A stretch of DNA of 64,000 nt from the NCBI GenBank assembly GCA_951406725.2, contig OX597832.1, positions 558,001-622,000 on the forward strand, given 5' to 3'. Within the stretch, counting starts at the first letter, position 1; each line of letters starts with the position of its first letter. The position numbers were made by a program, and so were the translations under genes. The notes beneath the pieces were generated by a model that was not told the origin of the DNA, did not search any database, and saw only the letters and a program-made list of their open reading frames with translations. Positions 1 to 64,000 of this stretch are shown piece by piece. The stretch comes from Octopus vulgaris. Lineage: Eukaryota.

Positions 1-1448
1 TAATTCACCTGTTTATGTTTGATGAAATCAGTGTTTATAGTTGTATGTTAGAGTACTTTTAACTGGTTACGGTCTTTTCCAGACATGAAAATATATAATA
101 AATTAGCATGTGTATTGTTTTGTCTATTTCAAATATTTCTTATATCATCAGGGCAGATTGTGTAGATATAAAAAATATTTGAAATAGACATAGAATTTGG
201 GTGTCTGAGAGTGATGTTTGTGAAAGTAGAAAATAATTTGGAAGAGTGAAAATAGTGAGCATGAATGGTAGTTTTCGCAGAAGGAGGTAACAAAGAGAGT
301 TAAGAAGGACAGTTGAAGTTCCTAAGTGTATAGTGACTAGTTGGAAACAAAATAAGTGTCGTCACAATCAGGACACTTATGATGTGATTGTCATCAACTG
401 ACATGGAATTTTGAAAATAAATATATTTTTAGAAATTTCTTTTAAGGATATCTGTTTGTTACCTTGAACGTCATTGAAATACTAGCTCATTAGGATATTA
501 CAGATACTAGTAGTAAAATATGAACTGGGAAATGTATGAACTGGTTTTACCTGAAACAGAGACAGTATATATATTTCGGTGTTGCATTCTTGGCCAGTTT
601 TCATATTGTGGCAGCTCTTCTATAACTGAAAGTCACAGCAAGTCACTGGACAGCCAGTTTGTTCCAGGGAGGAGAATGAGGAGAAGGGGAGGAGGGGAGG
701 AATGAATGAATGAATCGGGAAAGTTTCTTCTTGGCGTCATTTCTAGCTGAACTTTATCCAAAATACCAGACATTGATAAAATACCTTTTCTTATGATATA
801 ACTATGATATCTGATTTGGTAGTTTCTTGTAGATTAAGGTGATATATGCAGTAACAAGATTGAATGAATGATTCTATTAATCTATCTCTCTATCTTTAAC
901 TGTATAGGTACAAAGTCTTCCTTTTACTACGGAATCTTGTACAACATTATATAACATGTGTTGCGTGTTCACTTGTCGAAATAATACAAGAAACAAACTT
1001 TAAAATAACAGTGAGACTTTATTCCTCTGATAAATAATACAGTGGACAAAATAAACATATCACGGATTCTGGTGGTTGTATAATTCATCCATCGCATACA
1101 TAATTCAGCTCTAGCCGTCTTTGGTTATATGTGCTTCGTTATAACGGCAGGGAAATAACACCACTCGCCTTCATGAAAATCGCTCACCCCTCTTTCATAG
1201 ATGTTTTGTTAATTCAATGTATATGCAGAGGTAGGCTCCAGCGCAGATTCAGATTAGTTGTTTGAGAATGTATTACGCACAACGCGATTAGATCCGCGAT
1301 CCAATCCCGCGCAATACTTGACCAATCAAAGTACAGGGCTCAACCGATGTTCCAAACTGAAATGATAGGTCAGAAGACCAATCACTACAGATTAACGTAT
1401 GGAGCCTATAAAAGGCTATATGCCATAATAGAAATTGGTCTTGCTACA

Positions 1449-1557
<109 letters not shown>

Positions 1558-2904
1558 AACGATCTATTTCTCTATCGATCGAAAAGTATATAATATTACT
1601 ATCACCGTAATCTACTCTTCAACAATAATACTTTGATGTTTCTATCGGGAAGCACTGATTGATCTCTCACCTTAAATACACAGTGCACTCTGGACACTTG
1701 CTAAGCTAAGTTGATTAACTTACCACTGATTTTGCTGAATCTTACTTTTCATCATGCATCAACTAAACTAACTTTCCAGGTAGCTCTCCATCAAATAAAC
1801 TCAACATATTTACTACTTACTTTGTTTCCCACTAGTCACTGTACACTTAGAAACATCACTCTTAAACTGTCCTTCTTAACTCTCTTTGTTACCTTCTTCT
1901 GCGAAAACTTCACCGAAAACTTCAACCCAACAAAATGATCTGTTTTGATATTTCTTCATTACCTTAAAACAATTGATCATGTTGGTCAATCTGGGCTGCC
2001 TTGAAGTTAAACTACAAAAACCATCCTTTAGTGTGGGTCTAGCACCAAATCATCATTTCGCTTTTAAGGAAACACTTTCTCTACATTCTCCTGGCACATA
2101 ACACATACAATACTAACGTGTTACGCATTCAGTTCAGTATGAACAGAGGTATTATAACACCATCATCAAATGTAGACTTCTTTTTCCTGGAAATAGAATG
2201 TATATGAAAATTTTTATATCTATAAAATGTGCATACATACGCAAACGTAGTAACTCTTGACTATTTGCAAATATTTACTCATGCAAAGTTTCGTGTATGT
2301 GATCAATGGACAAAGGAAATGAGTGAGCAATGAAGTTTTGTTTTTGAAGCTGAAATGATTTGAATTGTTATCGTGTGAATTGGTCAATTCTGATCCAGCA
2401 GGTTAGTCAGCGTAATAACTACGTCCTCCGGAGATCCATTTAACCAATAACACATTTCACTCTTGCCGAGAACCACACTGCACACATCGGCATACAGTGA
2501 TGAATTGTATTGATTAATGTTGTACTCTATTCAGACAAATTCTGTACACCCTCAGGTGGTGTCCACGGCGGAAGCGATCGAGGTGGGACTTGTTCAGAGA
2601 GTCACGTTTGCTTAACGTGTATTAATTAGTGTATTGTAAGGTGGCGGCAATAGATTGCTGCATTCAATTTGGAATAATGGGTTTTGAAAATAAGATTGGT
2701 GTTGTGTAAAATGAAAGCACAATATGGAGGGAAGTATATTTGGTAGTGTTCCATAGAAACAGGAATTGGGGAACGAATAGAGAATGAGGAGTATCAGAGA
2801 AAGAAAGAGAGAGGGGGAGAGAAAAAGAGAGAGGGGAGAAAGAAAGAGAGGGAGAGAGAGAGAGAGAGAGAGGGAGAAAGACAGAAAGAAATATGGCAAT
2901 TAGC

Positions 2905-3020
2905 TACAAATTTAAGCACCAGACAGAATGTTTCGCGGTATCGCTACACTCCCCACTCTGAGTTCAAATAACACCAAAGCCAACATACTTTGCTTTTCAT
3001 ACTTTCAAACACGATAAAAA
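2905..3020 (+). mobile_element. Degenerate tRNA-derived SINE fragment (same family as 15733-15953)
   Basis: TCTGAGTTCAAAT B-box-like segment and ACTTTGCTTTTCAT...CGATAAA core resemble the 15733 copy. Confidence 0.55.
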
Positions 3021-3022
3021 TG

Positions 3023-3881
3023 TCAAAGCGGTGGATTACCTTTTCGTTCTGAATTCAAATCATGCCATGGTCTACTTGGGTAGTAGACTTTAGCCCTCGT
3101 TGTGACACTAGTTAATTCCTCAGTAGTTTTAGTGATCGACAAATATGTTGCCACAGTATTCATCTGCAGTGATGGGGGTACCTTTTGTAATAGTTCCGAG
3201 AGGCGAGACGAGTAATCCCGCTCGACTGTGTAGTTCTTCAATTTAGAAACATCAAAGTGCCGTGCTCTCTTTGCAGATTTATTGTGGTAGGGAAGGTTTT
3301 TGCAGTTTGCACCGGGAAATGAGTAGTCGATGATCCACCCGACAGTCATTTGCACCGGGGAAGTGGAAGGTCACATTTACGTCGTTCCTGACACAGGAGC
3401 TGGTCAGGACGTAATTGCGATCGGAAAAGAAAGAATCCTCGATTTCGTCATTAGAATCAAGGGTAGGGACATAAGCTGAGACCGGCATAAGGTGATAGTT
3501 ATTGAGAAAGGGAAGGCGGAGGAACATGAGCCACTCACTGATAGAAGTGTGTGCCAGATTGTATCTGTTCACTAGGGAAGTCTTCACCACGAAGCCAATA
3601 CCGTGGGTTAGCTGCTCTGTATGATCTTTGCCTTTCCAGAGAAAAGTGTAATTCGCTCCTTCTTTACAAAGACTGCCCTCGCTCGCGTATCTTGTTTCAA
3701 ATAGGGCTGCAATGTCCACATTGTAACAATTCAGCTCCCTGCTCACTAGGCGGTACTTCCTGTGGGGTCTCTCCATGTCATCCAGGTCCAGGAGTGTGCG
3801 CACATTCCACCTTTCCCAGAGTAAGGGGGGTTTCTTTTTCTTGTTCTTGCTACCGCTGTAGTGGGTCACTAATGGCATCAA
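3023..3881 (-). pseudogene. RTE-clade LINE fragment, AP-endonuclease domain, disrupted
   Basis: WNVRTLL, VDIAALFETR, HGIGF, SAYVPT and DHRL motifs parallel the RTE at 49.3 kb; frameshifted. Confidence 0.85.
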
Positions 3882-3939
3882 TAAGCCAAACAGAGTGGTG
3901 TTCGATGTTTACCCCACTTTTTCTAGGAGCTTCCTCGCA

Positions 3940-4165
3940 CAGTCATGAAGACTCGATGTAAGGACTATACTACTACCAATGAAGAGGTTCTTCTCCGGGT
4001 TGACTACCTAGCAATGAAGCTAACGTGGCACGATATCGACTCCCCTGATCTGCACACATTATACGTATGCCTCAAAAGCACCTCCCCCCATCAACTCCTC
4101 TTTGCGGAGTTTGCTTCAGGCATCAGACAACGCAGAGCCCCCAAATTCCTTCAACCTAAGATATG
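3940..4165 (+). mobile_element. RTE-clade LINE C-terminal fragment, inverted relative to the adjacent EN fragment
   Basis: NEEVLLR...HQLLFAEF.SG.RQR.APK resembles the post-RT region of RTE elements. Confidence 0.55.
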
Positions 4166-4559
4166 ATTTCATCTATCCCTAGATACCTGTAGCATTTCTA
4201 ATCAGATATTTAATAAGCAGTCAAATCGTAGGTGGAAATGCTGTCAGTCTGGCTTACAGTTTTCCCTTGTTTCACAACTATATCGGAACATTTATCCTAC
4301 CCAGACTCCAACCTTATCTCCTTCGAGAATATTGTAACCAAGCCAAGGTTCTTTCTCATATCATGCATATGTCTGATGTATAGCCCCAAATCATTCACTA
4401 AAAAGCAACGTGCAATCTTGATACTTATGTCTCCCTACGAACCAATGAGACACCCTTCATACTTCTTTAACTCTGCAGTGGTACTATGAAAAAATTACGT
4501 CAGTTTGACCCCCATCTTTAAAAATGCATTTAGATACTGGAAATTTTAGGTTTTTTTTA

Positions 4560-6330
4560 ATCAAACAACGTTTATTGTCTGAATAATGCATTGCAGTATT
4601 TCATGTGTAAATATTTTATCCTGGCACTGATTGTTGACCATCTTAACTATCCTCTTCACACCCGAAGTTATTGCCTCCACTGCATGTGAACCTTGTCTTC
4701 TTGACCTTTGATTTTGGGCAATTGAAACATATCTTGCATTGTGATAAATGATGCTGGATGGTGCTTTGAACAGCAGAGGGTGCTTCTGGTAAAACTCTAC
4801 AGCGGTGTTTGAGGTGTCCCCCAATCTGCGTTGAATGTGCAGAGTGGTTAACGAAATCGTCAGTTCTTTCAAAAATGTCTGTCACTTGTGTTTCCTCTTT
4901 CCTCCAAAGGTAGGTACATTGTGAGTGAAAATGACAAATGCATTTAGTGCAGAGCTGTCAAGCATCCCATAGAAAACCCTCATTAGCCAACGATTTGTCT
5001 TTTTTTGGTGTTGTATACAGGGTACAAATTTGATCGTGACAATCGACACCTCTTTCTTCATGGTTATAGAACATTTATTTCTTTTTCAGTAACTTCGTTT
5101 TTCTTTTTAGTATCATGAATAATAGATAAGAATACTATTCTACTGTTTTTCTTTGGAGAGATTGATAGTAAAGCGAAGTCGTTGATATTGGTCAAATGCA
5201 TATTGCGCGGTTCCTTCATATGCTTTTATCAAGAAGCTGGGAGGTATGCATCGTTTCTTCTTCATTGTACCTACTAGAGTAAGGTTCTTCAGTTTCAGTT
5301 CCATGACCAGAGGAATGGATGTATAATGGTTATCAGTGGTAATGTTTCTGTTTATTTCTGAGATAGGCCTAATCAAATCTAAAACCGCTTGGGTTGGTAC
5401 TGATAATACTAGAATATGATTGCCAGTTCCTACACACATTTTGAAAGAAACCGAGTTGAATGATTGGGCTTAAGTCAGAACATACACCTTGATCCCATAT
5501 TTGCTGGGTTTGCTGGGGATATATTGCTAGAAATTACACCTTCCTCTGGATCCAAGAAGACTTTCATCAACTGTACAAACAGTACCTGGTGTATAGTGTT
5601 CTTCGCAAGCTGCAACAAACTTTTCATAGATGTCTCGAATAGTCGCAAATTTGTCAATGTCTCTTTGCTGATCTCTCATGGTGGAATCCTCAAAACGTAG
5701 AGAAAAGGAAAACGCTTCCGATCACTACTGCCATACATAAAGTTTTGCTAGTACTATCAGCAACCCAGACACATGTAGCACTCTCCTGAGAGCTTTCTGT
5801 AACACCCAAGAATAGCAGAATACCTAGGTGAGCACGGAATTCTGTCTCGCTTGTGTTGTATATTAACCCAGGGCTGGTTTTGTAATTCTTTCTCACATTT
5901 TCATTCTTCTGATTTGTTCATGTTACAACTTTTGATAGCGTAAATTTATCAAAAATAAAAAAAGATCGAATGATTTCAAGAGTGTGCCTGCCTCACGTCC
6001 TTTACCCTTTGACCCAGTGTACCCATGACAATCTTTCGCCTTGGTGTTCGTCTCTTTTTCTTTTCTTTCGCTTTGTTGACCACAAATCTGCATCTTTTCC
6101 TCGAATTTCTTGACTAACAGAATCTTGATTCTCTCCAAGTCCCGAATCACTTGCACTTTCTTCACTGTTTGAACTTGACAGGGCACCAAGTTCGAATAAC
6201 CTCGCGTGACTGACACGAGCTGAATACATGAACGTTGACCAATCTATTTGAACGTTAACGGAAAGCATTGTGAACCACATTTCTACTTTGAAAAAGGCCA
6301 TTTTTATAACAACGGCCAAAATAGACATAA
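4560..6330 (-). mobile_element. piggyBac-family transposase pseudogene
   Basis: Fragments NITTDNHYTSIPL...LTLVGTMKK, KPSKYGIK, RWLMRVFYGMLD and a C-terminal Cys-rich region; many frameshifts; ends approximate. Confidence 0.85.
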
Positions 6331-6649
6331 TTCACGACACAGTTCTATATACCATACACTTTTGAAAATTGAATGTGAAACCGGTAAAGTGTATTGATAT
6401 ATCTTGAAATACAATTAAATTCTAATTAATTGTAATATATTCTCTGTGAATTTTCAATTTCATTTCTTCTATTCCTCCACTTATATATTAATAATGATAA
6501 GGAGAATGGAGCTTTTTCACATTCAGTATTTTATTAAATAGTTATTTACAGCATCCTTTTCTGGATCTACGCGCGTTTTAACTGCATCGACTGCACACTG
6601 TTAGATATGTAACCTGGTGTCATGATCGGTGCAGTTCATCAGGTTCCTC

Positions 6650-8468
6650 ATTTACTGCTGTTTCGAAGTGAAACTGAAGGAATCAGCAAACTGAATGAAT
6701 AAACTACTCAAATAAGTAACAATTCTAATAACAAGTGGACCAAATAAAAAAAAGACAGGGAAATAGGCTAAACACTTTTCTAGGTACTTAACCAAAACTG
6801 TAGGCAACCATACCAAAAATTTCTCTAGTAAAAATATATCTCGTAGTGTGAGTGGTATATATTTCCCTCGGAAAGTAAATTCTTTCCGACATTCCAAAAT
6901 TATTCTACTTTGCATTGGAAAAATATTTCCCAAAATTAGTAGGTGTTTTATAGTGTTTAATAGGCATAAAATTAGACTTATATTTTCTAAAGCCGGAACC
7001 GCGTGCAAATTATAGCAGTACACAACGCGAGTAAGTTAAGTAATTTCCATGAGAATACTGATGGTAATAATCCGAATATAATTAGTGGATTAGCAATATA
7101 TAATAAAGATGTTGATATAATTGACCAAGCTAGGGGCACGCGTAATAGCTATAGCAGAAGCACAAACCAAAGGGAAGCAACCGTAACTAACTCAGATGTG
7201 AAACTAGGAAGGGCAGACAAGAACGCTAGAAAGTACAGTACTCTCAATGTCATCAATGGGAATAGCAGAAATAACCTGGAACATAACGAAATAAGATAGA
7301 GATTACCTTGAATGAAACCAACATAGTAAATAAAACAGAATTAGAAGAGTTAAAAACTGTGATTGCGCTAGGAATAGACAATGTCCCTTAAACTTCGAAT
7401 GTAAGATTAAAAATGCGGTTTGCAGGTGCAAAGTTACATCAGAAGTCAAAGAGTATTTTTATATAGGTGCCAGCTCAAGTTTTATTAAACAAAGAATAGT
7501 TAACCATGAAAATTCATTCAGCTATAGAAGCAAAAAAAAAAATGTACGAGCCTCAGAAAATTAATTTGGTCGCTGATGGACAGTAACAAAATATATTCAA
7601 TTGGCTGGGATATTATTAGTAAGGCTAAACCGTATATTATAGGTGGTAAAAGATTTATGTGTAGAGGAAGTATACCACATTTTCACTTCTAAATTTAATC
7701 TGATAAACGCTAGATGAGAACGTGGCTTAAGGTGTCTTCAAGCAAGAAAATTTACTTTTAAAGAATTGAAATAAATGTATTACACTAGATATAATAATAA
7801 AAATCATAAAAAAATTATTAGAATAACAATTTTGAAAACAAGAAACAAAAAATAAACTGAAATAAGTTGAATACCTATAAACTAAGAATATTCTCCTTGA
7901 AATGAGTGGAATGGTAAACTTCTAATAGTTATAATAAATTTATACAAACATTCAATCCGACCTTGACCTATTTGAAAGACTGTTTCGCTTCACCTACCAC
8001 ATTTAGTAGAGGTGAACCCTAGAGCAAGATTCCTACAATTATTAACAGTAGCACCCATATCTCCTAAAAAACTTTATTCATTCCGTTTGCGGATTCCTGC
8101 AGTTCCACTTCGAAAGGGCAGTAAACAAGGGCCCTGGTAAAACTGCACCGACCATAACACAAGGTTGCATATCTAACAGTGTGCAAGTGATGCATTTGAA
8201 ACGCGTGTAGGTCTAGAAAAAGATGTTGTAAACAACTTTTAATAAAATTATGGATGTGAAAAATCTCCGTTCTTATCATTGTTAATACTATTACGGAAAC
8301 TATGCAGTCCTGAATAGGACACTCGGATTTACAAAGCGAGAATAATTACCAGAGTCTAGCAACTTATTGTTAACTCGGGTATCACAAAAGGACCGTTGTA
8401 GTTAGCCGGCATCTGAAGCCGAATTTAGAGGAAACACGGTAACCACCAGGATTATATATCCCTTTAAA

Positions 8469-8470
<2 letters not shown>
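6650..8470 (+). mobile_element. Degenerate Penelope-like element (GIY-YIG region and 3' pLTR-like tail)
   Basis: YIGASSSFIKQRIVNHENSF near 7460 and W.II.KAKPY near 7600 are GIY-YIG remnants. Confidence 0.65.
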
Positions 8471-8516
<46 letters not shown>

Positions 8517-9419
8517 TACATACATGCCACAATAATACTCTCATACACAAAGTATTAAAATAAAACCAAAAACACAAACACATATACACACCCGCCACAA
8601 TATATAAAACATATTTCCAAAAACAAAACAACACACATATACTCACACAGACAAAACAATGCGCGCGCACGCATACACAGTTAGCATTACCCTACAACAC
8701 ACTTACATAAACACATACATACACACCCATGCACTAACATATAAAAAAACAATACACATACACACAACAAAGCAAATGGAAAATAATTCCTTCCAAATTC
8801 TTTGAATGACCATCCTTAAAAAACACTTAACCGCTAAACCATATTCTTTCAATAGAAAAATAAAAATGGAAAAATGTTTTGACGATATATTCCAAAACAC
8901 TCACACACAGCTGGCCACAACCTGAATAGAAGCTTCCCATTCAATTCAAAAGACTTCTTATCAATAGCATTTCTGAAACTTGAACTCTTGAACCCCACAC
9001 CAAACCTACATTGACAAAATATTTATAAGAGAATGATTCTAAAGTAAAATTTCACTAAGAACTAAAACATAGGTACAAACTATTAATCTGTAATTATTTT
9101 TTCTACCCATACCAACACCTCTCCAGCCCACCCACACCCCGACACCATACCACACACCACCACACTATCCCACACCATTCCACTCACACCAGCACTGACC
9201 ACTTCCCAGCACCCACACCACATCTACACACCATCATCCACACATTACAGACGCACACTTACACACTTACACATCCACACATGTCAAAGTCACTAGCCCC
9301 TATCAACACATACACATTCTCACGTACACACACACACGCATGCACACCTTCATTTTGGGATCCTCAATACTTTATTATCTCCCCTTCTTTCGACCTCTCC
9401 TGTCAAACCTTTTTTTCCT

Positions 9420-12400
9420 GACCAGTCGCCATGTTTAATCGCTATATCCACAATTTTTTTTATTTTCTCTGTTTATATCTTTCTGTCGAAGAGCGTAGAC
9501 TCGAAACGTAAAAGTCTTTCTCACTATTCTGAGCGTCAAACTAATACACCTGCTTGTTGTTCATAAACCTGTCTTCGTCTTTTGTTTGTAAATTTCAACT
9601 ATATATTATACACTCACGTGATCACCCGTTTTACCTACTTTAACCTCTTACTCTTTGAACTTACACATTTCAACTACTTCCTGAACTTTCTGCGCCTCTT
9701 ATCTACATACCAGCACTCCACCCGGATTACCACTGGATATACTTACAGATCTCACTGGACTTTTCTGTTGAAGAAAAATCGTTCCAATGTATCACGACGC
9801 CTGAATTTTTTGATCTTTTTGTTTTTTCATACTCCGTACGTTGTTACTTTGCCTTTCTTTCTCCTTTTCTTCTCTTTTTCTCTCATTTTCTTCCTTTTTT
9901 CTTCTCTTCACGACTTTTGAATTTTTTGAACTTTTATACTCTGTACGTCATTACTTTGCCTTTTTCTCTCCTTTTCTTCTTTTTTCACCTTTTTCCAGCA
10001 TGCCCGATTACAAATCCTTCCTCCTCCACCTTCATCACCGCCTAAAGAAACACCTTTCCACGGTTCCTTTCCGCTGCTTTCAACTTTTTATTAATCTTGC
10101 CCTACTGATTTTCAAAAAAAAAACGCGGTTCTCTAGTCACGTTCCTTTCTCAGTCACTGCCCTCACCACCATCTCATCCCCCAAAGATTTCCACCTCCAT
10201 TTCCACCCCACTTTCCACTCTACTTCTGCCATCCTGTCCATACTCCGTACTACGCCCTACCACTTTATGCGTCCCATCACTCGTTGTAATCTCTCCAAAA
10301 TACACCCCTCGACCGCCTTCTCCCTCTCGTTTATTCTAATTTTTTTTCCTCTTTTTCATCCTCGTTTGCACATTCCACTCTACGTTTCATAATCCATTTA
10401 AATCATCTTTTCTAAGAGTTCCTCGTTCGCACTAAACAACAAACTCCACTCACTCCTTCATTCTGTCACAGCCGATGCCCCTTACCCACCCATTCCCCAC
10501 CCTCTCCCTCCCCCAACTTTTCCATTACTCCAATCCTCACGCACTTACTACTCCTCTCTCTCCTCCCAGCCTTCCACCACCCTACCTCACCTCCCATATC
10601 TAACTCATCAACCCCAACATTTTAATATCTCCCCGGTCGAACTCTCGGCCCTTTGATGTCTCCGATGCCGCAAAGACATCATCATAAAACTGGCTGACAA
10701 GGGTGGAGCCGTGGTGGTGTGATTCCACCAATTTCAAGACACCTCCTTCTATTGCCCTCCGCACTCCAACCCCTCGCATAACTACCAACAGACTGTGCCC
10801 TCTATTATCCATGACCTCATCACCACCTCCCGTCTCCCTCCCACCACCTCCAACCTCATTGTCTGCACTTAACGCAACCCCACCATTTACTTCCTTCCCA
10901 AAATCCAAAAGCCCAACAACCCTGGCAGCCCCATCGTCTTCGCCTGTAACTGCTCCACGGAATTGATCTCAAAATACCTCGACCGTGTCCTTTCCCTCTA
11001 GTGGTTTCCCCCCTCACACATCCACGACACTAACCATGCCCTCCATCTCTTCAACTCTTTTTCCTTCTCTCCTCGCCCCTCTAAACTTCTCTTTACTCTT
11101 GATATCAAGAGTTTATATACGGTGATCCCGCACAACGAAGGACTTATTGCACTTAAACACTTCCCAGACCTTCGACCCAACCCCTAACCTGACACCGCCG
11201 CAATTCTTCGTCTGGCCAAGCATGTTCTCTCTCTCAACTGCTCACGGGGTAATTTTCACCAACAGTATTCGGGAGTGGCCATTGGAACGAGAATGGGTCC
11301 CAACTAAGCAAATATGTTCGTTGGCTACGTTGAGGCCCAAATATCCTCACGATTCACTGGTCTCACTCCCAAACTATACGGTCGTTATATTGATGACTGT
11401 ATTAGTGCGACCTCACTCGCCCGCGAACAACTAGACTGCTTCCTCTCTTTTGTCCAATCCTTCCATCCTGCCCTTGAATTCTCTTGCACTATTTCCATCA
11501 CTTCCGTCCCATTTCTCGACGTTTCGGTCAACATACCATACTCCGCTCTCAGTACCTCCATCCACTACAAACGAACCGATTCACACTCATACCTCAACTC
11601 TTGCTCTACTCTACCCACACCAAGCTCTCCATCCCCTACTCCAATTCCTCCGTCTGCGCAGGCTCTGCAGTGACAACTATGACTTCAAGACTCAGTCTCA
11701 ACTCATGCTTCACCACTTCATCCTTCGTGTATATCTACTCACCACTATCCACACAGCCCTTGCCAAAGCACTTCCGTGTACCGTGCCTCTACTCTCTCTT
11801 TCCGCAGCCTCTCCGCCGTTGCCCGTTTCCCGTTTCCCCTCACCAACCACTCCACCACCCTGATACTCCAAAGCACCATTCTCCCAGCGTTCCGGCGACT
11901 CCAGTCCGACCGCTCCACCTCACACTTCTTCCCCAACCTACCCATTCCCTCTTTCAAACGTGCCCAAACCTGCACGACCTTCTGGTTCACAGTTTCTTCC
12001 CTAACCTCACCGCCCAACCTGGCTCGTTCCCCTGCTCCCACCCACGCTGCCGTACTTGCCCTTATCTCTCCAACACCACCATCTTCACAGGCACCCATCA
12101 TCATCCCTATCATATCACCGACTCCTTTACCTGCAATTTCGAGCAACATCATTTACTGGATATCCTGATCTTTCTGCCCGTCTCCCTACATCTGTCAAAC
12201 GGGACGCCGCTTGGCTGACCGGTTCGCGGAGCACCTCCGAGACATCCCGATCTCACGCCATTTCCTCTCTACTGGTCATTTACTACAACACCTGTCTCTG
12301 TTCGGATTGTTTTTGAACAAGGGCCATCCGGACTCCCGCCTTCCTCGTGAACAGGAATTAATCTTCTCTCTTCGCTCCTTTGTACCACGTTGGCTCAACT

Positions 12401-12680
12401 TCCCTCCTCTTTTCATCTGACACTTACTTCCTCTCTTTACTCCCACCCACCTCTCCTCTCCTCCTCTGACACCTACTTCCTTTCTTCACTCCTACCCACA
12501 TTCTCTCTTCATTGATACTCCCTGCACACCCACCCTACCACCACAGACCCCACTCCCACATACCCCACCCCTACCGCCACACTCACATCTCCATCTCACT
12601 CTTCCAAGCGTCAAACTAATACACCTGCTTATTGTTCATACACCTGTCTTCGTCTTTTCTTTTTCTGTAAATTTCAACCA
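9420..12680 (+). mobile_element. Penelope-like retroelement (RT + GIY-YIG), disrupted, flanked by direct pLTR segments
   Basis: ADKGGAVV, LDIKSLYTVIP, GTRMGPN*ANMFVGYVE, YGRYIDDC, RRLADRFAEHLRDI; AGCGTCAAACTAATACACCTGCTT...AATTTCAAC repeated at about 9531-9599 and 12607-12679. Confidence 0.9.
9478..9515 (+). ncRNA. Minimal type I hammerhead-like motif in a PLE pLTR (variant core CTGTCGA)
   Basis: CTTT-CTGTCGA-A-GAG.CGTAGA.CTC-GAAA-CG-TA-AAAG. Confidence 0.5.
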
Positions 12681-12857
12681 TATATATATATATATATATA
12701 AGATATAAGATATAAGTTAGAGGTTATGCAACCATCTAAGGAACAGATGTATCTGTAGGCACTCTTGGTGTATTACCTCAGTATGTATGGTCCTTGTTAT
12801 AAGGTATACGGTAGTAGGTAATTTAAAGGTAAAACCGTGGCTTAATATATAGAGACG

Positions 12858-13410
12858 ATAAGAAATGGAGCAATAATTAACTATGAGAAGTGGATCATTG
12901 GTGTTTTAAAGTCATTGTTTAATTAAATTGGGAGTATTTTTACAGCTGATTCTATTTATCAAAATGGGGGAAATTCGTATTTACCTCGCTACAATTGATA
13001 AACATCTTCAGGACGATTATATGGCAAAGATAAAATAGAAGGAAAAAAGGGAAAGTGTTCGTTAAAGCAATAGTCTTACATTTTAGTTATTTACATATTT
13101 CCACGTGTCAGTAGGAGGATACAAGAGAAGAGAGTTCGTTAAATCCATAGTCTTGCATCTAGTGATTTTCATATTTCCACGTGTCCGTAGGTTCCTACAT
13201 TCGGTGCTTTAACGAACGCTTTTCCCTTTTTCCTTCTATTTTATCTTTGCCATATAATCGTTCTGAAGATGTTTATCAATTGTAGCGAGGTAAATGCAAA
13301 TTTACCCCATTTTTATAAATAGAAACAGCTGTAAACATACTCCTAATTTAATTAAACAATGACTTCTCATTGAGCCACTTCTCATTGTTAATTACTGCCC
13401 CATTTCTTAC
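12858..13410. repeat. Fold-back (inverted) pair of PLE pLTR fragments
   Basis: About 12858-13069 is the diverged reverse complement of about 13205-13410; a related copy lies at about 59020-59215. Confidence 0.85.
13260..13336 (+). ncRNA. Type I hammerhead ribozyme, PLE-type
   Basis: GTT-CTGAAGA-TGTTTAT...ATAAATA-GAAA-CAGCTG-TA-AAC; canonical core with palindromic stem-loop III. Confidence 0.7.
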
Positions 13411-13925
<515 letters not shown>

Positions 13926-13939
13926 GAATATATATATTA

Positions 13940-14555
13940 AAGTTAGATAAGGCCGGTTTATGGGATTACATTAGGTATCGCATCCATAAAGGGTTTAGCT
14001 TTATGGTGTATCATCATATCCCAAAGCCTGTTGGCTTAAGGCCTCTCTAGCGAGTGGCCTCTCTAGAATATGGAAGAGGAGAGGATCCTGTTACTCAATG
14101 TCAACGAAGTGGATTGTCTGTCTTTGGATGTCGATCGTCGGTGACCCTGCCATCATGTGGGTTGCAATAGGTCAGCAGGAATTTCCTGAAATGTAAGCAT
14201 GATCCAAAGACCTCCGTTCTGAAGTTAAGGATGTTCCCTGAGTCGAGGGAGTCCTTTAGGATCCTCACTCTTTCCGCTATGCATAATTTACAGCGCTTGG
14301 TCCCGTTCAAGTAGGGACCTGTATTTTCTAGGATTATCCACGATATTGTGTATGGAATCCCGTCGTCTAATGTTAGGTAAGGCCGGTTTATGGGGTTACC
14401 TTAGGTTTCACCTCCATAAAGGGTTTAGCTTTATGGGATTCTGAATGAGGTTGGAGTGGCGTTGTTTAAACGATTTCCTGGAACAGCCAATGTATCTCCG
14501 TGGTCGGGTGTTGGTGGTGTTGTATCTCTTGGTGTTGACATTGCTGCCACCACTG

Positions 14556-14560
<5 letters not shown>
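13940..14560 (-). mobile_element. PLE GIY-YIG C-terminal and pLTR fragments
   Basis: KRCKLCIAERVRIL...ILNFRTEVFGSCLHFRKF is a typical PLE C-terminus; 14375-14437 duplicates 13945-14005. Confidence 0.7.
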
Positions 14561-14595
<35 letters not shown>

Positions 14596-14600
<5 letters not shown>

Positions 14601-15222
14601 GGTTTGGAGATGATGTACAGGTATCATATATTAGAAGAAATAAGGTACTCAGAAATCTGGATGGTTTTATATTTACAGATATTTATTAATATGTCACATG
14701 TTTTTATAAATCATATATTAGCGCTTGTGTCCACTCTAGTGGGGTCTTCAGATTGAATTTTTTCAGATTTGTCTCTTTTTATGGTATTATTGAGTGTGTA
14801 GGGGTGGAGAGAGATATAAGATAGTAAAAGAGGGTGAGGAATGAGGAGAAAGTGAGAGAGAGAGAGAGATAGTGCGTGCGTGTGTGCGTGTGTGTGTGCC
14901 TTTATATCTGAAAGTAGTGTCAATGGAAAAGAGAAGGAAAGGAAGAAGGGAGAGAGAAAGAAGAAATAATGTGTTTACTTTTATACAGCTGGTCAGTTCT
15001 TTCAATAGAAAGTAATTCTTGGCTTTTAGAAATGGCAAAACCTCTCTCTACCTTTAAACACTCAATAACACTATGAAAAGAGACGAAATCTCCTGAAAAA
15101 ATTCAATCTGAAGACCCCACTAGAGTAGATGTAAGCACTTATATATGATTTATAAAAACATGTGACATATTAATAAATATCTGTAAATATAAAACCATCC
15201 AGATTTCTGAGTACCTTATTTC

Positions 15223-15228
<6 letters not shown>
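14596..15228. repeat. Fold-back pLTR-like pair between (TA)n tracts
   Basis: About 14625-14795 is the reverse complement of about 15060-15228. Confidence 0.85.
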
Positions 15229-15287
<59 letters not shown>

Positions 15288-15732
15288 TTAGGGAGTAAAT
15301 CCAAACTTAGAGGGAAAAATTAGATTTAGGATTAAATCAAATTTCACAGTATACATATAAATTAAATTAGAGATAAAACCACTATTAGGCAAATCAAACA
15401 GTGAAAGACATAAACCAAAACATAAAAATAAATATAATTAATATAATATACAAATTATACAAAATATAAAATTTAAAATTTATATTATTAAAAAATTTTT
15501 AATTTATATTTATAAATAAATTTTTATATTTAAAAAAATTTTTTTTTAATTTAAATATATAAAGTTTTAAAGTTTTAATTTTTTAATTTATTATTTTTAT
15601 TTCTATTTCTTATTTTTTTTGTTATTAAAAAAAAAAAAATTTATAACTATCAAAAAATATTAAAAAGTTTAATATAATATAAGTAAAACCACTTATTACT
15701 TATTACATATACTTATTATACTTATTACTTAT

Positions 15733-15953
15733 CTGGCAGACACGTTAGCGCGCCGGGCGAAATGCTTGGCGGTATTTCGTCTGTCGTTACGTTCTGAGTT
15801 CAAATTCCGCCGAGGTCGACTTTGCCTTTCATCCTTTCGGGGTCGATAAATAAAGTACCAGTTTCGCACCGGGGTCAATGTAATCGACTTAATCCCTTTG
15901 TCTGTCCTTGTTTGTCCCCTCTATGGTTATCCCCTTGTGGGCAATAAAGAAAT
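15733..15953 (+). mobile_element. tRNA-derived SINE (second Octopus-like family)
   Basis: TGGCAGA..CGTTAGC head, GAGTTCAAATTCC B box, core GACTTTGCCTTTCATCCTTTCGGGGTCGATAAA, AATAAAGAAA tail. Confidence 0.85.
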
Positions 15954-15999
15954 ATATATTATATTAAACTTTTTAATACTCTTTGATAGTTATAAAAAA

Positions 16000-18900
16000 A
16001 TGCAATCAACCCCTATGCATAGCACTCGTGGAAACTCACCTCAGCCCTGATATAGAGGATGCAGAAGTATAAGTAAAACCACTTATTACTTATTACATAT
16101 ACTTATTATACTTATTACTTATTATCTGGCAGACACGTTAGCGCGCCGGGCGAAATGCTTGGCGGTATTTCGTCTGTCGTTACGTTCTGAGTTCAAATTC
16201 CGCCGAGGTCGACTTTGCCTTTCATCTTTTCGGGGTCGATAAATAAAGTACCAGTTTCGCTTTTCCTCAAGGAATGCGATTAGTTTCTTTCTGACTATCC
16301 GTTCCATGACTTTGCTGATGTGTGAAGTCAGAGAGATAGGCCTATAGTTTTTGGCATCTGCTCTGCTTTCCCCTTTATGTATTGGGCATATTATTCCCTC
16401 CTTCAGCTTGCTTGGCAGTTTGCCATTTGTAAGAAAGCTCTGGAAGAGAATCTTGAGGGGTTTTGCCATACTGCGAACTGACAGAAGGGAAAGGAGCCAT
16501 GGTGGAGTTGCTGTATACATCCGAGATGACCTCACACCCCAGGTCTTAATGACATACTCAAATTCGGTATGTGACACTTTAATTGTATACATAGACAACA
16601 TAATATAGTCATATGCAATACATATTGCCCACCGGATGCTCCAAATCACATAGGCAAGCTTGAAGATTGCCTCACAAGAATTAAAGAAATCCTCATAAAT
16701 CTGGAACACCACATGACCATATTTCTTATGGGTGATTTCAACTTCCCCAACGTCAAATGGCCCGAAGGTATCATACACTCTCAGGAATGAATCATTGCAA
16801 GCAAGTACAGGTGGAGTCCCTGCTCAACCTCACCAATGCCTTATTCATGGAGCAAGTTGTACTCAAACCAGCTAGGGCGAATAACATTCTGGATCTCTGC
16901 TTCTTCACGAACGATATGGACATCATTCATGATGTGAAAGTGACACCGACATTAGTTTCGGATCACAACATAATAGAGCTGTCTATGTTTGGACCGAAAG
17001 TAACCAGAGACATACAGCCAAAAGGAAGCACCCAAAATCTCTCCAATCTGAACTTCCACAAAGCAGATTGGAAATCGATCCAAAAAGAGATCCTCAAAGA
17101 GGACTGGCCGGAATGTCTCTCCACACCATTGATATGAAACTAGAATGTTTCATGTCTTCTGTGCAAGCCGTATGCCAGAAATATCCCAGAGCACAAGGCC
17201 AAAACAAATAGGAGCAAGATTCCAAGAGACAGGAAGATCCTCATGAGACGACGGACGAAGGTTGCAAATCGTTTCAACCAACATCCCAAAAGTAGCGAAA
17301 CGTCCCGCCTAAAAACAACACTAATAGAGATCGAAAAAAGGTTGCAATAATCCTATGTGAGGGAGAAAGCAGACAAAGAAGCCTGGGTTATAAAAAAACA
17401 TTAAATCAAACCCAAAGGCCTTCTTTCATTACGCGAAAGAAACAGTCTCAGTGCACTACAAGATAGGACCCCTCCTCCAAAAGGATGGCTTCTTCACAGA
17501 CAGTCCAACTAAGATCAGTGAGATGCTGAATGAGCAGTTCGAAAGTGTCTTTACCACCCCGTTGGAACACAGACAAGTAAATGAACCAGTGGACTTCTTT
17601 GCCGCCTCACCTATAACCAGCGAGGCGGTTACAATAGAATGTATTGACATTAGCGAAGAAGATGTCCTACTAGCCATAGATGAAGTGGACACAAACTCAA
17701 CTGCTGGTCCAGATGGTTTCCCAGCAATCCTCCTCAAAGCGTGTAAGCATGCCCTGGCAAAACCCCTCAAGATTCTCTTCCAGAGCTTTCTTACAAATGG
17801 CAAACTGCCAAGCAAGCTGAAGGAGGGAATAATATGCCCAATACATAAAGGGGAAAGCAGAGCAGATGCCAAAAACTATAGGCCTATCTCTCTGACTTCA
17901 CACATCAGCAAAGTCATGGAACGGATAGTCAGAAAGAAACTAATCGCATTCCTTGAGGAAAATAACTTGCTGAGTGATACCCAGCATGGTTTTCGATCAG
18001 GTAGGAGCTGCCTGACCCAGCTCTTACAACATTATGTCTGGGTGTTGTTACTCAACAAATCAAATGTGGACGTAATCTACCTTGATTTTGCAAAAGCTTT
18101 TGACAAGGTGGATCATGGTATGATATGCCACAAACTGCGTGACCTCGGCATAGCTGGAAAACTTGGAGTGTGGTTACATGACTTCCTGAAAGATAGGAGT
18201 CAGGCAGTAGTGGTTAATGGAGCCACCTCTATGAACACACAAACAGTGAGCTGTGTTCCACAGGGCACTGTCTTGGGACCACTGCTTTTTATAGTGGCCC
18301 TCTCAGATATGCCCTCAAATGTCCGGATAGCCACTCTGGCAAGCTATGCAGACGATACGAAAGTCTCACAGAAAATACAGAATCCCAGCGATGTTGCACA
18401 CCTGCAGCAGGAGTTGGACTCAATCTACAGATGGGCTGAGGATAATAATATGCAGTTTAATGCTGAAAAATTCCAGGCCCTGCGCTACCAGCATCCAAAA
18501 CTGAATATTAAACTTACAGGATACACCGGTCCACAGGGAATTTCAATCCCAGAGTCTAAGTCTGTGAGGGACCTGGGTATCGACATGAGTGAGGATACCT
18601 CTTTCCAAGTGCACATTACCAGGATGGCGACAAAGTGCAGACGACTGGCTGGGTGAATCGTAAGAACATTCAAAACCAGAGATAAGGAAACCATGATGGT
18701 CCTCTGGCGGACATTCGTCCTCAGCCGCCTGGATTACTGCTCACAGCTATGGTCACCCAGCAGTGTGAAATTAACAGCGGACCTTGAAGCAATCCAGAGA
18801 AGATTCACAAAGAAGATCGTCTCTTTGCAACAGCTCAGCTACTGGGAAAGGTTGAAACAGCTAAGACTCTACTCCCTGGAGAGAAGACGGGAGAGGTATG

Positions 18901-19338
18901 CAGTAATATATGTTTGGAAGATCCTGGAAGGAATTGTGCCAAATTTTGGCATTGTAAGCTACACCAATGCTAGAACGGGACGACACTGCATAGTGCCAAA
19001 GATCCCAGCAATACCATCACGCTTCAGGACCAGCTACTGCAACAGCCTAGGTTTCAAGGGCCCACAGCTTTTTAATGTTCTCCCAAAGAGTCTGAGGAAT
19101 TAACACAAAGTAGATATCGCGGTTTTTAAATCAAAGCTGGATATCTTTCTGTCGAGAGTCCTAGATGAACCTACCTCACGGCAAGAGGTGCAAATGATAG
19201 TAGCTATATCAAACTCCATTCTTCACTAAGTGCCACATATTAGAGGAGGCTCTTCGCAATAATAGTGTAGCACAAAACGGCGGTGCATCAGCATGGCCGC
19301 AGCTCTGAGCTGAAACTAGAAAAACGGAAAAACGGAAA
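16000..19338 (+). mobile_element. CR1-clade LINE, ORF2 (APE endonuclease + RT), disrupted
   Basis: ETHL, HGGVAVYI, MGDFNFP, SDHN; NYRPISLTS, YLDFAKAFDKVDH, VPQGTVLGPLLF, YADDTK, SRLDYCSQLWSP, YSLERRRERY; short (GAAAAACG)-type tail repeat. Confidence 0.9.
17451..18656 (+). pseudogene. Reverse transcriptase domain of CR1-clade LINE
   Basis: 401-aa open segment with RT motifs, bounded by stops and frameshifts. Confidence 0.9.
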
Positions 19339-19692
19339 TATATATAAAAATAAATAAAAATAAAAAAAAAAGATAAAATAAAATTTAAAAAATAATAAAA
19401 AATTTTTTTAAAAAAGATAAAGACAAAAAAAAATTAAAATAATAATAATAAATTAAAAAATTAAAAGTTAAAAAATTTATATATTTGAATTTTAATTAAA
19501 AGTTTAAAAATTTAAATATTTGAATTTTTAAAAAAATTTTAAAATAAAAATTTATTTATAAATATAAATTAAAATTTTTTAAATAATATAAATTTAAAAT
19601 TTTATATTTTGTATAATTTGTATATTCTATTAATTATATTTATTTTTATGTTTTGGTTTGATTTGCCTAATAGTGGTTTTATCTCTAATTTA

Positions 19693-19732
<40 letters not shown>

Positions 19733-19814
19733 TTACACATAAATATACATACACACACACACATATTTAAGCTAAAATTGTCTGGGATGCGCGTCTTTTC
19801 TTCTGTCGGAAAAT

Positions 19815-19853
19815 TGAAATGGGTCATGGGACAAAATGTTTGAGAAACACTGC
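19815..19853. mobile_element. hAT (Charlie-like) terminal inverted repeat remnant
   Basis: ...GTTTGAGAAACACTG is the reverse complement of the CAGTGTTTCTCAAAC hAT-type terminus; partner end not found. Confidence 0.45.
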
Positions 19854-21289
19854 TCTAAAGTACACTTAGACTTGTAGTAGTGTCTCAGCACTAACAGTAC
19901 AAAATCTTTTAAAACTCATATCAAATATCGCACAAAAATCAGTAAGACAAACCCTTTGGGGATTGACAACCAATCCACAATTTTACTTATTGATATTTAA
20001 TAACAAGCAGGAAAACATTTTTGCTAGTACTGCTTCAGTGTCAGAAGAAATATTTTAAAGCAATTACTAACTAACCCATAAGCACAATGAAATCGTTCGC
20101 AGTGTCAAAGAAAATACCAGTTTTTTGGATGTTATGAGATGAGTTTGATGGAACAATTAAACTAAAATTGTATTTTGTGAAAAATATATGGGTTTGACTC
20201 GAACCAGAATGTTTTTTAATTTATATTTAGTTGAAATGTTTTCTTTTCGAAAAAGAAATTGACAGTGAGAGTGGACGAAACGTAAAGATAGAAATAGAAA
20301 ACGTTGTTTATTTTTAACTTTTCTATTTATAAGAGAAATGTAGCCTTCCACCAGTCTTCTTGTCTGTCTACTCCCACCATATTTATATAGGCTAGTAGGG
20401 GACTATGTAAGAATACTAATGAAGATGAATAGATATTCTACATTTCAATTTATTCTACAATAAATTGAACTTTATTTGCACACAAGGTATTATATAATAC
20501 GATATGACAACGTAGTTTCTATTATTTTCTATGCTTAAATTACCTGTTATTTCATCAGGCATATGTGAACTATTAGTAGACAAAAACCAATGTGTGAAGA
20601 AATCGGTCTCTTTATATATCAGTAGGTGTTTATCTCCATCACATCAATTCTAGGGAGTGGTATTAAATTAGAAACCCAGCCAATCAATAGTATTAACATA
20701 GTACCATCCGTTCATTCTATAGAAATGAGGGTGGTTGTCATCTGCCGACTTTAGACAGTATACATCTATCAACTATGGGTTCTGTGACTAGCATTTTACA
20801 AGCTAGTTCACATGTAATTGATAAGCTTTCGTTCAACAATCTTTTTGTCGCCAATTATTCTTTAAGCACCAGAAAACCAATAAAAGTAGGCGCATAAGGA
20901 AAATAATACAAACATTAAAAAGTATATAAATTAAAAAGCTAAAAAGTTAACCATCGTAAAAAATACAATTAATAAACACAATTAAAAACACAGCCATAAT
21001 ACTACTAATAAGAAAGCTGCAAAGGTGAATATAATAATAACACTGGTCAAACAGTATCATTCATCAAGCATTATTCATTGCTGCATAGTTCAGATGCAAT
21101 ATTTCATCATCTTAAATTAACCAATCAAGTTTTGTCTCAAATTGTCCAGTCTAAATTCTACATAAATTCTATATAAACTGTCTAATTCTACATAAACTGT
21201 AAAAAGTATAATAATTTTATATAGTTTTGTTAAAAATATATTAATGAAGGAATAGAACTGTCATCATCGGTCTTAAACTTATTCTCGCC

Positions 21290-21700
21290 AGTGTACATGA
21301 ACTGCGATACTGCATCATAGTGAGATATGGGAGATGTAGAGGACATGCGAAGGCTGGGAAGGAATGAGGCTGATATGCTCCGCTGGATAAGCGAGTCAGT
21401 GTGCTTTTATGACAGAGCGTTTATGACATGGGGAAGATGGGCATCAGAGAAATTACAAGCAGTGTGCTTGTAAGGAGACCGCGCTGGTTTGGTTAAGTGA
21501 TGCAGATGGAAGAGGATAGTTTCATAAAGAAGTGCAGATAACTTAAAGGGAAGGGAAGCTGTGGTAGAGGGAGACCCAGGAAGACAAGGGATGAAATATT
21601 GAAGGCTGATCTCAAGATTCTGAGCCTTACAAAGGAGATGACTAAAGACTGAGATATCTGGTGCATTGCAGTACTCAAAGAAGACTGGCCCACCACAAGA
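21290..21700 (+). mobile_element. RTE-like LINE 3' fragment
   Basis: RNEADMLRW, RWFG*VMQMEED, GSCGRGRPRKT. Confidence 0.75.
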
Positions 21701-22645
21701 AAATTACTATCATCTTGGATGAGCTTTCTACTAATATATCCATGCATGATCTTCTGCTGATATACGCTCATCCTTTCATCTGATGGTACATTGCGGTAGA
21801 GTTGTGTGATTTCTTTGGGCATGTATTTAAGGTTATCAGAAACGGAATGCTGCTGAAGGAACTATTTTCCAAGTTTTATGATGTTATCAGCCCCATGTAT
21901 GCAAACTTGATCAAGGAATGCACTTAGAAACTTGGTGGTTAATTGATGTTGCCAAAGGAATATGATACGACATTGAAAAGCAGTCTGGATCGATGTTAAA
22001 CCTCTGCTGCTTTGTTTTCACTTTAGGTAAAGGCAATCAATGTCATTGTTGATTTGGAAATTATGTGCTGATTAGTATTTTCCGGGTCTTCACAGCAATG
22101 GTTTGGATATCACCAAGCGTCCAATCAAGCAGCCTATGTTCGCATGTCTTTATGTTTGTCATCCACTACGCTTGTTCGTTTGGTCACATCCCCATGCATT
22201 CCACAAAAGAGAAATATAAAATAAGCATCAATTAAAAAAAAACAAGTACTGGAGCTGATTCGTTTGACTAAAACCTTCACAGTGATGTCCTAATATGGCT
22301 ACAGCCTAATAACTGGAACATTTAATAGATAAGATATATATATATATATATATATTGATAGGAAAAATATTTAATTTCGACGATACTGTAAAACAAGCCT
22401 TCCAAGATTTTATTGACTCTAGATTGCCAGGTTTTTACAGTTCCGGATTGGACAAGCTACTGCTGAAATAGCAAAAGTGTATTGACAATATGGGGGCATA
22501 CTTTGTATTTATAAAACATTAGCAAGCTATTTTTTCTTTTCCAAATTACATACTTGAGGACCTGATATATATATATATATATATATTGTTGTATTTAGGA
22601 AAGGTCATTTCGCCAGTTTAGCCAATATCAAAAATCTTGCAAAAC

Positions 22646-22952
<307 letters not shown>

Positions 22953-23046
22953 ATATCAGGGTAATAAAGATTTTAGAAATTTTTACTACTTGTAGCCTAG
23001 CGTGTAGAAAATTAGTCAATAGACTATATATATTATTCATATAAAT

Positions 23047-23533
23047 ATAGTGTACATTTAAACACATAAGAGGTATCCATCATAGGATACCTTTCTCACT
23101 TGAAGGAACAGCTAAAGTCCAAACGACTATTAGGGATAAGAAATCGAAGCGAATGAAAAATAAACATTTTTACCATCTATCTCCTGAACCATGGTTTCAG
23201 ACTTTTTTTTAGCAAATAAAATAATTTGCTAGGCGAAATCATCATCAACAGGTAAACATTAAATATTATAATGTATAATCAAGAGGCACATGCTGGATTT
23301 GCTTCGTACTTATATGTTTAATCTAGGCGTACCTATTGATGAAGACTTCACCAAGCAAATTGTTTTATTTGCTAAAAAAAAGTCTGAAACCATGGTCCAG
23401 GAGATAGATGGCACATGTTTTTATTTTTCATTCCCTTCAAGTTTTTATCTCTATTAGTGGTTTGGACTTTAGCTGTTCCTTCTAGCATGCAAGGAATCCT
23501 ATGATGGATACCTCTTATGTGCTTAAATGTACA

Positions 23534-23538
<5 letters not shown>
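23047..23538. repeat. Fold-back pair of hammerhead-bearing pLTR fragments
   Basis: About 23047-23254 is the reverse complement of about 23330-23538; a diverged relative lies at about 38510-38790. Confidence 0.9.
23332..23401 (+). ncRNA. Type I hammerhead ribozyme, PLE-type (U3 variant); mirror copy on the minus strand at about 23183-23252
   Basis: CCT.-TTGATGA-AGACT...AGTCT-GAAA-CCATGG-TC-CAGG. Confidence 0.65.
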
Positions 23539-23577
<39 letters not shown>

Positions 23578-23631
23578 GATCGTTAGCTCCTACACGCATT
23601 TGTTTTCTCTCCTTGTGTTTTTTTCTGTGTA

Positions 23632-23669
23632 TCTTTCTGTCGAAGAGCATAGGCTCGAAACGTAAAAGA
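23632..23669 (+). ncRNA. Minimal hammerhead-like motif in a solo pLTR (variant core CTGTCGA)
   Basis: TCTTT-CTGTCGA-A-GAGC.ATAG.GCTC-GAAA-CG-TA-AAAGA. Confidence 0.55.
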
Positions 23670-23779
23670 CTTGTTCTGTTTCTATTCCTGAGCGCCATAC
23701 TAATACATTAGTTTGTTTGTACTCCACCTGCCTTCGTCTTTTGTTTATTTTCGTAAACCTTCCCGTTATATATATATAT

Positions 23780-26700
23780 AATAGAAATATGTTACAAAAA
23801 GAAAATAGAAACTACACGTAGAAATGTAAGGGGAAAGTAAGAAGAAAAATAAGCGAAAGTGCACATTGGAAATAAAATAAGTAAAGGCTTTCTATGAAAA
23901 GTAACGAAAGATACATACAATTAAATGAAGTGAGGTAGGAATAAAAGTAATAAAAGTCATTATTGTGAATTGTTAAAGGGATTTAAAAGCATACCGGTTT
24001 CGTAAATTACTAATCATTGCTTTGAATCATTGCTTTGAATGCACACCAATTAATGAACAGCGTCAGGTCTATTAGTCCCTGAGAGAAAAGAGTATGTGTA
24101 AGGGAGGTAAGTAGTTCTGGATTTGGTGAAATTAGGGTAGATATAGATCTGTAATGTGAATGGTGTATGGGATATATAGGGGTCAGTGGCATTAATTGAA
24201 AGGTTAGTAGTGTTCTGTATTATATTATGTGTTCATATTTAATTGGGGAAGATATTTATTGATGAAAGTTGCCTCTTTATTAATTCTTTGTTGCACTGAG
24301 GTGTTCTGTGAACATTGATAGAAGGGGAAAATTATGAAATTAAGATTAAGATTCCTTGCACACCTTTCTATGTGTTCACTTACATGTATCTGTTTGTATT
24401 GTGGATGGCGGATTTGTTCTTTGTGAAGAGTGGTTCTTCGACGGAGTGATATTCCTGTTTGGTCAATATAGTTGATACCACATCCTAAGCATGTAATGGC
24501 ATAGACTAGATTTTCCGAGGCACAGGTGAAATTTGATTTGATCTTAAACATTTCACCTTGTTTAAAGTGGAATTCTGAACCCTCCAAAAGGTGGGGGCAT
24601 GTACCACGGTTAGGTCGACTACGTTTTTTCACTTTTGGTTCTGTTGTTAATGGATATAGTCTTGCGCTGGTTAATATTTTTTCAATGATTTAGGTTGCAT
24701 TTTGCTTTTGATAATTTTGTATGAGCTCAAAATTTTGTTCATTGTTTTATTTCCTGTGAGGATGGGAAGGTTTTGGATGATAATGTTGAAGGCTTCGTTG
24801 TTTCTAGGGTTATGCGTGGAGATGTACGGGAGTATTTTAAAGTCAGGTTTAGTATTTCGGTTGGCTTCCCTTAATGTTCGTATGTCTATTTCCTTAGCTC
24901 GTTTAATGCCATCATTTATTAATGATATTGGGAAATGTCTTTTAATTAGTATTGATCTGAGTTCAAGGAGTCTTCGTTCACGAGTATAGGTGTCCGAAAC
25001 TATGGTACAGATTCTTTTCGCTGGATTATAAGGTATATCAATTTTTATGCGTTTGGGGTGGCATGAGTTAAATAATAAGTATTGTTTAGAATCTGTGGGT
25101 TTATAATAGATGTCTGTTTCGATGTGGTTATTGACTATTTTAATTAGGATGTCAAGAAAAGGGAGTTGTTTACTGTTGTGTTCCATGGTGAATTGTACGA
25201 GGGGCGTTCAATAAGTAATGCCCCTGACCCACTTCCCATAGCAGTAGAGCAACGAAACTTGGCACAGTTATTAGTCTTTTTCTACATAGGAACCACCCAG
25301 AGTTACGCATTTCTCCCATTGCTTGATGCAACTCTGGAGACCGTTTTTGTAGAAGAACCCAGCTTGGTCCTCCAACCTCAACGTGACTTCAGAAATCAAG
25401 GCTGCATCATCTGGGAAACGCTTTCCTTTCAAAAACAACTTCATGACTGGGAAGAGGTGAAAATCAGAGGGTGCAACGTCAGGAAAGTACGGGGATGGGG
25501 GAGGAGTTCATAGCCACACGCCTGTGCTTCTGATCTGGCGACAAGCGAGTTGTGGACCGGAGCGTTGTCCTGCAGGAGGAGGATGCCTTTGCTGATCTTT
25601 CCCCGCCTCTTGATTTTGATAACTTCTCTTAATTTCCTCAAAAGTGAAGCATAATAGGCTCCTGCAAATGTGGTACCCTTTGCCAGGAAATCTGTCATCA
25701 CTACTCCGTCCTGGTCCCAGAAGACTGTGAGCATGACCTTGCCAGCGGAGGGCTGCACCCTTGCCTTCTTTGGAGGGGGTGAGTCACGATTCTTCCACTG
25801 CATTGACTGGGCTTTGGTCTCTGGATCATCGTGATGGACCCAGGTTTCATCCTGTGTAATCAGTCTTTTGAAAAATTTTGACTCATCTTCTTGGCACATC
25901 TCCAAATTCACCCTCGAGCACTCGACGCGTTCTTGCTTCTGGAAAGGCGTGAGCAGCCTGGGAATCCATCTGGCAGACACCTTTTGCATATGCAAATGGT
26001 CATGAATGATAGTTTCCACAGACCCGGTACTAATCTTGACCTCATGGGCTATTTGGCGAATAATTATGCGTCGATCTTCCAAAATGGCAGCCTCAACTTG
26101 ACGGACAGATGCTTCATCAATGGCAGAAGGGGGCGACCAGATCTGGGAGCTGTTTCCACAGAGTTCCGACCATGTTTGAATTCACGATGCCAGCGTTTTA
26201 CAAGGTCATATGATGGGGCATCATCACCATAAGTTACTTTCATTTCATCAAAAGTCTCCCGTGGTGTGCGTCCTTTCAAATACAAAAACCGGATCACTGC
26301 TCGACACTCAACAGGCTCCATTTCACACTTGACTCGGTTGAAACACCTGTAAATCAGAAACCACAATTAATTCAGAGCTGTAATTCGCCACTTAATCTAT
26401 AGAGATATAAATGATTGCACATGCAATTTCAGCTAGATCAAACAACTGCAAGTGGGTCAGAGGCATTACTTATTGAACGTCCCTCGTATATTGCTATTAA
26501 TATTGTAAAGCATTATTTTGAAATCGAGGAGTTTGTCCATGCTGTATTTCCAAAGTATAAAATAATTTATCGAAATACCTCTTCCAGTTCTTTAAATGAA
26601 ATGAGGTGCCATATTTTGTAGTGAGGATTGATATAACTTAAGCTCTAGGTAACCCATTACAAGGTTCGCAATCACTGGAGCAGCTCGGGTTCCCATTGCA

Positions 26701-27420
26701 ATTCCACATTTTTCTCGATAGTATTTTAGGTAAACCGTAGAATAGAGTAAGACTGTATTTAAAATTGGATAAATAGTCTATTTCTTTTTTAGTGAGGCTC
26801 TTTCCATGTATTTGAAGTAAGGAGGATAAGTTTTTAAGTGTCTTCTGTGGGTTGTATTGTATTATCTTCTCATATTATTTTCCAACATGGAGAGTATTAA
26901 ATTTTTGTAGTACTCTGTGTCCATCACCACTACAGCACTTCCTTTGTCGGCTTCTTTGATGGTGAGTTTATATACATATATATGGATAGATAGACTTATA
27001 TATATATATATATATGTATGTATATACATCCATACATACGTACGTACGTACGTACATACATACATACATACATACATACATACATACATACATACATACA
27101 TACATACATACATACATGCATGCATGCATGCATAATCGAAATCCGGCTACGTGGATGTCCTAAACTCCATAAACTTTTATGGTTGTGTATGTATGGTTTT
27201 GAATGTATTAATTGTTTCCGTTTCCTCGCCTACTGTTATTTCTCTTTTATCTTGGTGCTGTACGGTGGTTTAATTAAGACTTTAGGTATTATTTCTATCA
27301 GGTGTATGCTTTTATGCATCCTTACGCTTCGTGCAAATTTGCACTTTATAGCTAAATAATGCTATTTGCCTTCGGATCATCTATGTTACTACTTTAATTT
27401 TCTTTAAATTTTATCCACAG
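23780..27420 (-). mobile_element. Penelope-like element (RT thumb + GIY-YIG) interrupted by a mariner
   Basis: IKEADKGSAVVVMD, GIAMGTRAAP, LPFLDILI, YYKPTDSKQYL, NLVYAITCLGCGINYIDQT; the reading frame joins across the mariner (NINSNI|QFTMEH). Confidence 0.88.
25198..26486 (-). mobile_element. Full-length mariner (Tc1/mariner) transposon with frameshifted transposase
   Basis: TIRs CGAGGGGCGTTCAATAAGTAATGCC / GGCATTACTTATTGAACGTCCCTCG, TA duplications at 25196-97 and 26487-88, WIPRLL, DETW and QDNAPVH motifs; 1289 bp. Confidence 0.95.
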
Positions 27421-27515
27421 ATGATATTAATAGTAGTGACATCTTATTTCAAGTCTTAGTGTTTGAATGTTTCGTTTATACACTCAAACACACACGCACG
27501 CTCACACACATATAT

Positions 27516-27599
<84 letters not shown>

Positions 27600-27727
27600 A
27601 GCCGAAATTACTACGATGATCCGGTTCTTGACTGAAGACTGAGGGCTTCGAATGTCCTGTCTGTGTTTGTTGTATCGTCTTCTAAGTGTTATGCGTTCTT
27701 GTCACAGTTAGTATTTTTTTACATATC

Positions 27728-27767
<40 letters not shown>

Positions 27768-27794
27768 CATATACTTATAGGCATATCTTCCCAC

Positions 27795-27880
<86 letters not shown>

Positions 27881-28070
27881 CTCTACATAGTCATAAAAGA
27901 TTATGATATTATATACATCTTTTACAAATGGATTTGGAATATTACACCCTGGGATAGTCAACGAAGATTATCCAACACCACCGAACTAACTCTATAGAAG
28001 GTTGCTACTGGAGAAAATAATCCACCTCCGGCAACAGAGAGCAGTCGCCATATTCCCCTCCATATCGGCG

Positions 28071-28160
28071 AACTCTGATGAGCGTAAGGTTATATAATCG
28101 GATTTTTACCTAGCACTGCATTGTATTCCTTGCGCGAAACCGATTGGTAATATCAGTCGT
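28071..28160 (+). ncRNA. Hammerhead ribozyme remnant with an incomplete 3' strand
   Basis: CTGATGA-GCGTAAGG...CCTTGCGC-GAAAC-CGATTGGT.AAT.ATCAGTCG; cleavage triplet and stem I partner missing. Confidence 0.55.
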
Positions 28161-28191
28161 GATGGATATATTATACATTACATTTCGGATA

Positions 28192-28268
<77 letters not shown>

Positions 28269-28699
28269 TATGTATGCACGTATGTATGTACATATGTATG
28301 TATATATATATATATATATACATCTTTTGTTTTTTGCCAAATAAACACACGCACAATATATTCCTTCTCCACTCGTTTATTACTGTTCTTATTTTCACTT
28401 ATGTCCATTGTCCGAAAATCTTTCGTCACACGTCTGTAACCTCTTCTTTGACACTTTACGTCCACGTGTATGCTCCTACTTTGCTTAATCCATCCGGTTC
28501 TTCTATGATGTGTATCCTTAAATGCACATGCGTTTATGTCTGTATCTGTGTTTGTGTGTGTGCGTGCGTGTGTGTTGTTTGTATCTGTGCCTTTTACATA
28601 CAGTTTTTTATTTTGTTTTTATTTACTTATTTATCTCTATTTCTTATATTTCTCATAGGTATGTGCATGTTTGTCTTTTGTGTGTGTATTACACTGTTT

Positions 28700-30180
28700 T
28701 TACATGTTCCTCCCCTCCCCATCTGTCTTCAATCGTTGTGTTGTGTGGTGTGGTGGTTATGGGTATTATTGTTCCGTTCGTATTTTCTGTTGAGAATCGG
28801 TCTGTCTATTACTATGCCTTTATAATCTGCCTAAATGTGTCAGTTCTATGCGCTGATAATAGCTTAATCTCTATGTTATTAACCGGGCCTCTATGTTCTT
28901 GTGTATGTTGGTAGAGCACTGATAAGTCTTTCTTCTCTTTGAGCTCCCGCCAGTGTTAGCCTATTCGCTCCTCTATGCTGCGTGCTGTCTCTATAATGTA
29001 AGTTGTTTTCTTGTTTCTGCACCATCCCCCAGTACTCCGTAAGCTATAGACAATATTCCTAATCTTACAGTTAACCTGTGAGTCCATGCTACATACTATG
29101 TAATTGTTCTCCGTACATGGGGACCTTTCGAAGGGATGAGTTCTACAGATCAGGGATTTTATGGGGGCTCCAGGCCTTTCTACTACTTCAATCCGTAGAC
29201 CAGATTTATCTAATGCTTTTCTAAAAAAAAATTATGCTAGTTTGCCGCCATCAACGAAGATGACACTCTGGTATTTTTTGTTGTCATGCCATGAGTTGGT
29301 CTTATCTATATTTTTTCTGGTCCTTTCTGTGCTGTTCCAGGATTTACTCCTGTGTAGCGAGCAAATCTCTTTAGCATCACTCTCTATGATGTCCTAGTAC
29401 TTAGCTCTGACTCCTTTGTACACTTTAATCCTGTACCTTCGATAGTAGCCAGAGAACTGCATGCGATGAATGAAATGTATGTGTCTTTCCAACTCTATAG
29501 AATAGCACATGCGGGACACATTCCTCATCACTCTCAACAAGTCCGCTATTAGATTATTGAACATAGCGTTGTCTGCAATAGCTGCGTTCTTGTGGACCAG
29601 GTATTAAGAGACCATGGGTTTGGCATTATGAGTATGAAGGATCTGGGCCTTACTATTTTTAGTTTCCAGCCAGAGTTCCATGTCTAAAACCGGTAGCCTA
29701 AAGTTCGGGTGCTTGTCTATTGTTACTTTAATACTTTGGTGGGTGGAGCTAGATATTTGTTGGATGCTATACATAGTGTCATCGATATTGTCTTGTTTGG
29801 GTGCTTTGACTACTATCTTGATATCACCCATATAGCGGGAGTACATAGTTAGGGTTATGGAGTTTTCAGCTAATCTCTCTTTGGGACTCCTATCCCACCA
29901 TACCATAAATAGCTTAGCCACATCGCCAGCGATACTGACACCGATGGCTGAAGCTTCCTCTTGGGCGTATACCTTGTTATTAAACTTAAACATGTGGCCC
30001 TTGCGTAACCATCTTTTTAACTTCATCCGTTAAATAAGTGGCCCATGCGTGACCATCTTTTTAACTTCATCCGTTTTCGGGGCCCATATAGCTCTGGTCC
30101 ATCCGTTCCATCTCTCTAGAGGTCTTCTTAGCCACTAAGGTTATAGTAGGGGGTGGGTCTACCTCTTACTGATCTAGCGG
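28700..30180 (-). mobile_element. Degenerate Penelope-like RT fragment
   Basis: FKFNNKVYAQEE.SAIG...AKLFMVWWD, YSRYMGD (from RYVDD), LPVLDMELW. Confidence 0.75.
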
Positions 30181-30390
30181 ACCGAGTAATCTTTGTCACA
30201 TGTCACTCTCAGGAGGTGGCCGAGTTATTCTGTGCTCACACCACGAAACTCCACATCGCTCTCGCTGATCAACTCCATACATTTCTCCACAGCAAAATCA
30301 ACATCAATGAATGGGTACACGGATACAACATTCATACTCCTTATTATGCATCCCGTCAAATTCATAAACGTATATATATATGTATATACA

Positions 30391-30435
<45 letters not shown>

Positions 30436-30444
30436 ATAATTATT

Positions 30445-30744
30445 AATAGAAATATTAAAATTACTAAGTCTCTCTAAAACAGATTACGGCAGCGTTACTG
30501 GAAATTAATTGTTATCGCCATATTAATATGCCAGTCTTATAGATATAAGACTAAAGCTGTCGCTGATTAGCCTCATGAGGCCATCGCCTTAAGCTAGCTA
30601 TTTGACACAAAATCGGCGTCCATTATAACCTTCGAACAAGGGAGGTCAGCCGCTTCACACTGCCAGTCAGACAGCTACAGACGCGTTTCAGGGTAGTTGC
30701 CCTTTGTCAATGCAGCGTAGTCAGACCCAGCAAGTGTCGCTACT
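30445..30744 (-). repeat. pLTR-like host repeat, left part, interrupted by the ORF1-only array
   Basis: 30445-30558 recurs directly at 35914-36027 and 30504-30636 recurs inverted at 36030-36163; contains a hammerhead. Confidence 0.75.
30674..30716 (-). ncRNA. Minimal type I hammerhead ribozyme with compensatory U3-A8 core
   Basis: Minus strand GCTGCA-TTGACAA-AGGG.CAACTA.CCCT-GAAA-CGCG-TC-TGTAGC. Confidence 0.7.
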
Positions 30745-32360
30745 ACTATCTTTATTATAGGCACGATGGCCCGAATTTAGAAGGGACATTACAAAAACAG
30801 GACGTGGGGTAAATAAATTTTTAAATAAAAATATGATATGAAAATGAATTATATATAATGAATTATATGGAATGTTTACGAGCCCCCCAAAACTCGTAAT
30901 TTCATTTAAAATACAGTTCTGTTATACTGGGCGTTCATCTGTAATGTATTATATTAAATCCTCCTGATCTATTATTGCAGGCAAACTATCGTAACGGATA
31001 TATTGCATTACACAAACAGTTGAAAACACATTTTTCAATTTTAAAAATGTCTCTTTCTCTATCTCCGCCGACTTCACTTGATCATCAAATATTTCTGGGT
31101 TTAGCCTAACTCTGATTAAACCTTTCTTACCTGCCAGTCTTTTTTAGATTTCTTTGTCTTTCATATACAATATTACAACCTTAAGATTTTTTCCTTCGAG
31201 TCTTCTTCCTTCTTTGCATACTTTTAACTTCTCTGCCACTCTTCTTTTCCATTTTTGGTCTACCGTTAAATTTTCCGGTTCTCTCTCTGTCTCTTTTATA
31301 TTCTTATCTTCGCACATACTATCATCCTTCTCGTCTGTAGTCTTATTTTTCGTTTTTTTCTTTTTTTTGAACTTTAGGTGGTGATTCCACCCTCGCTCTT
31401 TTTCTATCTTCTTTTCCTTCTGTTTTTTCCTTTTCTTTCTCCAACTCGTCACCACTTTCCACATTTTCTGTGTTTACTCATTCTACATTCTCCATTTGCA
31501 CTATCTCTGTCCGAGTGTTTAATGTTCTAGTCGGACACACATCTTTCATGTGGCCTCTAATTTTACACTTGTAGCACACTTGTGGTCTCCCCTCCACCAC
31601 GACTCTAAGTCGAGTCTCGTCGGGGAACACCAACTCCTCTGGGATTTTATACAGATCAGGTATGGTTATATGAATCAAAACCTGCACTGCATAACCCCAC
31701 CACTGTACATCTTTTGATTTTTTAACATTTAATATTTCAACGCTTTCTTTGCAGTTGAATACCACTGCTGCTAAGACTCTTTCCATGTTCAGCTCTGGCG
31801 AAATCTTACTGACTCGTATTCTAACTGCTCCTTTCCCACGATAACTTGGTAATAACATCCATTTTTCTGTTTTCAATATTTGCGTAGCGTTCTTCTTCGC
31901 TTCTTCTTCGTTTTTAAAATGGACGACCACTGTTGCATATTTTCTACCTCTGTTATAGAAGGTAGGTTCTCCTTCAAGTCTCTGCAGACAACACTCAATC
32001 TCCGCAATTTCTGCCAATTCTATTTTCTTTGAAGCCACATTCCACGTTCTGTATGTTATAATACGTTTTTCAGCTTCTTTAGCTTCTTCTTCAGGTGGTG
32101 TGATCCTTACACAGTCACCTTCTCTTTTTAAGCTGTCGAAATAATTCTTCAAAATCTCCTTCTCGATTGTAACTTCTTCCAACTGTATTTCGCTTGCAGC
32201 CAGGTCCTTGCTTGCCGCTCCTGCATACGTTTGGGTTTGCATTTTTGAGAAAAAATCCCTCAATGCCGCAACCACTTCCACCAACTCATTCGATCTCACA
32301 ACCTCCACTCAATAATAACGTAATCAAATCTCCGACACCAACAAACAAAAAAACTTGCAG
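30745..32360 (-). mobile_element. ORF1-only retroelement unit 1 (divergent, frameshifted)
   Basis: ORF pieces 31478-32308 and 31144-31464 are homologous to unit 2; CYKCKIRGHMKDVC knuckle; AATAAA at the 3' end; bounded by GTGTCGCTACT. Confidence 0.85.
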
Positions 32361-32371
32361 GTGTCGCTACT

Positions 32372-34097
32372 GAAATCTTTATTATAGGCACTAAGGCCCG
32401 AATTAAGAGGGGACATTACAAAACAGGACGTGGGGTACATAAATTAAAAAATCGAAAAATATGAGGTGAAAATGAATATTTATAATGAATTAGATGGAAC
32501 GGCTTACGAGCCCCCCCAAAGCTCGCAGTTTCATTTAAATTACAATTTTACAATTTACAATTACATATATTACTCTGCTACGTCGGGCGCTCGTCTGTAA
32601 TGCTTGGTTGTTCATCTGTTATATACTCCATTAAGCTCTCCTGATCCACAATAGCTGGTAAGGTGTCATAACGTACATATAACCATTCAATTACACTATA
32701 ATCATATCGCATTTTCTGCACTGTCTCTTTCTCCACGATTACCGCCTTCCACAGGTCATCAAATATTTCTGGGTTCAACTTTACTCTAATTATGCCTTTC
32801 CTACCTGCCAACATCTTTTCCGTATTTTTGTCCTTGTCGTATAACATTACCACTCTGTGTTTCTTTCCCTTGGGTCTTCCTCCTCTCTTACAAGCTTTCA
32901 ACAGCTCTTTCATTCTTCTGTCCCATTCTTCTTCTGCTGTTGGTTTTAGCGGTTCACTCACTTCTGCTTTTGTATCCTCTTCTCCCGTTCGGTTTTCCTT
33001 CTCGTCAGTAATCTTATTTTTCGCTTTTTTCTTCATTTTTTGTTCTTTAGGTGGTGATTCCACCAGCGTTCTTTTTCTATTTTCTTTCTCCAACTCTTCA
33101 CCACTTTCCGCATTATCTGTAGTAACGATTTCTCCCTCCTCCATACACGCATTTTGCAACTCATTCGTTAAAGTCTCCAGTGCTATCGTTTTCTCCTGCA
33201 CTTCTCCCAGCGGACACACATCCTTCATGTGGCCTCTTATTTTGCATTTGTGACACACTGGGGGTCTCCCCTCCACCACGACTCTGAGACGTGTCTCGTC
33301 GGGCAACACCAACTCCTCCGGTATGTTATACAGGTCAGGCATTGTAACGTGGACTAACGCCTGCACTGCATAACCCCACCACTTTACATTTTTTGATTTT
33401 TCGACTTTCAATATTTCCACGTTTTCTTTGCAGTTAAACACCACTGCTGCTAAAATCCTTTCCATATTTAGTTCGGGCGAAATCTTGCTTATTCTTATTC
33501 TTACAGCCCTTTTCCCGCAGTAGTTTGGTAAACACATCCATCTATCAGTTTTTAAAATTTTCGTTGCGTTCTTCTTCGCCTCGTCTTCACTTTTAAAGTG
33601 GACGACCACCGTTGCGAACTTTCTACTTCTGTTATAGTAGGTAGACTCTCCTTCTATTCCTTTAAGACAGCATTCAACTTCCTCTATCAGTGCCACTTCT
33701 ATTTTTTTAGAAGTCACGCTCCATGTTTTGTACGTTATAATCCGTTTCTCCGCTTCTTCCGCTTCTTCTTCGGGTAGTGTGACCTTCACACAGTCACCCT
33801 CCTTCTTCAAGCTGTCGAAATACTTGTTCAACGTCTCCTTCTCGACGAAGACTTCTTCTAACTGCAATTCGTTCGCAACCAGGCCCTTGCCTGCTGCACC
33901 CGCATACGTCTGGGTTTCCATTTTCGAGAAAAAATCTCAATAAAATTTTTCACGCCGTAACAACTTCCACCGCCGGATTCGATCTCACGAACCGCGACAC
34001 CACAATAACGTAGTCAAAATTTTTCCGCCGCCAAAAAAATACAGCTACACAAATAACGCAATCAGAAATCTCCGTCACCAAAAACAAAAGCAAGCGG
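32372..34097 (-). mobile_element. ORF1-only retroelement unit 2 (intact ORF)
   Basis: 5' UTR, 447-aa ORF, 3' UTR ending AATAAAGATTTC; bounded by GTGTCGCTACT. Confidence 0.88.
32578..33921 (-). CDS. Gag-like / LINE ORF1-like nucleic-acid-binding protein (RRM-like region + CX2CX4HX4C knuckle + charged tail), Tx1/L1 ORF1-like
   Basis: Uninterrupted 447 aa; FATVVVHFKSEDEAKK (RNP-like), CHKCKIRGHMKDVC; the clade assignment is inferred. Confidence 0.8.
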   Translation of the reverse strand: METQTYAGAAGKGLVANELQLEEVFVEKETLNKYFDSLKKEGDCVKVTLPEEEAEEAEKRIITYKTWSVTSKKIEVALIEEVECCLKGIEGESTYYNRSRKFATVVVHFKSEDEAKKNATKILKTDRWMCLPNYCGKRAVRIRISKISPELNMERILAAVVFNCKENVEILKVEKSKNVKWWGYAVQALVHVTMPDLYNIPEELVLPDETRLRVVVEGRPPVCHKCKIRGHMKDVCPLGEVQEKTIALETLTNELQNACMEEGEIVTTDNAESGEELEKENRKRTLVESPPKEQKMKKKAKNKITDEKENRTGEEDTKAEVSEPLKPTAEEEWDRRMKELLKACKRGGRPKGKKHRVVMLYDKDKNTEKMLAGRKGIIRVKLNPEIFDDLWKAVIVEKETVQKMRYDYSVIEWLYVRYDTLPAIVDQESLMEYITDEQPSITDERPT

Positions 34098-34108
34098 GTG
34101 TCGCTACT

Positions 34109-35838
34109 GAAATCTTTATTATAGGCACTAAGGCCCGAATTAAGAGGGGACATTACAAGACAGAACGTAGGGTACGTAAAGTAAAAAAATCGAAAATTAT
34201 GAATTGAAATGGATATTTATAATGGATTAGATGGAACGGCTTACGAGCCCCCCAAAGCTCGCAGTTTCATTTAAATTACAATTTCACAATTTACAATTAC
34301 ATATATTACTCTGCTACGTCGGGCGCTCGTCTGTAATGCTTGGTTCTTCATCTGTTATATATTCTATTAAGCTCTCCTGATCCACAATAGCTGGTAAGGT
34401 GTCATAACGTACATATAACCATTCAATTACACCATAATCATTTCGCATTTTCTTCACTGTCTCTTTCTCCACGATTACCGCCTTCCACAGGTCACCATAT
34501 ATTCCTGGGTTCAACTTTACTCTAATTATGCCTTTCCTACCTGCCAACATCTTTTTATGTATTTTTGTCCTTTTCGTATAATATTACCACTTTGTGTTTC
34601 TTTCCCTTGGGTCTTCCTCCTCTCTTACAAGCTTTCAACTGCTCTCTCATTCTTCTGTTCCATTCTTCCTCTGCTGTTAGTTTTACCGGTTCACTCACTT
34701 CTGCTTTTGTATCCTCTTCTCCCGTTCGGGTTTCCTTCTCGTCAGTAATCTTGTTTTTCGCTTTTTTCTTCTTCTTTTTTGTCCTTTGGGTAGTGATTCC
34801 ACCCGCGTTCTTTCTCTATTTTCTCTCTCCAACTCTTCACCACTTTCCGCACCATCTGTAGTAACGATCCCTCCCTCCTCCACACACGCATCATGCAACT
34901 CATTCGTTGAAGTCTCCAGTGCTATCGTTTTCTCCTGCACCTCTCTCAGCGGACACACATCCCTCATGCGGCCTCTCACCTTGCACCTGTGACACACTGG
35001 GGGGCCCCCCTCCACCACGACTCCGAGACGCGTTTCGTCGGGGAACACCAACTCCTCCGGGATGCTACGCAGGTCAGGCATTGCAATGTGGACCAACGCC
35101 TGCACTGCACAACCCCACCACTCCACATCCCTTGACTCCTCGACCCTCAACACTTCCACGCCCTCCCTGCAACTAAACACCACCGCCGCCAAAATCCCTT
35201 CCACATCCAGTTCGGGCGAAATCCTGCCCATTCCCATTCTGACCGCCCCCCTCCCGCAGCAGCCCGGCAGACACATCCATCCATCAGTCCTCAAAACCTT
35301 CACTGCGCTCCTCCTCGCCTCGTCCTCACTTCCAAAGTGGACGACCACCGTTGCGAACCTTCCACCTCTGCTACAGTAGGCAGACCCTCCCTCCACTCCT
35401 CCAAGACAGCATTCAACCTCCCCCATCGGTGCCACTTCCATCCCCTTCGAAGTCACGCTCCACGCCCCGCACGCTATAATCCGCTTCTCCGCCTCCTCCG
35501 CCTCTTCCTCGGGTGGTGCGACCTTCACGCAGTCACCCTCCCTCCTCAAGCCGTCGCAATACCTGTTCAAAGTCTCCCTCTCGACGATGACCTCCTCCAA
35601 CTGCAACTCGTTCGCAACCAGGCCCCCACCCGCCGCACCCGCACACGTCTGGCTTCCCATTTTCGAGAAAAAATCTCAAAAACCTCACCACGCCGCAACA
35701 ACCTCCACCACCGGACTCGATCTCACGAACCGCGACACTACAATAACGCAGTCAAAACCTTTCCGCCGCCAAAAAATATACAGCCACACACCAACAACGC
35801 AATCAGAACTCTCCGTCACCAAAAACAAAAACAAGCGG
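34109..35838 (-). mobile_element. ORF1-only retroelement unit 3, A-to-G hypermutated over its 5' ~1 kb
   Basis: Colinear with unit 2 (offset about 1739); ORF pieces 34695-35660 and 34314-34550; substitutions K>R/G/E, E>G, Y>C, I>V/M, T>A, N>S/D, H>R. Confidence 0.9.
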
Positions 35839-35849
35839 GTGTCGCTACT

Positions 35850-36163
35850 GATCGTCTCTGTTCGAAGGCTTTATTTACCTAGTTTCGGTGGAATACATCC
35901 CCTTATTTTCAATATTAGAAATATTAAAATTACTAAGTCTCTCTAAAAGAGATTACGGCAGCGTTACTGGAAATTAATTGTTATCGCCATATTAATATGG
36001 CAGTCTTATAGATATAAGACTAAAGCTTCTTCGAAGGTTATAATGGACGCAGTTTGTGTGTCAGATAGCTAGCTTAAGGCGATAGCCTCATGGAGCTAAT
36101 CAGCGACAGCTTTAGTCTTATATCTATAAGACTGCCATATTAATATGGCGATAACAATTAATT
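35850..36163. repeat. pLTR-like host repeat, right part, with a second partial unit and a fold-back arm
   Basis: Continues the host after the last GTGTCGCTACT; direct and inverted copies of 30445-30636. Confidence 0.75.
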
Positions 36164-36182
36164 ATGATTATTATTATTATTA

Positions 36183-36450
36183 TTGAGTGAGAGAGCAGTT
36201 CATGCCATCAAAGTGACCCTGGGGTAAAATATACGAAGCCCAATATACCCATCATGACTACCCGTCTGATAAGGGGACACCAGGCACATGCATCACAACC
36301 ATATGTGCGCGACATGGTGATCTCATATCAAGATAAACAGCACATGATCTTGCAGGTGGAGCCCAGTTAGAAATTTCTTCAGGTTGAGTAGCCCATCTCA
36401 CTCAAGAGGTCCCTGAATAAGGGTTGTTTAAGGATGTTGAAAGAACCACC

Positions 36451-36452
<2 letters not shown>
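36183..36452 (-). mobile_element. Short interspersed element or LINE 3' end embedded in (TAA)n
   Basis: About 270 bp of non-coding sequence flanked on both sides by (TTA)n tracts; family not identified. Confidence 0.4.
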
Positions 36453-36481
<29 letters not shown>

Positions 36482-36789
36482 TAATAGAACGAATGGTTTA
36501 CACCTGGTAGCTTGCTCGTAAAGCACAGTCACTTTCACAGTGTTCGTTCTGTATATAGTAAATGAAAGACGGAATAAAAATTCTCGTATATACCATATTC
36601 CGTATTTCATTTACCACACACACACACACACCCACTCACTCACTCACACACACACAAAGAGGTATATATGTTTTCATCGATGTACAAAATGTAAGCAAAC
36701 ATACGCGCGCACATATATACGGATATATATATATATATATATTCTCTTATTCTTATATATACATATAGATGTATATTCTTTTATTCTTT

Positions 36790-37146
36790 TACTACTATGA
36801 CCCGGCGTTGCCGGGTCATAGTGCTAGTGCTTGCATATACATCTGAGTGCGTGCACACATGCACGCGAGTACTTTCCAAATCTCCGACCAATCACATACA
36901 GCTAGCTGGCATTCAATTGGCGTATCAAGTTTCGGGCATTTTGATTGGGTTTTGGATAAAGAATTCACAAAAAAGTCACTTCTATTGACTTTTTAATGGC
37001 TTTGCGGGGTGACTGGGGAAATGTAAAGATGTGAACGACCACCCTTGGATAGTTTTGAATGACCATAGAAAGTGCGAGCCCTCTAACTGAAAAATTGTGG
37101 ATTTGCATAAAGGACACACACAGACATTTTACGTTTATATATAGAG
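36790..37146 (-). mobile_element. Non-autonomous Helitron-like element
   Basis: Minus strand starts TCTATATATAAACG...TGTCTGTGTGTG and ends with hairpin ACTATGACCCGGCAACGCCGGGTCATAGT, matching the Helitron end at 49167-49206. Confidence 0.7.
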
Positions 37147-37147
37147 A

Positions 37148-37345
37148 GATTTGTTTCAGTCATTTGATTGCGGCCATGCTGGAGTACCGCCTTTAGTCGA
37201 ATAAATCGACCCCAGGATTTAGTCTTTGTAAGCCTAGTACTTATTCTATCGTTCTCTTTTGCCGAACCGATAAAGTTACTGGGATGTAAACACACCAACA
37301 TCGGTTGTCCAGCGAGGTTGGGCGGACAAACACAGATACACAATC
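37148..37345 (-). mobile_element. SINE 3' half (family of 13511)
   Basis: Reverse complement of the 13785-13915-type sequence; further copies at about 44752-44890, 53375-53417 and 56912-57110. Confidence 0.85.
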
Positions 37346-37353
37346 GTATACAT

Positions 37354-37426
<73 letters not shown>

Positions 37427-37575
37427 TATATACATAAATACAACTTTAATTTCATTTCCATTAAAATGTTGGTGAATTCAGAGCCGACTACAATTTGCCT
37501 GCAATTGGCCGCCCCTGACTGTCACTCACAATCACTGTTGTATTACACTTCTTTTTAAGCGTTTTATTATAATAG

Positions 37576-38439
37576 ACTAGCTTAAGGTGACCCGCTCTAC
37601 GCGCGGGTAAGAGTGTGGTTGTTACTTTCTGTTGCTTCCTTTCTTTGTTTCTCTCTCCTTTTTCTCTCACTTTCCCACTCTCTCACTCTTCATTTCTCTC
37701 GGACTCTCCCTCGCGTTTTCTTACTCTCTATCTTGTTACTTTCTGTTTCTTCCTTTCTGTTTTTTATCACCACATTCTCCCTTGCTGTTTCTCTCTCCTT
37801 TCTCTCTCACTTTCCCACTGCCTTACTCTTCCTTTATCTCGGACTCTCCTTCGCTTTCTCTTACTCTCTATCTTTCTCTATCTATCTTTCTCCCATTTAT
37901 AAACAACAAAAGATCTTGAGTAAGTTGAGAAACAAAATATTTTCAAAGATCAATCATAAATATCAGGCACTGACAACGGAAAGGTCTGCTTCAAGGCAGA
38001 CAGCAAAACACCAACATTTAAAAGGGACAGACGAACTTGCGAGCTGAATAAAAATATAAGAATATTGGAAACAAAAATTTGAAAGGATAGAATCTGAGGA
38101 TAGTAGAGTCACCATGGCTGGCATTTCTTAACGACGGACAGCAACGTAGTGGCAGTTTAACGGTTGGCGTAAAATTTTCAGGTTGATGTAAAAGAGAATT
38201 CCTAAATACCGGCTCCTGTAAATTTTAATCCCCTTCCAGCCCAATTTAGACTCCTTTTCACATTTTGGTTAATATAACCCGATTTCATTCGGGTCTACTC
38301 GGGCCACATTGCATTAGATGAGGAATTTTGTCCTAGAGGTCACGCCTTTCATTTGAGGAAAAAAATAGTTTCCATACAAACTCGCCAGCACTTTTAACAT
38401 AGGTGTGCATATTTTCAGCTCAACCGACCACATAATGCA

Positions 38440-38509
<70 letters not shown>

Positions 38510-41500
38510 TTAATTAATAAATTTTAGGTTAGCAAAAAATTCTAGAAAAATTCTCCGCTACCAGCGGTCAAGTGAGAAAGAAAAAATAGTCAATAGACTA
38601 TATAATATACATTCAAACATATAAGGGACGGCCATAATAGGACATCCGACTCACTAGAAAGAGCAACCAAACTCCAAATCACTAATAGTTGTAATTCTGA
38701 AATGGAAAGAGAAATAAAAACGTTTACCCTTTCCTTTCTGGACTATGCATAGTTTCGGCAATCTTTTGTAAATAAATAAATTTAATTAATTCATTTACCA
38801 CGGGCGTTGCCTCACAGTACTCGGGAGTGGCCATGGGAACGCGAATGGGCCCCAACTATGCGAACCTGTTCGTTGGCTATGTTGAGGCCCAAATATTCTC
38901 TAATTTCACTGGTCCCACTCCCGAACTGTACGGTCGTTACATTGACGACATTATCGGTGCCACCTCACTCTCCCGTGAACATCTAGATTCCTTCCTCTCT
39001 TTCGTTCAATCCTTCCATCCTGCCCTCCACTTCACCTCCACTATCTCCAAAACCTCTGTCTCCTTCCTCGACATTTCGGTCAGCATTCATCACTCCACTC
39101 TTACCACCTCCATTCACTACAAAAACAGACTCACACTCATACCTAAACTTCTCTTCCTCCCACTCAAAACACAACAAGATTTCCATCCCCTATTCCCAAT
39201 TCCTCCGTCTACGTAGGCTCTGTAGTGACAACCATGACTTTGAGACTCAGTCTCAACGCATAGCTCGCCACTTCATCCTACGTGGATACCCCCTCACCAC
39301 TATCCACACCGCCCTTGCCAGAGCACGTTCCGTAGACCGTGTATCTGCTCTCTACCCCCGAACCCGCCCTGTAGTCTCCCGCCTCCCTTTTCCCCTCACT
39401 TACCACCCCACGACCCTACCTCTCCAACGCACCATTCTTCGAGCTTTCCGGCATCTCCAGTCCGACCCGTCCACTTCACACCTCTTCCCTAACCGACCCC
39501 TCCCCTCCTTCAAACGAGCCCATAACCTACGAGACCTTTTGGTCCACAGCTCCTTCTCTGACCCTACCTCCCAACCTGGCTCGTTCCCCTGCTCCCGCTC
39601 ACGTTGCCTCACTTACCCTTACCTCTCCAACACCACCCTCCTCACTGGCACCCATCATCGACCCTATCGCATCATCAACTCCTTCACTTGCACCTCCAGC
39701 AATATCATCTATTGCATCTCTTGCTCTCTCTGCCATTCCCTATACATCGGACAAACAGGACGCCGCTTGGCTGACCGGTTCGCGGAACAACTCCGTGACA
39801 TCCGCCTTACCAACGACACACCGGTCTCACGTCATTTCCGCTCCACTTGTCTGTGTTCGGTTTGTCCTTGCACAGAGGCCATCCGGATTTCCGTTTGCGC
39901 CGTGAACAGAGATTAATCTTCTCTCTTCGCTCTTTTACGCCATTTGGTCTCAACTCTCCCCACTCCCTCATTTAACCTCCCCCCGACTCCGACTTCTCTT
40001 CAGTCCTTCATCTTTTCACCCCTACTCTCTTTCCCTCCTCTTCCTCTCCCCTTCCCTTCTTCCCTCCTCTTCTTTCCTCTTTCTTCTTCCCTATTCCCCT
40101 TCTCTCTTTCTCTCTGCTCCCTCACTCCCATTCTCTCCCCCTCTCTCCCCCCTCCTCCTCTCCCCTCCCTTCCCATCCCCTTCCTCTTCTCCTCTGCTTC
40201 CTTCTCCACCTCCCCTCCCCTCTTCCTCCCTCCTTCCTCCTCTTCTCCTCTTTCATTCACTCCCCCTCTCCCCCTCCCCTCATCTCATCTCATATCACCC
40301 CCACCCCCCTCCTTCTTTCCTTCTCCCCTTCTCCCTCTCTCCCTTCATCTCACCCTCCTCACTCTCACCTTTCCTCTTCTCCCTCCTCCCTCCTCTTCTC
40401 TTTCCTTCTCCCCCTGTTACCCTCCCCACCCCTCCCCTCCCTCCTCCTCCCCTCTCCCCCTCATCTCCTATCTCTACACTACACCATACGACATTACACA
40501 TCACATCATACATACATACACACGTCCAGACCTTTCATACGCACTTCATACACACACGCACCCTTATATTGGGGCGAAGTCATTTGACCCTGTTATCTCC
40601 CCTACTTTCGCTCTCACGTCTGATCTCTGACTTCTGGCCGGAATCAGATCGCCATGTTGAATCGCTAGCTTCTGCACGCATTTTTTTCTCTCCTTGTTTC
40701 CCTCTGTGTTTCTTTTCTGTGTATCCTTCTGATGAAGAGCGTAGACTTTCCCTCGCTTTCTCTTACTCTCTATCTTTCTCTATCCATCTCTCTCCCATTT
40801 ATAAATAGCAATAGATATTGAGTAAGTTGAGAAAGAAAATATTTTTACGCTTTTTAAACCCTTCGACGTTATTCTCATTCACTCATTATTACTTTCTCTC
40901 TTCCTTTCACGTTCTCTCTATAATGTTATAGAGAGAATGTGAAGGGAAGGGAGTTAGACGCTGTGAAACGACGTTATAGAGGGAAGGTGAAAGGGAGGAA
41001 AGAGAGTTAGAGATGGAGAAAGACAGACACATAAAAGAATGAGAGTAGACTGGTCAAAGTGTGCGTTTTTGGCCTTAGCAACGACACCTTTTAAGATGGG
41101 GACTTTTAACCTAGCCCACCCACATCCTCACCTCATTTTACATGTCCCTGTAAATTTTGGAGTCAATCCGACGGGATCTAGTGGCCTTTAACCCGTTCTA
41201 ATGCCCCAAACCAGACAAACAAACTTTTTGCATTTCAGAATTATAATATGGAGACTAGCTTAAGGTGACCCGCTCTACGCGCGGGTGATGTTTTGGTTGT
41301 TGGACCAATGTATTAATGTAGCATTGTTTTATTGTTTTAAAACGAAATGGGCAATGTGTTTATTTCTAAAAAAAAAAAAGACAAACGTCCGCCAATGGGA
41401 AGACACTTCATATTCGATTAGAGCACTCTGGGTATAATCATAAAATTGAAAAATGGAATTTCGGAGGCGAATATTGTCGAGGACTCTAAACAAATAAAGT

Positions 41501-43016
41501 TTTTTAACTTGCAGGAAGATAGTTTAAACCAAAAAAGGCAGACTGTGAACTCACATCTGCAATAGTGTATGAAATTAGAATTCACACCCAACTCAGTTTT
41601 GTAGAAAGAGTATCACGACGTGAACGCATGAGTTGGGAGTTTGACTGACAGAGGTTATATGGTGACACATGTCAGTCCTTTCGACACCACCTAAACAATG
41701 GAACAGTGTATAAAATGTAATTAACAACTTATTCACTTTATGAATGTCTTATGTTGGCGAAGAAACAATAACTTGACAAAACCGTTCAATGGAGATGTAG
41801 AAGGAATCGGAAAATGAGGAATAAAGAGACGAATGAGTTGGATCAAATGTTTGCAAACATCTTAACCCAATCTTCTTTATGAACCATGTTCTTTTTAATG
41901 TCTTTATTTTCAAGAATGAAGAGTTAATCAAGACGTGCAGAAGAAACGACAATCATACAGTGAGAGGGGTGGTGGAAGAAAGAGTATCAGACGCTATCAA
42001 ACGACTTTATAGAGAGAACGTGAAAGGAAGGGAGGACAGAGAGAGAGAGACGGAGGAAGAAAAAAGTCATATATGAAAGAGAGAAGACTTGTCAAAGTGT
42101 GCGCTTTTTGCCCTAGTAACCACACCTTTTAAGATAGGGATTTCTAACCTAGCCCACTCGCATCCTCACCTCATTTTACATGTCCCTGTAAATTTGGAAG
42201 AAAGAGTAACAGAGAGACGGCGAAGCTGTCAAACGTAGTTATAGAAAGAAAGTACAGGGAAGGGGGAAAAGAGAGAGATCGAGGAAGAAAAGGTGATATA
42301 TGAAAGAGGACTGAAAAATAAAATATTTTGAAACCTAAAGATGATTTGATTTACAATGAGAAAACGAATGAAATAGTTAAGAAGTAAATATTTCAAAACT
42401 GGAAAATTTTTCAAATTTACCGACAAATTTTTGTTAACGACGGTCGCCTTGAGCATACAAATAAATTCTTTAAAATCTTTTATCCACGCAAAATAATAAC
42501 ATATCTTCTGATAAATAATATCTGTTATAATTGTGCAGTGGTGGTGGGAGATAATAATTTACCGTTCTGAAAGACCTGTGGTGGGAATATTTAAACTTTT
42601 GCGGCTGTCACGTTTCGTCTTTATAGATACAAACAGAAATACATTGAGCGACACGTTGGAGAAGAAAGAGAGACGGCGGAGGTGTCAAACGTAGTTATAG
42701 AGAGAGAAATTGGAGGGAAGGGGGAAAAGAGAGAGATCGAGGAAGAAAAGGTAATATATGAAAGAGAGGACTGAAAAATGAAATATTTTGAAACCTAAAG
42801 ATGATTTGTTTTAAGAGAAATATTCTCATGATTGTGTGGTGGTGGTGGTGGTGGTGGTGGTGGTGGTGGTGGTGGTGGCGATGATAATTCTCTCTATGAA
42901 TACAGACAGACGTAGAGAGAGAGAGAAAGTGACAGCGCTTGCGAAGGCGGCGGAGGAAAGATAGTAGACGCTATCAAACGACGTTATAGAGAGAAAGTGA
43001 AAGGAAGGGAGGAAAT

Positions 43017-43048
<32 letters not shown>

Positions 43049-44079
43049 GAAGACAGGCAGATAATAGAAATCGATGGCGGCGGGGGAAAGATAATAGACG
43101 CTGTGAAACGACGTTATAGAGAGAGGGTGAAAGGAAGGGAGGAAAGAGAGTGAAAGATGGAGAAAGACAGACACATAAAAGAATGAGAGTAGAGTTGTCA
43201 AAGTGTGCGTTTTTGGCCCTAGCAACGACACCTTTTAAGATTTCTAACCTAGCCCACCCGCATCCTCACCTCATTTTACATGTCCCTGTAAATTTTGGAG
43301 TCAATCCGACGGGATCTAGTGGCCTTTAACCCATTCTCAATGCCAAAACCACACAAACAAACTTTTTGCATTTCAGAATTATAATGTAGAGATTAGCTTA
43401 ATGTGAACCGCTCTACGCGCGGGTAAGAGTGTGGTTGTTACTTCTGTTGCTTCCTTTCTTTGTTTCTCTCTCCTTTCTATCTCACTTTCCCACTCTCTCA
43501 CTCTTCATTTCTCTCGGACTCTCCCTCGCGTTTTCTTACTCTCTATCTTTCTCTATCTATCTCCCATTTATAAACAACAAAGGATCTTGAGTAAGTTGAG
43601 AAAGAAAATATTTTTAAAGATAAATCATAAATATCAGGCAAGGACAACGGAAAGGTCTGCATCAATGCAGACAGCAAAACACCAACATTTAAAAGGGATA
43701 GACGAACTTGCGCGCTGAATAAAATTAAAGAATATAGGAAACCAAAGTTTGAAGGGATAGAATCTGAGGATAGTAGACTCACAATGGCTGGCATTTCTTA
43801 ATGACGGACAGTAACATAGTGGCAGTTTAACGGCTGGCGTAAAATTTTGAACTTGATGTAAAAGAAAATTGCTAAACACCGAGTTTTGAAGTGATTCTTT
43901 CTCACGACAGTAGACTCACCATAGCAAGCATTCAAAATTTCTTTATCATGGACGGCAACACATTGACGATTTAAAGGGTGGCGCAAATTTTTTAGCTTCA
44001 TGTAAGAGAGAATTCCTAAACACCCGCTCCTGTAAATTTTAATCCCCTTCCAACCCCATTTCAGAATTATAATATAGAG
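37576..44079 (-). mobile_element. Head-to-tail array of non-autonomous Helitron-like elements (3 units; the first is interrupted by a PLE)
   Basis: 3' hairpin + CTAG (minus: ACCCGCGCGTAGAGCGGGTCACCTTAAGCTAGT) at about 37576, 41255 and 43393 (last degenerate); 5' ends TCT.TA.ATTATAATTCTGAAA-like at about 41253, 43391 and 44079. Confidence 0.7.
38800..40746 (+). mobile_element. 5'-truncated Penelope-like element (same family as 9420-12680)
   Basis: MGTRMGPNYANLFVGYVE, YGRYIDDI, IYCISCSLCHSLYIGQTGRRLADRFAE; pyrimidine-rich 3' UTR; ends in a truncated hammerhead CTGATGAAGAGCGTAGAC. Confidence 0.9.
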
Positions 44080-44138
44080 ATGATGATATGTGCGCATATG
44101 TGTTTGTGTGTGTGTGCGCGTGTATGTACATATATATG

Positions 44139-44207
<69 letters not shown>

Positions 44208-44896
44208 ATATATATATGCATGCGTGTGGGGAAGAGAAAAAGGAGAAGGAAGAAGCAACAGAAGATAGATATGAAATGATTTGAAAACAAAGCAGTGAAT
44301 AAACAATCACAGTGATAAACATCATTAGAAGAGAAACATTAGACACCAAATGACACTCTTCATGATGAATTATCATACACGCACTCTCTCTTTCTCTTTC
44401 TCTCTCTCTCTCTCTCACGCACACAGAGGAACTCCTTCCCTCTCCTCTCTGTGCTCTCCTCTCTTTCATTCCTCCATGGCGCCTTTTCACTTGTGCAGAA
44501 AAAAACCCTTTATCACTGAGGCAACTATTCAAATTCTTGCAAATTTTAATACATAACATTTTCATATTGAAGCATTTATCAATCAGATTACTGAATTAGG
44601 TGGAGCAGGGGTGAAAATGTTGGTATTTAGTTACATCCCTTTACATTCTAAGTTTAAATGCCATCAAATCAATATTTTTTTCATGCATTTCTCTTTTATG
44701 CTTAGTTGATAACTAAATACTGGATTTGATGTAATCAACTATTTCCTTCACCAAGTACTTATTCTTTGTAAGCCTAGTACTTATTCTATTGGACTCTTTT
44801 GTCGAATCGCTAGTTGCGTGGACATAAACACATCAGCATGGGTTGTCAAACGATGGCGGGGGTACAAACATAGACACAAAGACATACGCACGTAAA

Positions 44897-44932
<36 letters not shown>

Positions 44933-45956
44933 AAACTGAGAATGTGTGTCTGTCTGTGTGTTTCCCTAAAACTTGAGAACTACACAACCAACTTCATTCA
45001 AATTTTACACATGCCTTACTCAAGGTCCGGGGAGTGTCATCGGCGAAAAAATCTTAACTTTTTCCCTAGGGCGACCCCACAGCAATATCATATCTTCCCC
45101 ACTATTTCAGTATTACGTGTTAAAAGTGAAACAAAAACATCTCTCTTTTGTAATGCAGACACTTTCATTTTAATACTGAAACTATTAAAGTGAAAGTATT
45201 ATATAACAGGGATGAACCATTAACAAGTGGTCATCCATTTTGCTAGAAGAAGATCCGCTATGGTCTTATATGCTACACCACTGGTTTTCAATTTATATTA
45301 ATCAAATTAATATTCAATTTTTCACTCTTATTATGTGTGTATGTATTAGCAATTCGTATAAAATTGCATCAATGACTTGAACTTGAATAAGTGGTTTCAC
45401 ATAAATGGGGATAAATTAAAAAGGTTTGTTGTTATTATTATTACTGTTTGACTATTGTAATCACGTTTGTTGGTTCCTCGTCAGGGAAACGTTGTTGTGT
45501 TGCATTTGTTAAATAATTATAAACCGTAACTCTCCCCCTTTCGGAGAAGGGGCTTTGGTTATTGTTTAAAAATTGAATTATGTTCCTGTTTGGGGAAATT
45601 GACAATATTTTCACCGTGTTTACGGAAGCATTTTTGTTAATATGCCTTCGATAGAAGAAAGTCCAAAAATGAATTTCGCTGCTGCCGTACACTTCTATAC
45701 AAGAGGGAGGACAAGATCCAATTGATCGAAATTGCAAGAGACGGGTCTACAATTCCAGTCTGTTATATATTTTGAGTATTGTTATCACTAGCGATATCAA
45801 GATATAACTTTTTATTTTGTATTTTATGTGTAGATGTATATATATATATAGATGCACATGTAATATGTACACATATATATACACATATATACATGCATAA
45901 TATATCTACCCATACACACATACGCACGCACACACACACACACACACACATACATA

Positions 45957-46092
45957 GGGGCAGGTGTGGCTGTGTGGTAACAAACTACGTTCCAAACACA
46001 TGCTCCTGGGTTCAGTTCCACTGTGTAGTGACTTGCATGTGTCTTCTGCTGTAGCCTCAGACCAACAAAAGCCTTCTCAGTGGATTTTGTAC
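45957..46092 (+). mobile_element. SINE 5' half (family of 13511), nested in the Helitron
   Basis: GGGCAGGTGTGGCTGTGTGGTAA...GGGTTCAGTTCCACTG...GCCTCAGACCAACAAAAGCCTT. Confidence 0.75.
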
Positions 46093-46299
46093 ATATATAC
46101 AGGCATACACACATATATATACATGCATACGTAGATATTCGGCATAAAAACTCTACCACTACAACTAATAAATGTTGGGAATACTTTCAAACCTGCCTTA
46201 CATTCGAACCGGAGTCTCAATGCCCGAGTTTTCCATCTCAAGTTAATCTCTCTCATGGAGCTCATACAAAAAGCGCAAGTCTTTGGACCCATACAATGT

Positions 46300-48470
46300 G
46301 ACATGTACACAATCAAGCGGCAAAAAGGGGCCTTCCACATGCTTATATCCTGCTTTGGCTCTCAGCGAAGATCAATTCCAATGACATCGACAAGATAATC
46401 TCTACAGAGCTTCCTGTAGACAAAGAACTATACGAAATAGTTAAAGCAAACATGGTACATGGTCCATGTGGGCGTGGATTCAACATAAACACACCATGCT
46501 TGAAGGACAGCATAAGTTCAAAAAGATTTCCAAGGAGGTTCCTACAAGAAACTCAGACAGGTGCTGACGGGTATCCATCATACAGACGCAGAAAACCAGA
46601 AGACGGAGGTTTCACGGCAACTATCGGACAGCACGATATTGATAATAGATGGATTGTTCCATACTGCCCACTCCTGTCAAATACTTTCAATGCCCACATT
46701 AACGTTGAGTTTTGCAACTCCGTTAAATCCATCAAGTACGTTTGCAAATATGTAAACAAGGGTTCTGACGCTGCAATGTTTGGACTTCAACAAGAATACT
46801 GCCTGGATGAGGTGACGCATTATCAGGTGGGACGGTACATAAGTAGCAACGAGGCTTTCTGGTGCATCTTTGGCTTTCCAATTCACCGACGACACCCCGC
46901 CATTAAACAGCTTGCAGCGCACCTGGAAAATGGTCAAAGAGTGTACTTCACCGATGCTAATGCTTCTCTGTTGGCAGAGGAACCAAGGGATAGCACACTC
47001 ACTGCATTCTTCAAGCCTTGTCAAGTGGATCCATTCGCTCCAACCTTGCTGTATCCACAGATTCCATCGTACTACACTTGGATTAGAAAAAAATGGGCCC
47101 CACGGAAAGCAGGTCAAAATGTTCATGGATACCCTGGCATTAAGTTTCACACTTGCCTTGGGCAAGTATACACAGTGCATCCCACTCAACAAGAGTGCTT
47201 CTACCTTCGTCTACTACTGCATGAGGTCAGAGGGCCAACGTCTTTCCAGGTCCTAAAAACCGTTCATGGACATGTCTGCACAACATACAGAGAAGCCTGC
47301 TATCGACAAGGTCTGTTAGAAGATGGTGCACAATGGGATGCAACTTTAGGAGAGGCTGCTTTATCACAATCACCTAAAAGTCTCAGGGCACTATTTGCAG
47401 TATTACTACAGGCATGCGAACTGTGTGATCCGGCCACTCTATGGCTCAAATATAGAGACTTTCAGCGCCAAGCTCAACTGCTCTATCCTGACATGGAGGG
47501 TATCAGCAATGAAATCTATAACAAAACACTCATTGACATTAAAGACAGAATTGCTAAACTGGGTGGAAATGAATTGTCGACGTATGACTGGCCTGCCACA
47601 AGCATTCAGGTCAGGGTTAAATAGCCTTCCCACTGCTGTCATTCGTGAAACAACCTACGACACTCAAGCGCTTTCAAAGTACATTGTTGAAAATGAGCCT
47701 AAATTACTTCCGGACCAGCTGCAGGCCTACAGAACTATTCTTAACAGTGTACGCCAACGCAAGGGACGAATCTTCTTCCTCGATGCTCCTGGAGGGACAG
47801 GAAAAACATTTATTACAAAGCTTCTCCTTGTAGAAGTTAGGCAGCATCAGGACATTGCAGTAGCTGTAGCCTCCTCTGGCATTGCAGCTACTTTGTTACC
47901 CGGTGGCAGGACAGCACACTCAACATTTAAACCCCCTCTCAATTTAGCAGCATCCGAAATGCCTTCGTGCAACATCAACAAAAGCTCAGATCAGGGACAA
48001 GTACTTAAAATGTGTCATCTAATTGTCTGGGATGAGTGCACTATAACTCACAAGGGAGCTTTGGAAGACATCCGAGATTATCAGGCTCCAATGGGAGGTG
48101 TAACGCTTCTGTTGTCAGGTGATTTCAGGCAAACTCTTCCTGTCATTCCGAAAAGCATTAGAGCAGATGAAGTCCAAGCATGCCTAAAGTCCTCTACCCT
48201 GTGGCATCATGTTACAATCTTCTGTCTCACCACTAACATGAGAGCTCAGCTACACGGCGACAAAATGTCCACAAAGTTTGCACAGCACATTTTGACACTT
48301 GGTGAAGGCAAGATGCCTCTCGATGCTGCAGGACAAATGGAAGTGTGGTCATTTTCCTCTGTTGTTAATTCTGTAGATGACCTCAAAAACAAAGTATTTC
48401 CCAACTTCACACAAAACTACCAAAATCACAATTGGCTGTGTGAAAGAGCAATATTAGCTCCAAAACAAAA
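46300..48470 (+). pseudogene. Helitron Rep/Pif1-helicase (RepHel), frameshifted and truncated
   Basis: GLPHAYIL (HUH motif remnant), MVHGPCG, DNRWIVPY, SIKYVCKYVNKG, DAPGGTGKT, VASSGIAATLLPGGRTAHS, VWDEC, GDFRQTLPV. Confidence 0.93.
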
Positions 48471-49259
48471 ACACTTCTCTATTTTATGTCAGATACTTTC
48501 ACTTTAACAATAAAAATTAGAGATAATAATAAAAATTGAATTATATGTGGTAAGTAATAATTAAAATCAAACTAAAGTATAATATAATCGTAACATAACA
48601 AAAGTAAAAATAGCAATTGGTATAAAATTGCACCAATGACTTGAACTTGAATAAGTGATTTCACATGAATGGGAATAAATTGAAAATAAAATTAGCGTGC
48701 AGAAATGGAATAGTCCAGATGGAGGTGTGCACATACCGTTTACTACGGCTTTTACGTTAGATTATCTGCTAATTACCTAGCATTAAATATCTATATGAAG
48801 TTTGGCTGTATGTAATGTCTTTCTCCATCTGGACTATTCCATTTCTGCACGCTAATTTTATTTTCAATTTATTCCCATTCATGTGAAACCACTTATTCAA
48901 GTTCAAGTCATTGGTGCAATTTTATATCAATTGCTATTTTTACTTTTGTTATGTTACGATTATATACTTTAGTTTGATTTTACGACAAGATACAATTGAT
49001 CGAAATTGCAAGAGACGGGCCTACAATTCCAGTCTGTTATATATTTTGAGTATTGTTATCACTAGCGATATCAAGATATAACTTTGTATTTTGTATTTTA
49101 TGTGTAGATGCATATATATAGATGTACATGTAATATGTACACATATGTATACACATATATACATGCACTAGCACTATCACCCGGCAACGACGGGTGATAA
49201 TGCTAGTATATAATAAAAAAGAGTGAAAAACACACCAACTCTCTCACCTATATATAGAC

Positions 49260-52200
49260 TGCCCGCTTCAATGGGTGCTTGGAGCTAGGACAAAATCTGA
49301 AAAGCAGACTGAAAACGCTGCACCAGCAAACAAAGGAAAAACAAACACCCAGTCACCAGTCTTGCGACTGGCCACCTGGAATGTCAGGACCATGTGCCCT
49401 GGCATCATTGACGATCTACGACAGATGAACGACAGTAGGAAGACAGCAGTCATCAACACCGAATTGAAAAGGCTGAACATCGACATAGCGGCGCTGCAAG
49501 AGACCAGGCTCGCCGCAGACGGCATGCTACGGGAGAAGGATTACACCTTCTACTAGCAGGGGAGACCCGTCGAGGAGGCCCGCCAGCATGGCGTGGGGTT
49601 TGCCGTGAGGAAAGCTTGCTCCCCATGGTGATCCCTCCTTCAAATGGCTCAGAGCGCATCCTCACTCTTAACCTTGCAACATCAACGGGGAAGGCAAACA
49701 TAATTAGTGCTTATGCCCCAACACTCCACTCTCCTCAGGAAATAAAAGACCGGTTCTATGAGGAGCTCGACGCCACCATCAGCCAGATACCAGGGCCAGA
49801 GCCCATCTTCCTTCTGGGCGACTTCAACGCAAGGGGCATGGCCAGATTGCCTTGGACGCTTTGGCGTGGGGAAGGTGAATGAGAATGGCCAGAGACTGTT
49901 GGAGCTTTGCTCTTACCGGAAACTGCGTTTCCAACACATTCTTCATGACTAAGCCGCATCACCAGGTCTCATGGAGGCACCCAAGGTCCGGACACTGGCA
50001 CCAACTGGACATGGTCATCACCCGGCGAGCCCACCTCGGCAGTGTGCTTCTCACACGCAGCTACCATGGTGCTAACTGTGATACAGACCACTCTTTGGTG
50101 TGCAGCAGGGTCCGATTGGCCCCAAAGAAAATCAACCGTCCCGTAGGGAAAAGCCGCCCACGCATCAACACCGCCAGGACAACCAACCCCGACCTCCGCT
50201 CGGAATTCACCAACTGCATGGAGGAGGCCCTTAAAGATCACGCAGCCACGTCCATCGAGGAGAGATGGCAGATTATTCGCGACACCACTTGCAGAATAGC
50301 CATGTCATCCCTAGGAAAGAGGGAGCGGAGAAATCAAGACTGGTTTGAAGCTCGCCTGCCTGAGATGGAGCCTGTCATTGCTGCCAAGAGGGAAGCACTG
50401 GTCAACTATAAGCGCGACCCATCAGAAAAGAACCTGGCTACTCTGAGAACAGCCAGAAGCGACGCCCAGAGGACGGCCAGACGTTGCGCCAACATCTACT
50501 GGCAGAACTTATGCCAGAACATCCAGTGCTGTGCTGACAGTGGTAACGTGAAAGGGATGTACGAGGGGATGAAGAAAGCATTCGGGCCCACTGTCAGAAA
50601 GGTTGCTCCACTGAAGTCCAGAGATGGCGAGGTCATCAAGGACCACGCGAAGCAGATGGAGAGGTGGGTCGAGCATTACCAGAACCTCTACTCCACTGAG
50701 AATGTGGTCACCAGGTCTGCCCTCGCCGGCATTCCTGCTCTGCCTGTCATGGAGGAGCTTGACCTGCCTCCAACAAAGGAAGAACTGAGCAAAGCAATTG
50801 ACTCACTCGCTCGGGGCAAGGCACCAGGGCAAGATGGTATCCCCGCAGAAGTCATCCAGTGCGGGAACCAGCCCTTCTGGGCCATCTCCACGAGCTGCTC
50901 TGTCAGTGCTGGGAGGAGGGCTCTGTTCCTAAGGATATGCGTGACGCAAACATCATCACACTGTATAAAAACAAAGGGGACAGAAGCGACTGCAATGATT
51001 ACAGGGGCATATCACTGCTCAGCACTGTCGGTAAGGCATTTGCCAGGGTGGTCCTGAAGAGGTTGCAAATACTTGCAGAGCGTGTGTACCCCGAGTCTCA
51101 GTCTGGCTTTAGGGCAGAGAGGTCTACAATTGACATGATCTTCTCACTCAGGCAGCTTCAAGAAAAGAGTCGAGAACAGAGACAGCCCCTATACGTGGCC
51201 TTCATCGACCTGGCTAAGGCGTTCGACTCAGTCAGCAGGGAGGGGCTGTTTGCGCTCCTGTGTAGGATAGGTTGCCCTCCCAGACTGCTGAAACTCATCA
51301 CCTCCTTTCACGACGGTATGCAGGGAACAGTGCAGTTTGACGGATCGCCCTCGGAGTCATTCCCCATCCAGAGTGGAGTGAAACAGGGTTGCGTTCTGGC
51401 GCCGACGCTCTTCGGAATTTTCTTCTCCCTTGTCCTGTCCTATGCCTTCAGAACGTCCGACGACGGAGTGTTCCTCCACACCAGGGCTGATGGATTGTTC
51501 AATCTTGCGCGCCTCAGAGCTAAGACCAAAGTCCGTCAGGTGCTGATCAGAGAGATCCTCTTTGCTGACGATGCCGCCCTAACATCACACAACCAACCGG
51601 GTCTCCAGAGGCTGGTCAGCTCCCTGGCGGATGCCTGCCAAGAGTTCGGCCTTACCATCAGCCTGAAAAAGACAGAGATCATGGGCCAGGACGTCGGAGG
51701 GGTCCCCAGCATCAGTGTCGGCGACCACAGCTTGCAGGTGGTGAACGAGTTCACTTACCTGGGATCGACGGTCTCCAGCAGCCTGTCCCTCGAGCCGGAG
51801 CTGAACAGACGGATTGGGAAGGCTGCTGCTGCCATGGCTAAGCTCTCCAGGAGAGTGTGGGAAAACAACATGCTCACAATAACCACCAAGATCGCAGTGT
51901 ACCGAGCCTGCGTGCTGAGCACCCTACTCTACGGCAGCGAGAGCTGGACAACATACACCCGGCAGGAATGCCGCCTCAGCGGCTTCCACATGCGGTGTCT
52001 TCGACGGATCCTTGGCATCTCCTGGAAGGACCGAGTACCAAACCGAGTCATCCTGGAACAGACTAATATGCCAAACATGTATGCCCTCCTCGTGCGGAGA
52101 CGACTGCGCTGGCTCGGACACGTCTGCCGCATGCAGGACGGTCGCATGCCTAAAGACATCCTGTACAGCGAACTCACCACGGGATCCCGACCCAAGGGAC

Positions 52201-52550
52201 GTCCACAGCTACGATACAGGGACGTGTGCAAGCGCGACCTGAGGACTGCCCACATCTGTGTGGACACGTGGGAGGAAACAGCTGCTGACCGCTCTGCCTG
52301 GCGTCGGACGGTGAGGAAAGGCGTTTCCATGGCTGAGGAGAGGAGAGCACAGCTGTGGTTGGACAGGCGGGACAGGAGGAGGACAACTGCAGCAACACCC
52401 CACACGTACCCATCGATGTTCGTGTGCAGCAAATGTACCAAGGACTGCCACTCTAGAATTGGACTGTTCAGTCACAGCAGACGCTGCACATCATCAAAGT
52501 AGGCCCCACCCTTGGCGCAACCCATTGTCTATCAAGACAGACGGGGTAAA
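49260..52550 (+). mobile_element. Near full-length RTE-clade LINE (EN + RT + C-terminal zinc finger) with few lesions
   Basis: ATWNVRT, IAALQETR, LGDFNAR, DYRGISLL, FIDLAKAFDSV, GVKQGCVLAP, LFADDAAL, CSKC.KDCHSRIGLFSHSRRC; short 3' UTR followed by an A-run. Confidence 0.95.
50859..52502 (+). pseudogene. RTE reverse transcriptase ORF segment (547 aa open)
   Basis: Complete RT motif set, separated from the upstream part by a frameshift near 50860. Confidence 0.92.
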
Positions 52551-52750
52551 AAAAAAATATATATTTATATATATACATATATATATGTATAATTTTACCC
52601 TTATAGGCTATCTTTTACTGGAAAGTAATACATTCGTATTGCATTATTATTTCATTGAAACTTCTTCACTGTTCTCGTTCTGTCAACGTTTTGGCGTTCA
52701 GACGAGTATACAGGTATTGATGCGGCAACATTTGAAATCTTGTCTAGGTA

Positions 52751-52823
52751 AATGCAGCTGATGAAGACTAATCAAATTTACTTTGTCAAACGTATTTGAA
52801 GAGTCAGAAACCGGCCCTGCATT
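52751..52823 (+). ncRNA. Type I hammerhead ribozyme in a pLTR fragment (cleavage triplet mutated)
   Basis: AATGCAG-CTGATGA-A.GACT...AGTC.A-GAAA-CCGG-CC-CTGCATT; 7-bp stem I. Confidence 0.7.
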
Positions 52824-52997
52824 ATCCGATTCTAGGTTGTCCATTTATCAGATGTTCTTCCTAGAGGTAAGACAAATTTTTTTCATGTTTGTTTCACACA
52901 CGCGTCTTTGCTAGTATATTACGCAGTGAAGCTATACAATAGCGTCGTATTTATTACGATTGCTATTTTCCAGTAAATATTGGTGCCTTGTTGTACC

Positions 52998-53066
<69 letters not shown>

Positions 53067-53071
53067 TATAT

Positions 53072-53225
53072 ATGACGGTTTCTTTCAGATTCCGTCTACC
53101 AAATCTACTCGCAAGGCTTTGGTCGGCCCGAGGCTATAGTAGAAGAAAATTGCTCAAGATGCCACGGAGTGGGATTGAACCCAGAACCTTGTGGCTGGGA
53201 AGCAAGCTTCTTACCACACAACCAC
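53072..53225 (-). mobile_element. SINE 5' half (family of 13511); another copy at about 57410-57575
   Basis: Reverse complement of the tRNA-like head and body. Confidence 0.85.
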
Positions 53226-53422
53226 GAATTGTGAGTGTGTGTGTGTGTGGTAAATGAAAGAAGGAAGATGGTATACATATATATATATATATGTGTGTGT
53301 GTGTATGTGTGTGTATGTGTGTGTTTGTGTGTGTGTATGTATGTATGTATGTACGTATGTATGTATATTAACTCTTTTACTTGTTTCAGTCATTAGACTG
53401 CGCCCATGCTGGGGCATATATG

Positions 53423-54300
53423 TACGACGTCTGATCAATAAGTATCCGGAATATTGCCATAGTAATGAAGCTAAAATACGCAGAGTGAAGTCACTTGGCA
53501 AAGATTGACCTTGACTCCTGTGCATGCGAACTAAGTTTTAACGTACTAGCTCACGTCTGCTGTTTACTGCAGTGCTTGGTAGGAGGTGTGTAGCGTGTGA
53601 TCGTCGCATTGTCATGACACTTTCGTCATGACAATGCGGCGATCACACGCAAAGTTGCAGAAAGTGTATGGAGAGAAGTTTATGAGCCGCATACAAGTGT
53701 ACGAGTGGTTCAGGCGTTTCCAAGTTGGCCGAAAAAAGTCGATATTGACGAACGTTCTGGGAGACCAGCAGAACTGAAAAAACATTGCAGATGTGCGTGC
53801 AGCTGTGAGGGGAAAATCGTTGAATCATCATCCGTGAGTAATCAGAGGATGCGCAGATTAGTTACGGTTCACTTCAGTCCATTATCATTGAAGATTTGGG
53901 TATGAGACATGTGTCTGCCAAGTTTGTTTCAAAACTGCTTTCAAACTGCTGACCAAAAAGACACTCGGAATTCAGTTGCACAAAATCTCCTTGATTGTGT
54001 CCAGAACGATGAAAACTTTTTAAAATTTTTGTATAGACCACTGAGCAGGTATCGCCAAGCTTTTGGCAAAATTTGATGCAGATTCTCTGTTCAACTTTCT
54101 CTGTCATGATGAATACGACGATCACATGTTACATACCTTCCTTCTAAGTACTGCTGTAAACAGTGGAATTGAGCTAGAACGTTAAAACTTAGTTCGCATG
54201 CAACACCAGTGTTTAAGGTCAAGCCGTGCCAAGCGGCTTTACTCTGCGTGACACAAGCAGCATTACCCTGATGTGACTCTAGCAACTCTGAATAAACTTT
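53423..54300. mobile_element. Rearranged mariner-like fragments (+ then -)
   Basis: TA-CGACGTCTGATCAATAAGTATCCG terminus; VYEWFRRFQ, DERSGRP, HVSAKFV.KLL on +; EQRICIKFCQKLG on -. Confidence 0.75.
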
Positions 54301-54309
54301 CTTCACTAT

Positions 54310-54670
54310 TACCTACATAGGAGTCTATATCTGCTCTAGTTAACTCCACGCACTCTTCTACTGATATTAGTCCTCTTCCGCCTTCCTTTCTAGGTAAATA
54401 TAATCTTGCTACTCCCAATGCACGAGACTTACCACCCTATTATGTCTCAAGTTCCTATACACTTACTCCACTAGTTTTCTGAAATTATGTGTGCAACTGT
54501 TTCTTCTGTTTCACCGCACATCCTACATTTCCCGTCAATATTTTCTTTGTCAATGACTTACCTGATATTTCTGGTTTGCAATGCCTGCTCCTGTGCACCC
54601 ATAATCATTCCTTCTGTCTCTCTCTTTAGTCCAATTTTCATCAGCCAGTTCCAGCTCTTCCTTACTCAAA
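54310..54670 (-). mobile_element. R4/Dong-like non-LTR retrotransposon fragments
   Basis: ARLYLPRKEGGRGLIS and ETEGMIMGAQEQALQTRN motifs. Confidence 0.7.
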
Positions 54671-54959
54671 CTCGTACGTAGCTCTACACATTTATACCCA
54701 TACCAAAACACTAATTTTAGCATACCTCTGACAAAGATAAACTAGGAAATACAAAGATACAAATAAGAAAAAACAACAAAAATAAATTAAGGAAAATAAA
54801 AAATTTTAGGGAAAAAGAAAAACATTTAAAGATAAACATGTTATAAGAGGATAATCTAATAACTATTTGTCTCTTGCATCTGTTACAGCTTCACTTACAA
54901 AATGTCATACCATACATTATACTAAAATATAATATTTCAATTACTATACAATGAGATAC

Positions 54960-56240
54960 ATTCTTCTTTAAACACTGATTTTAAAAAGACCTTCATTACG
55001 GAATCACTCAAGTTCATTCTGACAAACAATTATTTCCTCTTCGAAAACACACACTACCGTCAAAAATGTGGTATCGCGATGGGTACCAAAGCTGCACCAG
55101 CCCTTGCGAACCTCATAATGGGTTTCTTTATGAGATATCACGCCAGAAATTTGGACACCTTTTCCACATCTAGTTAATGGAAAACTGGAAAAGATACCTA
55201 GATGATTGTTTCATCATATGGAAAGAATCTTATGAAAAACTTCTGGAATTCAAAACCACACTGAACAACATACATCCCAACATTCAATTCACTACGGAAT
55301 TCATCAAACATCATCTCCCTTTCCTTGATCTCCTAATTATAAAAACACCTAACAACTAAATCACAACAGACATCTACCACAAACCTACAGACTCACAACA
55401 ATGCCTTCTCTTCAGTTCATGCCACCCAAAACACACCTTCAACTTAGCTAAAAGGATATGCACCATTGTCTCGGATCCAAAAACTCGAGATATACGCCTT
55501 CAAGACCTCAAAAAAAAAACACTATTACAACGCCAATATCCATCCGCACTCATAGACTATGGAATAAAACGACTCGACAATACTACACTGAAAAGAACTC
55601 GACAATAATGCACTGAAAACCACCCAACACAGTAACACACCCAACCTCAAAATACTTCCATACATTTCCACCCACAACGCCCAAAATATTAAAGCATACA
55701 CCACAATCATACAAAACTTCCCCTTACTGTCCACAGACCCAAAAGTGAATAATATTATCAATACACATAAAATCCTTAAATGCAAAAGGCAACATAAATC
55801 TTTGAAAAAACTCTTAACAAATGCCAAACTTCAAACACCACATCCACCCCCATCTTTTAAAAAATGTGCACGCCCTAACTGTGGTACCTGCCCCTTCCTA
55901 CTTGAAGGCTCTGAATTTACTTTCAAACAAGGAACAAAGTTTAAAATCAAGACCAGCTTCACCTGTTCCTCCGAGAACCTCATCTACGTTCTTACATGCG
56001 CCGGTTGCCAACACAATTATGTTGGACAAACGAGCCTTCCTTTACGTAGAAGAGTAGCAGTCCATAAAGAACAGATAAATCTCCCACAATACCGTCAAAT
56101 TCCACTCAGTAGACTCTTGCGCTAGAAATAAAAATCCCAAATTTCATATATTCCCTTTCTATCTCTACACAAGAAAGAATCAACTAGGAGAATCTTTTTA
56201 TTGAAAAATTCCAAACGCTTCTTAATATGCAAACTCCACG
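54960..56240 (+). mobile_element. Penelope-like element RT/GIY-YIG fragment (related to 23780-27420)
   Basis: GIAMGTKAAP, WKRYLDDCF, LPFLDLLI, NLIYVLTCAGCQHNYVGQT. Confidence 0.9.
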
Positions 56241-56803
56241 GTGACCATATCCCTTTTTCTAGCATCCTGTCTGACAAAAAATTGATATAAAATTGACAAA
56301 AAATCCAGCATTCCAATTAAAGAGTATAAAATCCACAGAATTGTCTCCCCTTATTCACAGGAACTGGATAACTCCCACCCCATTTCCTGTTTTGACACAC
56401 AAACACCCAACTTTTTCAAACAAAACACTACACTTAAACACATGCATCCTAACCCTCTAAAGAAGTTTTTCCAAGGACTAATATTGAACTCTAAAAGCAT
56501 AAAGACTCTACAATGTATTGGTATATTTATTTATTAATTTTTGTATATATGCATTATTATTTTTTTGAAAAAAAAACATTGTAAATTTCTTTTTTCCTCT
56601 TCCTCAATTTAAAAAAAAATATTTTCCCCCTTCCAAATCTTGAAAATTTGCCTTGCAATGAAAGCTGGTTTGATTTCTTTTTTCTTTTTAAATTTTTCAT
56701 ACACCCATTTTTATTAAAACGTACTTTCAATTTAGCATTCTGCCTTATTATTTTTTCTTCGCCTCTCATTTCTCCACGTGTGGTTAACACAACCCCAACA
56801 TTT

Positions 56804-56855
<52 letters not shown>

Positions 56856-57351
56856 GTATGTATGTATTATATATATATGTGTGTATATATATATATATTC
56901 TTTTATCTTATATTTGTTTCAGTCATCAGACTACATCTATGCTGGGGCAAAGTATTGAATTTTTAGTCTAATGAATCGACCACACTGCTTAATTTTTAAG
57001 CTTGATAGTTATTCTATCGTTCTATTTTTAGCGAACCGCTAAGTTACGGGGATGTAAACACATCGATACCGGTTGTCAAGCGGTGATGAGGGGACAAACA
57101 CAGACACAAAAACTCACACACATAGGTATGTATACATACATACATATACATATATATATATATATATATACTGAACCTTACAAAGGTCTTGACAATTAAT
57201 TTGTCGTATTTACATACCGAAATTTACCGGTAAATAATTGTTGGTTACATGATAAACCACAGGAAAATTATTTACCATTTTTATTGAATTATATATATAT
57301 ATATATATATACACACGCACACACACACACGCGCACACACACACGCACACA

Positions 57352-57411
<60 letters not shown>

Positions 57412-57609
57412 CGACTGGCTCCTTTCAGTTTCCGTCTACCAAATCCACTCACAAGGCTTGGTAAGCCAGAGGCTATAGTAGAAGACACTAGCCCAAGGTA
57501 CTACACAGTAGAACTGAACCCGAAACCACGTGGTTGGGAAGCAAGCATCTTACCACAATATTACTCCTGCGCCCATGCCACTCCTGCGTCATATATATAT
57601 GTAGTGTCA

Positions 57610-59215
57610 GATACAAGAATACCGAAGACCGTTTCTTCACCGAAAATAATAATATTAAAAATAAACGAAATAACGATAACATCTGGTTAATAATCCCTCT
57701 CGCAATGGAGCTTAAAACAAACATAGTTTATTCTATAATGAGACTTATAGATAAGCACTTGAACTTAAATAACAAATACCCAGAAATCTATAGGAATAAA
57801 ATTAGAGTAGGCCAAAGCCTAACTAGCAACCCAGCTACTATCATAGCCTCGTTCAACAACAAAAAGCTAAATGCCTTCTATGAAACTAGGTAAAAATAAC
57901 ATGAAACATAGCAACCAATCGACAGATATAATAAATGTAATCCCTAATAACTCGCTCTCAAATAACGTGGACAACGACCTTATAATAACCCCCTGAACGC
58001 AACATACGCACAGATAAGCTTAATAATTTATGTGGCAGCAGAGATAAAAACAATTGCGAATCCTCCAATATTTGTAAAACTAAAAACGTAATCTACCAAT
58101 GCGATGTACTCGCACATAATTACAAGAAATCTTATATAGGAGAAATTAAAAACGAAATGATACTTAGATATAATTCCCACCGATCTAGTTTCAGAAATAG
58201 AAGTAAAACTCTACCGGACTTAGTAGTTACATTTGGGAACTGAAAGATAAAAATATTATAGATTGGAATGGCGCATCCTAGCCAAAACTTCCTCATATAA
58301 CATTAACAATAATCGCTGTGAAATTTTAATGGCCAATTACTTCTACTTAATATTTTTTGTTTGCATAAAAGCAGATTCGCATTCCCAAACTACCGCTAAA
58401 CCCTCTTTGTCCTTTAAATATCGCTAACCCCTATTTGATAGGTTATTAGTTAACGTACTTAACCTCTTATTACGTCCCCTTAACATTCCCACGTACTAAT
58501 AAGCACTACTCAACTTTACTCCACATTATATACCAATTACTGAACTTTATACTTATTTTATATACTACGCTGGGGCACTATTTTCCTATTTTCCATTTGA
58601 TAGCTAGACTACCGATTCACTTTGCATGCTATAATTTCCCTATCGATCTTATTGTTTTTCTATGCACTCTTCAACCCTTTCCTTAGCCCATTATACACAC
58701 ATTATCGTACATATTTTAAATAATAACTTTACTACGGCTTCCATTGAAAAATACAGGAACTAACTTACAGGCTATAAATTAGTGTCACATAGGTCCAATT
58801 AACTATACCGGATATCCCCAATAGCGATAACTCCTTCGGATTACACCGGTGTAGAACCTACGGCACGTGGAATTATGAAACTAACTAATTATAAGACCTT
58901 GGATTTAACTAAATCTCTTCTCTTCTATCCCGCAACTGATATATTGAATTATGCACCTCATTAAAATGTAAGACTATTGAATTAACGAACATTTTATTTT
59001 TTCCATTCCTTTCCTTACATCTTTTTATTTCCCTTCTATTTATCTTTGCCGTATAATCGTTCTCATGATGTCGATCAATTGCAACGAGGCAAATGTAAAT
59101 TTACCCCAGCTCGATATACTGAAACAGCTGTAAATATACTCTCATCTTTATTAAATGACTTTAAAACACCAATGATCCAATTCTAACTGCTATTATTGCT
59201 CCATTTCTTATCGTT

Positions 59216-59220
<5 letters not shown>
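57610..59220 (+). mobile_element. Degenerate PLE GIY-YIG region and pLTR
   Basis: NVIYQCDV...KSYIGE...RYNSHRSSFR; the 3' part matches the hammerhead-bearing pLTR at 13205-13410. Confidence 0.7.
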
Positions 59221-59279
<59 letters not shown>

Positions 59280-59480
59280 CAGAAAAAGAATGACTTCATT
59301 GACATTTCTAATCATTTTAATTTATCATTTCTTAATTTTTTAGTAATATAAATTTTACACTTTAGTTCGTAGATGTAGTGAGTTCTTAGATCTACGAACT
59401 AAAGTAAACAAATTTATATTACTAAATGTGTGTGTGTGTGTGTATACATACATACATACATACATACATACATACATACA

Positions 59481-59511
<31 letters not shown>

Positions 59512-60190
59512 GTCATGATTGGAGATGTCATGATGGGGAAGGCAGCCAATCTTGGCTTAAGTGTTGGGGTATTAAGTGGTGTGGGCGGTAAGGCTGATTT
59601 GCAGCCTAATGCTGACCATATCATTAAAAATGTTCAGGACTTGCTACCATTGATAATGCCGACAGAGGAATGGAAAGACTGTTACGTATATTCGACTGAA
59701 CGCATCCTAATCGAACGTCATTTTGAGGAAGGAAAGTCTTGGAGAAAATTTACCTGAACAGAAGGTTTCGTTAGCCATTATTGATTTGCATGGCACCTTA
59801 GTCTGTTCTGAAGCTGTTTGATTAAATTGGACAAAACAAATTGCTAAAAGGCTCGAAGAACTAATACACATGGAACTAATGGAAGAGTTTTATTCACGCC
59901 TTGGAATTTGTAAAATATCTCTTAAGGTGAAGCATGGTATTCTTGAAGAACGTCCAAAAGCCGAGATTAATGATGCTCTAAAGTCACTTCTTCGAGAACA
60001 AGATCTTGGTTATGAAGAATTATTAGTGACTGTTAATCAGGCATGAAAAGACTGCAAGAACTCATTGTAGGGAGATCTGAAAGTTCTGGGAGACATTCAG
60101 CATCTTTTCAAAACTTTGAAGCAAAATAAAATCAAGATTGATATCATGTAACAAGACGCACACGAAGAGATCTTCAAGATACTCGACCGT
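59512..60190 (+). pseudogene. Fragment of a tandem HAD-superfamily hydrolase gene, disabled
   Basis: VMIGD..MMGKAANLGLSVGVLSGVG...ADHII..VQDLLPLI (HAD motif IV and C-terminus), then after a frameshift LAIIDLHGTLVC (motif I-like) and LFKTLKQNKIKI; in-frame stops; no introns seen. Confidence 0.7.
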
Positions 60191-60292
60191 GTGTGTGTGT
60201 GTGTGTACATTTCCATGTATGTGCACTTATATGTACATGTATATATGAATGTGTGCGTAAGTATATATATATATATATATATATAATAATAA

Positions 60293-60907
60293 TATTAGGG
60301 AATAAATCCAAACTTACAGGGAAAAATTAGATTTAGGATTAAATCCAATTTTATAGTATAAATATATTATATTATATTAAATTAGAGATAAAACCACTAT
60401 TAGGCAAATCGAACAGTGAAAAACATAAGCCAATACATAAAATTAATTAAAAAATATAAAAGTTAAAAATTAAAAAATTATTTAAATAATTTAAACTTAT
60501 AAATTTTAAATATGTATATACAAATATATATATATATATGTATGTATATTTTTATATTTATATATTATTTTATTTATTAATTTATTTATTAATTTTTTAA
60601 TATATATAAATATCAAAAGTATTAAAAGTTTAATAAAAGATAAAGAGTTTTATCTTTATCTTTTATTAAACTTTTAATACTTTTGATATTTATATATAAA
60701 AAAATTAATAAATTAATAAATTAATAAATAAAATAATATATAAATATAAAAATATACATACATATATATATTATATATATATATATATATTTAAATTATT
60801 TAAATACTTTTTAAATTTTTAACTTTTATATTTTTAAATTAATTTTATGTATTGGCTTATGTTTTTCACTGTTTGATTTGCCTAATAGTGGTTTTATCTC
60901 TAATTTA

Positions 60908-60915
<8 letters not shown>
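60293..60915. repeat. AT-rich fold-back element between (TA)n tracts
   Basis: About 60365-60645 is the reverse complement of about 60650-60915; homologous to the arms at 15286-19700. Confidence 0.85.
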
Positions 60916-60970
<55 letters not shown>

Positions 60971-61271
60971 GTATTTGTGAACGTGTGTTAACACACACAC
61001 ATATTCATGTGAGTTTAGAGGGATATATTATACGGGCAGATATTGTGGTAGCTCTCAGTTATATTCCGGGTTACGGCTAACCACATCGATAAGCTTTAGT
61101 TCGTAGATGTAGTGAGTTCTTAGATCTACGAACTAAAGTAAACTCCTCCAAATTTATATTACTAAATGTGTGTGTGTGTGTGTATACATACATACATACA
61201 TACATACATACATACATACATACATACATACATACATACATACATACATACATACATACATACATACATAC

Positions 61272-62291
61272 TTCCGATGAACCGATGAAAATAGTAGACT
61301 AGAAAGGAAAAATGAACCTAGCAGCCTACAAACACTTATGGCTAGGGGAAAATAGTAGATCGATAGATGAGGGCAGCAGTAGTAGGAACTATGACACTAT
61401 GATAAAAGCTAATGTTCAGGACTTGCTACCATTGATAATGCCGACAGAGGAATGGAAAGACTGTTACGTATATTCGACTGAACGCATCCTAATCGAACGT
61501 CATTTTGAGGAAGGAAACTTCTATATAGGAGTCAGCCCGCTAATTTTTAAAAATAAGACTAGCTAAGCATTTAAATTCATTTAGAGATTGAAGTAAAATG
61601 AACAAAGCAAACTCAAGCAAACTAACCTGGTTCCTTAAAGTTAGGAGAGATACACGGAGTGAGAGATAATTAGTATGACTAAACAATATCAAGTAGGAGA
61701 AAATAGATGTGAGTTATGTATAGAACAAATATACCAAATCTTTAGATCGCGACACAAATTACTTAATAACAGGCTGGAACAGGCCTTAAGATGCTTACAT
61801 AAACATACCAAAACATTTAAGAAATTTAACACATGTTCTAGAATAGAAGGATAGCAGCACATGTCCTAAGCTTCCCAAATACATGGCCTTTTTTTATTAA
61901 ACTAGTGTATATTTTTCTCTTTTCTACTACACAGCATAAATACCACAGCCACGAAAATATTAGGTACCCATCTACTACAATACACAAAGAAGCCTGCCAA
62001 AAACAGTAACATAAACTTCAACCTAGTTATATAGGACGGCAACTGGCGTGAAACCGAGGTCAACCACACAAGCTCACAAACAGATCAGATTTCAGATTCA
62101 AAACAACCTCCCCTCACTTCTCTCTGTACCCTAATTAACAAACAACTAACTGTATTTATGCAACTGCATATGCTCTGTGCAGTAGAAACACGTGTAGGTC
62201 GTCGTGACCATAAAAACATGGTGTATGAAATGCAAAAAATAAAAGGAAATAAATTTTGAGGATGTATCAGTCTCCATATTCTCCATCGTCA

Positions 62292-62295
<4 letters not shown>
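61272..62295 (+). mobile_element. Degenerate PLE GIY-YIG and pLTR fragment carrying a 107-bp templated insert
   Basis: NFYIGVS, RCELCIEQ..QI, LLN.R.E...RCLH motifs. Confidence 0.65.
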
Positions 62296-62336
<41 letters not shown>

Positions 62337-62338
62337 GT

Positions 62339-62396
<58 letters not shown>

Positions 62397-62412
62397 GCAA
62401 ATATAAGCTTAA

Positions 62413-62965
62413 TATTAGGTTGTCAATAAAGTTCTTGCGGAATTTTTAATTTTGGTTTTAAATTATGTATTTTCAAATTAATTTTCGTTAAATTACTTTG
62501 ACTTTATATATCATTTTAAAGCCCGTTTTTCGCTCTATCAAATCGTGTTACTCTTTTTTTTTTAATAATTAGGCCATTTTTTCCGGAACGTTGAATACAT
62601 GGACAAAAAACAAATTTGCACAATTTTCCTATTCCAGTTCAAGCTAGGCTGAAAAGCTGCTGAAACAGCTTGCGATATCAACGATGCATTTGGCCCAGGA
62701 ACCACTAATGAACGTACAGCACAATGGTGGTTCAAGAAATTTCGTAGCGGTGACGAGAGTCTTGAAGACGATAAGCGTAGTGGTCGGCCATCGGCTGTTG
62801 ACAACGATCAACTAAGAGACTTAGTCGAGGCCAATTCACGAAGCTAATCCACGCTCGAGAGCTTGCTTCTGAATTAGACGTAACGTATACGACAATTTCC
62901 AACCACTTGAAAGAGATTGGAAAAACAAAAATACTTGAGAAATGGGTGCCGCACAAATTGAACGA
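62413..62965 (+). mobile_element. Mariner 5' fragment (Hsmar1/Mos1-like N-terminal HTH)
   Basis: TATTAGGTTGTCAATAAAGTT terminus; KAAETACDINDAFG, TAQWWFKKFRSGDESLED..RSGRP, KWVPHKL. Confidence 0.85.
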
Positions 62966-62984
62966 CAAACCCCCCCCCCCCCAT

Positions 62985-64000
62985 ATTATCATGAGCCTTA
63001 ACACAAGCAAATTTAAACCCTATCACAAACCAAATGGGGAAACCTCGTACATAGACATGGGTCCCAAACACCCACCAGCGATAATTAAACAATTAGCTTA
63101 TAACATTAGCAGGCGCGTATCCAATCTATCCGGCGATAAAGACACTTTTGAAAAGGCTGCCCCATACTATAAACGGTGTTATAGAAAGGCCCAGCTTCAA
63201 GAATAATATAAACTACATCGAACCTAACGTAGATAGACAAAGAAGACGCAGACAAAGGAAAATCTTATGGTTCAACCCAGCTTATAGCGTGAATGCAGCC
63301 ACTAACACAGCTAGAAAATTCTTAAAATTAATAGACAATCACTTCCCATATTCACACAAATACTATAAGATCTTCACTAGAAACACTGTTAAAGTTAGCT
63401 ACAGTTGCCTCCCTTGTGTAGGGTCGATAATCTCCAACCACAATGAAAATAAACCCACCAGGAATACCCCTGGAATACACTGTAAATGTAGATCTCCGAA
63501 CCGCTGTCTTCTAAATAATAGCTGTTTGAAAAAAGAACTTATACACAAGGCCAAAATCATGGATCCCAACGGAGTAGCAAAGACATACATCGGAATGACG
63601 GGCAACTCGTTCAAGGAAAGATACACACGACATCTGGCGTCATTCAGGGACAAAAATGGAAGACATGCGACATCCCTATCCAATATGATATGAAAGAAGG
63701 AAGAGTAAGCAACTCCCCAGATAACGTAGTGCATTATTGCTAAAGCCAGGAAATACAGGAGACAGGGTACCAAATGTGAGTTTTGTATTACTGAAAAACT
63801 AAACATCAACCAGTCAAAAGATAACACCTTAAACATTGGAGATGAAACCTTCTCTCTTTGCACACACAAGCACTGTTTTACACTCTGACATTTCAAAGAG
63901 GAATCACCACCCACTCCGCCGATCCTAACAGGATAGTTTATTTCCCTGAACGTGAACATACGAACTCTACACATAGAAGATACATGCCCCACCCCTGATG
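62985..64000 (+). mobile_element. Penelope-like element RT thumb + GIY-YIG, running off the window
   Basis: KPYHKPN, HPPAIIKQL, RKILWFNPAYS, VKVSYSC, YIGMTGNSFKERYTRH, CEFCITEK; the window ends at CTGATG (possible hammerhead core start). Confidence 0.9.

Follow-up and report, generated by a model that had tools for sequence, protein, structure and literature searches.

The array described here consists of three full-length insertions of an ORF1-only element family at a single target, duplicated each time, inside a hammerhead-bearing repeat. In our reading, which we consider quite probable, the three arrived serially by means of the enzymes of a complete LINE of the L1/Tx1 group, and one of them (unit 3) likely derives from an RNA that had been hyperedited by ADAR. 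Judged from its sequence, the element is a HAL1-like half-LINE of the L1/Tx1 group: non-autonomous, site-specific and target-regenerating. An ORF1-only family of this kind, re-inserting at one site of another mobile repeat, had been proposed from the DNA of this locus, and the empty sites, fixed flanks and purifying selection described below bear the proposal out. All positions refer to the window, a stretch of 64,000 nucleotides of Octopus vulgaris DNA, and Table 1 collects the features.

Table 1. Positions of the array, its host repeat and their parts within the window.
Feature	Positions	Strand	Basis
Host repeat, downstream part; hammerhead-bearing, retrozyme-like, ~358-bp monomer; ends at a (TA)n run	30434..30744	-	
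Type I hammerhead-like motif: stems I and II of 5 and 4 bp, a minimal stem III and a U3-A8 core variant; cleavage predicted after 30680	30675..30715	-	anatomy
Target core, junction 1 (unit 1 3′ end / host)	30734..30744	.	11-mer search
Unit 1, full-length ORF1-only element of the second subfamily; ORF 32242-31478 stops after 254 aa	30745..32360	-	
Target core, junction 2; duplication is 32357-32373	32361..32371	.	11-mer search
Unit 2, intact ORF1-only element	32372..34097	-	
Conserved 3′ tail, 45-nt block with end AATAAAGA, no poly(A)	32372..32420; also 30745-30795, 34109-34157	-	
Unit 2 ORF1 of 447 aa, with RRM-like domains in tandem, a CCHC knuckle at 33214-33255 and a charged C-terminal region	32578..33921	-	
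Target core, junction 3	34098..34108	.	11-mer search
Unit 3, full length and hyperedited (A>G); frameshifted ORF of 321 aa at 35660-34695; His of the zinc knuckle to Arg	34109..35838	-	
Hyperedited stretch, 126/276 A to G, approximate bounds	34940..35798	-	
Target core, junction 4 (host / unit 3 5′ end); predicted host transcription start ~35846, minus strand	35839..35849	.	11-mer search; start inferred
Host repeat, upstream part; rearranged inverted piece 36026-36163	35850..36163	-	
U2-promoter-like (PSE-like) motif, two changes from the common host form; ~57-59 nt before the predicted start	35894..35909	-	

A pattern search of the window found the 11-mer GTGTCGCTACT exactly at each of the four junctions (30734, 32361, 34098 and 35839), as first noted. 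Allowing up to one mismatch adds a single, unrelated match at 17291; 0.48 matches would be expected by chance, and none of 100 shuffles gave five or more. Between the junctions lie units of 1616, 1726 and 1730 bp (units 1, 2 and 3), all on the minus strand. When the array's left flank was used as a genome query, all 29 other host loci (two of which are one place) proved to be empty sites, in which the 11-mer continues into the right-flank sequence. The target is thus host DNA and the units are insertions, and the expectation that taking the units out would restore the host repeat was correct. The predicted 11-bp target site duplication needs revision in its length: the target is indeed duplicated at each junction, but the 11-mer is only the invariant core of a duplication of 13-17 bp, which reaches 17 nt at the array's host. 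Across the 47 family copies with both ends, the best match between the flanks is mostly 13-20 nt, the longest ones taking in shared element ends. The last four bases of the 5′ duplicate read CCGC in unit 2-type copies and CTGC in the local host (L002, L004, L005, L010), implying that these bases travel with the element.

The 11-mer was also considered as the element's own terminal repeat. We reject this, as empty hosts contain it once and the duplications of other subfamilies differ from it. Neither random flanks nor a single-locus host gene amplified in place, the other outcomes that would have spoken against the original prediction, was found either; the gene in particular is ruled out by at least 150 dispersed protein matches to the unit 2 ORF.

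The units are not equally preserved. Each had been expected to carry one RRM-like/CCHC ORF, which holds for unit 2 (447 aa) and fails for the other two: unit 1 has a stop at codon 255, leaving 254 aa, and unit 3 is frameshifted, leaving 321 aa. Queries with ORF2 pieces of the complete LINE described below found no ORF2 homology in the array, in keeping with the predicted lack of reverse transcriptase and endonuclease. Units 2 and 3 are 88% identical. Unit 1, which had been called strongly diverged, is indeed only 77% identical to unit 2; this reflects membership of a different subfamily, with a close relative (L173) at the same target, rather than heavier decay. The units are not simple DNA duplicates of one another, again as predicted: unit 1 clusters with other loci and not with unit 2, and the nearest copy of unit 3 lies on another contig.

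The 447-aa protein matched nothing in Pfam or NCBIfam, and a word-indexed protein search returned no homolog; a profile search returned 887, all unnamed. A fold model built from a 66-row alignment (pLDDT 91) matches tandem RRM structures, the single-sequence model having a pLDDT of 33. The features of unit 2 ORF1 are ZCCHC3-like (score 0.91), the CCHC knuckle can be seen, weakly, in nine of ten aligned members, and a PDB profile search with this protein returned no L1 ORF1p. The frame appears to be maintained: among 39 intact frames, drawn from 73 distinct copies, pairs with dS >0.05 have dN/dS medians of 0.10-0.20, values that come from frames selected for being intact and from pairs that are not independent, and for unit 1 against unit 2 dN/dS is 0.123/0.870. 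ORF1 is under purifying selection.

With unit 2 as query against the 2.8-Gb genome, 57 DNA matches came from the 40 candidates scored out of 293. The prediction that most copies adjoin the 11-mer was upheld close to home: among the best 30 DNA loci, 16 distinct 3′ ends outside the window adjoin the array's target, namely all 12 of the unit 2-like ones and four that are unit 1-like or nearby. Twelve more distant copies in the same set have other duplications, with a hammerhead-like core behind nine of them when read by eye. The 11-mer is therefore the target of the unit 1- and unit 2-type subfamilies only, and the family as a whole uses many targets. A hammerhead-like core lies within 90 nt in 26 of the 47 copies with both ends. 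The insertion position is not fixed family-wide, one subfamily inserting closer to the ribozyme by about 14 nt, the distance to the core being 15-19 nt in its case and 31-37 otherwise. Scans for the junction pattern at the array's host gave 15 hits against 0 in the control, then 16 against 0 (15 family copies and one unrelated), and another scan gave seven places; a first pattern whose gap was too short stayed at control level (6 against 8). None of the 3′ junctions examined carries a poly(A) tail, and the hairpin in the 3′ tail is no more stable than shuffled sequence (z of -0.7, -1.0 and +0.5).

A candidate source of the missing enzymes lies in a complete LINE with Exo_endo_phos (APE), RVT_1 and zf-RVT domains and a CCHC ORF1, whose best PDB match is L1 ORF2p; a search with the reverse transcriptase returned mostly unnamed L1/Tx1-type proteins. 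At three loci (L091-L093), it immediately precedes an ORF1-only copy, from which a single target separates it. The 3′ tail of this LINE has the 45-nt frame and end motifs of the ORF1-only units, and both kinds of element start with CCGC and a T-run, although BLASTN gave no significant DNA alignment between the LINE and unit 1 or 2. At the protein level, unit 2 ORF1 aligns with the LINE's ORF1 without gaps over 206 aa (E 6e-29). Identity there is only 26%, which suggests that the array family is an old separate lineage; in a tree, the ORF1-only copies cluster together at a great distance from the LINE ORF1, in a position that long branches make unsure. The LINE is target-specific: its best 30 3′ ends, read by eye, stand before a hammerhead host in 20 cases, before base 1 of U2 snRNA in five, before an ORF1-only copy in three and before something else in two. 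Four pattern scans found no complete LINE at the array's own target, where the junctions belong to ORF1-only copies, and candidate gaps on contigs C19 and C2 hold other insertions and no complete LINE. The autonomous partner sharing the 3′ end that was originally postulated thus has counterparts in complete APE-RT LINEs whose ORF1 is homologous and whose tail is similarly built, but in none with the exact 3′ tail or at the array's target, and for that target the partner is inferred. The partner is likely a target-specific complete LINE of the L1/Tx1 group.

The host repeat forms tandem monomers spaced 335-424 bp apart, and exact matches to its core motif number at least 299 in the genome. Rfam returned no hammerhead match, only chance matches to simple repeats. 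Pairing in the putative ribozyme is kept despite sequence change: stem I retains all five pairs in 11 of 17 stem variants and four of five in four more; in the core, 26 of 27 variants keep positions 3 and 8 paired, the two covarying across host families. Non-LTR retrozymes are described as having type I hammerheads with a weak helix III (PMC7229834, in part), and the host fits such a repeat, with self-cleavage predicted. The RT-like fragment of the window has no match in the 29 host loci. The hammerhead nature of the host, like the multiple targets of the family and a duplication longer than 11 bp, formed no part of the original prediction.

The two kinds of site used by the complete LINE, hammerhead hosts and U2 genes, may have a promoter architecture in common. 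A matrix of U2 promoters only, built from 18 U2 upstream regions with hand-set +1 anchors after the motif was first spotted by eye, gives its best score at -55 to -59 relative to the start of the target in six of nine host types, including the array's host (shuffle p up to 0.011). The motif is absent in the other three, in none of which was a hammerhead core seen. One element inside a U2 gene (L118) begins at its 5′ end with the first 14 nt of a hammerhead-host target. Both the U2-like spacing of the motif and this relic would be compatible with transcription of the RNA from the host's first base onward. We lean, with little more than even confidence, toward the view that host transcription starts at the insertion site, behind an snRNA-type promoter, and that the element RNA begins in the duplicated target and so borrows that promoter.

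Unit 3 differs from unit 2 at 210 positions, of which 141 are A>G on the sense strand, 12 are G>A and 15 are T>C, an excess that agrees with the suggestion that this unit passed through an edited RNA. Unit 1 has A at 100 of 133 aligned A>G sites. The changes are concentrated: in positions 41-900, 126 of 276 A are altered, against 2 of 94 in the last 326 nt. There is a strong preference in the 5′ neighbour of the edited A (U 0.76, A 0.61, C 0.32, G 0.09; p 1e-17) and an enrichment of G on its 3′ side (p 0.02), with no neighbour preference in an unedited control pair. This context matches the neighbour motif described for ADAR ultra-editing (PMC3197674, in part). The edited stretch also occurs within single contigs, X2 (929 nt, 1 difference), X3 (836 nt, 5), X7 (711 nt, 12) and X9 (350 nt, 2), which derive from DNA runs of independent studies and present the edited form under four organism labels; X7 has A at 4 of 109 edited sites. 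The stretch is therefore part of the inherited DNA rather than an artefact of assembly. Hyperediting of this kind also marks two further copies (L181, L180), one of which has 85 A>G changes and a single change of another type over 720 nt, and in all three the 3′ end is nearly unedited. That makes three of 73 copies, a count that gives no rate since low-identity loci were added on purpose. No double-stranded partner that would account for 900 nt of editing was found; the surroundings of the array contain no unit in inverted orientation, and L028 has an inverted piece of 109 nt. A>G hypermutated avian retroviral DNA provides a precedent. We hold with high confidence that unit 3 came from an ADAR-edited RNA.

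These observations can be assembled into a mechanism. The ORF2p of a complete LINE, acting in trans and recruited by the conserved 3′ tail, would insert the element by target-primed reverse transcription, duplicating about 13-17 bp, and each insertion would leave a fresh target on which the next copy can stack; up to this point we regard the scheme as probable. The start of the element RNA in the duplicated target, driven by the host's snRNA-type promoter, is a step in which we have only slightly more belief than disbelief. A read-through RNA ended by the ribozyme would account for the absent poly(A). For unit 3, whose own ORF1p is crippled (73 of 240 residues differ, including the knuckle His to Arg), the proteins would have been made before editing or supplied in trans, on an RNA whose 3′ tail was spared editing.

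The main alternatives concern how the units reached the site and how the site was chosen. A tandem duplication at the DNA level, whether of one insertion or of a host gene, is very improbable as the origin of the array, and so is an explanation of the A>G changes by mutational bias or assembly error. The similarity of units 2 and 3 would suit duplication, and arrays elsewhere include identical units (L095) for which it is plausible; here, however, it is opposed by the grouping of unit 1 with other loci, by the nearest copy of unit 3 being on another contig, by the dispersed protein matches, and by one-strand changes in an ADAR context that recur in independent studies. A second possibility is that the elements are cargo of the hammerhead repeat, a joint transcript of host and element being cleaved by the ribozyme and returned to the genome by Penelope-type machinery, in which case the site specificity would be inherited. 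Animal retrozymes have been proposed to be non-autonomous derivatives of Penelope elements, which would move them (bioRxiv 10.64898/2026.07.22.740005, in part), and four loci on four contigs (L008, L019, L020, L028) have one common deletion junction that joins host DNA to a 5′-truncated unit 1-type element; at two of these loci there are inverted pieces and (TA)n flanks as well. Host and element have therefore sometimes been copied together, and not every copy is an independent insertion. Cargo transport may account for such copies but not for the array, where it is improbable: each unit has its own duplication around it, two subfamilies only 77% alike occupy one site, near relatives of the units sit in unrelated hosts (L012), and complete LINEs are found at the same sites and in U2 genes, the latter without a ribozyme.

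A third alternative keeps the half-LINE reading and replaces its promoter step, the LINE endonuclease recognising short degenerate DNA and the match to a promoter and start being incidental. Target choice in Tx1 elements is usually credited to the endonuclease (PMC4494074, in part), several of the targets have an A-T/G-C-G plus CC core in common, the promoter motif is missing from three host types and one subfamily is shifted by about 14 nt. We nevertheless think it unlikely, if still a serious contender, in view of close relatives whose targets have little common sequence, the motif at U2 spacing in six of nine hosts, and the relic of another target's first bases in L118. The preferred reading thus remains serial insertion by LINE enzymes, for which the promoter start is one candidate means of choosing the site.

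A bolder generalisation, which we offer tentatively and judge somewhat less than even, is that this LINE lineage and its ORF1-only parasites pick their site by position, at snRNA-type promoter starts in U2 genes and hammerhead repeats, and swap targets freely, and that ADAR-hyperedited RNA can be written full-length and on-site into the germline if its 3′ tail is spared, editing then being a routine heritable mutagen that kills copies. Our observations point to hammerhead repeats as landing sites for LINEs and suggest a testable promoter-start rule for LINE target choice and target swapping, which bears on tools for site-specific gene insertion. In unit 3 there is a clean, dated example of RNA editing that became fixed in the inherited DNA; its wrecked ORF1 and spared 3′ tail also speak to the cis requirements of a retrotransposing RNA. 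A literature search found nothing on ORF1-only Tx1 derivatives, on hammerhead-targeting LINEs or on non-LTR copies that were edited by ADAR and then fixed in a genome; it did not extend to Repbase or to the majority of subscription journals, and an entry in Repbase or Dfam is possible. A recent octopus repeat annotation lists L1-Tx1 families, and a term search of it turned up neither HAL1 nor hammerheads nor editing (PMC13282606).

Each part of the array has relatives among known systems. APOBEC-hypermutated retroelements show, as unit 3 does, dense changes of one type on one strand in a single copy (PMC4866542, PMC2873906, both in part). Those reports describe G>A hypermutation in vertebrate LTR elements, and their G>A screen found none in 19 invertebrates; unit 3, in contrast, has A>G rather than G>A changes, in a non-LTR element of an invertebrate, fixed in germline DNA. 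In its neighbour motif, unit 3 resembles the ADAR ultra-edited RNAs. The host resembles non-LTR retrozymes and the hammerheads of Penelope pLTRs in being a non-coding tandem monomer whose 335-424 bp fall within the 150-450 bp of non-LTR retrozymes, and in its type I hammerhead, where helix III is weak; it differs in two features, LINE insertion and a putative snRNA-type promoter, that go unmentioned in the consulted parts of the retrozyme accounts (PMC7229834; bioRxiv 10.64898/2026.07.22.740005).

The insertion habit is that of target-specific Tx1 LINEs such as Tx1L in Tx1D, Keno in U2 and Tx1-Mar, and of the passenger SINEU-3 (PMC4494074, in part, here and below). In both cases insertion is into another mobile element or U2, and a non-autonomous passenger has its target in common with a LINE; like SINEU-3, the array family has tandem copies that sandwich the duplication and may be transcribed from the flanking target. 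SINEU elements encode no protein, whereas the array family encodes ORF1p; and the known Tx1 hosts are DNA transposons, LTR elements, microsatellites and RNA genes, whereas the host here is a hammerhead repeat whose insertion site aligns with U2 base 1. In the portions of the literature surveyed, no site-specific protein-coding half-LINE such as this one is listed for its group. HAL1, HeT-A and Ag-Sponge are ORF1-bearing non-autonomous LINEs from the L1, Jockey and CR1 clades (PMC5786205, PMC5753468, in part), and they have with the array family a single ORF1p, no ORF2, LINE-like ends and dispersed copies in common; the array family differs in being site-specific and in standing beside a target-specific LINE of the L1/Tx1 group. 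HAL1 proper is derived from mammalian L1, whereas the ORF1 of the array family is of the RRM-RRM-CCHC, ZCCHC3-like type: the family works like HAL1 but is not HAL1.

Four loci spread over as many contigs (L008 on C15, L019 on C10, L020 on C1 and L028 on C9) share one deletion junction, at which the hammerhead-bearing host repeat is joined to a 5′-truncated element of the unit 1 type. Based on this common junction, they represent a composite of host and element that was moved as a single piece. The L028 copy also carries a 109-nt piece of the element in inverted orientation, with (TA)n runs on either side.

Relative to unit 1, units 2 and 3 have the first ~50 nt of the 5′ UTR tandemly doubled (34040-34097 and 35780-35838), and the start of L003, L007, L024 and L025 resembles that of the complete APE-RT LINE. 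Unit 3 is joined as a hyperedited copy by L181 (C4:97.9 Mb) and L180 (C7:29.26 Mb), both from subfamilies other than its own, with an A>G load of ~180-200 across 1.4 kb and the same neighbour preference at the edited sites.

Target choice varies among the relatives. One ORF1-only subfamily (L175, L177, L186 and L188) has its insertion point shifted downstream by ~14 nt from the usual one, which leaves 15-19 nt to the ribozyme core, and the near-identical ORF1-only units of L095-L098 (C4:70.04 Mb, C4:27.05 Mb) form long trains at a non-hammerhead target, adjoined by a second, distant ORF1-only type (~29% identity).

Candidate remains of other mobile elements in the window are listed below. The 140-aa fragment, presumably Penelope-type judging by its motif, had no Pfam match, is separated from the host repeat by (TA)n, and was absent beside 29 other host repeat copies examined.

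Other candidate mobile-element remains in the window
Feature	Position	Strand	Basis
Penelope-type RT-like fragment, 140 aa	29604-30026	-	motif
Helitron-like Rep/helicase	46452-48507		by eye
Mariner-like transposase	25441-25989		by eye
RTE-like RT fragment	49879-52502		by eye
CR1-like RT fragment	17523-19103		by eye

The tandem clusters at C3:20.8 Mb and C23:43.3 Mb contain complete LINEs (L118, L121-L123 and L126) whose insertion point is base 1 of a U2 snRNA gene; the 5′ end of L118 retains a relic of a different target.
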